This document shows positions 1 to 64,000 of a DNA stretch of 64,000 nucleotides, piece by piece. The notes beneath the pieces were generated by a model that saw nothing but the letters and a program-made list of their open reading frames with translations, was not told the DNA's origin and did not search any database. Made by a program: the position numbers and the translations under genes. The stretch's first letter is position 1. The number at the start of each line of letters is the position of its first letter. The stretch comes from Candidatus Poseidoniales archaeon (lineage in GTDB: Archaea > Thermoplasmatota > Poseidoniia > Poseidoniales > Poseidoniaceae), in contig BOYQ01000003.1 of the NCBI GenBank assembly GCA_019651595.1, positions 222,423 through 286,422 of the forward strand, read 5' to 3'.

Positions 1-2
1 GA

Positions 3-113
3 TTTTTGGGAACCGCTCTCGACGACAGGAACCAATACGGCCCCGTGGCCATGATGGTGCTGTTGCTCATCGTGGCCGCCATCACCGGCACGGTGATTCG
101 TATCCTCGGCTGA
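3..113 (+). CDS. 3' end of an upstream CDS; hydrophobic C-terminus (…GPVAMMVLLLIVAAITGTVIRILG*)
   Basis: Reading frame is open from the window edge to the TGA at 111-113. The tail is membrane-helix-like. No family recognised. Confidence 0.2.
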   Translation, partial: FLGTALDDRNQYGPVAMMVLLLIVAAITGTVIRILG

Positions 114-559
114 AGCGGACCTTTTGGCCCCGACCGAGGGGAAACATCAAACACCCGTGAGTCGGTTCATCCCCCATGAGTAAAGGGTTCGGTGAACGTC
201 GAGCAGGACCTCTCACAGGACAAGCGCTGGACCATCATGGCTGCGCTGCTCGGAACCAACACGGCGTTGCTGTTGTTTCAGGGAATCGAACAAGCAAAGC
301 AACGGACAACGTCCGAGAAATTGCCCTGCCATCATCGCTGCGGCTCTTCCGTTTCAAGCGATTTACTTCCTCATCTACACCTTTCTGCTCGAGCATGAGC
401 AGCGATTGCCCCTGAACGGATCAAAAACTCGATTTGGCCTCGGCGTTGTGCCAGGTGATCCCCTTGCGTCGTTGGGCGGCGTGGCGCTGGGGGTAAACAC
501 CTCCTCGGGGGTTGGCTGTCTTTCGGCTTCTCCGTGTTCGCCATTTGTTGATTAAACGT

Positions 560-1262
560 GATGGCTCCGGTAAAAAGAGCCAGCAGTGATGGAGCGGACG
601 GGAAAAAACGCCTCCTCATGAACCAGTGGGAAGGTTGATGAATCGAGCCGCATACCTCGAAGCATGGCCTTTTGCCCACTTGATTGGTACGGCTGTGAAG
701 ATTTCAAACGCATCTGGTCGAACGGGCGACACGAGCGCCATTTGGGAAAGTTGAGCGGGCTTTGATTTGGGCCCACTGGCAATTTGGGCGGGTCCCCGAA
801 GACGATTACAACGCCGTCGCCGCCATCGCCAACCCCGAGTCCGTCCCAAGGAACGTCAGCGAAATTGAAAGGGGAAAACCGGCCCGATATCATGGCCTCC
901 CCAGGCCATCCCGAGCTGGAGGGGCCCGGGTTTGGGGCATCCCGGGGCAACGTCCAACGACATCTCGACACGGCCGTGGGTTTCCCACTCAGGCACATCG
1001 TTCTGTTGCGCCAACAGTTTGCCATCTCACCGGGTTTTGTGCCGATGTCGCCGAGCGAGGGGGGAACCGTCATCTGGGTCGAACCCAGGGTCGGGCCCGC
1101 CTAATCACCTTTGGTCTAAAAGCGGCGGTTGGCTGGATGAACTTCGCCGTCAACTGATTCCCTCGACGAGGCCGCTCCTCGTGTCGCTGTCGGTAAATTC
1201 CTCCGCCGTTTGGGACGGGTGCAGCGCAGGGCGAACACGCTCGGGAACTTCAGCGTCTCATT
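560..1262 (+). pseudogene. purB: N-terminal part of adenylosuccinate lyase, broken by several frameshifts (low-quality sequence patch)
   Basis: The C-terminal ORF beginning at 1263 is unambiguous PurB. Upstream frames carry PurB-like fragments but are interrupted. The region is rich in G/C homopolymer runs. The start coordinate is approximate. Confidence 0.4.
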
Positions 1263-1916
1263 TTGACCCACCTCGGCTTGGGTGTACCTCTGGCCACCAC
1301 CCAGGTGGTTGGACGGGACCGGTACGTGGAGTACATGTCCTGGTTGGCAAACATTGCGACATCGTGCGAAAAGATCCTTCAGGAAATTCGAAACCTCCAA
1401 CGGTCAGAACTGGCCGAAGCCGGAGAAGGCTTTGACGTGAAGAAGCAGGTGGGATCGTCCACCATGGCGCACAAGAAAAACCCCATTAAGTCTGAAAACG
1501 CCTCCGGCCTTGCCCGCATCGTTCGTTCGTTCATCATTCCAACGTACGAGAATGCGTTGCTGTGGCACGAGCGCGACCTGGCCAACTCCAGCAGCGAGCG
1601 CTTCACCTTGTCCCACGCGCCAACGCTCGCCGAGGACGTGATGGCAAAAACCGCCGATGTTCTGACCAACATGTGGGTGGACAAGGACCGCTGCCTGGCG
1701 AACATTCACTCGCAAAAGGGTCTCGTGATGGCCGAGAAGGTGATGATCGAGCTGGTCGACCACGGCGTCCCACGGGACGAAGCCCACGAGGTCTTGAGGG
1801 AGGCCTCGTTCACCGCCTTGGCAAACGATGAGGAACTCATCGATGTCTGCAGTCGCACACCGGCCATTTCTGCAGCTTTTCCGCCGAGGAACTCGAAGCG
1901 ATGTTTGACCCGATGA
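1263..1916 (+). CDS. purB: adenylosuccinate lyase, C-terminal two-thirds (fumarate-lyase family)
   Basis: Fumarate-lyase signature GSSTMAHKKNP. Aligns with PurB: …QVVGRDRY…EIRNLQRSE…LWHERDLANSSSERF…. Confidence 0.85.
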   Translation: MTHLGLGVPLATTQVVGRDRYVEYMSWLANIATSCEKILQEIRNLQRSELAEAGEGFDVKKQVGSSTMAHKKNPIKSENASGLARIVRSFIIPTYENALLWHERDLANSSSERFTLSHAPTLAEDVMAKTADVLTNMWVDKDRCLANIHSQKGLVMAEKVMIELVDHGVPRDEAHEVLREASFTALANDEELIDVCSRTPAISAAFPPRNSKRCLTR

Positions 1917-1977
1917 ATCACGTCGGTGTCGCTGGTGAAATCGTCGACGAGTGCGTGGCACTGGCGCGAGAAGCCGT

Positions 1978-2657
1978 TCAATGAACGGCGTAATGCCCCC
2001 GAACACCGTCCCAGTGGGTGGTTCCTTTGACCTCCAGTCTGCCGTTCATGTGAGGTCCGCCCACGACAAGCGTTTCGTATTCGCCGCCTTCACCTTCCAC
2101 GTGAAATCGGTGCTTCGCAGCAAGTTGAGCCAGTTCCTCGAAGGTCTCGGGTGTTAGGATGCGGCCCAACCATGCATCGGTCAGCCCCTCGGCTGAGACG
2201 CCGGTGATCATGATTTCAAAGCCCTGCTCAACCATGCCTTTGACGTGGTCGTGGCCGGACTGGTGCCACAACGGTGTCCAACTGACCACGCCCAAGCGTT
2301 CCGCCATCCGCTCCAGCCTGGCTTTTTGTAGTCTGACCGAAGGGCGCCGGACACAAAGCCGTCAATGTTGAGTTGGCTCAGTGCTTGTTCCAGGACCTCA
2401 ATGTCTTGGGGCACTTCTCCGCTCGTGTTGACGTTCACCCATGGGACGCCTGCGAGGGCTGCTTGCCGCTCAACCACGTGCGTGCTGGGGACCTGAAACA
2501 TCGGTGAATCTTCTCCCGTGATGGTCACGGTGACCAGGGCTTCAACCGTCCAGCCTCTGCACATCGCCCACCAAGCCGCAGCAGAATCCTTCCACCGGAG
2601 GAAAGCACGGCGACTCGCATGGGTGGAGGACGGCTTCCCCTTGATGAGGGTGTTCAC
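1978..2657 (-). CDS. PP-loop ATPase of the MJ0570 / diphthine-ammonia ligase (Dph6) family; one or two frameshifts
   Basis: The N-terminal ORF (2208-2657) contains …SGGKDS-like… and VPWVNVNTSGE. The C-terminal ORF (1978-2307) contains FHVEGEGGEYETLV. The two frames join near 2280. Confidence 0.6.
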
Positions 2658-2767
2658 CTCGCAGGGTTGATACGGGACGGCGTTGAGGGAATTTTACCTC
2701 GGCGACCTTCATACCGTTCAACCCGCATCCTCATAAAGTGTCAACCGAGCCAGCAAAACGAGGTCAT

Positions 2768-3493
2768 CACATGCAGCCCAGTGGAAGAGGATACGATCAC
2801 GGTATCACGACGTTTAGCCCCGATGGACGACTGTTTCAGGTTGAGTACGCCCGTGAATCGGTGAAGCGTGGAACAACCACCGCTGCGCTGAAGTTCAAAG
2901 ACGGCGTGGTGTTGGTCTGCGACAAGCGCATCATCAGCCGCCTCATCATCCCCGAATCCATTGAGAAGATGTTCAAGATCGACGGTCACGTCGGCATTGC
3001 AACGTCCGGCTTGGTGGCGGATGCCCGCCAACTGGTGGCCCGAGCACGCGTTGAAGCTCAAATCAACCGCATCACCTACGGAGCAACGGTCCCCGTTGAC
3101 GTGCTCGTCAAGAAAATCTGCGACTTCAAGCAATCCTTCACCCAGTACGGCGGCTCCCGTCCCTTCGGCACCGCCCTGCTCATCGGTGGCGTTGACGACA
3201 ACGGCATCCATCTTTACGAAACCGACCCGTCAGGCGCCTACCAGTCCTACCATGCAGGCGCCATTGGGAGCGGTCGCAACACCGTCATCGAATTCTTCGA
3301 GGACAACTGGAAGGAGAACATGACCCTCAACGCTGCCATGAAACTCGGGCTCGAAGCCCTTCGCTCCGCCAACGACGCCGAGCTCAACCGTGAAGCCGTT
3401 GAAGTTACCGTGGTGGACTCCAACGGCTACCGCGTGTTGGACCGTGGCGAAGTCAACAAGCAAATCGACCGCCTGAAGCCCCTCGAAGATTGA
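2768..3493 (+). CDS. psmA: proteasome alpha subunit
   Basis: YDHGITTFSPDGRLFQVEYA N-terminus and GxxxGSG motif. First gene of the exosome/proteasome superoperon. Confidence 0.92.
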   Translation, partial: HMQPSGRGYDHGITTFSPDGRLFQVEYARESVKRGTTTAALKFKDGVVLVCDKRIISRLIIPESIEKMFKIDGHVGIATSGLVADARQLVARARVEAQINRITYGATVPVDVLVKKICDFKQSFTQYGGSRPFGTALLIGGVDDNGIHLYETDPSGAYQSYHAGAIGSGRNTVIEFFEDNWKENMTLNAAMKLGLEALRSANDAELNREAVEVTVVDSNGYRVLDRGEVNKQIDRLKPLED

Positions 3494-3520
3494 GGGGTAG
3501 GTTGAAGCGTCGCTCCAATC

Positions 3521-4234
3521 TTGGACCGGATAAGTGGTCCCATGGTCAGTCTAGATGATGCCGTGCTTGCTCGCCTTGAAAAGGGAGGAAAGCGGTACGA
3601 GGTTCTCGTTGACCCCATGCTCGTCGACGTCTTCAAGGAGGATCCCGGGAGCGTTGACATCAACGATTTCCTGGCCATGGACGAAGTGTTTCACGATGCG
3701 CGCGGTGGCGAGCGCCCCACGGAAGAGGCGATCGACAAGGTGTTTGGGACCCAAGACATCGTGGCCATCACGACGATGATCCTTGAGAAAGGTTCCATCC
3801 AACTGACCACGGCCCAACGAAAGCAGATGGTCGAAAACATGCGTCAGCAAATCATCCACCGCATCCACACGGCGGCCGTTGATCCCAAAACCAAATCACC
3901 TCACCCCAAAACTCGAATTGAGTTGGCGCTCGAAGAATCACGCTACTCCGTGGACCCTTTCAAACGGCTTGAGGAACAGGTAAAGGACGCCATATCGAAA
4001 TTGAAACCCCTCATTCCACTGTCGTTTGAAACCGTGCGGCTTGCGTTCAAAGTACCGGGTTCTGCCTATGGTTCAGTGTCCCAACTTCTCCGTTCCCGTC
4101 AGCAAAAAGAGGGTTGGCTTGAGGACGGCTCTTGGGCGTGTGTCATCGAATGCCCGGCTGGGATGAAGGGCGAAATCATCGGTCAGGTGATGCGGAGAAG
4201 TTCCGAGGCTGAAGTCAAGGAACTTGGTTCTTGA
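3521..4234 (+). CDS. sdo1: ribosome maturation protein SDO1 / SBDS family
   Basis: GKRYEVLVDP N-terminal motif. The conserved position after psmA in the archaeal exosome superoperon. Confidence 0.85.
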   Translation: MDRISGPMVSLDDAVLARLEKGGKRYEVLVDPMLVDVFKEDPGSVDINDFLAMDEVFHDARGGERPTEEAIDKVFGTQDIVAITTMILEKGSIQLTTAQRKQMVENMRQQIIHRIHTAAVDPKTKSPHPKTRIELALEESRYSVDPFKRLEEQVKDAISKLKPLIPLSFETVRLAFKVPGSAYGSVSQLLRSRQQKEGWLEDGSWACVIECPAGMKGEIIGQVMRRSSEAEVKELGS

Positions 4235-4297
4235 ATGCCGTGGCCTTAGGGTGGCCTTTATCATGGGTCGGCGAGTGGCCGGGTCGGAGAGAAAAGA

Positions 4298-4987
4298 ATG
4301 TCCCAAGGTCAAGTCGGCGCCGAGCAGCGCCTTGTGACCCCGGGAATGGCCGTTGGGCCATCCGCCGGGAAGCGAGCAGGCAGCGGAATCATCGCTGCCG
4401 AAGAATCCTTTGTAGCCACACAACTTGGATGGCTGCGTGAACGAAACAACACGGTTTCGGTTGACCCCATCAACGCTGCCTACATGCCCCGCTCCGGCGA
4501 CCTCGTCGTCGGCGTTGTGGCCGAGGTGCGAAACAATTTGTGGTTCATGGACATCAACGGTTCGTTCCAGGGCTTGCTTCCCATGTCCCTCGCTCCGTGG
4601 AAGGTCGAATTCGGAGCAGCACGTCAACACATGGACGTCGGCGACGTCGTCCTGGCTCGTGTTCAGGAAGTCGACGAGTGCCACAACGTGGTCTTGACCA
4701 TGAAGGGCGTCGGCCTCCGTCGCCTCAATCAAGGTGCTGTTGAAGAAATTCCCGTTCAGCACATCGACCGAGTTCGAGGCGACAACAACGCCCTCCTTCA
4801 GCGGATGCGGGATGCTTCAGATTGCCGCATCATGGTCGGCGAAAACGGTCGAGCCTGGATTGACGGTTCGTCCGAAGGCATCGCATGGGCACGAAAGGCG
4901 CTCCAGCGACTTGTCAGCGAAGGTCATACGACGGCCTTCGAAACGATTCTCAACGAAATGGAAAACAAAACGAAAGGTGATGCATGA
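4298..4987 (+). CDS. rrp4: exosome complex RNA-binding subunit Rrp4 (S1 + KH)
   Basis: S1-like core GDLVVGVV…W.MDI. Position immediately before rrp41/rrp42. Confidence 0.85.
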   Translation: MSQGQVGAEQRLVTPGMAVGPSAGKRAGSGIIAAEESFVATQLGWLRERNNTVSVDPINAAYMPRSGDLVVGVVAEVRNNLWFMDINGSFQGLLPMSLAPWKVEFGAARQHMDVGDVVLARVQEVDECHNVVLTMKGVGLRRLNQGAVEEIPVQHIDRVRGDNNALLQRMRDASDCRIMVGENGRAWIDGSSEGIAWARKALQRLVSEGHTTAFETILNEMENKTKGDA

Positions 4988-5715
4988 TGGGTGGATATGG
5001 AGATGTACAATTGCTGAACGACGACGGCAGTCGTCTTGACGGACGGAAAGTTGACGAAATGCGTGAGGTGACCATCGAAGCCGGTGTGTTGCCTGCTGCT
5101 GACGGCTCCGCCATGGTCACCCACGGGCTCAACGTGGCCGTCGCTGCGGTGTACGGTCCCATGGAGGCCCACCCCCGGAAAATCCAACGACAAGACCGAG
5201 CCGTCATCGACGTGCGCTACAACATGGCACCGTTCTCGACCTCGGACCGCATTCGCCCTGGATTTAATCGCCGCTCTCGTGAGATTTCCAAGGTCACGGC
5301 CGAAGCGCTCGAATCCGTTGTTTTGGTCGAACGCTATCCTCGCTCGAAAATTCGCGTTGAAATTGAAATCCTTGCGGCTGAAGCAGGCACCCGTTGCGCC
5401 GGCATCACCGCCGCTTCCGTCGCCTTGGCCGATGCCGGTATTCCCATGCGGGACATGCTGGTTGGCGTCGCATCCGGCAAGATCGAAGACACCGTTGTCC
5501 TCGACCTTGACAAGGCAGAGGACAATTACGGACAAGCTGACCTTCCTGTCGGCATTTTGCCCAACACGGGTGAAATCGCTTTCCTGCAAATGGACGGCGA
5601 CCTCTCGCCAGCAGAATACGAACTCGCCATGGAATACAACTTCAAGGCCGCCAAGGAAATCCACGAAATCATGGTGGATGCCCTGCAACGCCGCTACGAC
5701 GGAGGTGAGGCCTGA
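4984..5715 (+). CDS. rrp41: exosome complex exonuclease Rrp41 (RNase PH-like, catalytic)
   Basis: RNase PH fold motifs: DGR…DE.R…, …ADGSA…, TRCAGITAASVALADAGIPM. Overlapping stop/start with its neighbours. Confidence 0.9.
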   Translation: MMGGYGDVQLLNDDGSRLDGRKVDEMREVTIEAGVLPAADGSAMVTHGLNVAVAAVYGPMEAHPRKIQRQDRAVIDVRYNMAPFSTSDRIRPGFNRRSREISKVTAEALESVVLVERYPRSKIRVEIEILAAEAGTRCAGITAASVALADAGIPMRDMLVGVASGKIEDTVVLDLDKAEDNYGQADLPVGILPNTGEIAFLQMDGDLSPAEYELAMEYNFKAAKEIHEIMVDALQRRYDGGEA

Positions 5716-6500
5716 TGGTCGAACTCGTCCCGTCCCTGTTGCGACAAGAACTCGCTCGGCTCGCTGAAGAAAGCCAACGCATCGACGGCCGTGGTCAGTG
5801 GGACACCCGGGAGGTTTCGCTTGAAACCAACTGCCTGTACAACGCCGAGGGCTCGGCCAAAGTCGTGATGGGCGGTACCGTCGTTTATGCCGGTGTAAAA
5901 TTCGAACTTCGCACCCCGTGGCCCGACCGCCCAACCCAAGGTTCGCTCATGTGCGGTGCTGAACTTCGCCCCGTCGCTGGCCGGAAATACGAACCCGGCC
6001 CCCCTTCGCCCGAATCCATTGAGTTGGGTCGAGTGGTTGACCGTGGTATCCGAGAGTCCGGCTGCATCGACATGGAGAGCCTCTGCATCGTTCCTGGCGA
6101 GAAAGTCTGGGGCGTCATGATTGACATTCACGTTATGTCCGACCAAGGCAACATCTTCGACGCCTGCGGCTTGGCAGCCATCGCTGCGCTTCGCACTGCG
6201 GTGGTCCCGGCTGAGCGCTTTGACGTCGGTGAAGACCACACCTTGCAGGTGAACGGCACGCCGATCATGGCCTCGTTTACCCGTGTTGGCGGTCGATTTG
6301 TTCTGGATGCCAACGACCAAGAGGAACTGGGTGGCGACGAACGCATCCACATCACCTTGGGCGATGAGGGGCACCTCCACTCGCTACAGAAGGGGCTAAA
6401 AGGGGTGTTCACTCCCGCCGAGTTTGCCGAGATCTTTGATGTGGCACAACAACGATGCGTGGAACTTCGAGAACTCGTGGCAAGCAAGGAGGGGAACTGA
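5715..6500 (+). CDS. rrp42: exosome complex subunit Rrp42 (RNase PH-like, non-catalytic)
   Basis: RNase PH-like: RIDGRGQWDTREV…NAEGSA…ACGLAAIAAL. Follows rrp41 directly. Confidence 0.9.
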   Translation: MVELVPSLLRQELARLAEESQRIDGRGQWDTREVSLETNCLYNAEGSAKVVMGGTVVYAGVKFELRTPWPDRPTQGSLMCGAELRPVAGRKYEPGPPSPESIELGRVVDRGIRESGCIDMESLCIVPGEKVWGVMIDIHVMSDQGNIFDACGLAAIAALRTAVVPAERFDVGEDHTLQVNGTPIMASFTRVGGRFVLDANDQEELGGDERIHITLGDEGHLHSLQKGLKGVFTPAEFAEIFDVAQQRCVELRELVASKEGN

Positions 6501-6863
6501 TTGGCAAAGCGAACACAAAAAGCCGGCGCAACCGCACGATTTGGTGCACGATACGGTGTGTCCGTCCGTCGAAATGCTGGCTCGGCTATGGCTAAGCGAT
6601 CCCGCAAGTACACGTGCCCCGTTTGCCAGTACCAAAAGGTCGAACGGCAATCCGTCGGCATTTGGTGCTGCAAGAAGTGCGGCCACACCTTCGCCGGTGG
6701 AGCTTGGGAACCGTTTACCCGTGCTTCCGACGCCAACAACCGTATTCTCCGCCGCTCTGTTGACGGTGCGACGACCGCTGACATGGCCTTCATTGCACAA
6801 GAAGCCGCCATGAACTACGAGCGGGAACTGGCCAACCGGCCCAGTTTGGAAGAAGAAGAGTGA
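6501..6863 (+). CDS. rpl37ae: 50S ribosomal protein L37ae (eL43), with an acidic C-terminal extension
   Basis: MAKRTQKAGATARFGARYG…YTCPVCQ…VGIWCCKKCGHTFAGGAW zinc ribbon. About 30 extra C-terminal residues ending EEEE. Confidence 0.9.
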   Translation: MAKRTQKAGATARFGARYGVSVRRNAGSAMAKRSRKYTCPVCQYQKVERQSVGIWCCKKCGHTFAGGAWEPFTRASDANNRILRRSVDGATTADMAFIAQEAAMNYERELANRPSLEEEE

Positions 6864-6873
6864 GCACACTCCG

Positions 6874-7107
6874 GTGGTGCCCATGTGGGATTTGACGCTT
6901 CAAGTGCGGTCCCGGACGGCCACGGACACCAAAGCACTCGCAGCGTGCCTCGCTACCGATTGCGAAACGACGTGGCTCGATGACGACTCGTTCACCATTG
7001 AGCTTCAAGAAGCGGCTTGCAAAGACCTCCGCGCCATGTGGAACACGAGGCTTCGAGGTCTCATTGCGACCGACTCGGTCCTCCAGGTGTTCGGAAAGCA
7101 TTCTTGA
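6874..7107 (+). CDS. pcc1: KEOPS complex subunit Pcc1-like
   Basis: 77 aa. The C-terminal …DLRAMWNTRLRGL… resembles the Pcc1 ALRxxxNSYLRW helix. This is the Pcc1-like slot of the exosome superoperon. Confidence 0.55.
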   Translation: MVPMWDLTLQVRSRTATDTKALAACLATDCETTWLDDDSFTIELQEAACKDLRAMWNTRLRGLIATDSVLQVFGKHS

Positions 7108-7139
7108 ACCCCGGTCCATGTGGCATCACCGGTGAGCCC

Positions 7140-7457
7140 ATGGCCCAAATTGACCAACTCCAACTCGTCGTCGCTGAGGTCCAAGCCGCTCGTCAACAGG
7201 TGAGCAGCGTTCGTGCACAGGTTCAGGAACTTGAAGGCACCATCGTCGCGGTTGAATCGCAACCTGAAGACATGGCCCTGCACCGGCAGATGGGAGGCGT
7301 TCTCATCGAGGTTGCCGACCGAGCCGCTTTGCTGGCCGATCTGAATGAAACCCTGGCGTCCCTCAAGGTCCATTTGGAACGGTTTTCGGAACGAGAAAAG
7401 CAGTTGATTCAAACCTACGACGAACTCAAACAATCCCTGCAGGGTGCTCAAGAATGA
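7140..7457 (+). CDS. pfdB: prefoldin beta subunit
   Basis: A coiled-coil protein of about 106 aa: MAQIDQLQLVVAEVQAARQQ…. The long ORF 7017-7457 is trimmed to this internal Met. Confidence 0.8.
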   Translation: MAQIDQLQLVVAEVQAARQQVSSVRAQVQELEGTIVAVESQPEDMALHRQMGGVLIEVADRAALLADLNETLASLKVHLERFSEREKQLIQTYDELKQSLQGAQE

Positions 7458-8464
7458 GGGACCCAGATGTCGGGGAAACGGAGGAACTCCTCCAACTCCA
7501 CGCCTGGTTGGAAGAGCGAACATCCCTCGGACCGGTTGCGGTCGTGTCGGGGAAAAACGGTGACATGGACACCGTAGGTTCGGCCATTGCTTTGGCCGCA
7601 ACGCATCCCAACATGATGGCATGCGGGGTTCACGTCGGGCGAACTGCTCAACGCTATGTGGAGCGGCATCAGGCTCCTTTTCGAACGCTGAACGCCGGTG
7701 TTCCAGCGTGGCCTAAACGCCTTGCTGGTATCGTCGTGGTGGATGCTGCGGCGCCGGACCAGACCGGCTTGTCCCTCCCCGATGTTCCACTTTGCATCGT
7801 TGACCATCACGCCACGGATTCGTGGAACCTCGGCGATGGAGACCTTTGCTTGAAGTGGGACGTCCGGTCAACCACCGAGGTGGTTTCGATGTACCTTGAA
7901 CACCATGTTCCAACGGCGATGACGCCGCCTGTTTGTGAATTTCTTCTCGCCGGCTTGGTCACCGACACCGGTCGTTTTCGTCACGCCGACAGTCGTGCCT
8001 TTCGGACGGCTGCTCGCCTGATCGACCGTGGAAACGTTGACTATCAAGCCTTCATTCAAGCAATGGAAGACGCCCCAACTTCACCAAGCGACCGTGGAGC
8101 CATCCTGCGCGGACTGCAACGCGCCGAAACCACGGAGGCCGGGCCATGGACCGTCCTGCGGACCACCTCCGGCACGCTGGAAGGTCGGGTGGCAACCCTG
8201 CTCAACGGTCTTGGTGCGGACGCCGTGGTGGTGACTCGCGCTCGAGACGGCACCACCCGCCTCACGGTGAGAGCCCCACGTTCGAGCGTCCTCGCCGGCC
8301 TTCACATGGGTGAAATCATGGAGGAGGTTGCACGGTCCCTCGGTGGTGAGGGTGGCGGTCATGATGGGGCCGCTGGGTGGTCGGGCGATGCCCATCCGGT
8401 CGCTGCTGAAACAGCCTTTATTGATGCCGTGGCTCGCGTCCCAAGAAACGAGGTGAAACCATGA
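7454..8464 (+). CDS. DHH-DHHA1 phosphoesterase (NrnA-like nanoRNase / pAp phosphatase family)
   Basis: DHH motif region (…CIVDHHATD…). DHHA1 GGGH motif (GGEGGGHDGAAGWSG). Start overlaps the pfdB stop. Confidence 0.75.
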   Translation: MRDPDVGETEELLQLHAWLEERTSLGPVAVVSGKNGDMDTVGSAIALAATHPNMMACGVHVGRTAQRYVERHQAPFRTLNAGVPAWPKRLAGIVVVDAAAPDQTGLSLPDVPLCIVDHHATDSWNLGDGDLCLKWDVRSTTEVVSMYLEHHVPTAMTPPVCEFLLAGLVTDTGRFRHADSRAFRTAARLIDRGNVDYQAFIQAMEDAPTSPSDRGAILRGLQRAETTEAGPWTVLRTTSGTLEGRVATLLNGLGADAVVVTRARDGTTRLTVRAPRSSVLAGLHMGEIMEEVARSLGGEGGGHDGAAGWSGDAHPVAAETAFIDAVARVPRNEVKP

Positions 8465-9531
8465 CCGTCATCGAACCGCCCAAGGGTCCGGGGAGCTTTG
8501 TTTCACGGTGGCGGACCGAAGGTCCTGTGGACAGTGATATCCTGGCCATGTGGAAAGAGGAACTGGACTGGCCTTCGTGGTTGTCGTTGGCGGAAGCTGC
8601 TCTGTTCATGGATGCACCCGAACTTTTGGACGCCATGGCGTCGCACCTCACGGCGGGTGAAGAAGCCGTCCTGGGGCTGATTCGGCGCCGATGGCTGGGC
8701 GACACCCATCTTGGTGAAGCGATTGAAAACGCTCTCACCGTGGTCAGGACGCCGGAAACCCGTGATTTGGCCCTCGAAGGGCGTCTGCGCATGGAGCGAG
8801 GCTTGGTTCGTTTTGAGGAGGGTGACGTTGAAGGCGCCGAAGAGGACCTCACGTGGGCCGAAACCCGCCTGAAATCCGTCGCCAAGGCCAGCAGAGACCA
8901 CGACCTTTCCCTGTTGAACAAAGCGGCCTTCCACATGGCGCAAGGTGAGGCTCTGATGGCGCTTCAGGTGTACGGAGATATTTCCAGAAAAGCCGGACAC
9001 GCCCACGAAACCATCGCTATTTCCAGGCTCGGTGCAAGTCGGATTCGCAACGCTTTGGGCCATGTGTTTGATGCTGCACGCCACGCTTGGAACGCTCACA
9101 AACACGCCATGTTGGCCGTCCAACATCAAATGGCCATCGAAGCCGGTTCCCTTTTCCTCGACATCGCCAGTGGCCATCAGTCCGAGGATGCAAAACCGAT
9201 GCACGTTCAGGTTGAAGAAGCGAAACCGCTGGATTTGGAACAAGACCCACCGGTTCTTACCGTCCACCCTGACGACATCAACGGGGTGTTCGACTGGTGT
9301 GTTGATCATCTGGAGCCCGGATGGGGTGGCCTGGACCGGCCGGCAGTTCGAGCCATGTTGACTCACGCGCATCGCTTGGAAAAAATGAACCGATTCGACG
9401 GTCTCATGAACCAACCCTCGCTGGTCGAAGACCCCATGTTAGCGGCGGTGGCTCAGGCTTGCGCCACGACACCCGAAGACACGGAACGGTGGGGGAAACG
9501 GTTGGCGGAACTGACCATGCTCGGCGAATAA
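8461..9531 (+). CDS. hypothetical all-helical (TPR-like?) protein, last gene of the superoperon
   Basis: Long clean ORF with typical codon usage. ATGA start/stop overlap with the DHH gene. No family recognised. Confidence 0.5.
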   Translation: MTVIEPPKGPGSFVSRWRTEGPVDSDILAMWKEELDWPSWLSLAEAALFMDAPELLDAMASHLTAGEEAVLGLIRRRWLGDTHLGEAIENALTVVRTPETRDLALEGRLRMERGLVRFEEGDVEGAEEDLTWAETRLKSVAKASRDHDLSLLNKAAFHMAQGEALMALQVYGDISRKAGHAHETIAISRLGASRIRNALGHVFDAARHAWNAHKHAMLAVQHQMAIEAGSLFLDIASGHQSEDAKPMHVQVEEAKPLDLEQDPPVLTVHPDDINGVFDWCVDHLEPGWGGLDRPAVRAMLTHAHRLEKMNRFDGLMNQPSLVEDPMLAAVAQACATTPEDTERWGKRLAELTMLGE

Positions 9532-9546
9532 CGAGTGAGCTTCGAC

Positions 9547-9948
9547 TCAGGGCCTGGCGAAGATGGTGGCTAAGTCTTCAAATTCCTCAACGGTCCAAGC
9601 CTTCACCGGCGGAACTTCATCCCACCATTGGACGGCATGGACGCTGTCGTCCGATACGGTCCATGCCCGTCGGTCGTCGTCTGCGACCACCACGTGAGCC
9701 ACCCAACCCTCGGGATAGTAGGTTGTGTTCCAGCGAACGAGGTGGCCGCTGAGTCCCGTCTCTTCCTTCAGTTCGCGGTGCAGGGCTTGTTCGGGTGTCT
9801 CACCCGATTCGAGGTGACCTCCCGGGATTTCCCATCCACGTTTTGGATGTTCGACAAACAACACTTCACCGCCTTCTCCCATCATGGTACACGGCTGCCC
9901 CTCTCGCGTCACCCACGCCAGCACGAATCGAGGTTGTTCGTTCGTCAT
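9547..9948 (-). CDS. NUDIX hydrolase
   Basis: Nudix box GGHLESGETPEQALHRELKEETGL. Confidence 0.8.
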   Translation of the reverse strand: MTNEQPRFVLAWVTREGQPCTMMGEGGEVLFVEHPKRGWEIPGGHLESGETPEQALHRELKEETGLSGHLVRWNTTYYPEGWVAHVVVADDDRRAWTVSDDSVHAVQWWDEVPPVKAWTVEEFEDLATIFARP

Positions 9949-9952
9949 GTGC

Positions 9953-10654
9953 TCACTTCATGACCGATTGGATGCGTTCAAGCCACGGTTCAGCCCAATC
10001 CTCTCCAGAGGCGAGAAGCCGGCGCGCCAAGAAGAAGGCGGATTGGACGTCGCCCTGGCTGAGAAGGGTTTCGAGTCGTAATTCATCGGGCCGCTGCTCG
10101 GGTTCTAGCGTATCTTCTTCTGCGCTCAATGGAGCAGGTTCCGGGGTTGAAATTCGAGCCGTAAGGGCTCGCATGCCTTCCAAAAACGCCTCTCGGTGTT
10201 CAACGCTTGGCCCCGACCAGGGTTGCCGTTCCTTGCCGTCCATGCCTCCTTTGAGACGGTCCAAAAACCGGTCTCGCTCGTTCAGGTGGGGTCGGAGTTG
10301 TTGGACTTGGTCGTAGCACGACCACGCCTCATCCACTTCCTCCCTTCGTTCATGCAATCGCCCCATCTCAAGCCAAAGCTCGTGGTTGATGGGTCGATGT
10401 GCTAACAGGTGTCGCGCCAGCTCGATGAACACCTGTTCGTGTCCGGACGTGCGGATGCGTTCCAACCGTCGACCGAAAACGATGTTCGCTCGCTGATCAC
10501 GAAAATCGAGACGACGACATCGCTCAGCGAACTCATCAAGACCCTGTTCGACCCCCTCCGATTCCAGTTGTTTCCACCAAGTATCAGGGTCGAGCGGGTC
10601 CCTGGCAAAGGCGGCTTCCAGGAGTTCTCCCCCCCTAATTTTGGAGGTAACCAA
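9953..10654 (-). CDS. hypothetical helical protein
   Basis: Clean 233-aa ORF. No family recognised. Confidence 0.45.
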   Translation of the reverse strand: MVTSKIRGGELLEAAFARDPLDPDTWWKQLESEGVEQGLDEFAERCRRLDFRDQRANIVFGRRLERIRTSGHEQVFIELARHLLAHRPINHELWLEMGRLHERREEVDEAWSCYDQVQQLRPHLNERDRFLDRLKGGMDGKERQPWSGPSVEHREAFLEGMRALTARISTPEPAPLSAEEDTLEPEQRPDELRLETLLSQGDVQSAFFLARRLLASGEDWAEPWLERIQSVMK

Positions 10655-10699
10655 TGCCCTTCAACGGGATCAAGATTCTCAGCATCCCTGCCAAGGACG

Positions 10700-12288
10700 A
10701 TGAACCGCCTTCCAGCACGGCGTGGGGGCCCTTCACCTCCTCGTTGGCCACCTTAAGTTCCGCCAGGCACCCCAAATTTCGCTCATCGGTGAAATCATGC
10801 AAGATTTAAAACCCGGGCGTTCTTTGGGCCCCAACCCCAATTTTTTCCTTCCCAGCAGGATCTGCTTTTGGCGAGATTCGCAAATTTTTGTGCGGTTTAC
10901 CGGTAAGGTTTTCCCCAAATTCCTCCCAGGATGTTGCAGGGGGGGTCTTGGGCTGTTGCTCATCCTGCTCCCTCACTGCACGGACATGAATCCTTCTCGG
11001 TCAACGCCGTGGTCGATGGTTGCGCCCTAGCCAATCTTCGAGGGGCGTCCATCGTCGTAGCGAGATGGGTCCAAGGAACTGGTGGGGGCCCCAAGATGAC
11101 CCCTGTCCTTGTCGGGTTGCCAGCGAGTCATCATCGCCCACTCGGACGCCCCGGGTCGGTAATGTAAAAGTTTTGTCGACCAGGTTTTCGATTTTCATGC
11201 TCTTGTGGCCGTCAAAGGCCGCTTTTATGGTCGCATTTCCATCGTCAGGGGTTTACTTTTCGGATTTTTAAAAACGGCCCCCAACCATCCGCAGCCCCTT
11301 CGGTCATGGGGGGCGTCAAGGCATTCCACGACTTCGTTGGGGGCGGCCTTTATGGTGGGTGCTCGAGGAAAGGGCCCCTCAGGGTCTTGTGTTCGGCCTC
11401 CCCGGGAAACAGGGCGTGAAAAAAGGGGGGGGTTGCGGTGCATCAACCGTCGATTTCAATCACCGGGTTTTTGTCGAACGCCCTCCACCGTTCCCGGGTG
11501 TCCCCGTACGGGCCCCCCCCTCGTCGTCCTTTCCCGCGTGATTCCCTCCCCCCCAAACGTAAATTTTGCGTCAGCGGGCCCGGGGCGCCGTTGGGGGCTT
11601 CGGGCCAAGTTCAACGGTTTGCCGTACAACTTTTCGTGAAGCGCAGCGGCGATGGTCAATTCATCGATGTTTTCGTTGAACGACATCGCTGCGGGGAGCA
11701 GCACGACGGGGGCGGGGCGTTGACGATGGCCACGCTCACTTCCCGCCCCTCGTTTCGAGCGTTGGTCACCATGGTCCGCAGGTGTCGCGGGACAAGCCGA
11801 ACCACGAGGTGGTTTTCGTCCCGCAAAAACTGCCGATGGAAGGAAACATTTCGGATACCGCTGTCCTGAGCGATGATGATGCTGGCCGAAGAATACCGCC
11901 CACGGTCTTGGGGCCAGTGGTGGGGGATGGGAATGGTTCGGAGGTCGACCGTCTCGGGGACGTTTTCGAAGCAGACAGCCTCCTCTGCAGACACCAACTT
12001 GGGCTCGCTCGGGTTGTTCATGGCCCATCCTAGCGTGTCGATGTATTCCTCGGGCTCAATGCCGATGGCTGCGCACAAACGATCCCGTGTCAACATGTTG
12101 ACGGCGGCACGATGGCCGGGGCATTCGGCTATGTTGTCGTAGACGGTCATGGTATGACCGTTGGCTCGTGAATGTTCGAGCAACCCGTGAATCAGGCTGA
12201 CTTCGGACGATTCCACGGTGGCTGCGCCGAGGTGGTCACGGAAGGCCATGCACCACCCAGTCGGGGGCGTTGTTTGAATGTTGTTCAT
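10700..12288 (-). pseudogene. UbiD-family (4-hydroxybenzoate-decarboxylase-like) decarboxylase, multiply frameshifted in this assembly; candidate MqnL-type menaquinone decarboxylase
   Basis: The N-terminal 210-aa ORF (11656-12288) matches UbiD: MAFRDHL…VCFENVPE…. Downstream frames hold UbiD fragments (MSFNENIDELTIAAALHEKLYGKP, EGPF…) scattered over three frames. The DNA here is full of G/C homopolymer runs. The 3' boundary is approximate. Confidence 0.55.
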
Positions 12289-12400
12289 GGTTGAAAGAGA
12301 CGGTTGGTTTCCGCACGGAAATCAAACGACGCCGCCCATGGTTGGCCCGGTCAAAGGGATTTGATTAAATAGGGGCGGCAAGTCGGCGAAATGCTTCAAT

Positions 12401-12837
12401 GAGGTGACCATGATGGGCAGAGGACTCTTCGCAGGTGCAAAGATGGCCAAAGACCGACAGAAATTCCGTTGGTCCGACCGCCGATACAAGAAGCGCATGC
12501 TCAAGTCCCGAGCCAAGCACGACCGCTTGCAGGGTCCACCAGGCCAAGGGCATTGTCGTTGAAAAGGTCGGTATTGAGGCCAAGCAACCCAACTCCGGCA
12601 TTCGAAAAGCCGTCAAGATCTCCTCATCAAGAACGGAACAAATTGACCGCCTTCGCCCCCGGCGACGGTGCCATCAACTTCATCGACGAACACGATGAGG
12701 TCATGGTGGAAGGTATCGGCGGCCGCATGGGTCGTTCGTACGGTGATATTCCCGGCGTCCGATACAAGGTGATTCAAGTGAACGGCGTCTCGCTCGACGA
12801 GATGGTCCGTGGCCGAAAGGAGAAGCCCGTCCGCTGA
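12401..12837 (+). CDS. rps12: 30S ribosomal protein S12 (uS12), three single-base frameshifts
   Basis: Three frames together give GLFAGAK…[23 protein letters not shown] / PL.G…[27 protein letters not shown] / [51 protein letters not shown]…GRKEKPVR. An essential gene, so sequencing indels are the likely cause. Confidence 0.85.
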
Positions 12838-12844
12838 GGTGTTG

Positions 12845-13459
12845 ATGATGAGCGATGCAGAACCCGATGTTGTTGAAGTCAAGCCCATCGCCGGTATCGG
12901 CACCAAGGTGTTCGGTAAGTGGGACGCCTCTGAAGTGACGTGCCGAGACCCTGGTCTTGCTCCGTACATCAACCTCACCACCGTCGGCGTGCCTCACACC
13001 GGTGGCCGCCACGCCAACGCATGGTTCGGGAAAGCCAAGCTCTCAGTGGTTGAGCGCTACATCAACAAACTCATGCGCACGGGTGCTTACACCGGTAAGA
13101 AAATGGGCGCCATGAAAGCCTTTGAAGGCGCCCTTGACCAAATCTTTGAACGCTCCGGAACCAACCCTCTGCAGGTCTTCGTTGACGCCATCTGCTCGGC
13201 AGCCCCAATGGAAGAGATCACTCGAATCAAGTTCGGGGCCGTCTCTCAACCCAAGGCTGTTGACTCTTCGCCGTCCCGCCGCCTTGATCTCGCTCTCGCC
13301 AACCTGGCCAAGGGTGCCCAGCAAGGCACGCACAAGTCGAAGCGAACGCTCCAAAACTGCATCATCAACGAATTGATGAAGGCCAGCGAGGGCGACGTGA
13401 CCTCGTACGCTGTTGGCAAGAAGGAAGAACTTGAGCGCATCGCTGCTTCTGCACGCTGA
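12845..13459 (+). CDS. rps7: 30S ribosomal protein S7 (uS7)
   Basis: …KVFGKWD…, …HTGGRHAN…. Directly after rps12, in str-operon order. Confidence 0.9.
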   Translation: MMSDAEPDVVEVKPIAGIGTKVFGKWDASEVTCRDPGLAPYINLTTVGVPHTGGRHANAWFGKAKLSVVERYINKLMRTGAYTGKKMGAMKAFEGALDQIFERSGTNPLQVFVDAICSAAPMEEITRIKFGAVSQPKAVDSSPSRRLDLALANLAKGAQQGTHKSKRTLQNCIINELMKASEGDVTSYAVGKKEELERIAASAR

Positions 13460-13511
13460 TTCGAAGCCCAACTGATGTTTTGGCGGGCGCAACGTTCATG
13501 TTGCTTCTGTT

Positions 13512-13910
13512 GAAGTTTGAGCATGACCAAGAACGTGTTCATCAAGTTTGTATCCGACCCCGCCCACGACCGAATCAAGTCCATTGTTGGCCTGGCTTGT
13601 GCCTCACAAGCGGTCAACGACGGCCATGACGTCAGTGTTTTTCGCAGCGGCGGGCACTCGACTGCTTGATCCTGGATTTCTGAGCGCTCTCGAGAGCGAC
13701 GTGGGTCCTGATTCCACGATGGTTCACGGGTTCATGGACAACTTGCTGGCGGGAGCGGACCTCCACTGCTCGTTTGCTTCTGTGAAAACAACCCTCGGCC
13801 AGCCGAGGAGACAGTGCCTGTGCGTTCCTGACGACAAGATAGCATGGAGTGGACCCCCGGGTGTTCTTGCCCTTGCCACGGCGTCTGACGTGCAACTCGT
13901 GTATTGATTC
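13512..13910 (+). CDS. DsrE/DsrF(TusD)-like sulfur-relay family protein, one frameshift
   Basis: MTKNVFIKFVSDPAHDRIKSIVGLACASQAVNDGHDVSVFF(AA)AG… fits the DsrE-like fold. The frame changes near 13640. Weak call. Confidence 0.35.
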
Positions 13911-13979
13911 ACGCCATGCCTGCGAGGCACTTAAGAACCCCTTTTCAGTGGGCGATTCAACCAGAACACGGTGGTGACC

Positions 13980-16183
13980 ATGGGACGCAAAGAAGACAAC
14001 ATCAAGAAGGCCACGGAAGTCATGCACGTTCTTCCTCAAATCAGGAACTTGTGCATCGCTGCTCACATCGACCACGGCAAAACCACGCTTTCAGACAACC
14101 TGATCGCCGGTGCTGGAATGATGTCCAACGAACTCGCAGGTGCTGCACGCGTTCTGGACTTCGACGAGCAAGAATCGGCCCGTGGCATCACCATCAACGC
14201 CGCTTCGGCCTCGATGGTGCACGCCGTTGAAGGCACGGACTTCCTCATCAACCTCATCGATACGCCCGGCCACGTCGACTTCGGTGGCGACGTTACTCGT
14301 GCCATGCGTGCCGTTGACGGTTGCTTCATTCTCGCTTGCGCTGTTGAAGGCCCCATGCCTCAGACCGAAACGGTCGTTCGCCAAGCCCTGAAAGAGAAGG
14401 TCAAGCCTGTTCTTTTCATCAACAAGGTCGACCGACTGATCAACGAACTTCAGGTCACCCCCGAAGACATGATGGCGCGCTTTACCGAGACCATCAAGAA
14501 GGTCAACAAGCTGATCAAGCAGTTCGCTCCTGAAAACAAAAAGAAGTCCTGGCAGGTTTCCGTCCAGGACGGTACGGTGGCCTTCGGTTCCGCATACCAC
14601 AACTGGGGCATCACCGTGCCCTACATGCAGAAGTCCGGCATCTCGTTCAAGGAGATTTTCGAGTACTGCAACAACGAGGATCAGAAGACCCTCGCTCAGA
14701 AGGCTCCCGTCCACGAGGTTCTGCTCGACATGGCGGTCGCTGAATTTCCCAGTCCCGTTCAGGCCCAGGAGTACCGTATCCCCAACATCTGGAACGGCGA
14801 CGCGGACTCCGCCATCGGCAAGGCCATGGTCGCGTGCGACCCCGAGGCCGAACTCGCCATGATGATCACCAAGATTTGGATGGACCCACACGCCGGCGAA
14901 GTGGCCGTTGGCCGCATTTACTCCGGTGCCATCAACCAAGGTGAATCCGTCTACGCCATCGGCGCTGCGAAGCCCGAGCGCGTGCAGCAGGTCGCCATGA
15001 TGGTCGGTGCAGACCGCATCACGGTCCCCAAGGTCGTCGCCGGCAACATCGCCGCCATCACGGGCATCAAGTCCGCCGCAGCCGGTGTGACCCTGTCCCG
15101 CGACAAGGATTTCACCCCCTTCGAAGCCATCCGTCACTACTCCGACCCTGTGGTCACCGTGGCCGTTGAGCCGAAGTCCATGAAGGACCTGCCCAAGTTC
15201 ATCGACGCCCTGCGCTCGCTGGCCAAGGCCGACGCTTCACTTCAGGTACCACCAACCAAGAGACCGGTGAGGGACTGCTCGCCGGTATGGGTGAACTCCA
15301 CCTCGAAATCACCGTTTACCGCATCGAGGAAGAACAGAACATCAAGGTCAAGGTGAGTCCACCCATTGTTGTCTACCGAGAAGGCATTCAGGGCTCGAAC
15401 CGGGCAACTCCCTTGAGGGCAAGTCCCCAACCGCCACAACCGATTCATGTTTGAGATCGAAGCGCTCCCTGCAGAAGTCGTGGCTGCCTTCGAGCAGGCG
15501 AACTCGGCGACGGCCCGGTTCGTAGCAGCGATGCCAAGGAAGTCGGCAACAAGTTCGGCGAATACGGCATGGACAAGGACACGATGCGCAAAATCTACGC
15601 CATCAACGGCACGAACGTGCTCGTGAACGACACCAAGGGTATTCAGAACCTTCACGAAACCCGTGAACTCATCATTGAGGCCTTTAACGAAGTGTGTGTC
15701 AAGGGACCCATTGCTGACGAACCCGTTCAGGGAATGTACGTGCGACTCGTTGACGCCAAGCTCCACGAAGACGCCATTCACCGTGGCCCTGCTCAGACCA
15801 TCCCTGCCGTGCGAAACGGCATCAAGGGTGCCATGATGCGAGCCAAGACGGTCCTCCTCGAGCCCATGCAGAAAGCCTTCATCTCGGTGCCCAACGACTG
15901 GTTGGGACAAGTGACTCGTGAAGTCACCACCCGCCGAGGTATCATTGAAGACATGCCTTCGGAAGGCGCCGTCACCACCGTTGTTGGTGTCATCCCTATC
16001 GCAGAGACCTTCGGATTCTCAAACGACATCCGTGCTGCATCGCAGGGACGAGCCGTGTGGAACACGGAGAACCTTGGCTTCGAGATTCTCCCACCCCAAC
16101 TCTTTGACAAGGTCGTCGGGGAAATCCGTCAGCGCAAGGGCCTGAAGCCCGAGCCCAACCCCGAATCGTACTACGCCGATTGA
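13980..16183 (+). CDS. fusA: translation elongation factor 2 (aEF-2), with frameshifts around 15240-15560
   Basis: G-domain AHIDHGKTTLSD, DTPGHVDF. The C-terminal ORF 15569-16183 carries EF-2 domains IV/V. The middle segment (…GELHLEI…YRIEEEQNIKVKVSPPIVVYRE) sits in another frame. Confidence 0.9.
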
Positions 16184-16193
16184 GGTTGACCCA

Positions 16194-16684
16194 TGCACGG
16201 GAGTCGTTCTTGGGCTCCACGTGAACCCCGAGGGGGGTGTTCCGAAGCACCCAGTTGATACACGCTGGAGGTTGGACGAAACGGGTGTGTCGGTGACAAA
16301 CAGAACGACCGCAAGCACCACGGTGGACCGCAGAAAGCCGTCTGTTTGCTTGAGCAACACGTTCTTGAGCACCTGCAGGCCGAAGGCCATCCCATCGCTC
16401 CCGGCACGACCGGTGAAAACATCCTTGTGGATGGCACTTCACCGGGCCAATTCATCGTTGGCGCCCGTTTGAGCATCGGTGAGGTTGAGTTAACCATCAC
16501 CGGGGATGCACCCCCGTGCAAGACGATTCGTGCCTCGTTTGCTGAAGGAACCTTCAACGAATTGAGTCATCGGAAGACCCCGGGACAAACGCGCTGGTAC
16601 GCCAGAGTGGAACAGACGGGCACCGTGCGAATGGGCGATGCACTTGTGTTCCTCAGTGAAGCCGAGCCAACTGGAAGTCCGTGA
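16194..16684 (+). CDS. MOSC-domain protein (YiiM-like), frameshifted
   Basis: The C-terminal ORF 16346-16684 contains …PGTTGENILVDG…IGEVELTITGDAPPCKTI… (MOSC). An upstream frame supplies …KHHGGPQKAV-like residues. Confidence 0.5.
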
Positions 16685-18403
16685 GTTCCCTGAGGGCACG
16701 CAAGGCGGGGTTCTCACCGAGTGCATCCAAGCAGCCGTGGGCCTCTTGATGGAAGTCCTCAGCCATGCTTTTGGCGTAATCCACCGAACCGAGTTCAGCC
16801 AGGGCGGCCAAACCGTCAGCGAGCGATTCAGGGTCAACGGTCTCACCCTTGCCCAACACGGCCAACAGGCGATCTTTCACGGGACCGTCGGGCTGACGAA
16901 GGGCATGGATGATCATGAGGGTCCGCTTTCCTTGAGCGATGTCAGACCCCGCTGGTTTCCCCAAGGTTTCCGAATCGGAGAGAACATCGATGACGTCGTC
17001 CATCAGTTGGAAACACATCCCGAGGGCCTTGCCCCAAGACGCCATGCATTCAACGGTGGCTTCATCTGCTCCGGAAATTCTCGCACCAATTTCCGCACAT
17101 ATCCAAAACATGACGGCGGTTTTCCCCTCAATCATCTCAAGGTAATCCGCTTCTGAAACCTCAAGACGGTCTTCGAATTCAATGTCGAGTTGTTGCCCCT
17201 CGCTCACCCTTCGCACCATCCATGCGATACGGTTCACCAGGGGTGCTACGTCCGTCGGTTCGAGGTTTTCCGCTTGGACCAGGCGCTCAAAGGCGATGGC
17301 CAGCATCGCATCCCCTGCGTTGATGGCGGTCGGCATGCCGTATTCGATGTGGACGGCGTTGCGCCCTCTTCGCAGTTCATCGTCATCCATGATGTCGTCG
17401 TGAACCAAGGTAAAATTGTGAACGGTCTCGATGGCAGCACCGATGTCAAGAAGGCCGGCGTGCGTGTCGCCCACGGCCTTGCCGACCAACCACGGGAGGG
17501 TGGCTCGCATGCGCTTTCCGCCACCTTCGATGAGGTGCATCATGGCATGACCGAGGCGCTCATGACGTGAGGCACGAAGGCTGGATTCGATGCGTGATTC
17601 GATGAGCGGCTTGACTTCCATGATGGAGGTTAACAAGTCTGCACCTTCTGCACCCGGTAGCATGTTGGTGACGTCGCCCATGTCGTGAATTTGCTCATCC
17701 GCAAGTTCTGCAAGTGCTTGTTGGTCGTTAAACGACGCCCACCATGTGGGTTGCATGATGCGAGCAGCGATGCAGCGAAACCATGGGGCAATGGCCTGTT
17801 CTGGCGGTCGCTCTTCGATGAGCATGGCCTCCATTTCGTCGTGGTTGACCCACATGATGTTGGCCACTTCGTTGGGGTTGGGGTTGATTTCGACGTCAGC
17901 ACACATCACCAAGATGTGATCCACTTCCCGTTCTATCCATTCATGGTTCATTCGCGCAGCATAGCGCATCTTCGTCATGAACACCATGTCGTCGGTGGAG
18001 ACGGTCGATGGGTCAATCCCGAGTTCTTGCTCCAGCTTCCGGACGGCCGCACGCTTGACGCCCATGGCATTCTCTGTTTCCATCTCTTCCTGACTGTGCA
18101 AGGGGTGAGAGCAACAAGCGTTGGCCCACACGTTGGGGAACGTCACTTTGTCAGCGGAACGCTGCTGCAACAACATCTCTCCTTCGAATTGAACAAAAGG
18201 ACACTGAAGGCTCGATGGTAATGGCCGGCGCCTTGATGGGTTTCCAATTTCGACATCGGTCCAATGACCGTGTCGTCCTCGGCCACACAAATGACGGCCT
18301 CGGCCATGAGCGTCGCTTGCTCAGCATCGGAGGATTGCAGGGCGTTCATGTCGTCCTGATTGAGTTCGACATGAGGGACGTCATCAATTCCATACCCTGA
18401 CAT
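16653..18403 (-). CDS. fusion protein: type-1 (Nudix-type) isopentenyl-diphosphate isomerase at the N-terminus and geranylgeranyl-diphosphate (polyprenyl) synthase at the C-terminus; one frameshift near 18160
   Basis: IDI part: …HQGAGHYHRAFSVLLFNS… (ORF 18143-18403), then …MLLQQRSADKVTFPNVWANACCSHP…. Prenyl-synthase part: first DDxxD (LVHDDIMDDDELRRGRNAVH) and second DDxxD (FQLMDDVIDV). Apart from the single indel the ORF is continuous across the junction. Confidence 0.75.
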
Positions 18404-18457
18404 GTGTTCACCGGCTTATTGCAGTCGCGGAGGCTACATGAAGAGTTCTCTGTGCCA

Positions 18458-19270
18458 TCAAGGCGACAAAACCGTGCCTCGGACGTCCAAACCAAGGCAG
18501 GCGTCTCTCACGTTTCCGTCGTGCTCTCCGCTCACGAGGTGGACCTCAACACCGCTTTCAGCCGCCTGGAAACCTCGGGCCACTTTCAGCCCGATCCCGC
18601 CGGTCACATCCATGGCCTCGTGGTGCGTCCCGTCGAAGACATCGCTTCGTTGGAGGACGGGCATCAAGAGCTGCTCGTCGTTGACGCCCGTCGGTGGCGA
18701 GGAAAGCACGCCCTCAACGCCACCCATGGCAAACACCAAGCGTTTGACATTGGGCAGTTCGGTCGCCAGACGAAGAACCAAATCATCACCTGAGAGAATG
18801 CCAAAGTCAGCCGGACCATCGCACTCAACGACATCACCGTGGGTCACCATCACGATCCCGCGGGGCGCTGCTGCAAACATCTCGACGCTCCCCTCAAAGG
18901 TCGGCCCGGTGTTTTTGGCCCACTGATGCGGATGGAGAACGACCGCAGAGATGTCGTACTTCGTAAGGGCGTCCAGGACATGCTGGTTCAGTTCGATCAT
19001 GTCTTTTCTCACCGCCACGACCGCCTCATCTTGGGTCATCTCCTCGGGAACCTCGCCATCTGGAAGGCGCCCCTCTGCCAGCCGGTACGCCTTGGCCTTG
19101 AGGTGTCCAAAGGAACCCGCCCCGTGGACCAACACGACGTCAAGTCCGGCTGTGATGCAACTTTCGAGCTGATCGGCGAGGTGGTCCAACACGTCGGTTC
19201 GGACGGTTTTCATCCGGTCTTTCTGGGTGATGAGGCCGCCGCCCCATTTGATGACGACCCGCTCACGCAT
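18458..19270 (-). CDS. ipk: isopentenyl phosphate kinase (amino-acid-kinase family)
   Basis: IKWGGGLITQK… and VHGAGSFGH motifs, as in the MJ0044-type IPK. Adjacent to the IDI-GGPPS fusion. Confidence 0.75.
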   Translation of the reverse strand: MRERVVIKWGGGLITQKDRMKTVRTDVLDHLADQLESCITAGLDVVLVHGAGSFGHLKAKAYRLAEGRLPDGEVPEEMTQDEAVVAVRKDMIELNQHVLDALTKYDISAVVLHPHQWAKNTGPTFEGSVEMFAAAPRGIVMVTHGDVVECDGPADFGILSGDDLVLRLATELPNVKRLVFAMGGVEGVLSSPPTGVNDEQLLMPVLQRSDVFDGTHHEAMDVTGGIGLKVARGFQAAESGVEVHLVSGEHDGNVRDACLGLDVRGTVLSP

Positions 19271-19329
19271 GGACCGACCAAGGGCTGCCGAATCATGAGG
19301 CTACCGTCTGTTGACGATGGCAAGGTTTC

Positions 19330-19692
19330 ATGAGGCACCGGCATTGTGTGGAGATCATGGCCGAGGAACCAACGCTCGAGGCTTTCATGCGTCATTTGCA
19401 GGTGTGCGTCGAGGAAGCTCGAACCATCGCTGACCGTACTGAACGGGAGCAACGGTTGTGGCAACTCGAGGCGTCCCTGCAAGAGGCCATCATTTACAAA
19501 AACAGGGTGGAAGAACTCCAACGCCACGGCATCGACCCGATTCGACTGGTCGAAGCGGAGTCATCGCTCTCCCAACCGCCAGCGCCCAAAAAGGTGGAAG
19601 CCTTGCTCTCTGGTCATGATCACTGCAAAACATGCAAAGCCGTTCTTGAACCGGACTTACCTTTCTGTCCTGCTTGCGGAGCAGAGCAGTAA
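19330..19692 (+). CDS. small coiled-coil protein with a C-terminal C4 zinc ribbon (hypothetical)
   Basis: …HCKTCKAV…CPACG at the C-terminus. The start may be the internal Met at 19357. Confidence 0.4.
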   Translation: MRHRHCVEIMAEEPTLEAFMRHLQVCVEEARTIADRTEREQRLWQLEASLQEAIIYKNRVEELQRHGIDPIRLVEAESSLSQPPAPKKVEALLSGHDHCKTCKAVLEPDLPFCPACGAEQ

Positions 19693-19697
19693 GCGGC

Positions 19698-20396
19698 TCA
19701 CTCCTCTTCTTCGAGTTCCCACTGCTCGATGATTTCAAGGATCATCGGGTCGTCTTCATCGACCTTGTAGAGGTATTCACCGGGTACTTCATCGGTCAGG
19801 AAAACGGTGGTCCCGGCTCGGTAAATCGTGTGGCCGTCGGCGATGGCGCGGACCGTGTCAATTTCCAGAATCGTAGGGCGGTCAATCCGAACGTGTCCCG
19901 CCTCCATGGCGTTGTGGATGGATCTGGACAGGTGGACGTTCTTGCGGTCGCCGGCGGTCAGGCCAAATTCGAGCAGGCTTTCGAGTTCGTCAGCCTCGCA
20001 GGGGTAGTACAGGACCTCTGGGATATCATCGGTGGGAAGGTCAAGGTCCAACTCAATGGAGTGGCCGTAGGTTGCTCGAATCATGCCGTTTTCAATTTGG
20101 TAGCGGCCTTTTTCATCGGCGTTAGCAATGGCTTCGAAGTGCCATCCTCTCAACCAATGGTAGTGGCGTCGTTGGTTGCCGATGGCTTCTGAAAGTTCAC
20201 GCGTGTTAACCCAACCGTTGATGTCCATGTCCACGTTGAATTTCTCGGGGGCGTGGCGAAGGACGAGGGCGAGGATTCGACCAAGGGAGTTGGCTTCTCG
20301 GTCGCTCATGATGAATTTGCCTTCATCGTTGCAAACGGGGCAGTTGGTACCTGAGAAATGTCCGTGACTTCTGCATTGGCGTAGCATGAAGTCCAT
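19698..20396 (-). CDS. kptA: RNA 2'-phosphotransferase (Tpt1/KptA family) with an N-terminal Cys/His cluster and an acidic tail
   Basis: …SLGRILALVLRHAPEKFNVDMDINGWVNTRELSEAI… (Tpt1 N-domain) and …ATYGHSIELD…. N-terminal C..H…CPVC. Confidence 0.75.
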   Translation of the reverse strand: MDFMLRQCRSHGHFSGTNCPVCNDEGKFIMSDREANSLGRILALVLRHAPEKFNVDMDINGWVNTRELSEAIGNQRRHYHWLRGWHFEAIANADEKGRYQIENGMIRATYGHSIELDLDLPTDDIPEVLYYPCEADELESLLEFGLTAGDRKNVHLSRSIHNAMEAGHVRIDRPTILEIDTVRAIADGHTIYRAGTTVFLTDEVPGEYLYKVDEDDPMILEIIEQWELEEEE

Positions 20397-20480
20397 GCGG
20401 GTGCGACCTGTTCAAGAACCCTACGGGAGATTGGGGCTCCGAATCTCTGGACCGCCTTCAGAATCGAGCGTGGGTATGAA

Positions 20481-21674
20481 ATGCCTCGGCTTGCTCCCCG
20501 AATCATGGTCGATGTCGCCGTTGTCGGTGCAGGGCAAACCAAGTACGGTAATCATGCGGCGGGTCTCAAAGGCATGTGGGCTGAAGCCGCCTCCAAGGCG
20601 TTTGCCAGCATTGATGGGGACTTCGAACCGTCGGCGATTGATGAAGCGTTCATTGGAAGCATTGCGTTTGGCGGAGCACAACTCGGCAACACCGCAGCCT
20701 TGCTCACGGAGCATTCGGCCATGGACGGCATCCCTGTGCGCCGGGTGGAAAACGCCTGTGCGTCCTCGGGCTTTGCTCTGCGTGATGCTTGGATGGCCAT
20801 CAAGAGCGGCCAGGCTGACATTGTTGTGGCCGGTGGTATCGAGAAAATGAACGATTTGACAGCTGAACGTAAGCGGTATTGGCTCGGGGTGTCGGGTGAT
20901 ACGGAGTGGGAACGACTGGCTGGTTTGACCTTCCCCGGCACGTACGCGTTGATGGCCCGTCGATATTTCCACGAGTTCGATGCCACCCACGATGACCTCG
21001 TTCACGTGAGCGTGAAGAACCACCTTCACGGGTCGATGAACCCCGTTGCTCACATCCAAAAAGAAGTGAGTTTTGAGAAAGCCGCCGGTGGCTTCATGGT
21101 CGCTGATCCGCTCACGCTCTACGACTGTTGCCCAACCTCCGATGGTGCTTCTTGCGTGGTCCTGGCGGCCGACCACGTCGCTCGAAAACTCACCGATGCT
21201 CCGGTCTGGGTCAGGGGCTCAGGAGCCGCCTCGGATCATTTGGCGCTGCATGACCGCCCGAGTATCACCCAACTCAAGGCCACCCAGATGGCCGCTTCCA
21301 AAGCCTACGGCATGGCCGGCCTCCATGCGCAGGACATCGACATGGCCGAGGTTCACGACTGTTTCACCATCGCTGAGGTTCTTGCAACGGAAGATCTTGG
21401 GTTTGCCGCCCGAGGTGAAGGTGGCCTGTTCGCTCGAAACGCTGAAGGACGCTTGAATGAAGGTCAGACGACCATCAATTCCAGCGGCGGTCTCAAGTCC
21501 AAAGGACACCCGCTCGGCGCCACCGGAACGGGGCAAGTGGTTGAGGTGTTCAAGCAACTCCGGGGCCAAGCCGGGACGAAGCGTCAGGTTCGTGATGCAG
21601 AAACGGCTCTCACCCACAACGTGGGTGGCTCCGGGGCCACGTGCGCCGTTCACGTCTTCGGGAGGGACCGCTGA
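20481..21674 (+). CDS. acetyl-CoA C-acetyltransferase (archaeal / SCP-x-type thiolase)
   Basis: Thiolase fold: …VENACASSG… active-site Cys, …GHPLGATG… C-terminal motif. The start may be the internal Met at 20505. Confidence 0.85.
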   Translation: MPRLAPRIMVDVAVVGAGQTKYGNHAAGLKGMWAEAASKAFASIDGDFEPSAIDEAFIGSIAFGGAQLGNTAALLTEHSAMDGIPVRRVENACASSGFALRDAWMAIKSGQADIVVAGGIEKMNDLTAERKRYWLGVSGDTEWERLAGLTFPGTYALMARRYFHEFDATHDDLVHVSVKNHLHGSMNPVAHIQKEVSFEKAAGGFMVADPLTLYDCCPTSDGASCVVLAADHVARKLTDAPVWVRGSGAASDHLALHDRPSITQLKATQMAASKAYGMAGLHAQDIDMAEVHDCFTIAEVLATEDLGFAARGEGGLFARNAEGRLNEGQTTINSSGGLKSKGHPLGATGTGQVVEVFKQLRGQAGTKRQVRDAETALTHNVGGSGATCAVHVFGRDR

Positions 21675-22480
21675 TGACGGCCCAAGTCTGGATGGGGTAC
21701 TTGGTCGACGCCCAGGAAGATTTCACCGTGATTCAATCTCCCTTTGTCCTCAACGGTTCGAGGGTCTACGGAGCGGACAGTGATGCCACCACCCTGGCGG
21801 TCGCTGGTATGCTTCACCGACTGCGTTCAGAATCCGTTTCTTCGGTGACTGCGCCAGACGGTATTGACACCGTGAGTTTCGCTGGGGCGACCGGCGTACC
21901 ACATCATTCAGAGGACGCGACAGATGAGGCACCCTGGGATTTGCTGGTGGGTGATGAAGCCACGGTGGTGTTGGCTCGTCAAGGCGCCACCGTTGAGTTG
22001 ACCGCGCTGGACGTCGAAATCGATGTTGACGCTGATTTTCATCAAGCCATGGAAGCCGCATGGGCCGCAGAGCAGTCGACCTTTCATGTCAGCCAAGGCG
22101 CTTACGTGTCAAGGGCCCAGTACGAAGAAGCGGCTTCCTCCAGACTCTCCCTTCAGGGTCAGGCGTCCGTGGACACGGTGGTCTGGCCTCCCCGATACAC
22201 GTACATGGTGGACGGGAACGAAGCACAACCGCGCCGTCTCCAACGCACGGGCAAGTTGCTTTCTTGGACCACCCTCTCTGCGGCCGGTGCACCCTCGGAA
22301 TTTTCACTACGTGCGCCCCTCCTCGGTGGCATTAGCACGGTGTTTCTCCAGCTCGATGACGGGCCAAAAGGCGTGTTTTTGGCGGTGGAGATGAAACACC
22401 GGCGTTCGGTATGGATGTTCCCATGGAACTCGTTTTCCGCCGACTGTACGCTCAAGAGGGGTTCATCCGATACGGCTTGA
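21674..22480 (+). CDS. DUF35-like (OB-fold) thiolase partner protein, with an unusually long N-terminal region
   Basis: ATGA overlap with the thiolase stop. The C-terminal part (…YTYMVDGNEAQPRRLQRTGKLLSWTTL…GGISTVFLQLDDGPKGVFL…) resembles the DUF35 OB-fold that accompanies archaeal thiolase/HMGCS. Confidence 0.5.
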   Translation: MTAQVWMGYLVDAQEDFTVIQSPFVLNGSRVYGADSDATTLAVAGMLHRLRSESVSSVTAPDGIDTVSFAGATGVPHHSEDATDEAPWDLLVGDEATVVLARQGATVELTALDVEIDVDADFHQAMEAAWAAEQSTFHVSQGAYVSRAQYEEAASSRLSLQGQASVDTVVWPPRYTYMVDGNEAQPRRLQRTGKLLSWTTLSAAGAPSEFSLRAPLLGGISTVFLQLDDGPKGVFLAVEMKHRRSVWMFPWNSFSADCTLKRGSSDTA

Positions 22481-22539
22481 AAGCACGGACCATAACGGAC
22501 TAACAAAGCATTCATAGAAAGCAAAGTCCAGCACCCGAC

Positions 22540-23556
22540 ATGGCAGGCTTTGGCGGGTTGCGGAAAGGCAGACAGGAAGCCCGTGACAACCTCGCATACA
22601 CTGAAGGTGGCGACTGTCCCCGGTGCGGTGGTGGCGCTCAAGATTCGAGCATGGCCGGTTACCTGCAATGCTCTTCTTGCGGTCATGAATGGGCCGACCC
22701 CAACTACAAGGAAACGAGGAAGCGACCTGCACCTCCGACGCACCGTCGGGACGCCGAGATGATCGAGCAATTCAAGCAAGAGATGGCTTCGGGTGAACTG
22801 GCCAACGTGTTGGGGATCAACAAGAACCTCTCAGGTGAGCAAGAGCAGTCGTTGAAGCGACTGGAGGACAAGTGGATGAGTGGCATGCAAGGCCACTACA
22901 ACGCCGCAGCGGAGGAACGCAAACCGTTGATGATCAGTTTTGATGACGATGACAACATCCTCTCGACCGAGGTGGCCGCCATCACCATCGTCTCGAACGG
23001 GTTTGACGGCGGCGAGGAAATTCGGCTTGAATATCCCGGCCGCGGTACCGAATTTTATGCCTACAACGAACGAAGCCCCACGGGGTGGAAGCGCGGACCC
23101 AACGCGGAATCCACTGCCCGTTCCATTGCCAGCGTCATCAATCGTTCCTCCCGACTGGTTTACGCCAACCTCGAAGGGACTCGAATTTCCTTTGAACTGC
23201 GCGACGAATCTTTGAACGCAGCCTCCTTCGTGATTTTTGTTGACGACCCTGGTGGCACCGACATCGTGGCAGAAAAAGGCGGTGTGGTCTTGGATCACCG
23301 GGACTTCTCCACCATCCAAGATTATCGGAATGTCGTGGAAATGGTGCTTGAGGACGGTATCATTTCACCCAGCGAAGACCAACTCCTCTGGGCCATGCGA
23401 GAACAGTTGAACATCGACGAGGCCTATCACATCCAGATGGTCATGGACATCTGCGGTGAGAACACCCTCAAGGAATGCACCTCGTGCGGGGGCATGGCTG
23501 AACTTTATCCCGAGCACGCTGCATGGTATTGCCACGCTTGCGAAGCGTGGTGTTGA
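22540..23556 (+). CDS. hypothetical protein with N- and C-terminal C4 zinc ribbons
   Basis: N-terminal CPRCGG…CSSCGH. C-terminal CTSCGG…CHACEAWC. The central ~250 aa match nothing I recognise. Confidence 0.5.
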   Translation: MAGFGGLRKGRQEARDNLAYTEGGDCPRCGGGAQDSSMAGYLQCSSCGHEWADPNYKETRKRPAPPTHRRDAEMIEQFKQEMASGELANVLGINKNLSGEQEQSLKRLEDKWMSGMQGHYNAAAEERKPLMISFDDDDNILSTEVAAITIVSNGFDGGEEIRLEYPGRGTEFYAYNERSPTGWKRGPNAESTARSIASVINRSSRLVYANLEGTRISFELRDESLNAASFVIFVDDPGGTDIVAEKGGVVLDHRDFSTIQDYRNVVEMVLEDGIISPSEDQLLWAMREQLNIDEAYHIQMVMDICGENTLKECTSCGGMAELYPEHAAWYCHACEAWC

Positions 23557-23681
23557 AGATGAAATGGCCTCCCTTAGCATCCTTCTATAGAACCCAAGAA
23601 TCATGGCTCGCAGAATGCCTGCAATCATGAATGTGGGCACTCTTCATAAAGTGAAGCGGTATCCGAAAGACGGTTACGCCT

Positions 23682-24707
23682 ATGGCAAAAGACGTGTTGT
23701 ATATTGGAATTGACTTGGGAACCTTCCGTTCGGTGATGGTCTCCTCCGACAGTCACGAAGTGGAAGAATTGACGGTCATTGGAACACCCAAAGACCCCAT
23801 CGCTCGCAACTTCCTGAAGCGAGACGTCCTGTTTGGCAACGAGGCCCTGAAGAATCGCTTGGCTCTGAACCTTTACCGCCCGCTTGAGCTCGGTGTCATC
23901 AAGGACACGCCCGAAGACCGAGAGTTCATCGCTCACTTCATCACCCATCTCATCGGTCTTTCCGACCCCGAGGAATACGACCGTGTCGTGGCCGTGATCG
24001 GTGCACCTGCTGAGGCCAGCCACGTCGATAAGACCGCCATCTTTGATGCTGCTGCCGGATCGGTCAACTCCGCCATGATCATCTCTGAACCGTTTGCTGT
24101 CGCCTATGCGCTTGATATGATCACCCACACCCTCGTCATTGACATTGGCGCCGGAACCACTGACTTGTGCCGCGTCTACGGCACCATCCCTGGCCCCGGC
24201 GACCAAATGCACACCGGCTACGCAGGTGACTACGTCGACAACGCTCTCATCAAGGAGATTCAATCCAAGTACAACGGCGCACAAATCACCAAAGACATGG
24301 CCCGTCGATGGAAGGAGCAGTTCTCCTTTGTTTCCACGGCAGCCCCTGACGAACCCGTGCTGGTGGACTTTTCGATTGAAGGGAAAGCCATGACCTTGGA
24401 CATCACGGACTGCATGCAAGCGGCCTGCGAATCCATCGTTGACCCCATTGTTGAGAACGTCAAGAAACTCATCGCTGGTTCAAATCCAGAATACCACGAC
24501 GAGTTCCGCAAGAACATGGTCCTTGCCGGCGGCGGTTCCTCCATCAAGGGTCTCGGCGCCCTCATTGAGCGCCGTCTTTCTGACATGGGCGACGTCAACG
24601 TCCACGTGGTGGATGACCCGGTTCGATTGGGTGCCATGGGCGGTCTTCGTCTGGCCATGGAAGTTCCCGAAGACATGTGGAAGAACCTGACGCTCGCCTC
24701 CCGCTGA
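23682..24707 (+). CDS. actin-like ATPase (MreB/MamK/Ta0583-type, ASKHA superfamily)
   Basis: Phosphate-1 IGIDLGTFRS. Phosphate-2 VIDIGAGTTD. Adenosine motif VLAGGGSSI. Confidence 0.7.
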   Translation: MAKDVLYIGIDLGTFRSVMVSSDSHEVEELTVIGTPKDPIARNFLKRDVLFGNEALKNRLALNLYRPLELGVIKDTPEDREFIAHFITHLIGLSDPEEYDRVVAVIGAPAEASHVDKTAIFDAAAGSVNSAMIISEPFAVAYALDMITHTLVIDIGAGTTDLCRVYGTIPGPGDQMHTGYAGDYVDNALIKEIQSKYNGAQITKDMARRWKEQFSFVSTAAPDEPVLVDFSIEGKAMTLDITDCMQAACESIVDPIVENVKKLIAGSNPEYHDEFRKNMVLAGGGSSIKGLGALIERRLSDMGDVNVHVVDDPVRLGAMGGLRLAMEVPEDMWKNLTLASR

Positions 24708-24723
24708 GGAATCAGGCCTGAAT

Positions 24724-25335
24724 TTGGCCGCTGTTGGCGGCATCGATTTGGTAGAAACCATCTTTGACCCTGCGCAAGCATCCTCCATCATGCCAAAAGT
24801 TAGCACCGGGGATAACGCACCAGCCCTCGTTTTACCAGCCATTGACGGAAGCACGTTCGACATGCAATCCGTTCGTGGAAAGAAAGTGATTCTCACGTTT
24901 TTCCGATTTTCGACCTGCCCGCTGTGCAACATGCGGATACGAAAGATCAAACAGCGGTGGAATGAATTTTCACAGGACACCGTCATGGTTGGCGTGTTTG
25001 ATGCGACCATCGCCGACCTTACGAAACGCATGAAAAAACACGACGTCCCGTTTACCATCGTGGCCGACGAATCTTATGCTGCGTTCGAATCCAACGGCGT
25101 CACGAAATCGTTTGCCAAGTTCATGTGGGGAGCTGCCAAATCCCCCCTTACGCTTCTTCAAGCAACCTTGAGGGGCTACGTCCCGTTGACGATGTCCATT
25201 GGAAAACTGTCCACCATACCCGTCGACATTCTCATCGATGAGAACGGTCGTGTCGTCGACGCTCATTACTGCAAGGACACGGCGGACCATATGTCGCTTG
25301 ACCGAATGATCGCTTTCTCAAACGGAACGCTCTGA
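24724..25335 (+). CDS. thioredoxin-fold redoxin (AhpC/TSA-like) with a CxxC motif
   Basis: …KKVILTFFRFSTCPLCNMRI… redoxin signature. The start may be the internal Met at 24790. Confidence 0.55.
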   Translation: MAAVGGIDLVETIFDPAQASSIMPKVSTGDNAPALVLPAIDGSTFDMQSVRGKKVILTFFRFSTCPLCNMRIRKIKQRWNEFSQDTVMVGVFDATIADLTKRMKKHDVPFTIVADESYAAFESNGVTKSFAKFMWGAAKSPLTLLQATLRGYVPLTMSIGKLSTIPVDILIDENGRVVDAHYCKDTADHMSLDRMIAFSNGTL

Positions 25336-25361
25336 TTGGACAACAACGTTGGTGCCTGTGC

Positions 25362-26021
25362 TCAGGCGTTTCCGGCTTTCTCAACCTCGGCCCAATCACG
25401 CATGAAGCCTTCCAGACCGCGGTCGGTCAAGGGGTGGCTCATCAGCTGGCGGAAGGTCTTCGCCGGCATGGTAGCGGTGTGCGCACCCAGTTGGATGCAC
25501 TGGAGAACGTGCGTCGGGTGGCGGACCGATGCTGCGAGAACTTTGGTGTCAAGGTCGTAATTGGCCCACGTGTTCATGATTTCAGCAATGAGTTCCATGC
25601 CGTCGTGGCCGGTGTCGTCAATTCGCCCGATAAACGGTGATACGTACGTGGCACCGGCTTTGGCAGCCATGAGCGCTTGAGAGGCCGAGAAGATGAGGGT
25701 GACGTTGGTGTCGATGCCTTCCTCCGTGAGAATCTTCGTTGCAGCAAGCCCTTCGGGCGTGCACGGAATTTTGATGATCACGTTTTCCGGAAGTTCTGCC
25801 TTGAGCGCTCGCCCTTGGTCCACCATCCCCGCCGTGTCCATGGCGGTCACCTCGGCCGAAATTGGGCCGGAGCAGATGCCTGCGATTTCTCGAACCACTT
25901 CTTTGAAGTCCCGGCCCGACTTCTTGATGAGCGACGGGTTGGTCGTTACACCGTCAAGAATGCCCCAGGCGGCAATTTCTCGAATTTCATCGACGTCGGC
26001 TGTATCCAGGAAGAACTCCAT
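25362..26021 (-). CDS. fsa: transaldolase / fructose-6-phosphate aldolase (Fsa-type, ~217 aa)
   Basis: [16 protein letters not shown]…GVTTNPSLI… and an active-site Lys region. Confidence 0.9.
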
Positions 26022-26081
26022 GGTGCTTGTTCGACGAAGAGATTCTATGAACTCTCCCCTGCGGAGAAGAACGGCTGTGAA

Positions 26082-27017
26082 TCACTTGCGTGCAACGGCC
26101 CGTTTGGCAGCCTCGCCGATATAGGGTGCCGAAATTTGCATGACGTCAAGCATTTCATCGGCTTGCCCTGATTCACCGAACCGGTCCTGCACACCGACCC
26201 GTTCCAACGGAGCGTAATGATTTGAAGTCAGGTGTTCAGCCACGGCACCGCCAAGCCCGCCGATGACGCTGTGGTCCTCAGCGGTAACAATGGCCCCGCA
26301 GTTCGCCACAAGTTGGTCAACCAAATCGCCGTCGAGCGGTTTGAGGGTGTGCATGTCCACCACGGTGGCTTCAATGCCTTCCGCCGCCAAGGTTTCGGCG
26401 GCTTTGAGCGATTCCGACACCATGACGCCGCATGCTACGATGGCGACGTCGGCTCCCTCTCTGAGAACGACGCCCTTGCCGATTTCGATTTCACTCTCAC
26501 GTCCTTCGTACAGCACCGGTGTTTTGTTTCGGGCCGTGCGCGTGTAGGAGGGAGAACCGCTGGCAGCGAGTTGGACGGTTAACAACCTGGTCGATACAAC
26601 ATCGCTTGGATGAAGCACGATCACGTTTGGTAGCGTGCGATAAATGGCCAAGTCCTCAATGGATTGAGCGGAGGAGCCGTCCGTCCCGGTGTGGGTCCCG
26701 CCGTGACTCCCACAAACGTGAACGGCCAAGTTTGGCCGGGCAACACCGTTCCGCATTTGCTCGAAGGCTCGCTCGGTAAAGATGGCGAACGTGCTCGCAA
26801 ACGGTATGTAGCCTGAGGCGGCCAACCCTGCACCGACAAGCAGCATGTTTTGTTCGCCGATACCGCAGGAAACGGTTCGCTCAGGATGGGCTTTCCGAAA
26901 GTGGAGCGATTTGGTGGATTTTCCGAGATCCGCCTCGAGCACGACAACTTTTGGATTGTCTGCCAGCTCAAGAAGTGCTTCGCCGTAGCCGTCTCGGGTT
27001 GCGGCCATCTTCGTCAT
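26082..27017 (-). CDS. transketolase, C-terminal (pyrimidine-binding) subunit
   Basis: …RDGYGEAL…, …FASTFAIF…. Follows the N-terminal subunit gene with overlapping stop/start. Confidence 0.9.
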   Translation of the reverse strand: MTKMAATRDGYGEALLELADNPKVVVLEADLGKSTKSLHFRKAHPERTVSCGIGEQNMLLVGAGLAASGYIPFASTFAIFTERAFEQMRNGVARPNLAVHVCGSHGGTHTGTDGSSAQSIEDLAIYRTLPNVIVLHPSDVVSTRLLTVQLAASGSPSYTRTARNKTPVLYEGRESEIEIGKGVVLREGADVAIVACGVMVSESLKAAETLAAEGIEATVVDMHTLKPLDGDLVDQLVANCGAIVTAEDHSVIGGLGGAVAEHLTSNHYAPLERVGVQDRFGESGQADEMLDVMQISAPYIGEAAKRAVARK

Positions 27018-27838
27018 GCGACCACCTCGCCGAGTTCAGCCATGGCCTGTGCGTATTGTTCATCGTTGGGCGCTGCGCCGTGGAAGGCTGGGTTGTCCGC
27101 CATGAACGAAACACCGTGTCCTTTGACGGTGTGGGCGATGAGGATGGAGGGGCCGTCGTTGGTCGACGAGAGGAAATTGAGCCCGTCAACGACCTCGTCC
27201 ATGTTGTGGCCGTCGATCTCTTTGACGTTCCATCCAAAAGCCTTCCATTTTGCGGGGATGTCAAACATTCGCATCTGGGCCTCACAAAAGTCGTCGTTCT
27301 GGATTCGATTGCGGTCAAGAATGACATTGAGGTTGCCTAATTCGTGATGCGTGGCGGCCATGGCTGCCTCCCAGACGCTGCCTTCTTGGATTTCCCCGTC
27401 GCCCAGCATAACGTAGACTTGACGTTCGCTGCCGGCCAGCCTGCCAGCGATGGCGGAACCCATGCCGAACGAAAGCCCCATGCCCAGGGAACCTGCAGAG
27501 AAATCCACGCCTGGGCACCACTTCATGTCCACGTGGCCCTGGCAGACGCCTCCAAGGACCCGGTAGGACTCAAGGTCTTCAACGGTGATGAACCCCATCT
27601 CCGCCAAAATAGCGTACATGCCGGGTGAGGCGTGGCCCTTGGACAGGATGAACCGGTCCCGGTCGTCCCAGTCCGGTTCATCTGGACGGACTCGGAGCGT
27701 TGTTTTGTAAAGGCCGACGAGAAGGTCGATTTCCGAGAGCGAACCTCCCGGATGACCGGCTTGCGCACGATGGACCATGTTCACGATGTGGACTCGACAT
27801 TTTCGTGCAAGTTCTCGTAATTCGTCCGTCGTTGTCAT
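27014..27838 (-). CDS. transketolase, N-terminal (TPP-binding) subunit
   Basis: …AGHPGGSLS… and …GDGE.QEGSVWEA… TPP motif. Confidence 0.9.
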   Translation of the reverse strand: MTTTDELRELARKCRVHIVNMVHRAQAGHPGGSLSEIDLLVGLYKTTLRVRPDEPDWDDRDRFILSKGHASPGMYAILAEMGFITVEDLESYRVLGGVCQGHVDMKWCPGVDFSAGSLGMGLSFGMGSAIAGRLAGSERQVYVMLGDGEIQEGSVWEAAMAATHHELGNLNVILDRNRIQNDDFCEAQMRMFDIPAKWKAFGWNVKEIDGHNMDEVVDGLNFLSSTNDGPSILIAHTVKGHGVSFMADNPAFHGAAPNDEQYAQAMAELGEVVA

Positions 27839-27913
27839 GGCCTCACCAGCAGGTGCAGGCCTGTGTGGATGGCCTTTGATGGTTGTGCAGGCGGGCGTTG
27901 AGGTTCAGAGGCG

Positions 27914-29962
27914 CTATGGCTGCTTTTTTGGCTGAAGTGCATCCAAGGCGTTCCGCACGGCTTCTGCGGTGATCATCACAGCATCGCCCGCCAAACTACC
28001 GCCTTTCGGCAGGGCTCGAGACGCCAGCCATATGAACACGCCAACGAACCACGCGAAGAACGCAAGGGATAACATGTCGTTGAGCGTTGCGATTCCAAAG
28101 ATCGCAGCAAGGTCAATTTTTGCGACGATGAGCACAGCGATGAACACCCCCATGATGGACTCACCGGCGATGAATCCCGCCCCGATGAGCACGCCACGAC
28201 TCTCAACTTCTTTGGCCGCCTCCACCGCTTGTTCAGATGGCTCTTCTCGTAGTACGCCGTCCACGCGCAGGTGAGCACTTCTCAACATGATGTGCGAAAT
28301 GACACCTCCAACCATGATGGGGACAGACAGGCCGAGCGGGAGATAAATCCCAATGGCGACGCTCATGACGGGCATCTGCAGTCGTATCAGCGCCACCGCA
28401 ATCGCCGCCCCCAAGACCACCATTTGGATGTTCAAGTCGCCGCCGAAGGCACCCTGGACGATGGCGCCGATGAGTTCAGCTTGCGGAGCAAAAAGGGCTT
28501 TCGAACACGTTGGGTCCGAGGGCAGCGGGTTCAACTGGCAGGCTGTTTGTGAAATTCGAAACGCATCGTGAAGCAGCGAAAGAACAGGGCCGATGACCAC
28601 TGCACCGGTCAACACACCAACGATTTCCGCCACCTGCTGTCGCTTTGGTGTTGCACCCAGCATGTGGCCGGTTTTGAGGTCCTGCATCACATCGCCCGCG
28701 ATGGCTGCGCTCGAAGCCACAATGGCAGCGATGAGCAGGGTCGCAAACATCAGGTCGGGTTTGGCCATGCCCAGCATGAGGTCGCCGATCACGTACACCA
28801 AGCCCACGGTGAACAGCAGCGTGGCAATGGTCATCCCCGAAACGGGTGAGTTGGAGGAACCCACAACACCGGCAATATATCCAGCGACAGCGGCGAAAAA
28901 GAAGGCAACGAAGGCCAAGAACAAGGCGCCAGCCAAGGCGAGAATTGGCGATTCCATTGCCCACCAATAGAAGAAGAACGTTGCGAACACCAAAACGCCG
29001 CACACAGTGAACACCCTGTTCATTGGAATGTCTTGTTCGGTGCGGAGCAACACTTGATTCTGGTCGTCGTTTTTGATGAAGGCCTTGGACAGACCGGTGA
29101 TGATGGTCTTTCGCATGGTCCAGAGCGTGTAGATACCACCGACCACCATGGCGCCGACCCCGACGTAGCGAACTTGGGTCGACCAGATGGTGTAGAAGCC
29201 GTCGACAAGGGAACCACCCGCAGGCCAGCCGTAGATCAAGCCGTACATGGGCACGAGAAGGCCAAAGCCCAGGACGCCTCCAAAGAAGATAAAGGATGCA
29301 ATTCGGATGCCGACAATGTAGCCCACCGAGAGCAGGGCCACCGACAAATCCATGCCCGCATAGAGGCGAGTGGAGATAAACGATACAGCGCCTTCAACCG
29401 TGTGGTGCGTCACTTCGAAGCCTTTGACCATGAGGCCGTAGAGGCCGCCGATGCCCAAGGCGTACACGATGGCGAGCGCACCGTCGCCGCCCTCTTCTCC
29501 AGCCACCAGCACTTCACGGCACGCAACACCTTCCGGATAGGGCAGGGCTTCTTCAACGATGAACAACCTCCTCAGGGCGATGGTGAACATGGTGCCAAGC
29601 AACCCCCCGAGGGTGGCGATGATGAGCGTCTCCATCCACTGAATGTTGGTCCATATGTTCATGACCAGCAGGGCTGGTACGGTGAAAATCACACCCGCAG
29701 CCAGTGATTCACCGGCCGAGGCCATCGTTTGCACGGCGTTGTTCTCAAGAATGGAGACGTCTTTGAACATAGAACGGAGGATGATCATCGACATTACGGC
29801 AGCGGGAATGCTGGCTGAGACGGTCATGCCTGCATACAGACCCAAGTAGGCGTTTGCCGCTGTCATGAGCACGCCGAGGACGATGCCGACAATGATGACC
29901 CGTGCCGTTAATTCCATGGGGCTTTCATGAGCGGGAATGTACGGCTCCTGTGTTCCGCTCAT
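27914..29962 (-). CDS. OPT-family oligopeptide transporter
   Basis: 682-aa polytopic membrane protein. Its N-terminus (…NAYLGLYAGMTVSASIPAAVMSM…) matches the OPT superfamily. Confidence 0.8.
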   Translation of the reverse strand: MSGTQEPYIPAHESPMELTARVIIVGIVLGVLMTAANAYLGLYAGMTVSASIPAAVMSMIILRSMFKDVSILENNAVQTMASAGESLAAGVIFTVPALLVMNIWTNIQWMETLIIATLGGLLGTMFTIALRRLFIVEEALPYPEGVACREVLVAGEEGGDGALAIVYALGIGGLYGLMVKGFEVTHHTVEGAVSFISTRLYAGMDLSVALLSVGYIVGIRIASFIFFGGVLGFGLLVPMYGLIYGWPAGGSLVDGFYTIWSTQVRYVGVGAMVVGGIYTLWTMRKTIITGLSKAFIKNDDQNQVLLRTEQDIPMNRVFTVCGVLVFATFFFYWWAMESPILALAGALFLAFVAFFFAAVAGYIAGVVGSSNSPVSGMTIATLLFTVGLVYVIGDLMLGMAKPDLMFATLLIAAIVASSAAIAGDVMQDLKTGHMLGATPKRQQVAEIVGVLTGAVVIGPVLSLLHDAFRISQTACQLNPLPSDPTCSKALFAPQAELIGAIVQGAFGGDLNIQMVVLGAAIAVALIRLQMPVMSVAIGIYLPLGLSVPIMVGGVISHIMLRSAHLRVDGVLREEPSEQAVEAAKEVESRGVLIGAGFIAGESIMGVFIAVLIVAKIDLAAIFGIATLNDMLSLAFFAWFVGVFIWLASRALPKGGSLAGDAVMITAEAVRNALDALQPKKQP

Positions 29963-30114
29963 GGCCTTTCCAATCCGTACCAGTAGGTATAGGCTACGAT
30001 GATTCCGCTTTGTCCCACCGATTCAATGCGCATGGGATAATAGCCGTCATAATAATAGGTGGTAGTGCCGGCCACTGGACTACTCAATACTCTATTGAGG
30101 GGCCGGTGTGGTGA

Positions 30115-33013
30115 TTGGAAGAGTTCTGGCACAACCTCACCATCGAGGACAGTCTGGTCGCTCAGCAATCAACCGAACACGGTATCAGCGTTGATGAGGT
30201 GGTTGAGCGAAGGAAGCGATACGGTAGCAACAAGCTGAACGAACCCGAGAAAACCTCGGCCTTTCTCCGGTTTCTTCCCAGTACAACGACCCGCTGAACT
30301 ACCTGTTGATCGGTGCCGCCATCGTTGCGTTTGCTATTAATCCAGACCATCCAGGAGATGCGATTTTCATCTTTCATTGTCCTGACCGCCAACGCGTTCT
30401 TTGGATACTGGCAGGAAAACCAAGCGGAACAAGCCATGGATTCGCTTAAACAAATGTCGATCTCAAATTGTGTGGTCATCCGGGGCGATTACGAGAGCGA
30501 AGTTCCCACGTCTGAATTGGTTCCGGGTGACGTTGTTCGCTTGGAACAAGGCTTGAACGTCCCGGCAGACGTCAGGATGATTTGGTCGCAGCAATGCAAA
30601 GTGGACGAATCGGCGCTGACGGGTGAGTCCCTGACCATCCGGAAATCAACCGATGCGCTTCCTGCTGAGACCGTTTTAGCCGACCGAAACAACATGGCCT
30701 TCATGGGCACGACGATTTCCTCGGGACGCGGTTTGGGGCTGGTGGTAGCGACAGGGATGCAGACCGAACTCGGAAAAATTGCGAGCAACATCGCCGACGC
30801 ACAAACCCCGAAAACGCCGCTTGAACTCAAACTGGAGAGCCTTGGAAAATTCCTCGGGTTCATTGCCCTCATCGTGGCCATTCTTCTGGTCTCACTCAAC
30901 CTCGTGGTCTCCTACGGAAAACCTGGCGTCGACCTGAAAGAAGTGGTCGTCCAGCAGTTCATTGTCGCCATCGCCATCTTTGTAGCCATCGTGCCTGAAG
31001 GCCTGCCCATCATTTTGGTCATCACCCTTTCCTTGGGGATGCGGAACATGGCGCGCCACAAAGCCATCATTCGCCGCATGAAAGCGGTCGAAACCCTCGG
31101 GTCAACCACGGTGATTTGCTCCGATAAAACCGGGACGCTCACCAAGAACCAAATGACGGTGCGGCAAATTCAAACCCTCGATCGAACCTTTGATGTAACC
31201 GGTGAAGGATTTGAGCCCAACGGTGCATTGGTCCGCAACGGAGTGGAACTTACGGATGCCGACCTTCAAAGCCGCCAAGCGGATTTGGGTTTCCGATTGC
31301 TGGGCGCATGTCTCTCGCTTTGCCACAATTCAAACATCGTGAAATCCGAAGGACACTGGCAGGCCATCGGCGATCCAACGGATTCCGCTTGTGCCGTTGC
31401 AGGCTGGAAAATCAACGGCGATGTCAAGAAATTCTCGCACCGCCATCCACGGTTGAATGAGTTCTTTTTTGATTCCGTGCGGAAAAGGATGAGCGTCGTT
31501 CACGAATACGAAGGTGAACGCTGGATCTTCGCCAAAGGGAGCGCAGGAGGGTTCCGAGACATCGCGACCACCAAAATTGTCGACAACGAATACGTACCAC
31601 TCTCGGACGATGACCGCGCTCAAATTTCAGCCATGAACGATGACATGGGTTCGCAAGCCATGCGCGTCATTGCCCTTCTGGCTCGAAAAGTGAACGCCGA
31701 TGAGGACATCGACGACATTGATTCCGTTGAATCAGATTTGGTGTTCTTGGGGCTCATCGGTATCATGGACCCACCTCGTCCTGAGGTCAAGGCTGCGATT
31801 GAGACTTGCCTGCGTGCGGGCATCAAGGTGAAAATGATCACCGGTGATCAGCAGATGACGGCCGCCGCCATCGGTGCTGAATTAAACATCACGTCCGCTT
31901 CGGGCGCATCCTTGGACGGGAAAGAACTCGCATCACTGAGCGATGAAGAACTCATGGAGGCTTCAGGGGAAGTCGCCATTTACTCCCGCGTGACACCCGA
32001 CCAGAAGATGAGAATCGTTTCATCGCTGCAGGAACAAGGGGAAATCGTCGCCATGACGGGGGACGGTGTCAACGATGCGCCTGCGCTTTCGGGCGCCAAC
32101 ATTGGCATCGCCATGGGCATTGCTGGCACGGACGTTGCCAAGGATGCCGCTGACATGGTGTTGCAGGACGATAACTTTGCCAACATTGTCCACGCCGTGG
32201 AAGAAGGACGGAAGATCTACCAAAACATTCGCAACTTTGTCCGCTATCAGGTGTCGACCAACGTCGCAGCCGTTTCCTTGTTGGTGCTCGCAACCTTGTT
32301 TTTCGGGCCCGAGGCTTTGCCGCTCACGGCCACGCAGATTCTGGTGATCAACATCCTGATGGACGGGCCCCCTGCAGTCGCGCTCGGTGTCGAGAAAAAA
32401 CACGGGAGCGTCATGGACCGGCCGCCGCGTCCGGTGGACGAAGGTCTCCCCAACGGCCGAGACATTTCCCTGATCTTTTACTTGGGCGCTGTGATGGTCG
32501 TGGGATCGCTGATGGTCTTCTGGCTGGCAGGCGGGAGCTTAGCCGGTGCTGAACCCTGCACGTTGCGCACCACCGAAACCAGTACAACGGCATTTGACAT
32601 GGAGGCGTGTCTCGCTGGCGAACAAGCCGCCATCGATGACTGGCAATCCATACGCCGACGGCCACTTCCAGCACGCCCAAACCATGACGTTCGCTGTGTT
32701 CATCGTGTACCAGTTGTTCAATGTCATGAACTGCAGATCCAACGAGGAAAGCGTGTTTGAATTGGGCTTGTTCTCGAACCCCGCCATCAATTACGCCTTG
32801 CTCATTTCATCGGGTCTCTTGTTGTTCTTTGTTCAACTTGCAGAGGTATCGATTCCGGTGCTGGGCATTGAAATCGGTTCCCTCTTGCGGACCAATCCAT
32901 TGACTCAGAACGACTGGACGGTGGTTGTCCTGATCGCATCGAGCGTGTTTATCATTGAAGAGTTCCGGAAACTCATCGTCAAATCACGCATCTTTGCTGT
33001 TCGGCGGCGTTGA
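30115..33013 (+). CDS. P-type cation-transporting ATPase (type IIA, Ca2+-ATPase-like), several frameshifts
   Basis: Cation-ATPase N-terminus (…GISVDEVVERRKRYGSNKL…). DKTGTLT phosphorylation site. MITGDQQMTAAAIG and GDGVNDAPAL. The C-terminal TM segment sits in the frame of ORF 32546-33013. Frames shift near 30290-30370 and 32640. Confidence 0.85.
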
Positions 33014-33037
33014 CGGTGTTAAGCACATCTTCTTGAG

Positions 33038-34270
33038 GTGAGCAGACCCCGCACCAACATGCAGGCCACCGTATACCCTGCGCCGCTCGCGGGTGAACAC
33101 CACGATTGGCTTGACCGTCTTCACAGCGAGCTCGGTCTTCATGTCTGGTCGCCAGCCATGGCCCCCATTGCAGGCAAACTCGGGAAGAACGTACCGCTAA
33201 GCGTTGAAGACGGGTTGGTCCTGTATCATCACCCCGACCTCCATGAAGTGGGTGCCTTGGCCAACATCGTGAGAAAGGCGAGATTTGGCCTCAAGACGTT
33301 CTTCAATTCCAACGTGCACATCAACCAAACCAACATCTGCGTCCTGGCCTGCCGCTTCTGTGCGTTTCGTCGGGGGCCCAAGGCACACGACGCATACGCC
33401 ATGTCCGTGGATGAATACGTCGCTGACTTGAGTCGATACGCCCACGCGGTGGACGAAGTTCACTCCGTGGGTGGACTGCATCCAGACTGGGGCATCGAGC
33501 ACTACGAGGCACTGTTTGCTCGAGTCACCAACGAACACCCGCACGTGTCCATCAAAGCCCTGACGGCCGTAGAGATCAAACACCTCTCGCAGCGTTCATC
33601 CATTCCGACCAAAGAAGTGCTTCGTCGCCTCAAAAACGCCGGCCTGACCTCGCTTCCAGGTGGTGGTGCAGAAATCCTTGATGACGATGTTCGCGCCGTT
33701 ATCTGCAACGGCAAGGAAAGTTCTGCTGAATACCTTCAGATTCACCGTGAGGCTCATGAAGTTGGGCTGCCATCGAACTGTACGATGTTGTTTGGAACGA
33801 TTGAATCTCTCGAACAACGCCTTCAGCACATGGTCTTGCTGCGCGAACTCAATGAACAAACCCGCGGCTTTCAGTGCTTTGTCCCGTATCCGTTCCTTCC
33901 TGACTCCACCCGCCTTCCAGAGGCTCAGCTGGCCAGTGGCACCGAGGTCCTCCGGACCGTGGCTGTTTCAAGGCTGATGCTCAACAACATTCCACACATC
34001 AAAGCCTATCGAATGAACATCGGTGACCATCTTGCGGAATTGGCCCTGCAGTACGGAGCCGATGACATCGATGGGACCGTACAAAAAGAATCCATCATGC
34101 ACCTTGCCGGTTCAACAGCACCGCTGGACCACGACCGATCAAAACTGGCTCGTCTCATCACCGACGCAGGGTGCGAGCCCGTTCAGAGAAACACGGTGTA
34201 CAGCAACTTTGAACCTTACACGCCTCCTGAGGTCAAGCCAAAACGTCGCCTTCAGATGGCGTCCGAATGA
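33038..34270 (+). CDS. radical-SAM enzyme of the MqnC/MqnE (futalosine-pathway) family
   Basis: …HINQTNICVLACRFCAF… CxxxCxxC cluster in the CofH/MqnC/MqnE-type context. Next to mqnA and mqnD. Confidence 0.7.
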   Translation: MSRPRTNMQATVYPAPLAGEHHDWLDRLHSELGLHVWSPAMAPIAGKLGKNVPLSVEDGLVLYHHPDLHEVGALANIVRKARFGLKTFFNSNVHINQTNICVLACRFCAFRRGPKAHDAYAMSVDEYVADLSRYAHAVDEVHSVGGLHPDWGIEHYEALFARVTNEHPHVSIKALTAVEIKHLSQRSSIPTKEVLRRLKNAGLTSLPGGGAEILDDDVRAVICNGKESSAEYLQIHREAHEVGLPSNCTMLFGTIESLEQRLQHMVLLRELNEQTRGFQCFVPYPFLPDSTRLPEAQLASGTEVLRTVAVSRLMLNNIPHIKAYRMNIGDHLAELALQYGADDIDGTVQKESIMHLAGSTAPLDHDRSKLARLITDAGCEPVQRNTVYSNFEPYTPPEVKPKRRLQMASE

Positions 34271-34279
34271 GGAAGGACC

Positions 34280-35092
34280 ATGGAGAGGACGTGGACCTCG
34301 ACCTTGGGCAGGGTGGCCTTCATCAATTGCGACCCGCTCTATCACGACATCTCATCCGACTGGAACATTTTGGCAGCGCCTCCATCATGGTTGACCGGCC
34401 ACGTGCTACGACGCGACTGCATCCTCGCACCCATTCCTGCGGCCGATTACGCCAAGCATGAATCAGATTTGGTGCTCCTGCCTGACATTGGCATTGGTAG
34501 TCAAGGTGAGGTTGGCAGCGTGTTGTTGTTCGGTGCCGTACCGATTGAATCGATGAAGACGATTGCTCTGCCCAGCGATTCTGCGACGTCCGTCGCTTTG
34601 CTGAAGCATCTCTTGGCGAAGAGGGGCCACGACATGAACTACGTCTCCACGGGCCCCGACTACGACTCCATGATGGCCATGGCAGACGGTGCCCTGCTCA
34701 TCGGTGATCGTGCCCTCGATGCGGCAAGGGAATTCCCCGAGATGGTACAGATGGATTTGGGCACGGCTTGGATGGAGGAAGAGGGACTCCCCATGATTTT
34801 TGGTGTGTTTGTCGCCCGACGAGACACGCCCACGGCGTTGGTTCAACGAGCGCATGCAGCCCTGCTGGCGAACCTGGTCCAGTTTGAAACCGACCAAACA
34901 AAACGGGAGCGCGTCATTGAATGGTCCATGGAAAAGTCAGGCCTCACCCATGAGCGACTCGACCAGTACTACGGAGAAGTCTTCAACCGATTGAACGCTC
35001 ACCATCTCAACGGACTCTTTCGCTTTCTTGAACAGGCATGTGGAATGGAGAACGAACCTCAATTTGCGTGGCTGGCAGATGCCGTTGTATAA
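34280..35092 (+). CDS. mqnA: chorismate dehydratase MqnA-like (futalosine pathway)
   Basis: …RVAFINCDPLYH… MqnA/MqnD-family N-terminus. Size and neighbourhood fit. Confidence 0.65.
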   Translation: MERTWTSTLGRVAFINCDPLYHDISSDWNILAAPPSWLTGHVLRRDCILAPIPAADYAKHESDLVLLPDIGIGSQGEVGSVLLFGAVPIESMKTIALPSDSATSVALLKHLLAKRGHDMNYVSTGPDYDSMMAMADGALLIGDRALDAAREFPEMVQMDLGTAWMEEEGLPMIFGVFVARRDTPTALVQRAHAALLANLVQFETDQTKRERVIEWSMEKSGLTHERLDQYYGEVFNRLNAHHLNGLFRFLEQACGMENEPQFAWLADAVV

Positions 35093-35137
35093 GAAATTCA
35101 ACGGATGGTTCATGAAGGGCGTGCAGGTGGCTGAATC

Positions 35138-36016
35138 ATGACTGAACTTCCGGTGGACGAAGACGGAAATAAAATCGTAAGAATCGGTCATAGCCCGGAC
35201 CCCGATGATGCGTTCATGTTCCACGCCATGACCACCAACGCCTTCCCAACGCCCGGGTACAATTTTGTTCACGAACTCCAGGACATCGAAACACTCAACC
35301 ATCGAGCCATGAATCAAGACCTCGAAGTTTCGGCGGTCTCCATTCATGCCTACCCCGACATCGCCGAGCATTACGCTTTGATGAATTGCGGTGCATCCAT
35401 GGGCGAAGGCTACGGCCCCATGATCGTCTGCAAAGCCGGTGTCTCGGAAGCCGACGCACGAAGCAACACCATCGCCGTTCCCGGATTGAAAACCAGCGCT
35501 TACCTCGGCTTGCGCCTCGCTTGGGGCGATTGTGATGTAGCTGTGGTACCCTTTGACGAAATCATACCTCGCATTCTCGACGGCACGTACCTCAGCGGTC
35601 TGATCATCCACGAAGGTCAGTTGACGTACGTTGACCATGACCTTGACGTGCTCATCGACCTCGGGAAGTGGTGGAACGCACGGACAAACAACTGGCCCAT
35701 GCCCTTGGGCGGAAACGTTGTGCGTCGTGATTTGGGAGAAGACGTCATGCAAGACATCACCAAGTACACCAAGATGAGCATCGAATACGCGCTCGCCTCT
35801 CCCGACGAGGCCCTTGAGTTTGCCAAGGCATGGGGCCGAGGTATTGACGACGAAACCAACCGAGAATTCGTCGGCATGTACGTGAACGACCGGACCATCG
35901 ACTACAAAGAAGAAGGCCGTGCTTCCATTCGACAGTTCATCAAAGAAGGCCAAACCATCGGAATGATTCGGGACGATTTTGACACGGCAACGATGCGATT
36001 CATTGGAGAACCATGA
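35138..36016 (+). CDS. mqnD: 1,4-dihydroxy-6-naphthoate synthase MqnD-like
   Basis: …IRIGHSPDPDDAFMFHAM… MqnD signature. Confidence 0.7.
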   Translation: MTELPVDEDGNKIVRIGHSPDPDDAFMFHAMTTNAFPTPGYNFVHELQDIETLNHRAMNQDLEVSAVSIHAYPDIAEHYALMNCGASMGEGYGPMIVCKAGVSEADARSNTIAVPGLKTSAYLGLRLAWGDCDVAVVPFDEIIPRILDGTYLSGLIIHEGQLTYVDHDLDVLIDLGKWWNARTNNWPMPLGGNVVRRDLGEDVMQDITKYTKMSIEYALASPDEALEFAKAWGRGIDDETNREFVGMYVNDRTIDYKEEGRASIRQFIKEGQTIGMIRDDFDTATMRFIGEP

Positions 36017-36025
36017 GGGAGCGCA

Positions 36026-36514
36026 ATGGAAGCCGAAGGCCGCATACCAAAGGTGAGCCAATACGGCTCGGTCGACCCGGCCCCTCCTGCGCAAGAGGCG
36101 TTGGTCGCCGAACTCACCGCTCGCTTGTGCGATGAAGACGAACCCATGTTTCAACGGATGCGGGCCGTGTTCGCTCTGCGCAACCTTCGCACCGATGAAG
36201 CGTGCCTGGCGCTGTGCCAAGGGTTCGCAAGTTCGAGCGCGCTCCTCCGCCACGAAATCGCCTACGTTTTGGGACAGATGCAAAACACGGCAGCGCTGCC
36301 AACACTGATTCAACGCCTTGAGGACGATGAAGAGCACGTCATGGTCCGTCACGAAGCCGCTGAAGCCATGGGCGCCATTGGCGACCGGTCCGTGATTCCA
36401 TCGCTGGAAAAATACAGCCAAGATTCCCAACCTGAAGTGGCTGAATCTTGCATTGTTGCATTGGATCTATTGGCTTGGGTCGCTGGAGCCGAATTCCATG
36501 AGACCGAGTGTTGA
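36026..36514 (+). CDS. HEAT-repeat protein resembling one half (4 repeats, 2 His-Glu motifs) of deoxyhypusine hydroxylase
   Basis: LRHEIAYVLGQMQ and VRHEAAEAMGAIGD His-Glu HEAT motifs, plus …VDPAPPA…MFQRMRAVFALRN… and EVAESCIVALD. The whole 162-aa protein aligns (from memory) with the C-terminal dyad of eukaryotic DOHH. Confidence 0.55.
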   Translation: MEAEGRIPKVSQYGSVDPAPPAQEALVAELTARLCDEDEPMFQRMRAVFALRNLRTDEACLALCQGFASSSALLRHEIAYVLGQMQNTAALPTLIQRLEDDEEHVMVRHEAAEAMGAIGDRSVIPSLEKYSQDSQPEVAESCIVALDLLAWVAGAEFHETEC

Positions 36515-36777
36515 GCTACCTCAAGTTCAAAGACTGGACCACCTACCGCCCAACAGGAAGGACGCACATGCCTCACGACCATATCCAACTGGCCCAAGCC
36601 CCCAACGGTGAACTCGGGCCCCGATGCCACCACTGCGGCATGCGCCTCACGTTCGGCAACGCCATGGTCGTCGACAAGTACTACATGTGTTGGGAGCACT
36701 ACGTCGAAGCCACCGGTGCGGACACGGCAACGGAAGTTTCAGACGCCGATGAGCGTTTCTGGATGAAGCAGGACTGA
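36508..36777 (+). CDS. small hypothetical Cys/His-cluster protein
   Basis: CHHCG…C.EH arrangement. The start may be the Met at 36568. Weak call. Confidence 0.3.
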   Translation: MLSYLKFKDWTTYRPTGRTHMPHDHIQLAQAPNGELGPRCHHCGMRLTFGNAMVVDKYYMCWEHYVEATGADTATEVSDADERFWMKQD

Positions 36778-36828
36778 AACGGCTTTCTTCAAGAACCCTC
36801 AACCGCTGGTGTTGATTGAGGGCGAACC

Positions 36829-38028
36829 ATGGCAACTGGCTGGGCGAGGTTTGCACATCGGTTTGGCCAATACTATCAACACGCTACGCTTTGGTCGCCT
36901 CCACGCATCAAAACACGCGAATGGATGTTCATCCCGTTCGGGGGGGCGCCTCCCCTTCGACACAAATCGTTCTCCGGGATCGGTCAAGTGCAATCTTTTC
37001 TTGCCCAGCGAGCCATGCATTCCTGCTTTTACTCAACGGCTTACTGGCGCCGCCCTTACGAATTGAAAATGGCCGATAAGTTGTGGCAGGGCGCAGATTT
37101 GATCTTTGACCTTGATGGCGACCACCTGCCGGGTGTCACCGACCGGGATTTTCCCGGTATGCTGTCCGTGATTCAGGATCAGGCATGGGCTCTGTGGAAC
37201 GATTTCCTCGAGCCCGAGTTTGGATTCAATGAGGACCATCTTCAGGTCACCTTTTCCGGGCACCGCGGCTTCCATCTTCACTATCGTGACCCCTCCCTGT
37301 TTCATTTGGATTCCGAAGCCCGCCGCGAACTTGTCTCGCACATTCGCGGCGAAGGCGTTGACGTGCAAGGTGGTCTTGCAAGGTACCACGACCAGCACGC
37401 CAAAGGTTGGACTCAACGTATCCGCGAGGGCATGGACGCCATGATTCTCACCCTTCGTGATATTCATCGTGGCGTCGAAGGAAGCGCTGGAGAACTCCGT
37501 CGATTGGAAACCGAACTTCAGGCCATGCAAGACCGAGAGGGTGCGACCTCTCAGCGTTCGGCAGCGGCCATTCGACGTCTTGCTGAATTGATGGACCACG
37601 ATTCCCGAGTCGCCCGTCTCAAAGAGGGAAAATTCGAACTCCTTGGAAACTACCAGGCGTTGTTTTTGAATTTGCTCAAAGCTGACGCATCGGTGGTGTT
37701 GGGTTCGGCAGGAGAGACGGACGAAGTGGTTACCATTGACACGCGACGCCAGATTCGTTGGCCGACCTCCCTCCATGGCAAATCCGGGATGCGCGTCAGC
37801 GAATTTCCACTCGCTCGGTTGGACCCTGACGGTTCGAATCCTTACAATCCATTGAACGAAGCCTTTGTGCTCGGGCTTGATGACTCGATCGAGGTCGAAT
37901 GGTTGGTTGATGATGCCGTTGCCCAGTTCGGTGACCGTCGGTTGGAAAGCGCCACAGGCAAGCGAATTCAAGTCCACGAATCCGGCGCGACCTTCTTGGT
38001 CCTGAAGGGCTGGGCGACGATGGTGTGA
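36829..38028 (+). CDS. priS: DNA primase small (catalytic) subunit PriS
   Basis: Catalytic acidic motif …DLIFDLDGDH…, SGHRGFH motif, and an N-terminal …FIPFGG…RHKSFS… region. Confidence 0.8.
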   Translation: MATGWARFAHRFGQYYQHATLWSPPRIKTREWMFIPFGGAPPLRHKSFSGIGQVQSFLAQRAMHSCFYSTAYWRRPYELKMADKLWQGADLIFDLDGDHLPGVTDRDFPGMLSVIQDQAWALWNDFLEPEFGFNEDHLQVTFSGHRGFHLHYRDPSLFHLDSEARRELVSHIRGEGVDVQGGLARYHDQHAKGWTQRIREGMDAMILTLRDIHRGVEGSAGELRRLETELQAMQDREGATSQRSAAAIRRLAELMDHDSRVARLKEGKFELLGNYQALFLNLLKADASVVLGSAGETDEVVTIDTRRQIRWPTSLHGKSGMRVSEFPLARLDPDGSNPYNPLNEAFVLGLDDSIEVEWLVDDAVAQFGDRRLESATGKRIQVHESGATFLVLKGWATMV

Positions 38029-38114
38029 GGCAGGATGGTCGAACGGACAACCCGTGAATTTCAGGACCAAAGTGCGGTAAGGTTCAAGGGTGGTTTCCCA
38101 TCCCTTGGGACGAG

Positions 38115-39122
38115 GTGAGTCCGTTGGGTCTGCGCAGAGGAAAGAAATCCAAGAAGTCGGATGCCTCGCTCCCCCTGCCCGATTTGCCACCACCTGGTGG
38201 TCTTCCTGCCCCGTTGCCCTTGCCACCGGGCGGACCAGCCCTCCCTCCTCTTCCCGGTGCACCAACGCCCGCTGAAGCGCCCGTTCCCGCCCCACTGCCT
38301 GCTCCTCTCCCCGTCCCTGAGGCCACCCCTGCAGCCAACGTCGCACCTCTGCCCCTCCCCACCAACGATCCCGGCACCACGCTGTCGGGCATCACGGAAG
38401 AGAAGGGGTACAACGAACTCTGGGCGAAGCGCTCCGAAAAACCACTGCAGCAGATCTACGGGCACATTGATCGAATCAGCAACAAAGAAGCCGGCTCCCT
38501 CCTCGATCGTTACGCTGACCGCTTCGGCCATTCGCTTGATCGTGAAATCATTGTGATGAGAAAAGCGGCCGTTGAGGAAAAAGTGGCTGAAATCCGAGAC
38601 GCTCCCACCGTTGAACTCATCGATGACGAGCCGACCGAGCCCGTGAGTGAACTCCAGCAAGTCGAAGACGAACTGCGGGCGCTCAAACCGCTTTACCAAG
38701 AAGCGAAATCGCTGGGCGACAAGGAAACGCTCGCCGAACTGACACCCACTCTCCAAGCCTTGATGGCTCGTAGGAAGGCGTTGAAGTCTGGCGATGCGCC
38801 AACCGAGGAACCGGCCGTCGCTGAAACGTCCTCAGACGAAAGCGATGACTTGTTCTCCACGTTCGTGGGCATTGTCGACACCTTGCTGGGCGACCACCTG
38901 CCAGAATCCATCGTCAACGACTTCGTGGCTAGCGAGGACTTTGAAACGTACAGAGAAGTCTTGGGTTCGCCCGAAACAACCGATGAAGAGACGCGAGGGG
39001 CGTTTTACCGTATGGTGGACGACCAACTGGGCAACATGTCGTCGGAATCCATTTCTGCTTTTGTCGAATCAGCAGATTTCGACATCTACCGGGAAATCGG
39101 AGAGCGCTACAAGGATGAGTGA
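38115..39122 (+). CDS. hypothetical protein: N-terminal proline-rich (LP/PLP) low-complexity tract, acidic C-terminal half with an internal duplication
   Basis: PLPAPLP… tract across 38160-38350. Duplicated DFVASEDFETYREV / AFVESADFDIYREI elements. Confidence 0.5.
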   Translation: MSPLGLRRGKKSKKSDASLPLPDLPPPGGLPAPLPLPPGGPALPPLPGAPTPAEAPVPAPLPAPLPVPEATPAANVAPLPLPTNDPGTTLSGITEEKGYNELWAKRSEKPLQQIYGHIDRISNKEAGSLLDRYADRFGHSLDREIIVMRKAAVEEKVAEIRDAPTVELIDDEPTEPVSELQQVEDELRALKPLYQEAKSLGDKETLAELTPTLQALMARRKALKSGDAPTEEPAVAETSSDESDDLFSTFVGIVDTLLGDHLPESIVNDFVASEDFETYREVLGSPETTDEETRGAFYRMVDDQLGNMSSESISAFVESADFDIYREIGERYKDE

Positions 39123-39970
39123 AAATCATGGGACTACTGGACAAAGCAGCCGCTTCAGGAAGCGAAGACCCAAAGCCGAAAGCCAAAGCGGTCGCCAAAG
39201 CCAAGCCGGTGGCGAAAGCCAAGGCCAAGGCGAAGCCGGTCAAGGCGCAACGAGCAGCCAAGGTCAAGAAAGAGCGTGCACCACGAGCACGACCGATGGA
39301 ACTCTCGGACGATTACGAGCTCGCCACCAAGATGAACCGCAGAATTTCCTCACTGGTCAACTTCTTCATCAACTTCGGTGTGCTGTTTGCGGCGTTGTTC
39401 ATCGCCTCGGCTGACACCAGCATTGTGACAACGATCCTGTTCGCCATCAGCGGAGGCATCATCATCCTCAATGCAATTTTCATCCCAATGAAATTCAGTC
39501 GCAACTTGGGCCAGTTCGTCTCCCGAACCAAGTACGTCCGCGGCGATGGCACCAACCCGCTGTTTCTGCACGGCATTTTGGTCAACACGGCCGGTTTGTT
39601 CTCCCTCGTGGGACTGATCATGGTTGCCACCCAATTCCAAAACCTGTCGGAGGCCGACAACACCGGGGCCATCATCTCGTTTTCTTTGGGAACCATCTTC
39701 ATCATTCTGTGGTTTGTGGACCGCTACCTGCGAAACGGTAGCGCCATGGGCCAGGGTCTCTACGATCTCGCCTTCCGCGCTTACCTCGTGAAGTACATTC
39801 CAAGTGATGACGAGAAGGCCTCGGGCATTTGGGCCCGTCTCGAAAACATGGGCAACTTCGGCGACCAGCTCGTCAAGCGCCAAGAAGAGCGCAAAGCGAA
39901 GAAGGAATCCAAGAAAGCCGAAACTGAAGATGGTGAGGCCGACGACGAGTCCGAATCGCAAGACGATTGA
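39119..39970 (+). CDS. membrane protein: Lys/Ala-rich (AKAKPV) N-terminal tail, four predicted TM helices, acidic C-terminus
   Basis: KAKAVAKAKPVAKAKAKAKPVKAQRAAKVKK tail followed by hydrophobic segments. Start (GTG at 39119 or ATG at 39128) overlaps or abuts the upstream stop. Confidence 0.5.
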   Translation: MKIMGLLDKAAASGSEDPKPKAKAVAKAKPVAKAKAKAKPVKAQRAAKVKKERAPRARPMELSDDYELATKMNRRISSLVNFFINFGVLFAALFIASADTSIVTTILFAISGGIIILNAIFIPMKFSRNLGQFVSRTKYVRGDGTNPLFLHGILVNTAGLFSLVGLIMVATQFQNLSEADNTGAIISFSLGTIFIILWFVDRYLRNGSAMGQGLYDLAFRAYLVKYIPSDDEKASGIWARLENMGNFGDQLVKRQEERKAKKESKKAETEDGEADDESESQDD

Positions 39971-39982
39971 CCACCGAGTTGA

Positions 39983-41002
39983 GTGGGTCGAATGCTCCAG
40001 TGGGCGCGTCAGCGCAATCATGTTCTCCCCTTCACCGTCGCCGCAGGCGGTACGTGGATTGCATTGACCATCGCCCCGCAACTGCACTGGTCGATGGCGG
40101 TCGTGGTTTTGTTGGCGACCATCTTCTTGGTCTACCTCGAACTGCTCACACAATGGTCGTTCCGTGCGCCAACCAAACGGAAACCGGCGTTGGAACTCAC
40201 GGGATGGAAACGGCTTGACATCACGGTTGAAGGCTACCGGCTGGCTCATTACCTCAAAGCAGGCGAACCAAACAAACCGGTTGCATGGCTTTGCCACGGA
40301 TGGACATCAGGGGCCATCAGAATGGTGGACAGGGCCAAGCCGTTTGTGGAGCGTGGCTGGAACGTGGTGCTGTGGGATTTGCCAAGTCACGGCGCATCCG
40401 ATCGACTGTCGAAGTGGAGCGCAGAGCAAACAACGACCCTCATGATTCAATCCATGAATTGGCTCGCAAAGGATCGACCAGCATGGTTTGCCAACGGCGT
40501 GTGCTACTACGGCCACAGCATCGGCGGATTCATCGGCCTTCGGACCAGTCGGCGCCGTTCGGAGTTGAACTCCGATGTCAACATCCTCGGCTGGGTGTTT
40601 GAGTCGCCCATGACAGGTTACACGGAAATCCATGCAGAAACCTGTAATCTGCTTCGCATTCCGCACCGATTGCGTCCATGGGTCCTGGCAAAAACGATTC
40701 GTCATTTCAACGCCATCAACAGCGCTGTCGGGGGTGTAACCTCCCTCTCTGATGTTGACATGCCGGCATGGGGGGTCCCTCGCGAATCAACGCTGTTGGT
40801 GCAAGCCTCCCCTGACAATCGTCTTGGGGAGCGGCATCACGAACGGCTCACGCAAATCATGGAAAAGCCCGAGCACGCAGGGTTGCTCACCGCTCATTAT
40901 CTCTCAGATTTGTCCCATTCGGGCTCCCACATGTCTCCATCGAGGGATGCGGTTTTGAGCGCCTGGTTGGACGAGTGTCTGATTCACTCATCTTCCGTTT
41001 GA
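39983..41002 (+). CDS. membrane-anchored alpha/beta-fold hydrolase
   Basis: N-terminal TM segments. Nucleophile elbow GHSIGG. …WLCHGW… oxyanion region. Confidence 0.65.
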   Translation: MGRMLQWARQRNHVLPFTVAAGGTWIALTIAPQLHWSMAVVVLLATIFLVYLELLTQWSFRAPTKRKPALELTGWKRLDITVEGYRLAHYLKAGEPNKPVAWLCHGWTSGAIRMVDRAKPFVERGWNVVLWDLPSHGASDRLSKWSAEQTTTLMIQSMNWLAKDRPAWFANGVCYYGHSIGGFIGLRTSRRRSELNSDVNILGWVFESPMTGYTEIHAETCNLLRIPHRLRPWVLAKTIRHFNAINSAVGGVTSLSDVDMPAWGVPRESTLLVQASPDNRLGERHHERLTQIMEKPEHAGLLTAHYLSDLSHSGSHMSPSRDAVLSAWLDECLIHSSSV

Positions 41003-42142
41003 GCTGCTTGCTCCCTTGCCAACTCACGCATGTCCTCGACTTCATCGAGTTCATCCACGATTTCCTTTCCAAGCAAGGTTTCCATGACGTCTTCCATGGT
41101 GAGGATGCCTGAAGTCCCACCGAATTCATCACGGACGAGTGCGAATTGTTGTTTGTTGGTCAAAAACACGTCCAAGGCTTGCTCGATGGTGGCGTCCTGT
41201 TCCAGTTTGAGGATTGGCTTCATGATGTCCTTAAGCGTCAATGTCCATTCGTCTCGGCTGGCTGCCATCAGGATTTCAGAACGTATGACCAAGCCGCGAA
41301 CGTTGTCGATGGTCTCTTCATAAACCGGAATTCGTGAAAATCGAAGGATGGTGTTGTCGTCAAGCACTTCTTTGATGGTCTTCTCCATATCAAAGGCCGA
41401 AACCACGGTCCGAGGCGTCATCTCCTCGTGGACCATCACTTCGCGGAGACCAAGCAAATTGTGAATGATCGTCTCTTCATTTTCCTCAAGCGCACCCTCA
41501 ATTTCCCCCAAGTCCGCCATCGCCGCAACATCGTCACGGTGACCATGGCATTTTTCGAGGTGGGCAGGATGGACTTCAGAATTTGAATCGGGCCGATGAG
41601 GAAGAAAAGTGATTTGGTAAACCAGGTCAACAAATATGCCGTTGGTGTGGACAATCGTTTCCAATACGCCGCACCCAATGTCTTGGGAATGATTTCAGAG
41701 AGAAAGAGCACGGCGAGGGTCAAAATGGCCGAGGCGGCCGTGAGAACTTCAACGCCCCAAATCTGTTGCACTTGCGAGCCAACACCGGCTGCTCCCATGG
41801 TGTGAGCGATGGTGTTCAGCGTCAGAATGGCTGTGAGCGGTCGAACCGAATCGTCATCTTTGAGATGAGCCCACATGTCGGCCGTGCGCTTTCCCTCGTT
41901 TTGGAGAATGTTGACGTAGGTCTGCGGCGTTGACAACACCACTGCTTCCAGATGGAACACATGAACGACACGCCTAAGGCGAGCGTGATGTAGAAAATGA
42001 GGAGACCCATGTCTCCTTCGCCGGTGGCGCTGACAGCAACGGTTGCTGCCGAAAACAAGTCGCTGGTCATGTTGTTTCGGAGACCCCTGCCCTTACGGGC
42101 GTAGTTCTTCCGACGGTCGGAGGGTTCTTCAAAATGACGCAT
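41000..42142 (-). CDS. CNNM/CorC-family transporter (DUF21 TM domain + CBS pair + CorC_HlyC), frameshifted
   Basis: Three consecutive minus-strand ORFs (41822-42142, 41436-41960, 40984-41664). These give a DUF21-type TM N-terminus, a CBS pair (…IIHNLLGLREVMVHEEMTPRTVV…) and a CorC_HlyC-like acidic C-terminus. Confidence 0.6.
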
Positions 42143-42226
42143 CCGCTCGGCAACACATTGGATAAGTTTTCATCAATGGGTGAACCTCAAGAAGCCACGA
42201 CCGCTGGGTGAGGCAGGAGGGCCGCC

Positions 42227-44476
42227 ATGTCAGGTGAACATGTCTTGATTTGCGTTGCATGGCCGTACGCCAACGGTCCGCTTCATCTGGGCCACGTCGC
42301 TGGCTGTTACCTGCCGCCTGACATTCAATACCGGTTTGAGCGCGCCATGGGAAACCGCGTGCTGATGGTGTCCGGTTCTGACGAGCACGGCACACCGATC
42401 ACGGTAACGGCTGAGTCTCAAGGTGTCTCGCCCCAAGCCATCGTCGACAAGTACCACGACATCAACATGAAGGCGCTCCTGGACCTCGGGTGCAGTTGGT
42501 CCAACAGCATTGATGCTCGCGGGCCAGAATTCGGTGGGGCTCTGTTTAATCGGACCAGCGATGAAAAACACAAGCGCATGGTGCAAGACAATTTCAACGC
42601 CCTTGAAGCTGGAGGCTTTTTTGAACGAAAGACCACCGAACAGTACTACGAAGTTCACGCCGATGGTTCCGGTCGTTTTTTGCCCGACCGCTACGTTGAG
42701 GGGACCTGCCCTGCTTGCGGTGAAGCCGGCGCAAGAGGTGATCAGTGCGATGCCTGCGGTGCCACCTACGAAGCCGTTGAACTCAAGAACCCCGTTTCGA
42801 AGATGAACCCGGACGCCAACGTCGAAATCCGTGAAACCGACCACTTGTTTTACCGCCTTGACCTCTTTCAAGCAGCGCTTGAAACACACGCCCAGCAACA
42901 GCAATCGGTGTGGAAGGCGAACGTCAAGGCGATGACCAAACAGTGGTTGGACATGGGTCTGCGACCAAGGGCGGTGACTCGTGATTTGTCGTGGGGCATA
43001 CCGGTTCCCCTTGATGGTGGAGAGTGGGACGGCAAATGCATTTACGTCTGGTTTGAGGCCGTCCAAGGTTACTCGACGTGCGCGAGAATATGGTCGCAAA
43101 ACCACGCATCGGAACTGCCGGACGGTGAAGCGACATGGAAACGTTGGTGGTGCGTCGACGAAAACGGAACGCATCCGAGGCACCTCTATTTCCTCGGGAA
43201 AGACAACATTCCGTTTCACACGGTGATCTGGCCGGCCCTCATCTTGGGAATGAATCACGTGAACAACGGATTGACCGCCGACGATCCTGTTGCGCTTCCC
43301 GGTCCGGGAGACTTCGCTTTGGAACACAACGTCCCTGCCATGGAATACTTGATGCTGGCGGGCGGCCAATTTTCCAAATCAAGGAAACATGCTGTATGGC
43401 TTCCCTCGTTTTTGGAAAGGTACGACCCCGACACACTTCGATATTACCTCAGCATCAACATGCCGGAAAACCATGACACGGACTTCAATTGGCCTGATTT
43501 CGTTGAACGAGTCAACAGCGAACTTATTGCTGCGTACGGAAATTTTGTCCATCGTGTTCTCACGTTGGGAGCGCGATTGCCCCGAGAAGGCGGGGCGTCT
43601 CCCTTTGCAGCCTACGACGGTCATGCGAGCGTCCGCGAACATCAGCGGCGCCTCGAGCAAGCGCTTGAGGACATCACAACCTCCCTCCAGCGCCACCGCT
43701 ACAAGGAAGCTCTCCGAGGCGTCATGACCGTGGCCCAGTTCGGCAATCAAATTCTCCAGGGGGCAGCCCCTTGGAAACACCTGAAAGAACAAGGCGAAGG
43801 TTCTGAGGAAAGTTTGGCCACCCTCGCGTTCTGTTGGCGGATTGCTCGGTTCCTTGCCATCACCACCCAGCCGTTCTTGCCCGGTAGTGCGCAGCGTTTG
43901 TGGATCTCCTTGGGCTACGGAGATGAAGTGTCCGACAGGTTGTGGCACGAGGCCGTTGATTGGGAGGCACCCTCTGCATGGCTTGACGAACCACCTCAAC
44001 CGCTGTTCCAACGCTTGGACCTGGACGCTATTTTGGAGGCTGAACAGAGCCTCGTTGAAGAAGGCCCCGAGGACGATGCTGTTCACGGCGTGAAAGGTGG
44101 AAAGAAGAAAGGAGGAAAAAAGATGGAAAACGAAATTGAAGGCGTGACGTACTTGGAATTTGACACGTTCATGAAAGTGAACCTTCGCGTGGGCCGAATC
44201 ATCAGCGTTGATGATCATCCCAATGCCGACAAACTGTACGTCGTGAAACTTGACGACGGGACCGGCGTTGAACGAACCATCTGTGCAGGACTCAAAGCGT
44301 TCTATCAACCGGATGAAATGGAGGGGAAACTCGTCGTGTTTGTTGAAAACCTCAAACCCCGGCCTCTGCGAGGCGTGACGTCAGAAGGGATGATGCTCGC
44401 CGCTGACGACGGCGAAGGTCATGTTCGATTGATCACGGTTGATGGCGACATCAGTACGGGAAGCCAGGTTCGGTGA
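42227..44476 (+). CDS. metG: methionyl-tRNA synthetase with a C-terminal EMAP/Trbp111-like tRNA-binding domain
   Basis: HIGH (ANGPLHLGHVAG). KMSKS variant (KFSKSRKH). Zinc knuckle CPACG…CDACG. C-terminal OB domain …VGRIISVDDHPNADKLYV…. Confidence 0.92.
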   Translation: MSGEHVLICVAWPYANGPLHLGHVAGCYLPPDIQYRFERAMGNRVLMVSGSDEHGTPITVTAESQGVSPQAIVDKYHDINMKALLDLGCSWSNSIDARGPEFGGALFNRTSDEKHKRMVQDNFNALEAGGFFERKTTEQYYEVHADGSGRFLPDRYVEGTCPACGEAGARGDQCDACGATYEAVELKNPVSKMNPDANVEIRETDHLFYRLDLFQAALETHAQQQQSVWKANVKAMTKQWLDMGLRPRAVTRDLSWGIPVPLDGGEWDGKCIYVWFEAVQGYSTCARIWSQNHASELPDGEATWKRWWCVDENGTHPRHLYFLGKDNIPFHTVIWPALILGMNHVNNGLTADDPVALPGPGDFALEHNVPAMEYLMLAGGQFSKSRKHAVWLPSFLERYDPDTLRYYLSINMPENHDTDFNWPDFVERVNSELIAAYGNFVHRVLTLGARLPREGGASPFAAYDGHASVREHQRRLEQALEDITTSLQRHRYKEALRGVMTVAQFGNQILQGAAPWKHLKEQGEGSEESLATLAFCWRIARFLAITTQPFLPGSAQRLWISLGYGDEVSDRLWHEAVDWEAPSAWLDEPPQPLFQRLDLDAILEAEQSLVEEGPEDDAVHGVKGGKKKGGKKMENEIEGVTYLEFDTFMKVNLRVGRIISVDDHPNADKLYVVKLDDGTGVERTICAGLKAFYQPDEMEGKLVVFVENLKPRPLRGVTSEGMMLAADDGEGHVRLITVDGDISTGSQVR

Positions 44477-45106
44477 TCAACCGTTCATGCGGGCTCGAAC
44501 CTCATCCATAACTGCTCTTGACGCAATTCTGGTGCGCTCACCGACGATTTGGCTTTGCGTCTTGAGCGAGGCGGCCATGTCATCCGGCAACCCATCCAGA
44601 TTGATGTCGACGTTGAACAACGCGCCCTTTGCTGCAGCACTCGCCAACAATCCAGCAACGCCCACGTCGGTCACTGCGTTGGCATTTCCGTCGCGAGCGA
44701 GTTGGGGAAGCGCCTCCAGCAATCCCAGTGCCAACTGTGCGGTCTCGAACGGGACCTCCGCTGCGGTTAACGTCGCCGTTCGAATTGCCTCCCTGCGCAC
44801 GTCCTTCTCTTCATCGCTGATTTTTGGCATGGCGTAGCCTTCCATCACTCGGTCGAAGGCGTCGCTGTCTTCGGCGGCTAATTCCATGGCACGATTCATC
44901 ATGGGTGCCGCCATGTCGTGAACGTCCTGTGCGATGGCCCATCCGGCCTCCCACTTTTCCTTTCCAAGCGTTAAATCACACACCATGGACGCTAAGGCTG
45001 CCGCTTGGCCAAGCGCCACTGCGGCCGCTGTACCACCTCCCGGCGTGGGTGCTGATGATGCAAGTGCGGCTTGAAATTCATTCAGCGTCATCCTCGACCA
45101 ATTCAT
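44477..45106 (-). CDS. formiminotransferase-cyclodeaminase-type cyclodeaminase (FTCD C-domain / methenyl-THF cyclohydrolase family)
   Basis: …LASSAPTPGGGTAAAVALGQAAALASMV… signature. Confidence 0.75.
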   Translation of the reverse strand: MNWSRMTLNEFQAALASSAPTPGGGTAAAVALGQAAALASMVCDLTLGKEKWEAGWAIAQDVHDMAAPMMNRAMELAAEDSDAFDRVMEGYAMPKISDEEKDVRREAIRTATLTAAEVPFETAQLALGLLEALPQLARDGNANAVTDVGVAGLLASAAAKGALFNVDINLDGLPDDMAASLKTQSQIVGERTRIASRAVMDEVRARMNG

Positions 45107-46198
45107 TGAATCACCTCTCGGTCAAGCGCCCATTCGATGATGTGCTCATCGGGAACGAATCGGTGGTGTTGGTTCAGTCCCAACCCTTTGACAGCGGCCG
45201 CAACCTTCGCCCGCTCATCTTCCGCTTCAGGATTGAAAAATTCACCTGCAGAAATCATGGCTTGAAGGGGAACAAGGCCGACAATTTCACTTCCGCAAAG
45301 CGACGTTTCATGGTCATTGGCCAAACTCTCACACGTCTTAAACGCCAAATGGAGGGGGCAGTCCTTGACGTTCAAGAGGTTCATCGAGACCTGCGAGATG
45401 CCCAGTTCTTCAACCGGTACACCCATGCCTTGAACACCTTTCAACATACCATGACTCCTGATCTTACCGCCTTGTTCAGATTTCAGCATGCGGCCGCTGG
45501 TTCTGACGATGGAACCAATTTTCCGTGCAACTCTCGCATCTTTTTCATCAACGTTGACGTTGTACGCCACTAGAATGGGCCTCGCACCAACGGTGATGCC
45601 ACCGGAGCGTGCGACGGTTTCCGTCCATGCCATCGCCCCTGCATCTGGCAATCGTGTATCGTCATCGTGGACGGTATCCGTGCCCTTGAGTCGTGCCTCA
45701 AGCCCCTCGTATTCGCCCTTCCGGAGTCGAGAAAGCACGGTTCGTTCATCGCACGACGCTGCAGCACCGTACAGGAAACAAGGGTATGTCCCCTCGCTCG
45801 GCCAAGCGGGCGACAACCGTTCTGGCCATGTCCGCGCACGCTTCCATGGATACGTCCCGTAGCGGTATGAACGGGCAGACATCGACCACACCCAATCGAG
45901 GGTGTTCACCGCTGTGTTGACGCATGTCCAACATGGCCACACTGGCTTCAATCAGTGCAATGGCTCCTTCAACCACCGACTCAGGCGGTCCTGCAAACGT
46001 GATGACGGTTCGGTGGTAGTCTGCGTCCGGTTCGACACCCAACACCGTGCACCCATCGGTCGACCGAACCGCATCCACAATGGCTTCAATCGTCGCCAAA
46101 TCGCGACCTTCGGAGATGTTGGGCACGCACTCAACCAACGGCGAAGTCATGGACGCATCCTGCGCCTCGGGTCCTTGAATGTTCGGCGCTTTGCTCAA
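45103..46198 (-). CDS. ftcD: glutamate formimidoyltransferase, frameshifted near 45750-45950
   Basis: ECVPNISEGR N-terminal motif (ORF 45746-46198). The ORF 45103-45951 contains …SRLRKGEYEGL… and …ARPILVAYNVNV…. Overlapping start/stop with the cyclodeaminase gene. Confidence 0.8.
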
Positions 46199-47384
46199 GA
46201 ATAGAGGGCTTCGGGCGACGTGGAAGAGGTGCCCTGCGAGCGTTTCTTGTCAAGCCTTGTTATGGCGTCCATCATGTCTTTTTGCAAAACGGCAGACCGC
46301 CCGTCGCGAATGGCGATCATCCCTGCTTCAACGCACGTGGCTTTGAGTTCAGCTCCAGAATAGCCTTTGGTTCGCTCCACAATTCGACCGACCGCCACTT
46401 TCTTGGTGTTCATCGATGCAGGTGCACCTTGAGGATGGCTTTTCTGGAATCATCATCGGGGATTGGGATTTCAATAACCCGGTCAAATCCCGGGTCGGGG
46501 GCGTCACCCAAGATGCCCGGTCGGGGGGTTGCAGCGATGTTTTGGGCTCGTGAAAAGGGCAAATCCACCCAGTTCAGCCAACAACTGCATGAGGTCCCTA
46601 ACCCCGGTCGCCGCTGGTTGACCCGTGATTTTGCGCCGATGGCGTCAACACCCGGAAAATACGCTGGTCCTTTTTTTGGCGGGGGAAAACAATTCACGAC
46701 CATACGACCCCCCTCCCCAATGTTTTTTGGGCCAGTTCACTGCCCACCTTTGAATGAACGTCGCATTGGTCTGATTCCCACCGCTTTCGCCAGAAGGGTC
46801 TTCCCGCAGCCGGGGGCCCCCAAACCCAAAATACCCCCGGGCTCAACCCCAACCTTCTCGAACAGCTCGGGTTTGATCGGGGGAGTTCAAGGTTTGGGGA
46901 ACGGATTGACTTGTTTCCAATCCGGCGACGTCCTCGTAGCTGATGGTTGGTTTCTCCACCATTTCGGGGCCACGACCTGGGATGGGCCTGGGCAATTGCC
47001 CCCGAGAGGCTGTCTTGATTGAGGGCGGGCGCACGCCGGGCGGTTTTCGGATCAACCCTGATTGGGATACCGAAACAAATCCCGTTGGATAACGCACGAT
47101 GGCCCTCATGGTCCCAAAAAATCCCGAATTGCCCAACGATGAGCGGGGCATCGGGGAAGATTTACGTTTTTCCCCCGCTCAATTGTTTTTTTTAACGTCC
47201 CATCTCTGCCTCGAGCGTGGTTCGCTCGTTGATGGTTTTTAGTCTCATCCGCGGGGGTGCATAGTCTTCTTGAGGCTGCGAAGGTCGTCCTCTGACGAGT
47301 TGGGCAGCGTGCCTCGTTTCGGGCAACGTCCGTACCCATGTTCCTCGTGGTTCCTCGCGGCGACGATTTAAAAAAATGTTGCAT
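46195..47384 (-). pseudogene. pan: proteasome-activating nucleotidase PAN (AAA+ ATPase), heavily frameshifted in a low-quality sequence patch; probably intact in the organism
   Basis: The C-terminal ORF 46195-46413 matches PAN (…YSGAELKATCVEAGMIAIRDGR…). Further fragments lie in other frames: PGILGDAPDPGFDRVIEIPIPD…RKAILKVH and MVEKPTISYEDVAGLE. The DNA is full of G/C homopolymers. Confidence 0.7.
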
Positions 47385-47444
47385 TGAAACTCAGTACATC
47401 CCCTTGTCAAAGGGTTAAAAGAGCGTAACAAAGAGGTAGGGACG

Positions 47445-47880
47445 ATGGGCGAATGTGAACTCTGTGGCGCCGTCAAGGTCGGCGTCAAGCGTGTACGCAC
47501 GGGGAAAACCGAGGTTGCCGCTTGCGCGGTGCATTGCCCAAAATGAACCTCGCCCCCAAAACGGAGGCCCCCGGGATTCAACGAGCCGGTCGTTCGCATC
47601 TTCACCGTCTCCAAAGAAAGAAGAACGACATTATGTCAAGGTCCTCCAAAGAACTGGCAGACGACTTTCACAAGCGAATAGCCCAAGCCCGAGGGCTCGG
47701 AAATTTGGGAGCCAACAGCAACTGGCAAAGAAAATGGCGGAAACGGTCAACATCATCAAGTCGGCTGAATCGGGAAAGGGGCCCCACGGAAAATGTTATT
47801 CGAAAGTTCGGGTTCTTTCGATTGATTTGATGGTCGAGCGTCGGCCAACGAAAACCGTCATATCAACGCTGGACCCTCTC
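47445..47880 (+). pseudogene. mbf1: MBF1-type transcription factor (N-terminal zinc ribbon + HTH), frameshifted in the same low-quality patch
   Basis: MGECELCGAVKVGVKRVRTGKTEVAACAVHC (archaeal MBF1 Zn ribbon). Then, in another frame, …ELADDFHKRIAQARG…KKMAETVNIIKSAESGK…ENVIRKF (HTH_XRE). Confidence 0.6.
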
Positions 47881-47925
47881 GAGGCATGACGTTCGGAGAC
47901 TACCTCAACGATTTGAGGTGAACAT

Positions 47926-48483
47926 GTGGATTCCATTCCAGTCCATGCGTTGTGGTTGGCCCAGGACGACCCCAAGAAAAACACCGCAGTCCTCGCCTCA
48001 AAGCGAGGGGACTTGACGCTCCACAAGAATGTCCGATCGCTTCCTAAGCGCGGCGTGATTCTCGAACCGCTTTGTGGAAAGGTGTTTGGCCCTGAAGACC
48101 ACGAATTGCTTACGCAGCGAAGGGGTGCTCTGGTCGGTCTTGATTGCAGTTGGGCTCACATTGAGACCTCGGTCGAATCGGTCATGAAACGGACACGCCT
48201 GCAACCCCGCATGCTTCCACTCCTCCTGGCGGCCAATCCCGTCAATTGGGGAAAACCCGGGCGCCTCACGACGGCCGAAGCGCTGGCGACCGTGCTCTAT
48301 TTGGTTGGACGGCGGGACCAGGCGGCTGACGTGCTGGGTGCGTTTCGATGGGGTGGGCGGTTTTTTGAACTGAACCAAGAGCCGTTGGACGCTTATGCAA
48401 GTGCCAGATCCAGCCAGCAGTTGGTTGATCTTCAGTTTGATTTTTTTGACATTGAACGGCCCCCGGAGGGCGATGAATCATGA
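47926..48483 (+). CDS. tsr3: Tsr3-like (DUF367) 18S/16S rRNA aminocarboxypropyltransferase
   Basis: …GALVGLDCSWAH… and …NPVNWGKPGRLTTAEALA… motifs of the Tsr3 family. Confidence 0.7.
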   Translation: MDSIPVHALWLAQDDPKKNTAVLASKRGDLTLHKNVRSLPKRGVILEPLCGKVFGPEDHELLTQRRGALVGLDCSWAHIETSVESVMKRTRLQPRMLPLLLAANPVNWGKPGRLTTAEALATVLYLVGRRDQAADVLGAFRWGGRFFELNQEPLDAYASARSSQQLVDLQFDFFDIERPPEGDES

Positions 48484-49268
48484 AAGATGTCCGTCACATC
48501 GCTGTTCAGAAATTTGTCGACGGTCATGCGTCGTTGCACGAGGAAGCGGTGGCGGTTGAAACACTGATTCATCTTCGATACAATGGAACGACACTGGTCA
48601 GCCTCCTCGGTTCGCCTGAACACGCAGACGAACTCGGCGTCGGCCATTTACTCACCGAATACAACGTGCCGCGAGCGGCTATTTCGGATGTATCGTTCAC
48701 GGATATTGAGGGGGCTGTGGTCGTCGAAGTCACCGGCGAGGACATCGAACTGCGTTCACCGCGCACCGACATCGTGACAACATCATGCGGTGCATGCGAC
48801 CAGGACGACCTTCACGAACTCACCCAACGTTTGTCCAGCGTGTCTCCACCCGAGCATTTGCTGGCCATTCAAGACATCACCGGAGCACTGAAACAATTGA
48901 GGCAGCATCAACAGGGCTTCCAAGCCACCGGCGGCATGCATGCGGCTGCCCTGCTGGAACTCACGGAAAACGAATACATCGTTCGCGAGGACATCGGAAG
49001 GCACAACGCTGTCGACAAAGTCTACGGCGCTTGGTACTCGTCTCGAAATCATCGTCCCGTTGCCCTCCTCCTGTCAGGACGATGCGGTTGGGACATCGTC
49101 GCCAAAGCAGCGTCCATGAACACGCCAGTGGTGGCCTCGTTTGGAGCGGCTTCCAGTCTTGCCATCGACACGGCCCGAGCCTCAGGCATCACCCTCGTTT
49201 CGTTTGTGAAAGACGACAAGGCCATCGTAATTGGTCCCGTTGAGGGTCGATTTCATCGCAAGCATTGA
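48480..49268 (+). CDS. fdhD: FdhD sulfurtransferase (formate-dehydrogenase accessory protein)
   Basis: …GRHNAVDK… signature and the Cys loop …TTSCGAC…. Overlaps the tsr3 stop. Confidence 0.8.
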   Translation: MKDVRHIAVQKFVDGHASLHEEAVAVETLIHLRYNGTTLVSLLGSPEHADELGVGHLLTEYNVPRAAISDVSFTDIEGAVVVEVTGEDIELRSPRTDIVTTSCGACDQDDLHELTQRLSSVSPPEHLLAIQDITGALKQLRQHQQGFQATGGMHAAALLELTENEYIVREDIGRHNAVDKVYGAWYSSRNHRPVALLLSGRCGWDIVAKAASMNTPVVASFGAASSLAIDTARASGITLVSFVKDDKAIVIGPVEGRFHRKH

Positions 49269-49307
49269 GAAGGGCAGGACCGCACGTCCTTACGGGGGGG
49301 TTGGGAC

Positions 49308-51602
49308 ATGCGCAAGCCATCACGAGCACGAACCCCTGATGATACCCAGCCATTGAAGCTCAAGAAGCCCAAAACCAAGGCCGCCGGAATTCCCGCCGTT
49401 ACCTCTTCAGCCCTTCATGGATTGAAAAAGATGGGTGCCCTGAAAACCGTGAAGACCCTGAGCATGGTCAATCAAACCGAGGGGTTTGACTGTCCGGGGT
49501 GCGCCTGGCCCGACCCGGAGCACCGCACGACGTTCGAATTTTGTGAAAACGGTGCGAAAGCCGTAGCCGACGAAGCCATGAAGGCGAACGTCACGCCGCA
49601 GTTCTTTGCAGAGAACAGCGTGCAAGAACTGTCGGAAATGAGTGATTACGAACTCAACATGCAAGGGCGCTTGGCGTCTCCCGTGGTGTTGAGGGAAGGC
49701 GAATCTCACTACGCTCCAATCACGTGGGAGGATGCCTTTGCCATGATTGCGGATGCGCTTAACGCAACATCCACGCCCGACCGGTCTGTCTTCTACACCT
49801 CCGGACGCACCAGCAATGAAGCGGCGTTCCTCTACCAGGCCTTTGTTCGCGCCTACGGTACCAACAACCTCCCTGATTGTTCGAACATGTGCCATGAGTC
49901 AAGCGGAAAAGGCTTGGTTCAGACGGTTGGTATAGGAAAGGGAACGGTCAACCTCCAAGATTTTGACAAGGCCGAAGTCATCTTGGTGATTGGACAAAAT
50001 CCAGGGACCAACCACCCGCGCATGCTGACGGCCCTTCGCGATGCCAAAGATGCCGGCGCCACCATCGTTCACGTTAATCCGCTCTCAGAAGCGGGCCTGA
50101 CTCGGTTCAAGCACCCGCAGGAGTACATGAAGGGCCGACTTCGGTCAACCACGCTCGCCGACCATCACCTTCAGGTCCGAATCGGTGGTGATGCTGCTTT
50201 GCTGAAAGGACTGATCAAATGTCAACTTGAAGCGGGGGCCGTTGATGCCAATTTCGTTGAACAGAAGACCGTTGACTTTGAGGCGATGGCCGAATCAGCT
50301 CGGTCCACACCGTGGGAAAAAATCGTTCAGGATTCGGGGATTTCCAAGTCTGACATTCTAGAAGTGGGTGCCCTCCTTGCGACCTCGAAGGCCACCATCG
50401 CTTGCTGGGCCATGGGCTTGACACAGCACAGGAACGGCGTCGCCGTCATCCAGGAAGTCGTCAATTTGTTGCTGATGAACGGTCACATCGGCCGACCCGG
50501 TGCCGGACTCTGCCCCGTACGTGGCCACTCCAACGTCCAAGGCGATCGGACCGTCGGTATTTGGGAGGCGCCACCGCAGGCCTTTTTGGAGAAAATGGAA
50601 GAGGGACTTGGTTTCTCCCTGCCCAAAGAACACGGATACGATGTTGTTCGGACCATCCAAGCAATGCTGGACGGGCTGGTGGATGTGTTTGTCTGCATGG
50701 GTGGGAATTTCTTATCGGCGACGCCTGACACGGACCTCACGGCCAACGCCATCCGAAAGGTCGGGTTAACCGTTCAAATCTCCACGAAGCTCAATCGTTC
50801 CCATCTTGTCACGGGTCAAACGGCCCTGATTCTCCCCTGCCTCGGGCGAACTGAACTCGACGTTCAAGCCTCGGGTGAACAATTCGTCACCGTCGAAAAT
50901 TCGATGGGTGTTGTCCATCGTTCCTTGGGTGGTTTGACTCCCGCCTCGGACGACTTACGCAGCGAGTCTTGGATCGTTGCACAACTGGCCAATCAAACGC
51001 TTGGCAACCAACACCTCGACTGGTGCGGTTTGGTCGAAGATTACGATCGAATCCGAGACCTCATGGAAGCGTCGCTCCACGGGTTTGAAGATTACAACCT
51101 CCGCGTCAGAGGTGAATTTGGATTTTCACTACCCAACCCTCCTCGGGATCGCCAGGCGTTTGACACCCCCACCGGGCGGGCGCACTTCACCGTCCACCCG
51201 TTGCCGGATGTTGAAATTCCAGACGACCATTTCGTGTTGATGACGCTCCGCAGTCACGATCAATACAACACCACCATCTACGGCCTCCACGACCGATACC
51301 GTGGCGTTCACGGACACCGCCGTGTCGTGTTCATGAACGCTGAGGACATGGTTGAGCGCGGTTGGAAAACGCGGCAGAGCGTCAACATCACCAGTCATTT
51401 CAACGGAGAAGAACGGACAGCAAAGGACTGGTTGTTGGTGCCTTACGAGATCCCCAGGGGAAACTTAGCAGCGTATTTCCCAGAGGCAAACTGCTTGGTG
51501 CCGCTTCACTCAACGGCTGACGTATCAAACACACCCACGTCCAAATGGATTGTCTGCACCCTTGAGGCGTCCGGTGAATCCGTGTCGGGTGAGGAAGAAT
51601 GA
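49308..51602 (+). CDS. molybdopterin oxidoreductase of the FdhF/YdeP family
   Basis: 764 aa. N-terminal 4Fe-4S Cys cluster (…FDCPGCAWPDP…C…). Mo-bisPGD domain architecture. Adjacent to fdhD. Confidence 0.75.
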   Translation: MRKPSRARTPDDTQPLKLKKPKTKAAGIPAVTSSALHGLKKMGALKTVKTLSMVNQTEGFDCPGCAWPDPEHRTTFEFCENGAKAVADEAMKANVTPQFFAENSVQELSEMSDYELNMQGRLASPVVLREGESHYAPITWEDAFAMIADALNATSTPDRSVFYTSGRTSNEAAFLYQAFVRAYGTNNLPDCSNMCHESSGKGLVQTVGIGKGTVNLQDFDKAEVILVIGQNPGTNHPRMLTALRDAKDAGATIVHVNPLSEAGLTRFKHPQEYMKGRLRSTTLADHHLQVRIGGDAALLKGLIKCQLEAGAVDANFVEQKTVDFEAMAESARSTPWEKIVQDSGISKSDILEVGALLATSKATIACWAMGLTQHRNGVAVIQEVVNLLLMNGHIGRPGAGLCPVRGHSNVQGDRTVGIWEAPPQAFLEKMEEGLGFSLPKEHGYDVVRTIQAMLDGLVDVFVCMGGNFLSATPDTDLTANAIRKVGLTVQISTKLNRSHLVTGQTALILPCLGRTELDVQASGEQFVTVENSMGVVHRSLGGLTPASDDLRSESWIVAQLANQTLGNQHLDWCGLVEDYDRIRDLMEASLHGFEDYNLRVRGEFGFSLPNPPRDRQAFDTPTGRAHFTVHPLPDVEIPDDHFVLMTLRSHDQYNTTIYGLHDRYRGVHGHRRVVFMNAEDMVERGWKTRQSVNITSHFNGEERTAKDWLLVPYEIPRGNLAAYFPEANCLVPLHSTADVSNTPTSKWIVCTLEASGESVSGEEE

Positions 51603-52858
51603 CCTCCCGCACGTACGGGCAATTGATTCGAGAGAATCGTGATTTTCGGCAGCTTTGGATTGCAGCCGTGATTTCAATGCTGGGTGAATGGTTCAACACC
51701 ATCGCCTTGTTTTTCCTGATTTTGGAATACACAGGGAGCGAATTCCTGCTCGGCATGTTGTTCACGGTCCGTATGGCAGGTTTTGCCATTCTCCAACCCT
51801 TCATCGGATTGCTGGCTGACCGCTACAATCGAAAAATGCTCATGGTCGTCTCCAACCTTCTCCAGGCGGTGTTCGCCCTCTGCTTCCTCCTGGTGAACGA
51901 TTCGAGCGACATCGTGTGGATGATCGGCCTCTCAGGTTTGATGATGGTCCTGCACGGCGTCTACATGACCGCCGAGCGGGCTGCGTTGCCCAACGTGGTC
52001 GCTGAGGAGGACCTTGCGACCGCCAACGCTTTGGACGCCGCATCGTGGTCAACGGCACTCTGCATGGGCGCCATGTTGGGTGGCGTGGTGGTGTCCATTT
52101 GGGGCACAAACGCCGCGTTCATCATTGATTCTGTGACGTTTTTGGTCGGCACCTTGTTTTTGATCAACTTGACGATCCCGCAAACCATCGACGAATCCAT
52201 GAAGGGGCCGTGGTTGTCCACCGGCATTCGGAACATCAAATCCGGTTGGGCTCGCATTCGCAGCCAACCTGCCTTGTTTCGCATTGTTTTTGCCAAGGCC
52301 TCGTGGAACGTAGCGGGCGGTGGTTTGGCGGGGGTCTACCTGGTGTTGATGGGAGCGAATGTTCAGGGCTTCGGAGCGGCTTTTGGGTTTGGTCTGTTCT
52401 TTTTCGCCCGAGGTGTTGGCACTGGATTAGGTCCCATCCTTGCACGCGCTTTTCTCAAGGACGAAGAAGCGTGGCCAAGACTCGTGGGGTATCTCATCGT
52501 CTTGTCCGGCCTCATCTACTTCCTTGTTGGATTGAGCGTGCCTCACGCCTTGTGGATCACCGTGGTCTTGGTCATCTTGGCACACAGCGCAAGCGGCGCC
52601 AACTGGGTCCTTTCAACCGTCATGATGCAACAATGGGTTGAGGATGAGGTGCGCGGGCGGGTGTTTTCGACCGACATGCTCATTCTTTCAATCGCATTTT
52701 CAACCTCAACCAGCGTGGCCGGCTACCTGATGGAAAACACCGACCTTGGCATTCAGAACGGCATCATGTTGTTCGCCAGCGTGATGGTGTTCTGTGGAAT
52801 TGTGTTTTCCATGTGGCAACCCGGAAACCCGTCGTCTCAAACCGCTCATTCAGCCTGA
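51599..52858 (+). CDS. MFS transporter
   Basis: A hydrophobic protein with about 12 TM segments. …LADRYNRK… MFS motif-A-like loop. Confidence 0.75.
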   Translation: MTSRTYGQLIRENRDFRQLWIAAVISMLGEWFNTIALFFLILEYTGSEFLLGMLFTVRMAGFAILQPFIGLLADRYNRKMLMVVSNLLQAVFALCFLLVNDSSDIVWMIGLSGLMMVLHGVYMTAERAALPNVVAEEDLATANALDAASWSTALCMGAMLGGVVVSIWGTNAAFIIDSVTFLVGTLFLINLTIPQTIDESMKGPWLSTGIRNIKSGWARIRSQPALFRIVFAKASWNVAGGGLAGVYLVLMGANVQGFGAAFGFGLFFFARGVGTGLGPILARAFLKDEEAWPRLVGYLIVLSGLIYFLVGLSVPHALWITVVLVILAHSASGANWVLSTVMMQQWVEDEVRGRVFSTDMLILSIAFSTSTSVAGYLMENTDLGIQNGIMLFASVMVFCGIVFSMWQPGNPSSQTAHSA

Positions 52859-54876
52859 AGGCATCGCTCGTGTGTGCATTCTGGTGGCGTGAAATAGAGA
52901 CGGTCCTCTGGAACGAACGTGTCCAGTTGGAGGGTGGATGATGCGCCCTCTTCGACGAACACCACAGATGATGTGCTGGCAGGGAGGTAATCTTCACCCG
53001 TCGACTGTAAACTTAGCCGCAAGACGTGCCCTGCTGGTACTTCTGCGTCCATGGCAAAGAACTCCATTTTCGCGTTGATGGACTCGACGATGGGCGTCCA
53101 CGTTTGAATCTCATCCCCACCGGCATGATACCGCAGGTCCATGATGGCATGACCCAGGTGGATGCAATTACTCTGGTTGTCGCAATCTTCGAGCAGGGCG
53201 TAGAGTTGCCCGCCGAGGCTTGCTGTTGTCACCTCGACATGAACTCGAGGCATACCTGCGATGTAGAGGTCTTCTGCGAGCGGCTCGGTCTCCCACACCG
53301 GCCCAGATGATGCATCGGGCAGAACGGTGGTGGTTCCGGCGATGTTGGTCATGTCCGCTCCCAATTCCAACACCAGTTCAACAGCATCGGCGGGCGGGTA
53401 GCGGTCCTCAATACGCCAGGAACCTTGGTTGGACTGAATCTCAATCCATTGGCCGGGCTGTTCTCCGATCCCCTTGAGGTAATAATCAAACCACTCGAGC
53501 ATGTCTTGCATCCAGTCAAAACGTATCATTTCTGGGAACGCCTCGCCGCCACGACCGCCCAAGTCGGACCGGTCGTCCAATTGAACCGGACGGTCAGGAT
53601 AGTCGTGGTCCCACTGACCAAACAGACCTCTGGCTTCTATTCCAGCATCGATCAGACGGTTGATGGTTGGTACCGCCATGTGGGGGTCAACGTTCCAATC
53701 GTGCATGCCCTGGATAAGGTAAACGCTGCCTTTGTAATTCTCAAGAACCCGGTCGAGGAAGTAGCGCTCAGCCCAGTAGTCCCCGGCGACCTCGGAACCA
53801 AACATGTAGGCGCTGACGCCGGTTCCCGGGCCGATGATGTAATCCGGGCAGATGTTCTGGTAGTCCTCTTCGTCGCCGTCAATACCGTACGACCCGTAGA
53901 CACCGTTGTGCATGATGGGTGCCCGCGCTTCAGAAGAACCGTTTTTCCACATGAGTTCTTTCACGCCAATAAGACCCGAAATCGGGACGATGGTCTTCAG
54001 GTAATCATGCTCGGCCCCGAACATGGCCGCTTGCCAAGGTGTGCTGCCGTCGTAGGATTTGCCAATCAGCGCTACGGCGCCGTTTGACCAAGGTTGTTCT
54101 GCCAACCATCGCACGGCAGCATCGTTCCCGAGCTGTTCGGCATTACCCATCAAATCCATGCAGTGATTGCTCCGTCCGGTGCCTGAGACTGAGATTTGGG
54201 CAAAAGCATAGCCGTGTGGTAGAATTTGGTCAATGAACATCTGACCCAACCAACTACCAGGGACTTCAATCGAAGGGGTTTCGACGCTAGCTTCTTGGAA
54301 GTAAGGACCACTTTCTGCGATCACCGGCACTTGCATTCCTTCGGGCACATCGGGCAGCCAGACGGCGAGGCTAATGAGCCCGTTCGGCGCAGCTCCACCC
54401 TCTTCGAGAGGGAGCGTGTATTCCACAAAATGATGGGTCGAATTCCACTCGTTATCGGTTGGCAGGAGCGAGTACGGCCCAACCTCCAACGCTACGCCAA
54501 ACTCGCCGTCCGTTTCGTATGGAAGGGTGTAGCGCTCCCAAACAGGCACCCGCACGCCTTGTTGCTGTTCCTCTTCCACCACCAGGTTGACAAACGCCTC
54601 TCCAAAGAAGGCCGAGAGCATCAAAAAAACCAGCGACAGCGCCAAGGTCGCCCCCAAGACGACGTTGAATTCTTTGGTGGCTGATGCAGTCGATGATTTG
54701 ACTTCGTCGTCCAGTGAACCGACAATGATGCTCAACTGGTCCACGTCGGTTTTGGTTGATGTTTCAACCAAATCAGCCATCACGACCTCATCGTCCGACA
54801 TGGTGCTTCGCCTCGGGGTCGGTACGGCTGTTCTTGAACATACGCCCGTGGTGCTTTTCGTGCTTTCGAAGAACAA
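52846..54876 (-). CDS. secreted/membrane-anchored S15-family (X-Pro dipeptidyl-peptidase / CocE-NonD) hydrolase
   Basis: N-terminal TM segment. …GKSYDGSTPW… GxSYxG nucleophile. C-terminal beta-sandwich-type region. Confidence 0.7.
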   Translation of the reverse strand: MFFESTKSTTGVCSRTAVPTPRRSTMSDDEVVMADLVETSTKTDVDQLSIIVGSLDDEVKSSTASATKEFNVVLGATLALSLVFLMLSAFFGEAFVNLVVEEEQQQGVRVPVWERYTLPYETDGEFGVALEVGPYSLLPTDNEWNSTHHFVEYTLPLEEGGAAPNGLISLAVWLPDVPEGMQVPVIAESGPYFQEASVETPSIEVPGSWLGQMFIDQILPHGYAFAQISVSGTGRSNHCMDLMGNAEQLGNDAAVRWLAEQPWSNGAVALIGKSYDGSTPWQAAMFGAEHDYLKTIVPISGLIGVKELMWKNGSSEARAPIMHNGVYGSYGIDGDEEDYQNICPDYIIGPGTGVSAYMFGSEVAGDYWAERYFLDRVLENYKGSVYLIQGMHDWNVDPHMAVPTINRLIDAGIEARGLFGQWDHDYPDRPVQLDDRSDLGGRGGEAFPEMIRFDWMQDMLEWFDYYLKGIGEQPGQWIEIQSNQGSWRIEDRYPPADAVELVLELGADMTNIAGTTTVLPDASSGPVWETEPLAEDLYIAGMPRVHVEVTTASLGGQLYALLEDCDNQSNCIHLGHAIMDLRYHAGGDEIQTWTPIVESINAKMEFFAMDAEVPAGHVLRLSLQSTGEDYLPASTSSVVFVEEGASSTLQLDTFVPEDRLYFTPPECTHERCLQAE

Positions 54877-54907
54877 GCCTCAAAGACATCCATACCAAGG
54901 TGGAATC

Positions 54908-56941
54908 ATGGATGAGGATGTGCGGCGCATGCAAGCTGCCGTCCTCGAAGGCATTCCACTGGCGTTGCCGGAGCATCCAGGAATCGATTCGTCCGTTGAC
55001 CACGCACCCAACCGACGGCAAATTCTCACCGCAGAAGAAAAATTGTTGGCCCTTGAAAACGCCCTTCGCTACATTCCACCGCAACACCATGAGTCACTGG
55101 CTGACGAATTCATGGACGAACTCAACACCTACGGGCGCATCATCATGCGGCGCTACAGACCCACCAGCCACCCCATGAAAGCTTACCCGCTGGATGCCTA
55201 TCCCTGCGCCTCACGGCAGGCTGCGTCCATCATGCTGATGATTCACAACAACCTTGATCCCGCTGTTGCGCAATTCCCCCACGAGTTGATCACGTACGGT
55301 GGAAATGGCTCGGTGTTCCAAAATTGGTGCCAGTACCGTTTGGTCATGAAGTACCTCTGTGAGATGACCGACCAGCAGACACTGGTCATGTATTCTGGCC
55401 ACCCTTTGGGACTTTTCCCCTCTGGTCCAGCGGCGCCTCGCGGTGGTGACGAACGGTATGGTCATCCTGAATTATTCGAGTCAAGACGACTACGAACGTA
55501 TGAATGCGCTCGGCGTGACACAGTACGGCCAAATGACCGCTGGTTCCTACATGTACATCGGGCCTCAAGGCATTGTCCACGGCACCACCATCACCTTGCT
55601 GAACGCCGCCAGGCTTCACCTTGGGTTGAGTGATGAATCGAATCTTTCCGGTATCACCTTCATCACCAGCGGCCTGGGTGGTATGTCGGGCGCCCAAGCC
55701 AAAGCCGCCACGATCGCAGGCGCTGCTTGCATCATCGCAGAGACGAACGCTCATGCCGCTCACAAGCGCCACAACCAAGGCTGGTTAACCACGGTCACGG
55801 ACGACATTGACGACGCTATCGACCAAATGGTCCAAGCCGCCAATGACGGAAATGCCATATCAATCGGTTTGATTGGAAACATCGTCGAATTATGGGAACG
55901 ATGCGTAGAGCGAGAGGTTCACGTGGATTTGGGGAGCGATCAAACCAGCCTGCACAACCCGTATCAGGGAGGTTATTTCCCAGCAGATCGAACCTACGAG
56001 GAGAGCGCCACGATGCTGTCCGAAGACCCGGCCCGATTTCGGTCGGAGGTACAGTCCACCCTTCGGCGCCACGCTGCCGCCATCAACACCATGGCAGAAC
56101 GCGGGATGTACTTCTGGGATTATGGCAATGCTTTCCTTTTGGGAAAGGCCTCCCGTGTCGGGCCGATGTGGTCAACGAGGATGGGACCTTTCGTTATCCC
56201 TCCTACGTTGAGGACATCATGGGGCCGTTGTGCTTCGACTTCGGTTTTGGCCCGTACCGTTGGGTTTGCACGAGCGGCGACCCTGCTGATTTGAAGCGGA
56301 CCGATGAAATTGCAGCGGATGTCCTTCGGGGCATGCGTGATGGCGCTCCCGAAGACGTGCGACAGCAAATCAACGACAACCTGCGCTGGATTGAGCAAGC
56401 AGGGGCAAATCAACTCGTCGTTGGAAGCCAAGCCCGCATCCTCTATGCTGACGATGTAGGCCGACGAAACATTGCACTGGCGATGAATCAAGCCATCGCT
56501 TCTGGAGAATTGCAGGGACCGGTGGTGTTGGGTCGAGACCACCACGATGTATCGGGGACCGACAGCCCCTACAGAGAAACGGCCAACATCCGAGATGGCT
56601 CAATGTTCACGGCTGACATGGCCGTCCACAACGCCATCGGTGATGCCTTCCGCGGCGCCACATGGGTGAGTCTCCACAACGGTGGTGGCGTGGGCTGGGG
56701 GGAGGTGATTAACGGTGGTTTTGGATTGCTGTTGGACGGCACGGCCGAAGCCGAGGAGAAACTCTCATCCATGCTTCATTGGGACGTCAACAACGGCGTC
56801 GCTCGACGTGCATGGGCGAGAAACCCTGGTGCTCGCTCTGCCGTGGTACGCGCCATGGAAGCCGAAGACGAGTTGACCGTCACCCTCCCGCACCTCGTCG
56901 AGTCCTCCGTGCTCGACCGCTTCCGAGGTGATGGACAGTGA
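54908..56941 (+). CDS. hutU: urocanate hydratase, frameshifts near 55430 and 56160
   Basis: Three frames carry …YGGNGSVFQNWCQY…, …GPQGIVHGTTITL…SGLGGMSGAQ…, …HHDVSGTDSPYRETANI…LHNGGGVGWGEVINGG…. Confidence 0.85.
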
Positions 56942-58491
56942 GCCAACGCCCCGTGGTGTATGCTGACGGACGAACGCTTTCCGCACAGGAAGTGGCCATG
57001 GTGGCCAAAGGCCAAGCGGACGTTGCTGTGTCCGATGACGCATGGCCCGGTATCCATGCAGCACGACAGGTCGTTGAGCGAATTGTGTCCACGGGCGACA
57101 CCGTTTACGGCATCAACACGGGCTTTGGTGCACTTGTCCGCGAACGCATTTCAACCGATGACTTGGCCCAACTTCAGATCAATCTCATCCGTTCCCACGC
57201 AACGGGTGTTGGTGATCTCATGACGGTGGAAGCCGTTCGTGCCATGATGATGGTGCGGCTGAACTCGTTGTGCAAAGGGCATTCTGGGATTCATCCCGAT
57301 TGCATTCGACAATTGGTGCTCTACCTGAACCACAACGTTCACCCTGCTGTTCCACGAATCGGAAGCTTGGGGGCGAGCGGGGATCTTGCACCGCTCTCTC
57401 ATCTCGCCCTCACGCTTATCGGTGAAGGAGAAGTTCTTGTCGATGGCAAAGTAGAATCAACCGCTGACTTCCTGTTCAGCAACGGTTTGGTCCCCGTCGA
57501 ACTCACGGCCAAGGACGGGCTGTCATTGATCAACGGCACAAGTCAAATGACGGCTTATGCGGTGCTCGCTCAACAAGAACTGGCTAGCGTCTTGTTGCTG
57601 GCCGATGTCATCTTGGCCATGTCCATGGACGCTCGTTCGTGCAGCCTTACGCCGTCAAGACCTGAGGTTCACGACGCACGCCCCCATCCGGGACAACAAC
57701 GGGTCGCTGAACGCCTTCGCACGTTGCTCAGCGGTTCGGAAATACTCCAAGACCACGCCTCGTGCGACCGGGTTCAAGACCCCTATTCTTTCCGTTGCGC
57801 CCCCCAGGTCCACGGTGCCGTTTACGAATCCTTCCAGCGGCTGGGAGATATGCTCGCAAGGGAAATCAACAGCGCCACCGACAACCCGCTGATTTTCCCC
57901 GAACCCAACCGGCCCGGTGAGCATGAGGTTGTTTCTCAAGGCAATTTCCACGGTGAAATTGTCGCCCTAACATGCGATGCCATGAGCTTGGCCATGTTTG
58001 AACTTGGATCGATCTCTGAACGACGGATGGACCAGATGCTCGATCCCGCTCGAAGCGAGATGCCAGCGTTTCTCGCTAAGGATTCGGGGCTTGAGTCAGG
58101 GCTGATGATCGTTCAGTACGTTGCAGGAGCATCACTCGCCGAGCTCCACGGTCAGGCAACGCCTCGGTCGGCGTTCTCGACCACGACTTCTGCGGGGCAA
58201 GAAGATCACGTCAGCATGGGGGCGACGGCAGCATGGAATCTGCACGTTGGTGTACGTCGCTTAAGCGAAGTCCTGGCGTGTGAAGCCCTCATCGCCGCAG
58301 AAGCCCTCGAACACGCAACCCTGCGGTCATCACCTCACGTTCGGGCGATGCATGACCTCGTGAGGACCGTCGCCTCAGCCCTGGTCGGCGACCGCTCGAC
58401 ATCCGCAGAATTGATTCAGATTGCAGACGAACTTCGTCAGCCAGGATGGCTGGCCCGATTGGAGGCAGAACACGGACGCTTACCGCGCTGA
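56938..58491 (+). CDS. hutH: histidine ammonia-lyase
   Basis: MIO-forming ASG motif (GSLGASGDLAPLSHLAL). Overlaps the hutU stop. Confidence 0.9.
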   Translation: MSQRPVVYADGRTLSAQEVAMVAKGQADVAVSDDAWPGIHAARQVVERIVSTGDTVYGINTGFGALVRERISTDDLAQLQINLIRSHATGVGDLMTVEAVRAMMMVRLNSLCKGHSGIHPDCIRQLVLYLNHNVHPAVPRIGSLGASGDLAPLSHLALTLIGEGEVLVDGKVESTADFLFSNGLVPVELTAKDGLSLINGTSQMTAYAVLAQQELASVLLLADVILAMSMDARSCSLTPSRPEVHDARPHPGQQRVAERLRTLLSGSEILQDHASCDRVQDPYSFRCAPQVHGAVYESFQRLGDMLAREINSATDNPLIFPEPNRPGEHEVVSQGNFHGEIVALTCDAMSLAMFELGSISERRMDQMLDPARSEMPAFLAKDSGLESGLMIVQYVAGASLAELHGQATPRSAFSTTTSAGQEDHVSMGATAAWNLHVGVRRLSEVLACEALIAAEALEHATLRSSPHVRAMHDLVRTVASALVGDRSTSAELIQIADELRQPGWLARLEAEHGRLPR

Positions 58492-59364
58492 AAGAAGGTG
58501 CTCAAGGTCTTGGACGTTCTTTTCAACGTCCAACAGCGACATCATCCGATAGTTGAACATTTCACGTTCGGTGACGGTGAGTGCGCTTTCATGTGTTTCA
58601 AGCAAACGAAGGGCATCGATGGCCCTCACGATGTCAAGTTCAACCGACCTGTACACGGAAAAAGCATCGTCCATGTCGGTCAGCGATAAGGCAGGTTCGA
58701 GCGCGGACAAATCAAACCCCATGCGTTTCCATTGAAGCATGCGCCGTGCGAGAACAGCCGATGTAAATCCAAGTCGAGGTAAACTCACCAAATGCGTGAT
58801 AACGGCGTCGGACGATTGACTGACACTGGGAGATTTCACCAGTCCAACCTTTTCTCCCCCATCCCCCGTCGTGTCGTGTTCAAGACTGCGGTGGTCAACC
58901 GATTCGGAGGCGGTGGGCTCTGCCACGGTCATGAGCGGTGCGATGCCGGTTAACCGCCTCCAAAAAGAGGACTCAACGGTCAACGGATCGAGGGGAAACA
59001 CGACGTCCACGTCTTGATGCCGCACGAGACCGTCCAGCCGCTGCAGCCACGCCAGTGTAGCAGGAACCGTCGAACGCGATGCAATCCAGTCAAGCCCCTC
59101 AACGATGATGAGTTCTGTATCATCGTTGAGTTGTGATTGGAGGTGTTGTTCAATTGAAGGAGCATCGGGTGGAATCGATCGTGGACTTTCATGTTCGGAA
59201 ATCCACCACATATCGGCGGTGTTGGTTGCGATATATCGCAGCAGTTGGCGCAAAGGCAGCCGACTGTAACACATGACATGTCCTGCCGTCGCGTCAATCC
59301 GGTCGGCCAAAGCACCGTACGTGGTGGTCGGCGAGGTCGATTCGAGCGTGAACAAGCCAACCAT
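58480..59364 (-). CDS. hypothetical protein, possibly DUF835-like
   Basis: …LIIVEGLDWIASRS…LAWLQRLDGLV… is reminiscent of the archaeal DUF835 core. Weak call. Confidence 0.35.
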   Translation of the reverse strand: MVGLFTLESTSPTTTYGALADRIDATAGHVMCYSRLPLRQLLRYIATNTADMWWISEHESPRSIPPDAPSIEQHLQSQLNDDTELIIVEGLDWIASRSTVPATLAWLQRLDGLVRHQDVDVVFPLDPLTVESSFWRRLTGIAPLMTVAEPTASESVDHRSLEHDTTGDGGEKVGLVKSPSVSQSSDAVITHLVSLPRLGFTSAVLARRMLQWKRMGFDLSALEPALSLTDMDDAFSVYRSVELDIVRAIDALRLLETHESALTVTEREMFNYRMMSLLDVEKNVQDLEHLLSAR

Positions 59365-59479
59365 TGCCCTACCTCGACGATGCTACGCTCGATGCAGGTT
59401 CTAAGGAATTCCGCCTACAACAAGGTGCAAGTCATCAATCATTATATTGCCCTTCTTCGTGGAAATAAGTGGTGGAACG

Positions 59480-61306
59480 ATGACGGATGAAGAAAATGAA
59501 TCGGTTGCCATGGCTGAGTGCGGTGCTTGTCGAGCCGTCATCCCCATCGATTCGACGGAATGCCCCGAGTGTGCAACGAAATTTTCGGGTGTATCCGAAG
59601 ATGCACTTGGGGAGTGCGGGGGCTGTCAAGCACTGGTCCCCCTCGACTCGACACGTTGCCCCGAGTGTGGTGTTCTCTTCGTAGCGGACGACGTCGTTGA
59701 TATCCTTCGCCAGTGGGTTGCAGACACCGGCATTAACATCCGGAAGTTGTTCGACAAGTTCGATGAAAATGACGACGGCACCATTGATTCAGATGAACTC
59801 AAGCGTGGTTTACTCAGTTTGAACCTCGCCGACCTTCCACCATCGCAGGTTGACCGCCTTGTCGCCGAAATCGATGCAGACGGTAACGGCGTCATCGATC
59901 TTGATGAGTTTGACGCCATCCTGATGGGGTCGAACGCTGCACAGGAGGAGGCGCCCGCACCCGTAGAGACCGACGGAACGGCCGAAGATGATACATCCGT
60001 TCTTGAGGGCGAAGATGACGGCGGAGAGGCTGACGAAGAATCAGCTGATGCAGAGAGCGATGCCGAGGAAGCAGATGCATCGGTCGAAGAAGAGGCTGAA
60101 GAGGAGGCCGAAGACGAGGCTGAGGAGGAGGCAGAGGATGATGAAAGCGCTGCGGAGGAAGAAGAAGCCGGTGAAGAAGAAGATGAGGCACACGGCATCG
60201 ACGATGAAGCGTTTGACATTGACGAAGAAGAGGATTCACCGGAAGCCGACGCGGACGAAGAAGAACCTCATCGTCCGCTGGCCGCGCTGTCCGCGCTGGC
60301 GGACCTGATGGATGAACATGACATCTCAGCGCAACGCCTGTTCAATGAACTCGATGCAGACGGCAACGGTGTCGTATCCATTAGCGAACTGAAAAGCACG
60401 ATTGCAGAGAAGTACGGTGATGATCTCGACCTTGAGCAAGTGAACGCCATCATGGAGGGGGCTGACGTCGACGGTGACGGTACCATCGACATCACCGAGT
60501 TCATCGGTTCGCTGGAAGATTACGAAACCATGGAGGAACTGGTAGAGGAGAAAGTCTTCCCGTCTCCGTGGCAGAAGCGCATGATGTCCAAATCGTGGAA
60601 CGACACGGTATGGCCCATCCTCCACGTTGCGTTCGGCATCATGGTTGCGCTCTTTATCGCCAACGGGATGTTTGGATTTGTCGATGGAACCGGTGGCAAT
60701 GTCGCCTACATTCCGAATGATTCTGGTTTGATACCAAGTGGGAACATTGTTGAGGGCGACATTTACCCGTGCGACGAGAAGTACCAGATGGACGGTTGTC
60801 GAAACTCGCTCACACCCCTAGCAGGTGCGAACGGCTCCCTTTCAATGCCAACCGGTTTCTACTGGGACGGCATCATGCTGATCGCCCTCTCGGTCATCGG
60901 AATGGCGACTACCCTGTTCTTGCATCTCGTGAAAGCCCCCGAGTGGCGCGCAAGGGCCAAAGCCATGAAAGAGTTTGAAACGGACAAAGCCGAAGCAGCA
61001 GAATCGGCCGAGGAATCCAGCGATGAGACGGACGATGATGAAGCGGTTGCGGACGAAGATGAAACCGAAGATGATGAAGCCTACGAAGAGGACGATGAAC
61101 TCGAGGATGACGTCGACGAAGACACGGATGACGAGGCCGAAGAAGAAGGGATTGACATTGGTTCGCACATTGGATTGGTGTTTGACGACGAAGAGGTCTT
61201 TGGGGTCATCGTAGAATTTGATGACGATGAGGAAACAGTGACCATCGAAGAAGATGGCACTGGCGACCTTGTGACCGGCTACCAGGAAGACATGTTCCTT
61301 GAGTGA
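59480..61306 (+). CDS. membrane-anchored calcium-binding protein: double zinc ribbon + 4 EF-hands + 2 TM helices + poly-acidic tail
   Basis: Zinc ribbons CGAC…CPEC and CGGC…CPEC. Canonical EF-hand loops DENDDGTIDSDE, DADGNGVIDLDE, DADGNGVVSISE, DVDGDGTIDITE. Hydrophobic segments around residues 395-420 and 470-495. D/E-rich linker and tail. The long ORF begins at 59447; the first Met in a good context is at 59480. Confidence 0.7.
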   Translation: MTDEENESVAMAECGACRAVIPIDSTECPECATKFSGVSEDALGECGGCQALVPLDSTRCPECGVLFVADDVVDILRQWVADTGINIRKLFDKFDENDDGTIDSDELKRGLLSLNLADLPPSQVDRLVAEIDADGNGVIDLDEFDAILMGSNAAQEEAPAPVETDGTAEDDTSVLEGEDDGGEADEESADAESDAEEADASVEEEAEEEAEDEAEEEAEDDESAAEEEEAGEEEDEAHGIDDEAFDIDEEEDSPEADADEEEPHRPLAALSALADLMDEHDISAQRLFNELDADGNGVVSISELKSTIAEKYGDDLDLEQVNAIMEGADVDGDGTIDITEFIGSLEDYETMEELVEEKVFPSPWQKRMMSKSWNDTVWPILHVAFGIMVALFIANGMFGFVDGTGGNVAYIPNDSGLIPSGNIVEGDIYPCDEKYQMDGCRNSLTPLAGANGSLSMPTGFYWDGIMLIALSVIGMATTLFLHLVKAPEWRARAKAMKEFETDKAEAAESAEESSDETDDDEAVADEDETEDDEAYEEDDELEDDVDEDTDDEAEEEGIDIGSHIGLVFDDEEVFGVIVEFDDDEETVTIEEDGTGDLVTGYQEDMFLE

Positions 61307-61682
61307 GCACATGAAAAAATCCGACCCACTCGATCGGCTGAACGGCCTGGCTGTCTGCCCTGTGTGCGGTTGTTTTGACCGAAAGGGAATGTACCGTTGT
61401 TCGGAGTGCGGAACCTTTCACGCAGGCGGCATCATGGAGGAACGGGAAGCACCTCCTCCAAGCGAACAGCGAGAATTGGAGGCAGCAGCACCACCGCTCG
61501 ACCCGTCCGTTTATTCCTTGGGGCCGAACGCCTCGATACCCGAAGAATCATTCGACGAATCCGACGATGTGAGATCGTGGGAAGGCGGGTCCACCGATTT
61601 CACCTTTGATGAGGACGATGACCCGCCGGTTGCGCACATCACCCTCCCCGAAGCTGAAGACGTGACTTCGGATGAAGATTAA
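61299..61682 (+). CDS. small zinc-ribbon protein with an acidic C-terminal tail (hypothetical)
   Basis: CPVCG…CSECG ribbon. Overlaps the end of the EF-hand gene by 8 nt. Confidence 0.4.
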   Translation: MSEHMKKSDPLDRLNGLAVCPVCGCFDRKGMYRCSECGTFHAGGIMEEREAPPPSEQRELEAAAPPLDPSVYSLGPNASIPEESFDESDDVRSWEGGSTDFTFDEDDDPPVAHITLPEAEDVTSDED

Positions 61683-61746
61683 CTAATTGTTATTGGAATG
61701 GTGTTAATCCAATATACCAATCAAATGTCCATTCAATGATGTTCAT

Positions 61747-61823
61747 TGGTGGGCTCGGAGAGAATCGAACTCTCGATCTTTGCCATGTCAAGGCAACGTC
61801 ATAAACCCCTAGACCACGAGCCC
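61747..61823 (-). tRNA. tRNA-Val (anticodon GAC), CCA encoded
   Basis: Reverse complement: GGGCTCG-TG-GTCT…GACG-TTGCC-TTGACAT-GGCAA-AGATC-GAGAG-TTCGATT-CTCTC-CGAGCCC-A-CCA. Perfect 7-bp acceptor stem, 5-bp anticodon stem, 5-bp T-stem, TTCGATT T-loop, GAC at positions 35-37. Confidence 0.85.
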
Positions 61824-61885
61824 TAGGTAGGTTGACCCACCTGACATTTCTATTAAATGAATTCGGTAGGCTGCCGTGATGTTCA

Positions 61886-62038
61886 TCACGCGATGATCTT
61901 GGAAATCTTCCCCGTGCACCCAGCTTGGGAACAAAATCCAGCCATCCGCGTGCGGCCGTTGGCCATGGCAATTTTTTCACCGTTCTTGATTGGACCGTAC
62001 GTTTTGCACTTCATGCAATAACCTTGAATCTCTGCCAT
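61886..62038 (-). CDS. small Cys-rich (zinc-ribbon-like) protein
   Basis: MAEIQGYCMKCK…GFCSQAGCTGKI: four Cys arranged as two knuckles. About 50 aa after trimming ORF 61886-62119 to the internal Met. Confidence 0.35.
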   Translation of the reverse strand: MAEIQGYCMKCKTYGPIKNGEKIAMANGRTRMAGFCSQAGCTGKISKIIA

Positions 62039-62290
62039 GGTGCTCAAAGTCGGCGAGTAGGTTCGAATATTGAACGCTTCTGTTGAATATTCACCAATTT
62101 TCCTTTTTTTGACCCTCAAAGGAGGGGTTCAAAGGTTGAAAACAACAAGAAAATGGAAATGACGCAGCCCAGGGATCAGAAAAACGCTGTACTGCGGCCC
62201 ATCTTCCAGTCATACATGTCGCCTGCCATCGTACGGAATCCGGCCGTTGTCGCATAACTCACATTATGCGACGATACGTGGCACGCAAAA

Positions 62291-62632
62291 TCACCCATTC
62301 TCAGGAAAGCCCAAGTTTTGGAGCTCTTCGTTTGGAATTTCAAAGATCCCCACCAAGGGCGGACCCAACAAAAGACCCTCAATGCCGCCGTCTTCCGCAT
62401 CCATCACCGTTTGGATTTCGGTCGAGACACGTTTCCAGTCAGCCGCAGAAACGAATGCCGATTGAACGAGCATCATGCTCGATGATTCTGCACCCGTGCC
62501 CATCCATGCCCCGATGCAGCCAGGTTGTCGCCGCTTGTACTCTTGACGAGCCCGCAACATTCGCCGTAGCCGCGCATCCGATCCTTTTCTGCCCGAGCAC
62601 ACAATGGTCTCTACCCATGCCATGATATTCAC
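62291..62632 (-). CDS. hypothetical small protein downstream of hutI (possibly ABM/Dabb-like)
   Basis: 113-aa ORF co-oriented with hutI. No convincing motif. A +strand ORF 62266-62625 overlaps it. Low confidence. Confidence 0.25.
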   Translation of the reverse strand: MNIMAWVETIVCSGRKGSDARLRRMLRARQEYKRRQPGCIGAWMGTGAESSSMMLVQSAFVSAADWKRVSTEIQTVMDAEDGGIEGLLLGPPLVGIFEIPNEELQNLGFPENG

Positions 62633-62692
62633 CTAATTATGATTTGAACAACATCTAATTGAAACCATAGTGGAATTACCTATAATCCAAAG

Positions 62693-63982
62693 TCAATGCG
62701 AAATGAATTGCCCGTTCAGAACCGTAGCGGAAAACGGGGAGCCCGATGGACGCAAACAAACGGCTTCCCAATGAGGTCCATCGACGATGTTGAAATTTGC
62801 AACGGCGCCTTCCTTGAGAACGCCGTGTGGCCGTCCCGACGGGTGGGGTGTGATTTTGGCTGCTGAAGCCGTGACCGCCTCCAAGGCCAACAGCGGATTC
62901 ATGCCGCATCGCTGAACCATCAGCGAACACATCAGCGGAAGGCTAAGTGTTTGGCAGTTTGGATTAAAATCGGTTGCGAGGGTAAACGGCACATCATGTT
63001 CCACGATGTCGGCCATATCGGGCCACTGATCGCCCATCGCATACGGCGTTCCCGGTAGGAATCCGGTGTTCACACCGTTTGATTTCATGTCCAAGCGCAC
63101 CTCCATGGGCGTGTGATACGCATGATCCGCCGTCTCAACACCGAGGGCCGAGGCGAGTTCAGCGCCGCCCCCATCCACAAATTCGTCAACGTGCATCCTT
63201 AATGCCAGGCCGGCCTTTCGTGAGGCTCGAAGAATGTCTTCGCTTTCTTCCACCGTGAACCACCCCGGTTCACAAAACACGTCAGCAGACCGAGCAATTC
63301 CTTGCTCGACGACGGCAGGCAGCTGTTCACTCAGCAAGGTTTCAACGTAAACCTCTCGAGGTGTTCCTGGAGGCGTGTCATGGGCTCCCATCCACGTTGA
63401 GTCGATGGTCGGTGTGTGCGAGATGCCGTTGAGGCGTGAGGCCACCTGGAGCAATCGCAATTCCGACTCGGTTGACAACCCGTAGCCACTCTTGGCTTCA
63501 AGGTGCGTTGTGCCCGTCCGGAGAGCTTCCCGTAATCGTTTGTAGCCAAGCGCGAACAACTCGTCATCACCCGCAAGGCGAGTGCTTTCAACCGTTGAAC
63601 GAATTCCACCGCCCATGGCCGCAATTTCAGCGTATGACTTCCCTGCCTGCCGCCAGGATACTTCCCTTGAGCGATCACCCGCCCAGAGCAGGTGGGTGTG
63701 GCCGTCGATCAGACCCGGGACGATCGATTGACCAGCCAAATCGTGTACGGCGAGGTCAGCGGTGGCGGCGTCAACGTCATCATGATGGAGGCTGTATTCA
63801 TCGACAACTTCATCTGAATCTTTGATAGATACAATAACGTCGTCTTCAATGATAATTGCTTTTCCAATGCCGTCTATTGAATTCTCATACGAAGTTCGCT
63901 CGTGGGCGAAATGCACGAGCGGACCGGCGTTGAGAAAGACGGCTCGCACGATTCGGTTGAGGGGAAGAGGGTTGAAGAACAA
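62693..63982 (-). CDS. hutI: imidazolonepropionase (amidohydrolase superfamily)
   Basis: …IVPGLIDGHTHLLWAGDRS… metal-binding HxH. …KSGYGLSTESE…. C-terminal …HVDEF…. Confidence 0.85.
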   Translation of the reverse strand: MFFNPLPLNRIVRAVFLNAGPLVHFAHERTSYENSIDGIGKAIIIEDDVIVSIKDSDEVVDEYSLHHDDVDAATADLAVHDLAGQSIVPGLIDGHTHLLWAGDRSREVSWRQAGKSYAEIAAMGGGIRSTVESTRLAGDDELFALGYKRLREALRTGTTHLEAKSGYGLSTESELRLLQVASRLNGISHTPTIDSTWMGAHDTPPGTPREVYVETLLSEQLPAVVEQGIARSADVFCEPGWFTVEESEDILRASRKAGLALRMHVDEFVDGGGAELASALGVETADHAYHTPMEVRLDMKSNGVNTGFLPGTPYAMGDQWPDMADIVEHDVPFTLATDFNPNCQTLSLPLMCSLMVQRCGMNPLLALEAVTASAAKITPHPSGRPHGVLKEGAVANFNIVDGPHWEAVCLRPSGSPFSATVLNGQFISH

Positions 63983-64000
63983 TCGGTTGCACGGTTGACC

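Follow-up and report, generated by a model that had tools for sequence, protein, structure and literature searches.

The DNA analysed here is a stretch of 64 kb (the window) from a Ca. Poseidoniales (Marine Group II) archaeon, and two neighbouring ORFs on its + strand are the subject of this study. The first encodes a protein with two zinc ribbons, the second an actin-fold ATPase, and a gap of 125 bp (23557-23681) lies between them. Both products are soluble proteins of about 37 kDa. Hundreds of homologues were found for the zinc-ribbon protein and likewise for the actin, which indicates that both are real genes. The initial annotation had placed an actin-fold ATPase directly 3′ of a 338-aa protein; both ORFs were found where it had put them, and the motifs that it named are present. 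The features of the locus are as follows:

22504-22518, + strand: promoter-like box, AAAGCA then TTCATAGA, starting 29 nt before the zinc-ribbon ATG
22540-23556, + strand: zinc-ribbon gene, ORF of 338 aa, orphan family restricted to Poseidoniales
22615-22680, + strand: N-terminal zinc ribbon (C26, C29, C44, C47), invariant cysteines, sub-threshold Zn_ribbon_IS1595 match
22840-22959, + strand: residues 101-140, QEQSLKRLEDKWMSGMQGHYNAAAEERKPLMISFDDDDNI, highly conserved, fold predicted with low confidence
22960-23289, + strand: central alpha/beta domain, residues 141-250, AF2 pLDDT 78-89
23314-23556, + strand: C-terminal module, hairpin and second ribbon, then stop codon, pLDDT 83-89
23557-23681, + strand: spacer with a second conserved box, TTCATAAA, at 23643-23650, 39 nt before the actin ATG
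23682-24707, + strand: MamK-like actin-fold ATPase gene, ORF of 341 aa
23706-23723, + strand: phosphate-1 motif GIDLGT, residues 9-14; D11, L12, G13 and T14 invariant, aligns to DLGT of MamK
24084-24164, + strand: catalytic region, residues 135-161, with SEPFAVAY (E136) and phosphate-2 motif VIDIGAGTTD
24522-24542, + strand: adenosine-binding motif LAGGGSS, residues 281-287; L281 to S286 invariant, aligns to FAGGGS of MamK

The locus is chromosomal and sits among housekeeping genes. It is flanked by genes for a thiolase, a 279-aa ORF, peroxiredoxin, transaldolase, transketolase, KptA, an AA_kinase-family protein and a polyprenyl synthase. A NUDIX/polyprenyl synthase fusion, the AA_kinase-family protein, which we take to be an isopentenyl phosphate kinase, and the thiolase make up an isoprenoid-lipid neighbourhood. 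The Pfam scan covered about 20 of the 65 ORFs of the window, all flanking genes among them.

The box at 22504-22518 resembles an archaeal BRE/TATA element and, judged from its letters, may have promoter function. It is kept in position and sequence in the displayed Poseidoniaceae loci and is not evident in the sole MGIIb locus (L082). The box in the spacer is conserved together with its flanks in the displayed Poseidoniaceae loci. Four copies of TTCATA[AG]A occur in the 64-kb window, three of them 29-39 nt before a start codon, and the zinc-ribbon gene and the actin gene each have this same rare box ahead of them. The two genes may or may not be co-transcribed, since each seems to have a promoter-like box of its own and the spacer measures 83-160 bp across relatives. 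A repeat search from 21600 to 25400 revealed no repeat array, only two-copy matches at chance level.

Family placement of the actin-fold ATPase

The three nucleotide-binding motifs read earlier from the sequence (IGIDLGT, VIDIGAGTTD and VLAGGGSS) are all present. Together with SEPF they were found to be invariant in 31 relatives, the first of them as YIGIDLGT. The invariant residues of phosphate-2 are D154, G156, G158 and D161, and the catalytic region aligns position by position with MamK (VSEPFMVGY and VDIGAGTTD). Among the NCBIfam families, MamK scored best by a wide margin (NF040964, 362.7 bits, E 1.6e-108, residues 6-337 on profile positions 1-331 of 335), a score that lies below the cut-off of 400. 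BeeR reached 213.5 bits, and the MreB models TIGR00904 and NF010539 gave 88.6 and 95.5 bits, short of their cut-offs of 365.75 and 293. The broad Pfam model MreB_Mbl was passed with 95.2 against a cut-off of 27, which is the reason why public records label homologues of this actin ‘rod shape-determining protein’. With the salactin model NF053533 of NCBIfam, 58.9 bits were obtained (cut-off 400, not reached). The Pfam model Salactin, at 50.5 bits, lay above its gathering score, while Volactin (29 bits, cut-off 35) and MreB-like_C, described as the C-terminal domain of an actin homologue from archaea (20.5 bits, cut-off 27.8), stayed below theirs. A weak match to a phage ‘partition protein’ was observed in PHROGs (E 2e-7) and a marginal one to the defence-system model PDC-M61B in PADLOC (E 9e-4, 16 bits).

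Searches against structures gave the same picture of the ATPase. In the PDB sequence search MamK came out on top (5ljw, E 1.2e-76, residues 2-336; 5jyg and 5ljv were also top matches), with BeeR at E 2.9e-43 and MreB at about 1e-15. The identity to MamK is 39.9 % end to end, with two small indels only. For the AF2 model (pLDDT 77.6), Foldseek ranked MamK above BeeR, MreB and actin, in that order; the top match, MamK, had E 2e-28 and TM 0.72-0.80, and each of the top 50 was MamK, BeeR, MreB, actin or Arp. Sugar kinases, Hsp70 and PilM reached only 15-25 bits, and the models of Hsp70/HscA, PilM, FtsA and EutJ taken together 15-32 bits, compared with 363 for MamK. This puts the ATPase among the polymerising actins, where it had been placed before, and apart from the first three of these families. 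The earlier framing as an archaeal actin in the manner of Ta0583 or crenactin was not upheld: neither of these, nor ParM, was among the PDB sequence matches at E ≤ 1e-3, and the protein is instead MamK-like and of bacterial type. Sequence comparison and the predicted fold both make the ATPase a MamK-like actin homologue of the polymerising type. Among its best 120 homologues, all given source names are Poseidoniales, Thermoplasmatota or a generic archaeal label.

MamK is the magnetosome-positioning actin of magnetotactic bacteria and forms filaments experimentally. By every measure it is the best match to the Marine Group II actin (5LJW, 5LJV, 5JYG), and the nucleotide-binding and catalytic motifs of the two are identical. 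The host of MamK is magnetotactic, whereas the Marine Group II host is a non-magnetotactic archaeon. Likewise, the MamK cluster contains magnetosome genes, whereas no magnetosome (mam-type) gene was found among the Pfam-scanned ORFs of the window (about 20 of 65, flanking genes included). The Marine Group II actins form a tight clade of their own, which stands about as far from MamK as from phage-encoded relatives (37-44 %). To our knowledge, the MamK-type family is otherwise known from bacteria; here it was found on phage contigs as well. None of the three phage contigs with related MamK-like actins carries a zinc-ribbon gene as their neighbour, and the zinc-ribbon protein is not known to be related to the MamK partners MamJ, MamY and McaA/B. 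For these two reasons, the MamK-like actin family as such appears to have no need of the zinc-ribbon protein.

The second-best relative is BeeR of Verrucomicrobiota, which is three-stranded and tubular (PDB 8R2N, 34 % identity). Like the Marine Group II actin, it is a MamK-related actin from a non-magnetotactic organism (PMC11929497). In contrast, BeeR carries a disordered N-terminal extension of 30-50 aa and insertions, both of which the Marine Group II actin lacks, and its identity to MamK is 25-30 % (PMC11929497), compared with 40 % for the Marine Group II actin. Salactin and volactin, from haloarchaea, are also archaeal actin homologues, but belong to a different lineage and genomic context. 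For salactin, the MamK group is reported to be the nearest one (PMC10746226). The similarity of the Marine Group II actin to salactin is, however, far weaker than that to MamK.

Architecture of the zinc-ribbon protein

A protein search returned 304 homologues of the zinc-ribbon protein, and for the 120 listed all given source names are Poseidoniales, Thermoplasmatota or a generic label. Matching stretches in GTDB species genomes number 294. The protein has a pI of 4.7, both ribbons carry a net negative charge and no transmembrane segment was found. Its sole Pfam match is Zn_ribbon_IS1595 at residues 22-49, with 22.9 bits below the cut-off of 25.4. NCBIfam, PHROGs and PADLOC gave zero matches, no enzyme domain was detected with Pfam or NCBIfam, and a scan of viral contigs found no copy of the zinc-ribbon protein. 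The initial annotation had described the protein as unrecognised and its centre as matching nothing known. Both statements held: there is no above-threshold Pfam match and no NCBIfam match, the family consists of one full-length 50 %-identity cluster only among 1.84 billion representatives, and for the centre Pfam, NCBIfam, PHROGs, PADLOC and a profile search of PDB sequences agree.

The two zinc ribbons are present at the N- and C-terminus as described before. They are formed by C26-P-R-C29...C44-S-S-C47 and C313-T-S-C316...C331-H-A-C334, and these eight cysteines are invariant across 30 relatives; a further cysteine is C338. The N-terminal ribbon (AF2 pLDDT 60-78) follows a conserved basic tail (R8, G10, R11). 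When the family profile was compared with PDB sequences, only a weak eL43/L37Ae-like match was obtained (residues 10-59, E 0.004). Residues 101-140 combine a column conservation of 0.85-0.89 with a pLDDT of 37-56. Within this segment L105, L108, W112 and M116 never vary, and in a helix they would share one face. Segments of this kind, conserved yet predicted to lack a fold of their own, are typical of filament-binding adaptors, and we propose that residues 101-140 might be a partner-binding segment.

For the central alpha/beta domain (residues 141-250), no sequence relatives were found beyond its own family. Foldseek gave local resemblance only (about 105-140 aligned columns, rmsd 2.6-5 Å, 9-20 % identity), and the matched domains are those of phage tail tubular protein B, nozzle and tail proteins; this resemblance of a predicted fold is not diagnostic of function. 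A gelsolin/cofilin-like centre (beta-beta-beta-alpha-beta-beta) was also considered and was rejected, as gelsolin, ADF and profilin are absent from the top 50 PDB Foldseek matches.

The C-terminal module consists of a TerB/ENT-like helical hairpin (residues 259-305, motif LEDGIISPSEDQLLW) and the second zinc ribbon (C313, C316, C331, C334). It is the sole part of the protein with relatives outside the zinc-ribbon family: the part of the family profile at positions of about 253-337 has counterparts at the C-terminal ends of kinase, HTH or membrane-anchored proteins. In these distant relatives, TerB Pfam matches are mostly sub-threshold (P0305 passes) and some ENT matches are above threshold, whereas the query itself has none. 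One relative adjoins an MscS channel gene, a non-cytoskeletal context, and a protein search with it returned only itself. The use of this module as a marker of cytoskeletal adaptors was rejected; its carriers are kinase, HTH and membrane-anchored proteins, and the one gene context retrieved showed no cytoskeletal link. The eL43/L37Ae and IS1595 ribbons, which the N-terminal ribbon and its basic leader weakly match, and the TerB/ENT hairpins are generic small modules, and they define neither a function nor the core of about 200 aa.

Conservation of the gene pair

The actin gene lies directly downstream of the zinc-ribbon gene and in the same orientation in all GTDB species-level loci with room to judge (78/78). 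The same pairing was observed in six further divergent loci, Thalassarchaeaceae included, in which the ribbon protein is only 53-64 % identical. These loci bear out the synteny in relatives on which the original suggestion of a gene pair depended. The upstream neighbour varies by lineage: mostly it is the 279-aa ORF, in L046-type loci it is KptA with an inverted thiolase block, and in MGIIb it is a non-orthologous thiolase of bacterial type that is only 21-23 % identical. The neighbour downstream of the pair also varies between lineages. Thus, across at least three upstream and many downstream contexts, nothing in the neighbourhood stays invariant except the adjacency of the pair. This evidence is weakened by the fact that the Poseidoniales in general keep their gene order well, since within-order synteny counts for less than cross-phylum synteny. 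No fusion of the two genes was found.

Pairwise divergences of the zinc-ribbon protein and of the actin are correlated (r 0.86). Controlling for the neighbouring thiolase left a partial r of 0.67, compared with 0.35 for the converse. The correlated divergence weakly favours a functional coupling of the pair. The zinc-ribbon protein evolves faster than the actin, with a mean pairwise distance of 0.23 versus 0.09. Against close relatives, dN/dS was 0.008-0.038 for the zinc-ribbon protein and 0.012-0.021 for the actin, rough values in both cases because dS is near saturation. Both genes are equally under strong purifying selection.

Proposed function and alternatives

We think it somewhat probable, at a little better than even, that the locus is a two-gene cytoskeletal module of Marine Group II in which a MamK-like filament is joined by a lineage-specific accessory protein. 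The case for this partnership is a genomic one: the two genes stay adjacent throughout, occur over the same phyletic range and diverge in a correlated way. By homology, the actin would assemble into ATP-dependent filaments, as its identity to filament-forming MamK is 40 % end to end. The zinc-ribbon protein may be the dedicated accessory factor of this filament, either an adaptor or an assembly regulator. It might contact the actin through residues of about 101-140, by the hydrophobic face LxxLxxxWMxxM, and/or through the central alpha/beta domain. The C-terminal hairpin and ribbon, a module common to unrelated membrane-anchored and regulatory proteins, could serve to form oligomers or to attach the protein to a second target. 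The filament would most likely have a housekeeping role (cell shape, division, or positioning of DNA or cell content) rather than align an organelle, because magnetosome genes were not found here and because the actin is order-universal, very slowly evolving and synonymously constrained. A filament actin beside a small lineage-specific, non-enzymatic protein follows the same logic as crenactin with arcadins, MreB with RodZ, ParM with ParR and MamK with MamJ. No similarity of sequence or fold to arcadins, RodZ, ParR or MamJ was detected for the zinc-ribbon protein with Pfam, NCBIfam, Foldseek and the PDB-sequence profile, and we know of no actin partner with a double zinc-ribbon architecture. 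Several observations run against such a module. In addition to the general conservation of gene order, the separate promoter-like boxes with their spacer and the phage actins that lack this neighbour, the C-terminal module also occurs in non-cytoskeletal contexts, and the weakly eL43-like N-terminal ribbon could point to RNA binding.

The two genes might, on the other hand, be conserved neighbours and nothing else. The actin would then act alone or with unlinked partners, and the zinc-ribbon protein would have a separate role, for example in binding RNA or other nucleic acids or in regulation. Separate promoter-like boxes and a long spacer fit this explanation, as do an N-terminus with a weak likeness to eL43/L37Ae (E 0.004) and to an IS1595-type ribbon, a C-terminal module shared with kinase, HTH and MscS-adjacent proteins, and phage MamK-like actins without a zinc-ribbon neighbour. 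In addition, synteny within a single order can last without functional coupling. However, adjacency is the one feature that stayed invariant while the upstream (at least three) and downstream (many) contexts changed, and the divergence of the zinc-ribbon protein tracks the actin more closely than it tracks the thiolase. An acidic protein (pI 4.7) with two ribbons of net negative charge would also be an unusual nucleic-acid binder. Although it deserves serious weight, we consider this explanation unlikely.

It seems quite improbable that the pair is a ParMRC-like system for DNA segregation, with the zinc-ribbon protein as a centromere-binding adaptor that links chromosomal or plasmid DNA to growing filaments. 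Type II partition loci are built in this way, from an actin gene and a small adaptor gene next to it, zinc ribbons are able to bind DNA, and the actin weakly matches the phage ‘partition protein’ PHROG (E 2e-7). Salactin, a relative of the MamK group, influences how chromosomes are partitioned in haloarchaea (PMC10746226). Yet no centromere-like array of direct or inverted repeats was found in or around the locus (21600-25400), the candidate adaptor is acidic (pI 4.7) and its ribbons are non-basic. Moreover, the actin is far closer to MamK than to ParM, with no ParM structure among the PDB matches at E ≤ 1e-3, and the locus is chromosomal, amid housekeeping genes. Hardly credible, in our estimate, is that the zinc-ribbon protein works together with the mevalonate-pathway genes and the thiolase upstream, as a divergent DUF35-like zinc-ribbon scaffold of the archaeal thiolase/HMG-CoA synthase complex, and is only incidentally adjacent to the actin. 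Archaeal DUF35 scaffolds do have an N-terminal zinc ribbon (textbook knowledge), the neighbourhood is one of isoprenoid-lipid genes, and in MGIIb the zinc-ribbon gene begins only about 40 nt past a thiolase gene. But that thiolase is of the non-orthologous bacterial type (21-23 % identical), and in L046, L049, L050 and L059 the thiolase block is inverted and apart from the pair. Neither DUF35_N nor the DUF35 OB-fold was matched in Pfam at E ≤ 0.01, and the core is predicted as an alpha/beta fold with long helices, not an OB barrel.

Marine Group II archaea are the commonest archaea of the surface ocean; they are uncultured, and their cell biology is essentially undescribed. In the full-text literature searched, no mention of an actin, MreB or MamK homologue was found for Marine Group II. 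Going beyond the two-gene module as such, we put forward as a possibility, and tentatively, that the locus represents an undescribed actin cytoskeleton of Marine Group II, in which a MamK-type filament would be tethered or regulated by a lineage-invented partner through its ribbons and its disordered segment. The locus extends the MamK branch of actins into non-magnetotactic archaea, and MamK-type filaments would thus be general-purpose polymers rather than magnetosome-specific ones. The pair also offers a ready two-protein system for in vitro work without culture of the host. Should the zinc-ribbon protein bind the filament, the very few prokaryotic actin-binding proteins would be joined by a new structural class. 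If the proposal is true, this would be the first archaeal MamK-type system with a housekeeping function unrelated to magnetosomes, and its partner the first zinc-ribbon actin-binding protein.

Coordinates, constraint and linkage of the gene pair

The ribbon-protein gene and the actin gene lie on the same strand, separated by a spacer of 125 bp. Both reading frames and the motifs claimed in the initial annotation are present exactly as described. The actin carries YIGIDLGT, SEPF, VIDIGAGTTD and VLAGGGSS; in the ribbon protein, CPRC...CSSC lies near the N-terminus and CTSC...CHAC(EAWC) at the C-terminus.

Features of the locus and its surroundings
13971-16183 (+): broken elongation factor 2 (EF-2) gene
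19330-19692 (+): 120-aa coiled-coil protein with C-terminal zinc ribbon (DZR / Zn_ribbon_3, sub-threshold), adjoining KptA
21641-22480 (+): 279-aa ORF, overlapping the thiolase gene end by 34 nt
22540-23556 (+): ribbon-protein gene, 338 aa
23682-24707 (+): actin gene, 341 aa
22511, 23643 and 26051 (- strand): TTCATA[AG]A boxes of the ribbon-protein, actin and transaldolase genes
59447-61306 (+): 619-aa zinc-ribbon and EF-hand protein

All eight ribbon cysteines are invariant in an alignment of 30 relatives, as are all nucleotide-binding residues of the actin among 31. Against close relatives, dN/dS was 0.008-0.038 for the ribbon protein, 0.012-0.021 for the actin and 0.027-0.040 for the neighbouring thiolase; these values are rough because dS is near saturation, but all clearly fall well short of 1. 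Both genes are real and under constraint. In the same comparison, dS of the actin was 0.74-1.3, versus 1.7-2.7 or saturation for the ribbon-protein gene and 20481-21674. This hints at codon-usage bias from high expression, as would suit a housekeeping role in the cytoskeleton. At 0.557, the GC content of the pair is close to that of adjacent windows (0.559-0.582) and lies inside the range of the whole window (0.534-0.599).

The downstream flank was long enough for a judgement in 78 of the 80 best species-level loci, and in all 78 the actin gene is directly downstream of the ribbon-protein gene and co-oriented with it. The same adjacency was observed in six more divergent loci, Thalassarchaeaceae included, with 53-64 % identity to the window's ribbon protein and 75-79 % to its actin. 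The pairing proposed in the initial annotation is thus syntenic in relatives. The surroundings are less stable: the thiolase block is inverted in the relative loci L046, L049, L050 and L059, with KptA directly upstream of the pair in L046; in MGIIb the 279-aa ORF is absent and the thiolase found upstream, of bacterial type and 21-23 % identical, is not an orthologue; and the genes downstream vary widely. The pair is the only invariant adjacency of the neighbourhood.

Measured pair by pair, divergence of the ribbon protein tracks that of the actin (r 0.86). With thiolase controlled, the partial r is 0.67; for ribbon protein and thiolase, with actin controlled, it is 0.35. Common descent by itself raises coefficients of this kind, so the correlation is no more than suggestive. 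Mean distance is 0.23 for the ribbon protein and 0.09 for the actin, about a 2.6-fold difference in evolutionary rate, and such faster change is typical of accessory factors.

A conserved TTCATA[AG]A box precedes each gene, 29 nt (ribbon protein) and 39 nt (actin) before the ATG. Of its only four occurrences in the 64 kb window, three lie 29-39 nt upstream of a start codon; in this lineage it may be a TATA variant of strong promoters. With a box before each gene, two similar promoters seem likelier than obligatory co-transcription.

Upstream of the pair are a NUDIX/polyprenyl-synthase fusion, an amino-acid-kinase-family protein that we read as isopentenyl phosphate kinase, the small coiled-coil zinc-ribbon protein, KptA, an archaeal-type thiolase and the 279-aa ORF. 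The last gave no Pfam match even at E 0.1 and evolves fast (32-71 % identity among relatives); by eye only, its C-terminal part has a DUF35/OB-like look. Genes of 107-108 aa occupy the position of the 120-aa coiled-coil gene in the divergent MGII loci L081, L083, L085 and L087. Downstream follow genes for a peroxiredoxin, a transaldolase and a split transketolase, as well as a putative OPT-type transporter. The EF-2 gene is split into a 461-aa ORF (GTP_EFTU, EF-G domains II and III) and a 204-aa ORF (EFG_IV, EFG_C), with EF-2-like reading persisting in other frames of the ~210 nt between them. In relatives it is a single 735-aa gene; frameshifts or indel errors of assembly in the record are the likely cause. 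The 619-aa protein has a double zinc ribbon at its N-terminus, four or more EF-hand calcium-binding motifs (EF-hand_7 E 3.7e-22) and, near its C-terminus, a weak match to a transmembrane-domain model (E 0.07); for an archaeon, this architecture is unusual.

Placement of the actin

NCBIfam scores of the actin
MamK: 362.7 bits (E 1.6e-108), cut-off 400
BeeR: 213.5 bits, cut-off 530
MreB: 88.6-95.5 bits, cut-off 293-366
Salactin: 58.9 bits, cut-off 400
Hsp70/HscA, PilM, FtsA, EutJ: 15-32 bits, cut-offs far higher

In a PDB sequence search, the best matches were three MamK entries (E ~1e-76; residues 2-336 aligned on 8-341 with two small indels), followed by BeeR (2.9e-43), MreB (~1e-15) and eukaryotic actins (~1e-5). 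The actin is 39.9 % identical to MamK of Magnetospirillum magneticum AMB-1. BeeR has been described as 'most closely related to MamK', yet is just 25-30 % identical to it (PMC11929497). The AF2 model (mean pLDDT 77.6) is poorly predicted at residues 33-73, taken to be subdomain IB. With this model, Foldseek returned MamK first (E 2e-28, TM 0.72-0.80), then BeeR, MreB, and actin and Arps; kinases and chaperones were absent from the top 50. In a neighbour-joining sketch of nine sequences, the MGII actins form a tight clade that is about as far from MamK as from three phage-encoded actins (37-44 %); BeeR branches outside.

Taken together, scores, PDB matches, Foldseek and tree place the protein as a polymerising-type actin of the MamK branch, and not with sugar kinases, Hsp70 or PilM, but in a distinct subfamily. 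It is outside the curated MamK family and without magnetosome context: a new subfamily inside a known kind. The comparison with archaeal actins such as Ta0583 and crenactin made in the initial annotation does not hold up, as both, like ParM, are missing from the PDB sequence matches at E <= 1e-3. Public records name the protein 'rod shape-determining protein MreB' because the broad Pfam MreB_Mbl model matches it.

MamK-like actins with 37-41 % identity to the MGII actin were also found on three viral contigs: L089:4995-6038 (IMG/VR UViG_3300009370_000045), L090:4995-5999 and L091:4971-5993. In L089 the gene is immediately 5′ of a T4-type large terminase gene and near an ORF read as a putative major capsid protein. 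A ribbon-protein neighbour is absent beside the actin in all three. These phage-borne MamK-type actins may be a separate family.

The zinc-ribbon protein

A collection of 5.8 billion proteins holds 304 homologues of the ribbon protein. The best 120 share 65-96 % identity, and the source names given among them are all Poseidoniales, Thermoplasmatota or generic. All the genome loci that match best belong to Candidatus Poseidoniales (Marine Group II archaea, MGII): the closest (96 %) are labelled Poseidoniaceae, Thermoplasmatota or Poseidoniales, and many at 86-95 % Poseidonia sp. An HMM scan of 1.84 billion 50 %-cluster representatives gave one full-length cluster, the other strong matches being fragments. 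The single cluster and the source names therefore restrict this orphan family to Poseidoniales. The MGII thiolase/ribbon-protein/actin block also occurs on L019 (NZEQ01000006.1, 'Verrucomicrobiales bacterium') and L065 (CALDQY010000010.1, 'Rhodobiaceae bacterium'), most likely mis-binned archaeal contigs.

The protein is acidic (pI 4.7) and soluble, without a hydrophobic stretch, and no enzymatic domain was found in it. Its anatomy was derived from an AF2 model (pLDDT 69.8) and conservation.

Anatomy of the ribbon protein (residues)
1-25: conserved basic leader
26-52: zinc ribbon 1, weakly eL43/L37Ae-like (profile E 0.004), sub-threshold IS1595-type
53-100: variable linker and helices, low confidence
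101-140: conserved (0.85-0.89), not confidently folded (pLDDT 37-56)
141-250: alpha/beta domain, well predicted
259-305: helical hairpin with LEDGIISPSEDQLLW motif (pLDDT 83-89)
310-338: zinc ribbon 2 (pLDDT 85-89)

In segment 101-140, invariant L105, L108, W112 and M116 lie on a single helical face, followed by ERKPLMISFDDDDN. The only structural echoes of 141-250 are ~110-residue domains of phage tail tubular, nozzle and tail proteins at low identity, a resemblance that is not diagnostic. Only the hairpin and ribbon 2 have relatives elsewhere: together they recur as the C-terminal end of proteins whose N-terminal part is a kinase, an HTH or transmembrane. These relatives show TerB matches (mostly sub-threshold, one passing) and ENT matches, some above the Pfam cut-off; one adjoins an MscS channel gene. 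The module looks like a generic interaction/oligomerisation unit, not a cytoskeletal marker.

Eight cluster representatives match this module. Seven (P0307, P0324, P0330, P0332, P0335, P0338, P0349) share the conserved segment IIQNIGEYIAGGKVDIxDSVVQRSxIG, then the same hairpin and WYCxxCE zinc-ribbon module as the MGII C-terminus; P0315 (116 aa) is the module alone. Several have transmembrane N-termini, and the group looks like an uncharacterised mobile module family.

A putative actin-plus-accessory module

The most economical reading of the locus is an actin-plus-accessory module. We favour a ribbon protein that would act as adaptor or regulator of the actin, which in turn would form filaments and bind its partner physically. 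The conserved unfolded segment 101-140 might be the actin-binding element, and the C-terminal module might serve oligomerisation or a second target. Alternatively, the two could be incidental neighbours, the ribbon protein having an independent, possibly RNA-binding role; its weakly eL43/L37Ae-like first ribbon would fit this, whereas the adjacency of its gene to the actin gene at every locus that could be judged speaks against it. A ParMRC-like segregation system would likewise pair an actin with a partner, but this reading fails the specific tests made here; centromere-like repeats were absent from the locus. The same is true of a DUF35-like thiolase scaffold, even with a thiolase gene nearby.

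The adaptor or regulator reading follows a logic analogous to MamK-MamJ, crenactin-arcadin, MreB-RodZ and ParM-ParR, and the MGII module differs by its unrelated, lineage-specific partner. The full-text literature searched contained nothing tying Marine Group II/Poseidoniales to actin, MreB or MamK. An actin with its dedicated partner is a known theme, of which the pairing with a two-zinc-ribbon orphan is a new form. Experiments on the locus would be worthwhile: the two proteins are small and soluble, and the MGII host, though uncultured, is ecologically dominant.

What the first reader, a model, noticed from the sequence alone, without database searches (positions are those of the whole stretch)
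36026..36514. Half-size deoxyhypusine-hydroxylase-like protein in an archaeon
The 162-aa ORF carries two HEAT-embedded His-Glu motifs: LRHEIAYVLGQMQ and VRHEAAEAMGAIGD. From memory it aligns along its whole length with the second 4-repeat dyad of eukaryotic DOHH (…VDPAPPA…RMRAVFALRN…RHE.AYVLGQ…MVRHE.AEA.GAIG…). Eukaryotic DOHH is an internal duplication of such a dyad and uses four His-Glu pairs to hold a di-iron centre. A single-dyad protein would have to homodimerise, and would look like the ancestral form. DOHH homologues are generally regarded as absent from archaea, and how archaeal aIF5A becomes hydroxylated is unresolved. No N-terminal half lies adjacent: mqnD ends 10 nt upstream.
Basis: partly seen in the sequence, partly recalled or inferred. 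Interest (0 to 1): 0.72.

Follow-up and report, generated by a model that had tools for sequence, protein, structure and literature searches.

The report
Half-size deoxyhypusine hydroxylase in marine archaea
A marine Group II archaeon (Poseidonia) carries a well-conserved gene for exactly one half of the eukaryotic enzyme that completes the hypusine modification of translation factor 5A; the literature says archaea lack this enzyme, and its sequence looks like the ancestor of both halves of the eukaryotic protein.

Summary
ORF 36026-36514 (+) encodes 162 aa forming four HEAT hairpins with two His-Glu motifs 33 residues apart. It matches human DOHH (PDB 4D4Z) at E=1.6e-67. Residues 4-157 align without gaps to the C-terminal half, and residues 30-152 to the N-terminal half. 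Every mapped iron ligand and every deoxyhypusine-binding residue is invariant.

The host is a Poseidoniaceae archaeon. The gene is single-copy in all 87 loci examined, syntenic and under strong purifying selection. At least 398 prokaryotic species genomes hold a relative, and the best 80 are all Poseidoniales-type contigs. No N-terminal half lies next to it or elsewhere in the window.

In its core the protein is neither a C-half nor an N-half. It scores equally on profiles of either half, whereas real halves differ by 26-31 bits. Only its termini are C-like.

Most likely it is a homodimeric di-iron hydroxylase acting on deoxyhypusinated aIF5A. Dimerisation, iron binding and substrate are inferred, not shown. 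A conserved two-gene unit with mqnD keeps a quinone-related substrate open as a rival. Papers from 2012 to 2021 state that archaea have no DOHH, although IMG's pipeline already labels these proteins 'deoxyhypusine monooxygenase'. I rate it a new variant of a known kind, of high interest.

The parts
36026..36514 (+). Half-size DOHH-like gene: 162 aa, four HEAT hairpins (helices 23-35, 41-54, 57-68, 72-85, 88-99, 105-118, 121-129, 136-155)
   Evidence: ORF. PDB phmmer hit to 4d4z, E=1.6e-67. AF2 model with pLDDT 88.7. Top Foldseek hit 4d4z, TMq 0.78, 49% identity. dN/dS about 0.03-0.06.
36068..36088 (+). N-terminal arm S15-V-D-P-A-P-P21. In the alignment of 30 archaeal homologues, S15-P20 are invariant and P21 is at least 90% conserved. 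It matches the inter-domain linker motif of eukaryotic DOHH. Human P152, mutated to Leu in DOHH disorder, maps to P21.
   Evidence: The motif DP[AS]P lies between the halves in 72/90 eukaryotic DOHH and before the N-half in 1/90. No vestige was found in N-half N-termini. The arm has low pLDDT in the monomer model. P152L is listed in PMC11203672.
36245..36283 (+). His-Glu motif 1, LRHEIAYVLGQMQ. H76/E77 correspond to human H56/E57 and H207/E208. G83 corresponds to G63/G214.
   Evidence: Gapless alignments. Invariant. Residue roles from PMC9117371.
36344..36385 (+). His-Glu motif 2, VRHEAAEAMGAIGD. H109/E110 correspond to human H89/E90 and H240/E241. It lies 33 residues after motif 1.
36015..36021 (+). 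Shine-Dalgarno-like GAGGGAG overlapping the mqnD stop codon, 5-11 nt before the ATG. It suggests translation from a shared transcript with mqnD (inference).
   Evidence: Read directly from the sequence.
35138..36016 (+). mqnD-family gene (PF02621). It lies directly upstream on the same strand in 85/87 loci and moves together with the DOHH-like gene as a two-gene unit.
   Evidence: Pfam. Synteny. In-situ inversion of the pair in L086/L087.
36568..36777 (+). 69-aa Cys-rich zinc-ribbon-like ORF, conserved directly downstream in 84/87 loci. Its relation to the DOHH-like gene is unknown.
   Evidence: (weak PF27112 hit). No Pfam hit at 1e-5.

Best explanation
The gene encodes a genuine single-dyad homologue of deoxyhypusine hydroxylase. 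Each 162-aa chain folds into four HEAT hairpins and offers one iron site (H76, H109, E110), a second acidic residue (E77) and G83. Two chains would pack face to face as a symmetric homodimer. That would reproduce the 'two layers of repeats' sandwich formed by the N- and C-halves of eukaryotic DOHH, and would build a non-haem di-iron centre at the interface. The invariant N-terminal SVDPAPP arm probably reaches across to the partner subunit, or to the substrate. [quoted passage not shown] What is shown: homology, fold, motif geometry, residue conservation, single copy in each locus examined, purifying selection and lineage-wide synteny. What is inferred: dimerisation, di-iron binding, and aIF5A as the substrate.
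For: Homology is specific to DOHH: E=1.6e-67 to 4D4Z against 120 bits or less for designed HEAT proteins. After the Poseidoniales orthologues, the next database hits are eukaryotic DOHH at 45-56% identity. AF2 gives a confident four-hairpin solenoid whose best PDB match is 4D4Z. All six iron-anchoring positions and the six deoxyhypusine-binding positions defined by mutagenesis (PMC9117371) map onto H76, E77, G83, H109 and E110. These are invariant in 30 diverse archaeal sequences. Human disease positions P152, N184, P223 and I249 (PMC11203672) map to the conserved P21, N53, P92 and I118. The HE-HE spacing is 33 in all 163 half-size proteins, as in both eukaryotic halves. One chain supplies only half the ligands of a di-iron site, and the eukaryotic active site lies between the two halves (PMC9040561). 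No second DOHH-like ORF exists in the window. No second copy exists in any of the 85 related loci scanned, and the 80 genome loci come from 80 different assemblies. dN/dS is about 0.03-0.06 with saturated synonymous sites. The archaeal branch is short. Its core is as close to eukaryotic C-halves (48%) as those are to each other (49%), and closer to N-halves (44%) than those are to each other (42%). This is the pattern expected for retained function, not for neofunctionalisation. Retention of the non-ligand acidic residue E77 fits a polyamine-like cationic substrate.
Against: No aIF5A or DHS gene lies in the 64-kb window, and no aIF5A motif was found in the related loci. Their presence in this organism therefore rests on literature statements that all archaea have them. 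The gene is tightly linked to mqnD in 85/87 loci and is inverted together with it, which could indicate a quinone-related role. Early amino-acid analyses found deoxyhypusine, not hypusine, in the Euryarchaeota examined, including Thermoplasmales. No biochemical or proteomic data exist for Poseidoniales.
Confidence: 0.6

Rival explanations
1. Same fold and di-iron chemistry, but a different substrate. A DOHH-derived hydroxylase was recruited to (mena)quinone or naphthoate metabolism and is co-expressed with mqnD.
For: mqnD lies directly upstream on the same strand in 85/87 loci, with a gap of 2-9 nt or a 4-nt overlap. In the 60%-identity subgroup the mqnD-DOHH pair is inverted in situ as a unit, while mqnA and the radical-SAM gene stay in place. 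An SD-like sequence overlaps the mqnD stop. From general knowledge, di-iron hydroxylases are used in other quinone pathways, for example Coq7.
Against: From general knowledge, the known futalosine pathway needs no hydroxylase. The residues that bind the deoxyhypusine amines in human DOHH (E57/E208, E90/E241, G63/G214) are invariant here. The sequence has not accelerated away from eukaryotic DOHH, which acts only on eIF5A. The whole neighbourhood, which includes PriS and MetRS, is syntenic, so adjacency carries limited weight.
Confidence: 0.12
2. A rival about origin, with the function unchanged. The gene is a secondarily truncated C-terminal half of a eukaryotic DOHH, acquired by horizontal transfer into the ancestor of Poseidoniales. 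It is not a pre-duplication relic.
For: The distribution seen is confined to one archaeal order, while published papers describe DOHH as present in all eukaryotes (PMC3306375). The SVDPAPP arm and the C-terminal xEF tail are shared only with C-halves. Outgroup-rooted NJ groups the archaeal clade with C-halves in 57/200 replicates, with N-halves in 18/200, and recovers N+C in 1/200. In 40 of the 163 bootstrap trees that recover archaeal monophyly, the archaeal clade sits among a few C-halves.
Against: In the 118-column core the archaeal proteins show no C-half signature. The C-HMM minus N-HMM score is +1.1 ± 2.2 bits, against +31.1 ± 6.2 (minimum 15.1) for held-out real C-halves. Where the N and C consensus differ, the archaeal consensus sides with N at 17 columns and with C at 9. 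This includes E137, which is found in 69% of N-halves and 0% of C-halves. No eukaryotic lineage stands out as a donor: the best mean identity is 54%. GC content is uniform. The rooting is prone to long-branch attraction because N-halves evolve faster.
Confidence: 0.3
3. A monomeric, mononuclear non-haem iron protein that uses H76/H109/E110 as a 2-His-1-carboxylate triad, with chemistry different from DOHH.
For: One chain supplies exactly two His and one Glu ligand. No partner half is encoded nearby.
Against: The ligand-bearing face of a single four-HEAT layer would be solvent-exposed. In DOHH the site exists only between two layers. Nothing is known of a co-substrate site. Strong conservation of the partner-facing DOHH residues and of the arm fits a sandwich better.
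Confidence: 0.06
4. A non-catalytic HEAT/PBS-lyase-type scaffold protein, as the NCBI annotation ('HEAT repeat domain-containing protein') and the Pfam hits would suggest.
For: Pfam and NCBIfam return only generic HEAT_PBS/HEAT_2 and sub-threshold NblB/CpcE hits.
Against: Those libraries returned no DOHH-specific family for this protein. The generic HEAT proteins recovered have no HE motifs and score 13-46 bits against the family profile, against 130-180 bits for the DOHH halves. The HE motifs are invariant in every half-size homologue checked.
Confidence: 0.02

Closest known systems
Eukaryotic deoxyhypusine hydroxylase (human DOHH, PDB 4D4Z/4D50; yeast Lia1; EC 1.14.99.29)
   Same: It shares the HEAT-hairpin solenoid and the His-Glu motifs embedded in hairpins 2 and 3, spaced 33 residues apart. 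The iron ligands and the deoxyhypusine-binding Glu and Gly residues are identical. The VDPAPP motif and the C-terminal tail are shared. Identity to either half is 44-48%, and the structural match has TMq 0.78.
   Different: It has one dyad arm (162 aa, 4 repeats, 2 HE motifs) instead of two fused arms (about 300 aa, 8 repeats, 4 HE motifs), so the active site must be built between chains. It occurs in an archaeon. Its core is equidistant from the N- and C-halves. A homodimer would carry two VDPAPP arms, whereas the eukaryotic enzyme has one.
Generic PBS-lyase HEAT-like repeat proteins (Pfam PF03130/PF13646: CpcE/F, NblB, YibA, MTH187, designed alphaReps)
   Same: They share the repeat type and fold, and these are the only family-library hits.
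   Different: They have no His-Glu metal motifs and much lower similarity (25-29% identity). They are non-catalytic scaffolds or lyase subunits.
Homodimeric half-size enzymes versus fused pseudo-dimers, for example retroviral aspartic protease versus pepsin (analogy from general knowledge; not homologous)
   Same: The same proposed logic applies. A symmetric homodimer builds one active site on its dyad axis, and a duplicated, fused relative does the same with two diverged halves.
   Different: The fold and chemistry are unrelated. For the archaeal protein the dimer is inferred, not shown.
Four-helix-bundle di-iron hydroxylases that act on macromolecules (for example the tRNA hydroxylase MiaE, PMC7515727, listed)
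   Same: They perform O2-dependent non-haem di-iron hydroxylation of a modified residue on a translation component.
   Different: The fold is a ferritin-like bundle, not HEAT, with carboxylate-rich ligands. There is no sequence relation.

Membership tests
Deoxyhypusine hydroxylase (DOHH/Lia1) | HEAT-repeat alpha-solenoid fold | tested here: met
   AF2 gives 8 helices forming 4 hairpins, with core pLDDT about 98. The best PDB structural match is 4D4Z. Pfam finds HEAT_2 and HEAT_PBS.
Deoxyhypusine hydroxylase (DOHH/Lia1) | Strictly conserved His-Glu motifs that anchor iron (human H56, H89, E90 / H207, H240, E241) with fixed spacing | tested here: met
   H76, H109 and E110 align without gaps to both sets. 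They are invariant. The spacing is 33 in 163/163 half-size proteins, as in eukaryotic halves.
Deoxyhypusine hydroxylase (DOHH/Lia1) | Residues required to bind the deoxyhypusine side chain (E57, E90, E208, E241, G63, G214) | tested here: met
   They map to E77, E110 and G83, all invariant. Roles are from PMC9117371, which prints G65; the alignment places this Gly at 63.
Deoxyhypusine hydroxylase (DOHH/Lia1) | Eight HEAT repeats in a symmetric dyad within one polypeptide, with four HE motifs | tested here: not met
   The protein has only four repeats and two HE motifs in 162 aa. There is no adjacent or frameshifted second half. The 159-173 aa length is conserved in more than 100 homologues.
Deoxyhypusine hydroxylase (DOHH/Lia1) | Closest relatives are DOHHs rather than other HEAT proteins (reciprocal similarity) | tested here: met
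   The PDB top hit is DOHH by about 110 bits. The first hits outside Poseidoniales are eukaryotic DOHHs such as Catenaria. The contigs encoding the two full-length hits examined are eukaryotic.
Deoxyhypusine hydroxylase (DOHH/Lia1) | Di-iron centre formed between two four-repeat layers (here this would require a homodimer) | not testable with these tools
Deoxyhypusine hydroxylase (DOHH/Lia1) | O2- and Fe-dependent hydroxylation of deoxyhypusine on (a/e)IF5A | not testable with these tools
   This needs an enzyme assay or mass spectrometry of aIF5A.
Deoxyhypusine hydroxylase (DOHH/Lia1) | Co-occurrence with DHS and IF5A in the same genome | tested here: inconclusive
   Neither gene is in the 64-kb window, and no aIF5A motif was found in the roughly 0.9 Mb of related loci. 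The rest of the genome is not available. The literature states that all archaea have both.
PBS lyase HEAT-like repeat proteins (PF03130 / PF13646) | Matches the Pfam repeat models above the gathering score | tested here: met
   HEAT_PBS scores 59.1 bits (cut-off 20.9) and HEAT_2 scores 60.4 bits (cut-off 27.7). This is membership of a repeat superfamily and says nothing about function.
Phycobilin lyase / NblB equivalogs (NCBIfam) | Score above the curated equivalog cut-off | tested here: not met
   NblB scores 30.9 against a cut-off of 300, and CpcE scores 24.5 against 330.
Futalosine-pathway menaquinone enzymes (Mqn) | Homology to a known Mqn enzyme | tested here: not met
   There is no Mqn family hit. 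The only link is conserved adjacency to an mqnD-family gene.

The most novel reading that the evidence does not exclude
The Poseidoniales protein is a living representative of the pre-duplication, homodimeric form of DOHH. It would have split from the eukaryotic line at or before the divergence of the N- and C-halves and evolved slowly since. On this reading the hypusine hydroxylation step is not a purely eukaryotic invention. It existed in an archaeon before the last eukaryotic common ancestor, or was exchanged with one. One of the most abundant archaeal groups in the surface ocean would then carry true hypusine made by a minimal 162-aa enzyme.
Probability: 0.3. Interest if true: 0.85.

Novelty: new variant of a known kind. 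Interest (0 to 1): 0.72.

Why it matters
Papers and reviews from 2012 to 2021 repeat that DOHH is absent from archaea and that the archaeal route to hypusine is unsolved. This gene is a clear DOHH homologue in a globally abundant archaeal order, so that statement needs qualifying. It yields a testable prediction: Poseidoniales aIF5A should carry hypusine, unlike the deoxyhypusine reported for other Euryarchaeota.

Its single-dyad architecture is the simplest conceivable version of the only known HEAT-repeat oxygenase. DOHH has been cited as a case of an O2 enzyme emerging from a non-catalytic repeat scaffold (PMC9040561). A 4-repeat homodimer is the missing intermediate in that story, and a small, tractable model for the unusually stable peroxo-diiron centre.

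The finding does not explain hypusine in Crenarchaeota, which showed no sign of this gene in what I could see. The direction of transfer between archaea and eukaryotes remains open.

Tried and rejected

2. Foldseek against AFDB50, intended to find named half-size relatives in other prokaryotes, was not possible because the library is not installed.

All are Poseidoniales-type contigs at 62-88% identity. Whether any of the other 318 lie outside this order (Asgard, MGIII, bacteria) is unknown. The listing limits of the protein searches (top 120 or 150) have the same effect.

4. The viral contig scan found no relatives, so there is no sign of a viral vector.

5. Rooting with generic HEAT_PBS segments weakly favours archaeal+C. 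I do not trust this result: the outgroup is very distant (13-46 bits) and N-halves evolve faster, which invites long-branch attraction. NJ bootstrap values are low throughout. No ML phylogeny program was available.

6. I searched for a vestigial VDPAPP arm in front of eukaryotic N-halves. Only helix 1 aligns, with no arm remnant.

7. I searched for a second DOHH-like ORF, aIF5A (GKHGxAK) and DHS in the window and in the related loci. Nothing was found.

8. I considered eukaryotic contamination or a chimeric contig and rejected it. The same archaeal synteny appears in 87 loci from independent assemblies, and GC content is uniform.

9. I considered that two full-length ~250-283 aa hits on long contigs might be prokaryotic. 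Their neighbours are eukaryotic genes: an IP3 receptor, eIF2B-epsilon and C2H2 zinc fingers.

10. The original DOHH papers (Park 2006, Kim 2006, Wolff 2007) are not held in the library. Residue roles are therefore cited from the 2021 review.

11. I ran no further search on aIF5A or DHS. Without a Poseidoniales-like query the top-120 list would probably not reach this order, and the answer would change little.
Full report
**1. The observation**

ORF 36026-36514 (+) starts with ATG and encodes 162 aa. It contains LRHEIAYVLGQMQ (residues 74-86) and VRHEAAEAMGAIGD (residues 107-120). The upstream gene is a PF02621 MqnA/MqnD-family protein at 35138-36016. It ends 9 nt before the ATG, and a GAGGGAG Shine-Dalgarno-like element overlaps its stop codon. 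There is no space for a hidden N-terminal half. A six-frame profile scan of the whole 64-kb window finds no second DOHH-like segment.

**2. Is it DOHH-like or just a HEAT protein?**

- Pfam and NCBIfam report only generic HEAT_PBS/HEAT_2 hits and sub-threshold NblB/CpcE hits. Neither returned a DOHH-specific family.
- Against all PDB sequences the top hit is human DOHH (4D4Z) at E=1.6e-67. Residues 4-157 align without gaps to the C-terminal half including the VDPAPP linker (129.7 bits). Residues 30-152 align without gaps to the N-terminal half (103 bits). Designed alphaRep proteins follow at 120 bits or less.
- An AlphaFold2 model built on 30 homologues has mean pLDDT 88.7 (about 98 across the core). 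It shows eight helices forming four HEAT hairpins. Residues 1-20 and the last few residues are undefined.
- Its best structural match in the PDB is again 4D4Z, with TMq 0.78 and 49% identity.

Using the gapless alignments, the human iron ligands H56/H207, H89/H240 and E90/E241 map to H76, H109 and E110. The deoxyhypusine-binding residues E57/E208, E90/E241 and G63/G214 (roles from PMC9117371) map to E77, E110 and G83. All of these are invariant in 30 archaeal sequences spanning 58-88% identity. The human disease positions P152, N184, P223 and I249 (PMC11203672) map to the conserved P21, N53, P92 and I118. The His-Glu spacing is 33 residues in all 163 half-size proteins checked. The same spacing holds in 92/95 N-halves and 86/95 C-halves of eukaryotic DOHH.

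**3. Host, distribution, and whether the gene is real**

- Close homologues are named Poseidonia sp., Poseidoniales or Thermoplasmatota by NCBI. JGI/IMG calls them 'deoxyhypusine monooxygenase'. The lineage is Thermoplasmatota; Poseidoniales; Poseidoniaceae, i.e. Marine Group II.
- More than 100 clusters of 159-173 aa proteins share 60-99% identity with the window protein.
- A scan of one genome per GTDB species found 398 encoded relatives. The best 80 (62-88% identity) come from 80 different assemblies, nearly all labelled Poseidoniales, Poseidoniaceae or unclassified Euryarchaeota. One is labelled 'Verrucomicrobiales' but carries the full archaeal synteny, so it is a mis-binned contig.
- No locus holds two copies.
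- The order radical-SAM (MqnE/C-like), mqnA, mqnD, DOHH-like, 69-aa zinc-ribbon ORF, PriS primase is conserved. mqnD lies directly upstream in 85/87 loci.
- GC content is uniform across the region.
- Against orthologues 82-88% identical in protein (L006-L012), pN is 0.08-0.12 while pS is 0.68-0.78, which is saturated. Where dS can be computed, dN/dS is about 0.03-0.06.

The gene is therefore real, vertically inherited within this order and under strong purifying selection. It is not contamination, a pseudogene or an assembly artefact. This matters because the window does contain frameshift-split genes elsewhere.

**4. Relation to the two halves of eukaryotic DOHH**

I split about 100 eukaryotic DOHHs into N- and C-halves and aligned them to the archaeal family profile.

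Mean identities over the 118-column core:

| Comparison | Mean identity |
|---|---|
| archaeal vs C-half | 48% |
| archaeal vs N-half | 44% |
| N-half vs C-half | 39% |
| N-half vs N-half | 42% |
| C-half vs C-half | 49% |

The archaeal protein is closer to each half than the halves are to each other.

Held-out profile test:

| Sequences | Bits on N-profile | Bits on C-profile | C minus N |
|---|---|---|---|
| Real N-halves (51, held out) | 144.5 | 118.8 | -25.8 ± 8.9 |
| Real C-halves (51, held out) | 132.5 | 163.6 | +31.1 ± 6.2 (minimum 15.1) |
| Archaeal proteins (108) | 155.4 | 156.4 | +1.1 ± 2.2 |

The archaeal proteins are neutral between the two profiles, and they score higher on the N-profile than real N-halves do.

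- At the 45 core columns where the N and C consensus differ, the archaeal consensus agrees with N at 17, with C at 9 and with neither at 19.
- N-type states include E137 (69% of N-halves, 0% of C-halves). C-type states include F42, S141 and V144.
- In contrast, the termini are C-type. The invariant SVDPAPP arm equals the inter-domain linker motif, which is present between the halves in 72/90 eukaryotes. It is absent before N-halves, and I found no vestige there. The C-terminal xEF tail resembles the eukaryotic C-terminus.

**5. Phylogeny**

In an NJ tree the archaeal, N-half and C-half sequences form three separate clades, but bootstrap support is weak. Among the 163 of 300 replicates that recover archaeal monophyly, the clade is:

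- sister to essentially all C-halves in 79,
- nested among a few C-halves in 40,
- sister to all N-halves in 30.

With very distant generic HEAT_PBS outgroups, archaeal+C is recovered in 57/200 replicates, archaeal+N in 18/200 and N+C in 1/200. Long-branch attraction of the outgroup to the faster N-halves would give the same picture. No eukaryotic sequence stands out as a donor. The two full-length hits on long contigs that I checked are eukaryotic by their neighbours.

My reading is as follows. The archaeal lineage joins the DOHH tree close to the N/C duplication node and has evolved slowly. Descent from a modern-type eukaryotic C-half is disfavoured by the profile test. Whether the lineage predates the duplication, or is an early truncated C-half, is not resolved. 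Nor is the direction of transfer.

**6. Mechanism**

One chain carries only one iron site's worth of ligands. In eukaryotic DOHH the di-iron site is sandwiched between the two four-repeat layers (PMC9040561; PMC9117371). No partner half is encoded nearby, and each locus examined holds one copy.

The simplest working model is therefore a symmetric homodimer that rebuilds the same sandwich. It would bind two irons, activate O2 and hydroxylate deoxyhypusine on aIF5A. The invariant arm is disordered in the monomer model, so it probably contacts the partner subunit or the substrate. All of this paragraph is inference. Neither aIF5A nor DHS lies in the window. Their presence rests on published statements that all archaea have them.

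Poseidoniales are generally described as aerobic surface-ocean heterotrophs (my own background knowledge), which suits an O2-dependent enzyme. Early analyses found mainly deoxyhypusine in the Euryarchaeota examined, including Thermoplasmales. The model therefore predicts a lineage-specific upgrade to hypusine.

**7. Main functional rival**

The DOHH-like gene and mqnD behave as a two-gene unit. The gap is 2-9 nt, or the genes overlap by 4 nt. In a subgroup at 60% identity the pair is inverted in place while the flanking genes stay put. This could mean a quinone-related substrate.

I rate this at about 0.12 for three reasons.
- The deoxyhypusine-binding residues are invariant.
- The sequence shows no acceleration away from eIF5A-specific eukaryotic enzymes.
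- From general knowledge, the futalosine pathway has no known hydroxylation step.

**8. Prior knowledge and novelty**

Papers from 2012, 2016, 2018 and 2021 state that DOHH is absent from archaea or that no orthologue has been found. Full-text searches that combined DOHH or deoxyhypusine with Asgard, Marine Group II or Poseidoniales found nothing relevant. IMG's automated annotation already labels these proteins 'deoxyhypusine monooxygenase'. The homology therefore sits unremarked in databases. The half-size architecture, the N/C-neutral sequence and the conflict with the literature appear to be undescribed.

Verdict: new variant of a known kind; interest 0.72.

Noticed in passing
window 30313-33013 and 54587-56941: Two genes are split by frameshifts. 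The first is a P-type cation ATPase (Cation_ATPase_C positions 2-75 in one ORF and 79-175 in the next). The second is urocanase, spread over three overlapping ORFs in frames 2/0/2. A twin ENA contig whose name ends in '_pilon' is even more fragmented (mqnD, primase and ATPase all in pieces). This suggests long-read indel errors rather than pseudogenes.
   Followed up: partly
window 36568-36777 (+): A 69-aa Cys-rich ORF (CHHCG...CWEH) is conserved immediately downstream of the DOHH-like gene in 84/87 loci. In a homologue it gave only a weak hit to PF27112 YrzR_Zn_ribbon. Its function is unknown. The mechanical ORF list gives a longer 89-aa GTG version that overlaps the DOHH-like stop codon.
   Followed up: partly
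window 38115-39122 (+): A 335-aa ORF of unknown function has an extremely proline-rich N-terminus (PLPLPDLPPPGGLPAPLPLPPGGPALPPLPGAP...). Polyproline and PPG runs are the classic motifs whose translation depends on a/eIF5A. It has no Pfam hit. ORFs without Pfam hits occupy the same position in other loci.
   Followed up: no
L086 5645-10486 and L087 (60%-identity subgroup): The two-gene block mqnD + DOHH-like is inverted in situ relative to radical-SAM/mqnA on one side and the primase on the other. The pair therefore moves as a unit.
   Followed up: partly
L034 (NZEQ01000006.1, labelled 'Verrucomicrobiales bacterium ARS100'): This contig carries the complete archaeal synteny (radical SAM, mqnA, mqnD, DOHH-like, Zn-ribbon ORF, PriS, MetRS) at 77% identity. 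It is almost certainly a mis-binned Poseidoniales contig in a bacterial MAG.
   Followed up: yes
window 59447-61306 (+) and 23682-24707 (+): There is a 619-aa protein with multiple EF-hand calcium-binding domains, and an MreB/Salactin-type actin homologue. I noted both as eukaryote-flavoured families in this archaeon and did not examine them further.
   Followed up: no
window 16653-18290 (-): A 545-aa fusion of a NUDIX domain with a polyprenyl synthetase. It is possibly related to isoprenoid or quinone side-chain synthesis, in the same window as the mqn genes.
   Followed up: no

Follow-up and report, generated by a model that had tools for sequence, protein, structure and literature searches.

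A conserved Poseidoniales membrane protein with a double zinc ribbon, calmodulin-like EF-hand pairs and a predicted Tudor/SH3-like C-terminal barrel

The window analysed here is a stretch of 64 000 nucleotides from a Candidatus Poseidoniales archaeon (contig BOYQ01000003.1, positions 222 423 to 286 422). It contains, inside a hut cluster, an upstream DUF835 gene on the opposite strand, the gene of an EF-hand and double-zinc-ribbon membrane protein (ORF A) and a small zinc-ribbon gene (ORF B). ORF A is present in the ORF list of the window as 59447..61306 on the forward strand. An alignment of 25 homologues places its conserved start at ATG 59480 (MTDEE...) and not at TTG 59447, and the protein accordingly has 608 residues encoded at 59480..61306, stop codon included. 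A TATA-like TTATATT at 59442–59448 is a candidate archaeal promoter and GGTGG at 59471–59475, before the ATG, a candidate ribosome-binding element; both were read directly from the forward-strand letters, and a sigma-70-type promoter scan gave no match around 59442..59475. More than 120 full-length homologues were found at identities of 61–98%, and homologues occur in 114 species-representative genomes; wherever they are named, both sets belong to the Poseidoniales (Marine Group II). ORF A is a genuine gene that Marine Group II archaea conserve strongly, and its product is a single-copy, order-wide protein of the Poseidoniales. Among the ways in which its proposal could fail, the sequence-only reading had named a gene confined to this genome and a frameshift that joins unrelated genes. 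The homologues dispose of the first, and a chimeric origin is ruled out because full-length homologues down to ∼40% identity retain the same architecture. Literature searches found no paper describing the protein; Poseidoniales-specific calcium-binding modules are mentioned in PMC9258230, the supplements of which give no family detail.

ORF A contains all four elements that had been recognized in its sequence, i.e. zinc ribbons, EF-hand pairs, two hydrophobic helices and acidic linkers. Asp and Glu together make up 31% of the protein, compared with a window median of 12.5%, and the net charge, estimated as the sum of the segment charges, is about −160. Column identity and residue invariance were computed over 56 orthologues, giving mean column identities of 0.82 for the zinc ribbons, 0.84 for the C-terminal barrel and 0.77 and 0.57 for the EF-hands. 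The double zinc ribbon (residues 11–68; 59510..59683, forward strand) was assigned from its cysteine pattern, the orthologue alignment and the Pfam DZR model. Its cysteines are arranged as C14-x2-C17...C28-x2-C31 and C46-x2-C49...C60-x2-C63, and all eight are invariant in 56 of the 56 orthologues, which bears out the two tandem C4 ribbons proposed from the sequence. Pfam DZR (PF12773) scores 24.4 bits on ORF A, just below the cut-off of 27.3, with the CxxC...CxxC pattern present, and 27.3–31.6 bits on its orthologues, divergent homologues exceeding the cut-off at 29.0–31.6 bits. The pair of ribbons represents an internal duplication, which can be traced at the DNA level (76% over 58 nt).

Two EF-hand pairs follow on the forward strand. 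Pair 1 (residues 84–148; 59729..59923) contains the loops DENDDGTIDSDE and DADGNGVIDLDE, and pair 2 (residues 270–345; 60287..60514) contains DADGNGVVSISE and DVDGDGTIDITE. In an EF-hand, helices flank a 12-residue loop in which position 1 is D, position 3 D/N/S, position 5 D/N/S/G, position 6 G, position 8 hydrophobic and position 12 E/D. The PROSITE pattern PS00018 matches all four loops of ORF A, at residues 95, 132, 292 and 329, and no other ORF of the window. The Pfam pair model EF-hand_7 (PF13499) scores 78.9 bits in two stretches (cut-off 30), the better of which spans residues 295–353, and EF-hand_1 (PF00036) scores 74.7 bits in four stretches (cut-off 25.4). None of the four loops varies at position 1 or 12 in any of the 56 orthologues, and position 12 is always E. 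The loops thus clear the profile and pattern thresholds that had been proposed as a check, including the residue at position 12. Pair 1 aligns with calmodulin residues 13–73 and pair 2 with residues 85–144 (E values of 1e-14 to 1e-16). Where calmodulin lobes have their hydrophobic pocket, ORF A keeps F or L. Exactly four canonical loops are present in 48 of 59 species-level genes. A calcium-binding capability of ORF A is predicted from these features and is well founded at the level of sequence, because the loops pass their thresholds, the ligands are invariant and the gene is widely conserved.

The lobes are separated by polyanionic disordered linker 1 (residues 151–268; 59930..60283, forward strand), which was delimited by composition and contains 52% D+E in 118 residues with a net charge of −60. 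Its column identity is 0.31, and across orthologues its length ranges from 87 to 166 residues and its D+E fraction from 0.41 to 0.70. Linker 2 (residues 506–556; 60995..61147, forward strand), delimited by composition and AF2, contains 67% D+E in 51 residues with a net charge of −34; it has a column identity of 0.41 across orthologues and an AF2 pLDDT of ∼36. The acidic linkers described earlier are therefore present. Their charge is conserved across orthologues (median D+E of 0.53 and 0.65, with K+R near 0), whereas their sequence and length are not. Linker 1 carries the motif IDDEAFD at residues 240–246, which is confined to the closer clade. A docking motif common to linker 1 and ORF B, I-x-[DE]-E-x-F-[DE], was considered and rejected as a general feature after 60 loci had been compared; it co-occurs in the closer clade only and is missing from many orthologues with four EF-hands.

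This composition invites the view that ORF A acts as a buffer of Ca2+ or other divalent cations on the cytoplasmic side of the membrane, with four EF-hands and about 95 acidic linker residues absorbing leakage from seawater, in principle like the acidic Ca2+ stores of calsequestrin or the calreticulin C-domain. The content of 31% D+E, the net charge of about −160, the conservation of linker composition in place of sequence and the membrane anchor are all as expected for a buffer. However, the zinc ribbons, the folded barrel, the conserved partner in the operon and the neighbour resembling KaiC would all be superfluous in a buffer; a single membrane protein is unlikely to buffer much unless it is very abundant, and the acidic spacers are explained equally well as entropic linkers. 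We regard buffering as an improbable main function.

The membrane hairpin (60605..60931, forward strand) consists of TM1 (residues 376–400), a 61-residue outside loop and TM2 (residues 462–484). The two hydrophobic helices noted in the sequence are seen both as Kyte–Doolittle peaks at approximately these residues and as AF2 helices (371–398 and 458–484), which are connected by a loop of low confidence. The hydropathy profile contains these two hydrophobic segments only, with no N-terminal signal-like stretch, and the outside loop has no Pfam or NCBIfam match. Invariant or near-invariant residues of the hairpin are H382, N395, H482, C431 and C440, both cysteines being located in the outside loop. 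Over 35 sequences, the 15-residue flanks contain 2.7 and 4.5 K+R, versus 2.2 in the loop of ∼66 residues. Since positive residues are concentrated before TM1 and after TM2 and not in the loop, the positive-inside rule, as the one basis for the assignment, predicts an N-in/C-in topology in which both ends of ORF A would be cytoplasmic.

The opposite orientation would place the EF-hands and ribbons outside the cell, where, with Ca2+ bound from the seawater, they would form a structural or adhesive part of the surface. Canonical EF-hands would be saturated by seawater Ca2+, and EfhP, the best-studied bacterial EF-hand sensor, is predicted to be periplasmic (PMC9132961). Nevertheless, this orientation is very improbable: it would require a 375-residue arm with a net charge of about −100 to be moved across the membrane with neither a signal peptide nor an N-terminal hydrophobic segment, the positive-inside rule indicates the reverse, the cysteine zinc ribbons lie on the same arm as the EF-hands and the sole conserved cysteine pair suited to a disulfide is that of the short inter-helix loop. 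The hairpin might alternatively oligomerize into a small channel gated by cytoplasmic EF-hands, as in eukaryotic EF-hand-regulated channels. The N-in/C-in two-helix topology, whose intramembrane polar residues W378-x3-H382, N395 and H482 do not vary, and the presence of two hairpins in tandem in P0172 and P0177 would be compatible with a pore. This idea depends on a handful of residues, however; no channel family was matched in Pfam, in NCBIfam or in Foldseek searches against the PDB, both loop and helices are strongly divergent in the distant orthologues P0180 and P0181, and of all the readings considered we give it the least credence.

The C-terminal domain (residues 557–608; 61148..61303, forward strand), which ends in ...GYQEDMFLE, is predicted by AF2 and Foldseek to be a Tudor/SH3-like β-barrel. 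The acidic tail described for this ORF is accordingly right as to the acidic stretch and wrong as to a purely acidic C-terminus: the last 52 residues are predicted to form this barrel and are the best-conserved region of ORF A. The folded domain had been overlooked in the sequence-only reading. AF2 models it with five strands (pLDDT 78–86), in agreement with a fold class defined as a five-stranded, strongly bent antiparallel barrel of ∼50–60 residues. Foldseek matches in the PDB include the Tudor domains of SMN, PHF1 and TDRD3, Agenet, Spt5 KOW and Hfq; TMt values are 0.74–0.80 and r.m.s.d.s 1.2–1.9 Å, but as E is only ∼1e-2, a fold class is assigned and no family. Identity to Tudor domains, a family that reads methylated Lys or Arg through an aromatic cage, is 8–19%, and KOW, Sm, Agenet and PWWP domains match equally well. 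The domain has no Pfam or NCBIfam match. It is also found at the C-terminus of the unrelated proteins P0170, P0197 and P0174, the last of which is encoded on a contig of 41 kb whose ORFans all run in one direction. Searches for a viral origin or capture of the barrel gave only a weak phosphatase match in PHROGs, no match in GenBank phages or IMG/VR and only generic small barrels in a BFVD fold search.

Members of the family have between 0 and 6 EF-hand loops. P0180 (L085), a divergent syntenic orthologue, is without EF-hands and keeps the ribbons, hairpin, linkers, barrel and both neighbours; this orthologue had also escaped the sequence-only reading, and it provides a natural control that separates the scaffold from the calcium function. 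Because P0180 retains everything else, calcium sensing is not the core function of the family and is an accessory to a more fundamental role as a scaffold. ORF A could then be a calcium-independent membrane tether, in which the ribbons and barrel hold a partner (candidates being a cytoskeletal, division, nucleoid or ribosomal component) on acidic spacers, with the EF-hands structural, permanently loaded with Ca2+ or Mg2+ or a lineage-specific addition of little regulatory weight. Such a tether accounts well for the EF-less orthologue and its unchanged neighbours, for the variable loop number, for the ribbons and barrel being the most conserved parts and for the presence of the barrel on unrelated proteins, like a portable binding module. 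It sits less well with the strictness of EF-hand ligand positions 1 and 12 (56/56) wherever EF-hands are present, although such conservation fits a working metal site, sensor or structural alike. We consider a pure tether unlikely, while giving it more weight than a buffer.

ORF B (61311..61682, forward strand), delimited by homologue alignments, encodes 123 residues, in which an acidic tail comes after a C4 zinc ribbon (CPVCGC...CSECGTFH), as had been proposed for the next gene. It has 194 homologues of ∼122 residues and no Pfam or NCBIfam domain, and its tail contains the conserved short motifs DPSxYS, IPEExF and WxGGSTDF. Since the conserved start of ORF B in the homologue alignment is ATG 61311, the two genes are separated by a 4-nt gap after the ORF A stop, which is kept in most loci, and do not overlap by 8 nt as suggested earlier. 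ORF B is probably co-transcribed with ORF A.

The divergently transcribed neighbour (294 residues; 58480..59364, reverse strand) was characterized with Pfam, AF2 and Foldseek. It consists of an N-terminal inactivated KaiC/RecA-like domain, a disordered linker (residues 149–191) and a C-terminal five-helix domain. Its score for Pfam DUF835 (PF05763) is 32.4 bits against a cut-off of 33.1, and PF05763 is precomputed for most of its homologues, which number 149 at ∼288 residues, the single named one being from Poseidoniales. The AF2 model has a mean pLDDT of 80.8 and its best Foldseek match is KaiC (E = 7e-4), with RecA and FlaH also matched; a PDB sequence search gave no match. The P-loop GxxxxGK[ST] (Walker A) is absent from the sequence. 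A predicted KaiC/RecA-like fold, PF05763 at threshold and the missing Walker A motif place the protein in the DUF835 class, described as an inactivated KaiC that serves archaeal response regulators as output domain (PMC5847659). It resembles archaeal DUF835 proteins in having a KaiC/RecA-like fold without a P-loop and differs from them in standing alone, with no receiver domain, with its own five-helix domain and always next to the EF-hand gene. This conserved neighbour was not noticed in the sequence-only reading. In 81 Poseidoniales loci, and in two loci that are far more divergent, the order of the three genes is constant wherever the flank suffices; adjacency by itself is not proof of functional coupling, because synteny covers the entire neighbourhood and takes in the hut genes.

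A P-type ATPase elsewhere in the window (30115–33013) had been called type IIA (Ca2+-like) and linked to the EF-hand gene. No single ORF spans this interval, and the gene is split into at least three frame pieces in the assembly. NCBIfam scores are 584.8 bits for IIA2 (cut-off 798.3) and 561.5 bits for IIA1 (cut-off 703.4). The assignment to type II P-type ATPases holds; membership of the type IIA (Ca2+) class does not, given the disrupted ORF and scores below the equivalog cut-offs. The proposed tie to ORF A was dropped, as the two genes are 26 kb apart, the ATPase is broken over at least three frames and its scores are below the Ca-ATPase cut-offs; a functional link between the two is unsupported.

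Our preferred reading, with a probability of about 0.45, is that ORF A is a membrane-tethered, cytoplasm-facing, Ca2+-responsive scaffold of Marine Group II (Poseidoniales). The two-helix hairpin would anchor the protein in the cytoplasmic membrane with both long arms facing the cytoplasm. The N-terminal arm bears the double zinc ribbon and two calmodulin-like lobes split by the polyanionic disordered linker of ∼110 residues, and the C-terminal arm extends through the second polyanionic linker to the small predicted Tudor/SH3-like barrel. Seawater contains ∼10 mM Ca2+ and the cytoplasm is normally held far lower, so that a sensor at the membrane would be in a good position to register incoming Ca2+. 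Once occupied by Ca2+, the four canonical loops would open the lobes; the acidic linkers may condense as well. Both would alter which partners the ribbons, EF lobes and barrel keep at the membrane. The likeliest partners would be ORF B, probably made from the same transcript, and the inactivated-KaiC protein encoded on the opposite strand, a putative member of a domain class proposed for archaeal signal transduction. In favour of the scaffold-sensor reading we count the EF-hand scores with their invariant ligands and lobe alignments, the charge distribution around the hairpin, linkers that conserve charge, the confidently predicted barrel, and the constant three-gene order with its 4-nt gap and KaiC-like neighbour. 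We count against it that the ribbons and barrel are more conserved than the EF-hands, that P0180 has no EF-hands, that there is one candidate docking motif and it is clade-limited, that synteny extends over the neighbourhood, and that the topology derives from the positive-inside rule. A bolder extension, which we hold to be rather doubtful, is that Marine Group II possesses a cytoplasmic calcium-signalling pathway in which a membrane-tethered split calmodulin would sense Ca2+ arriving from seawater and relay the signal through ORF B and the inactivated-KaiC protein into the proposed archaeal KaiC-type network.

ORF A resembles eukaryotic calmodulin, CMLs and the regulatory domains of CDPKs in its four canonical 12-residue loops, arranged in two pairs with the pocket positions kept. 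Calmodulin proper is a soluble protein of ∼148 residues with a central helix and no other domains, a description that the 608-residue ORF A does not fit: its lobes are split by a polyanionic disordered linker of ∼118 residues in place of the central helix, it is membrane-anchored and about four times larger, it carries zinc ribbons and a Tudor-like barrel, and its occurrence is limited to a single archaeal order. In Pseudomonas aeruginosa, EfhP (PA4107), the best-studied prokaryotic EF-hand Ca2+ sensor, has canonical EF-hands, a proposed role in Ca2+ sensing and relay and a Kd of 13.7 µM (PMC9132961). Both are prokaryotic proteins with canonical EF-hands; EfhP, however, is small and predicted to be periplasmic with two EF-hands, whereas ORF A has four, is predicted to face the cytoplasm and contains three further modules, and there is no homology beyond the EF-hand. 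STIM, LETM1 and the EF-hand mitochondrial carriers have cytosolic or luminal EF-hand modules on membrane proteins. ORF A likewise fuses EF-hands to a membrane anchor, so that Ca2+ would be read at the membrane, but has no sequence or architectural relationship to them, and we know of no protein of this type that combines a double zinc ribbon, split EF-hands, a hairpin anchor and a Tudor-like barrel. ZipA, which binds FtsZ, has one N-terminal helix as anchor, a long charged linker and a small C-terminal domain. ORF A shares with such tethers the anchor, the long flexible charged linker and the small globular end domain; it is non-homologous, with a two-helix anchor and purely acidic linkers.

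Marine Group II (Poseidoniales) are the dominant archaea of the surface ocean and the most abundant planktonic archaeal order, and calcium signalling, which is well worked out in eukaryotes and patchy in bacteria, is almost unexplored in archaea. The host organisms are uncultured; the soluble arm of ORF A could be expressed without culturing them, making Ca2+ binding and partner capture directly testable, and its fixed set of neighbours provides concrete candidate partners. If ORF A is a sensor, Ca2+ would be tied to the hubs of KaiC-like signalling that have been suggested in archaea, and the calcium pathway, if true, would be the first defined Ca2+ sensor–effector module in Archaea. If ORF A is only a tether, it would still define a membrane-anchoring system specific to the Poseidoniales.

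The EF-hand gene (ORF A) occupies positions 59480–61306 of the forward strand and encodes a protein of 608 residues. The mechanical ORF covers 59447–61306 (+), and alignment with 25 homologues places the true start at ATG 59480 (MTDEENES...), with GGTGG located 5–9 nt and a TATA-like TTATATT ∼35 nt 5′ of it. All four elements claimed in the sequence-only reading (zinc ribbons, EF-hands, hydrophobic helices and acidic tracts) were recovered by Pfam, PROSITE PS00018, hydropathy and composition. EF-hand profile scoring, proposed there as a check, gave 78.9 bits for EF-hand_7 (cut-off 30) and 74.7 bits for EF-hand_1 over four stretches; the DZR match (24.4 bits) lies slightly below its cut-off of 27.3. 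The four loops (starting at residues 95, 132, 292 and 329) all match PS00018 and are canonical, with Glu at position 12, and the 64 kb window contains no match to this pattern outside ORF A. Each EF pair aligns with one calmodulin lobe and retains the hydrophobic pocket residues. Asp and Glu make up 31% of the protein (compared with a median of 12.5% among the long ORFs of the window) and the net charge is −60 for linker 1 and −34 for linker 2. Internal duplication is apparent in the DNA, both between the two zinc ribbons (59516–59573 versus 59612–59669; 76% over 58 nt) and between EF loops 2 and 3 (59855–59893 versus 60335–60373; 79% over 39 nt). We regard this anatomy as highly probable. The claim of calcium binding is solid as a prediction from the sequence, and Ca2+ binding as such is likely.

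A search of 5.8 billion proteins returned >120 full-length homologues (580–656 residues, 61–98% identity). All of them originate in marine metagenomes or in MAGs labelled Poseidoniales or Euryarchaeota; one homologue is named 'EF-hand domain-containing protein' by NCBI. Conservation beyond the source genome is also evident in a scan of GTDB species representatives, of which 114 genomes carry a relative. The retained loci include 79 from Poseidoniales, among them the original MG-II genome CM001443.1. Two are exceptions by label, L074 (CAXRJJ010000038.1, a Yoonia sp. MAG) and L081 (JAOMAZ010000001.1, a Deltaproteobacteria single-cell genome), and are probably mis-binned or mislabelled, since both display the complete Poseidoniales gene order. 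Across 56 full-length orthologues, the eight ribbon cysteines, two loop cysteines and the Asp at position 1 and Glu at position 12 of each EF loop are invariant or nearly so. Four canonical loops are present in 48 of 59 species-level genes, five or six in seven and two or three in four. In the 56 orthologues the linkers vary in sequence (column identity 0.31 and 0.41) and length (87–166 and 43–157 residues), while their Asp + Glu fraction is steady (medians of 0.53 and 0.65) and Lys/Arg are nearly absent, a pattern characteristic of disordered spacers under selection for charge. A role of ORF A as a cation buffer on the membrane side, for which the sequence-only reading had pointed to the acidic tracts, seems improbable. 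When the EF-free C-terminal half served as query, exhaustive HMMER searching detected only 91 clusters in 1.84 billion representatives. Six divergent full-length matches (P0140, P0143, P0145, P0147, P0169 and P0210) all contain zinc ribbons and EF-hands in a Pfam scan and also retain the hairpin–barrel half. This retention of the whole architecture rules out a frameshift chimera of unrelated genes; ORF A is real, and its architecture is, as judged from these comparisons, a stable unit confined to the Poseidoniales lineage.

Membrane-spanning hydrophobicity is limited to two segments (residues ∼376–400 and 462–484), with no N-terminal hydrophobic segment in ORF A. Lys/Arg clusters are located directly before TM1 (QKRMMSK) and directly after TM2 (KAPEWRARAKAMK), and in the 35 orthologues whose two segments were called cleanly, the 15-residue flanks contain 2.7 and 4.5 Lys + Arg, compared with 2.2 in the ∼66-residue loop. 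By the positive-inside rule, this distribution favours an N-in/C-in topology in which both long arms would be cytoplasmic and the outside part would consist solely of the 61-residue loop with its conserved Cys pair; the zinc ribbons are compatible with a cytoplasmic placement. An outward orientation of the protein, against which the flanking charges argue, is very improbable. Several polar residues in the helices are invariant or nearly so: W378-x3-H382 (60611–60625) at the cytoplasmic end of TM1, N395 (60662–60664) in the middle of TM1 and H482 (60923–60925) at the cytoplasmic end of TM2. Two tandem helix–loop(Cys...Cys)–helix hairpins like that of ORF A are found in P0172 (L082 1541–3460 and L083 930–2849) and P0177, basic proteins of ∼600–640 residues that have no Pfam domain and adjoin a transaldolase gene on short contigs. 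The polar residues and the tandem hairpins both hint at a mini-channel gated by the EF-hands, a reading to which we give hardly any weight.

Conservation in ORF A is highest over the last 52 residues (mean column identity of 0.84 in the 56 orthologues), which AlphaFold2 models as a five-stranded barrel (pLDDT 78–86). The acidic tail reported earlier therefore stands as an acidic linker and not as the end of the chain, as the C-terminus is a predicted folded, conserved barrel. Its best Foldseek matches in the PDB are the Tudor domains of SMN, PHF1 and TDRD3 (TMt 0.74–0.80, r.m.s.d. 1.2–1.9 Å), followed by Agenet, Spt5 KOW, Hfq and PWWP; with E values of only ∼1e-2, these assign an SH3-like/Tudor-like fold class and no family. 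The barrel is also C-terminal in the unrelated proteins P0170 and P0197, and a near-copy (IGIGSHIGLTIDDEEYFGVIIGFDDEDDLVTIKEDGSGDELTGYQDEMFLE) is internal (residues ∼940–992) in P0174 (1361 residues; L084 8001–12086), which suggests a portable binding module. In P0174 the barrel is followed by a metallophosphatase-like region (a weak NinI-like match). L084 is a 41 kb contig of unidirectional ORFans with a virus-like appearance; no match was found in GenBank phages or IMG/VR.

The gene order is hutU–hutH (+), the DUF835 gene (−; 58480–59364), ORF A (+), ORF B (+; 61311–61682), tRNA-Val, a DUF5679 gene (−) and hutI (−), and is identical in 81 related loci wherever the flank suffices; two far more divergent loci (HutH 34–37% identical) show the same order to the contig ends. 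The five inner genes lie within the histidine-utilisation (hut) cluster (56938–63982), a placement found in every Poseidoniales locus examined (L001–L081, L085 and L086) to contig limits. The 3′ ends of hutH and the DUF835 gene overlap by 12 nt (58480–58491). tRNA-Val(GAC) (61747–61823, −), just 3′ of ORF B, and the DUF5679-like Cys-rich protein of 77 residues (61886–62119, −; 22.9 bits, cut-off 27) are conserved in position among the related loci. ORF B had been described as overlapping ORF A by 8 nt; homologues instead place its start at ATG 61311, leaving a 4 nt gap that is retained in most loci. It encodes 123 residues, with a C4 zinc ribbon and a tail containing the short invariant motifs DPSxYS, P.E.F and W.GG..DF; 194 homologues were found, and Pfam recognises no domain in it. 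A motif I-x-[DE]-E-x-F-[DE] is common to linker 1 of ORF A (IDDEAFD, residues 240–246, 60197–60217) and the ORF B tail (IPEESFD, residues 76–82, 61536–61556). It was rejected as a general feature: in 60 loci it co-occurs in the closer clade only, and many orthologues with four EF-hands lack the pair. In the DUF835 neighbour (model pLDDT 80.8), a disordered linker connects an α/β domain that resembles KaiC, RecA and FlaH (E 7e-4) to a domain of five helices; its sequence lacks a Walker A motif. In archaeal response regulators, DUF835 is listed as an inactivated-KaiC output domain, and KaiC-like proteins have been proposed as signalling hubs of archaea (PMC5847659). Since synteny extends over the entire neighbourhood, adjacency by itself argues only weakly for functional coupling; the conserved 4 nt spacing to ORF B argues more strongly, for co-expression.

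The P-type ATPase that had been linked to ORF A in a calcium system gives such a system no support, as it lies 26 kb away. No single ORF spans 30115–33013; the type II P-type ATPase gene is distributed over at least three reading frames: the frame changes twice within the first ∼300 nt (N-terminal part) and once near 32546–32760, and the last 150 codons are in another frame. Neighbouring long genes are intact. Either the gene is a pseudogene or the assembly is locally in error. The best NCBIfam matches are type IIA Ca-ATPases, below the equivalog cut-offs (584.8 versus 798.3 bits). The calcium-handling story resting on the ATPase should be dropped.

The orthologue P0180 (427 residues; L085 3636–4919) occupies the same context, flanked by orthologous neighbours, and has no EF-hands. 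It retains the zinc ribbons, acidic linker, hairpin (with a short loop and without the Cys pair), second acidic linker, barrel and both neighbour genes; its lineage is much more divergent (HutH 37% identical). P0181 has a single EF pair only. Judged from these two proteins, the EF-hands form an accessory module carried by an older scaffold, the most conserved parts of which are the ribbons and barrel. P0180 also favours a Ca2+-independent tether, which we consider rather unlikely for ORF A. We favour, with a probability of about 0.45, a membrane-tethered, cytoplasm-facing Ca2+-responsive sensor-scaffold. Its anatomy, conservation and gene order are shown by the data; we infer the N-in/C-in topology, Ca2+ binding and what follows from it. 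Ca2+ entering from seawater would load the four EF loops and open the lobes, as suggested by the alignment of the EF pairs with calmodulin lobes and the retained pocket residues, and the polyanionic linkers may condense too. Either change would alter what is held at the membrane by the ribbons, lobes and barrel; the likeliest partners would be ORF B and the inactivated-KaiC (DUF835) protein.

ORF A may be likened to a calmodulin-type sensor fused with a membrane anchor, a principle familiar from eukaryotic proteins; it belongs to the EF-hand superfamily, yet is no calmodulin. EfhP of Pseudomonas aeruginosa, the best-studied prokaryotic EF-hand sensor, is predicted to be periplasmic and has two EF-hands and a Kd of 13.7 µM (PMC9132961); the two are related in the EF-hand motif alone. 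A comparative study mentions Poseidoniales-specific gene modules 'with calcium-binding domains', with no detail (PMC9258230), and our literature search found no publication on the ORF A protein. It matches no described architecture and is a new domain combination made of known parts. ORF A represents a real, order-wide, uncharacterised protein family, for which P0180 provides a natural control; the soluble arm and this EF-less orthologue make its function testable without culture.
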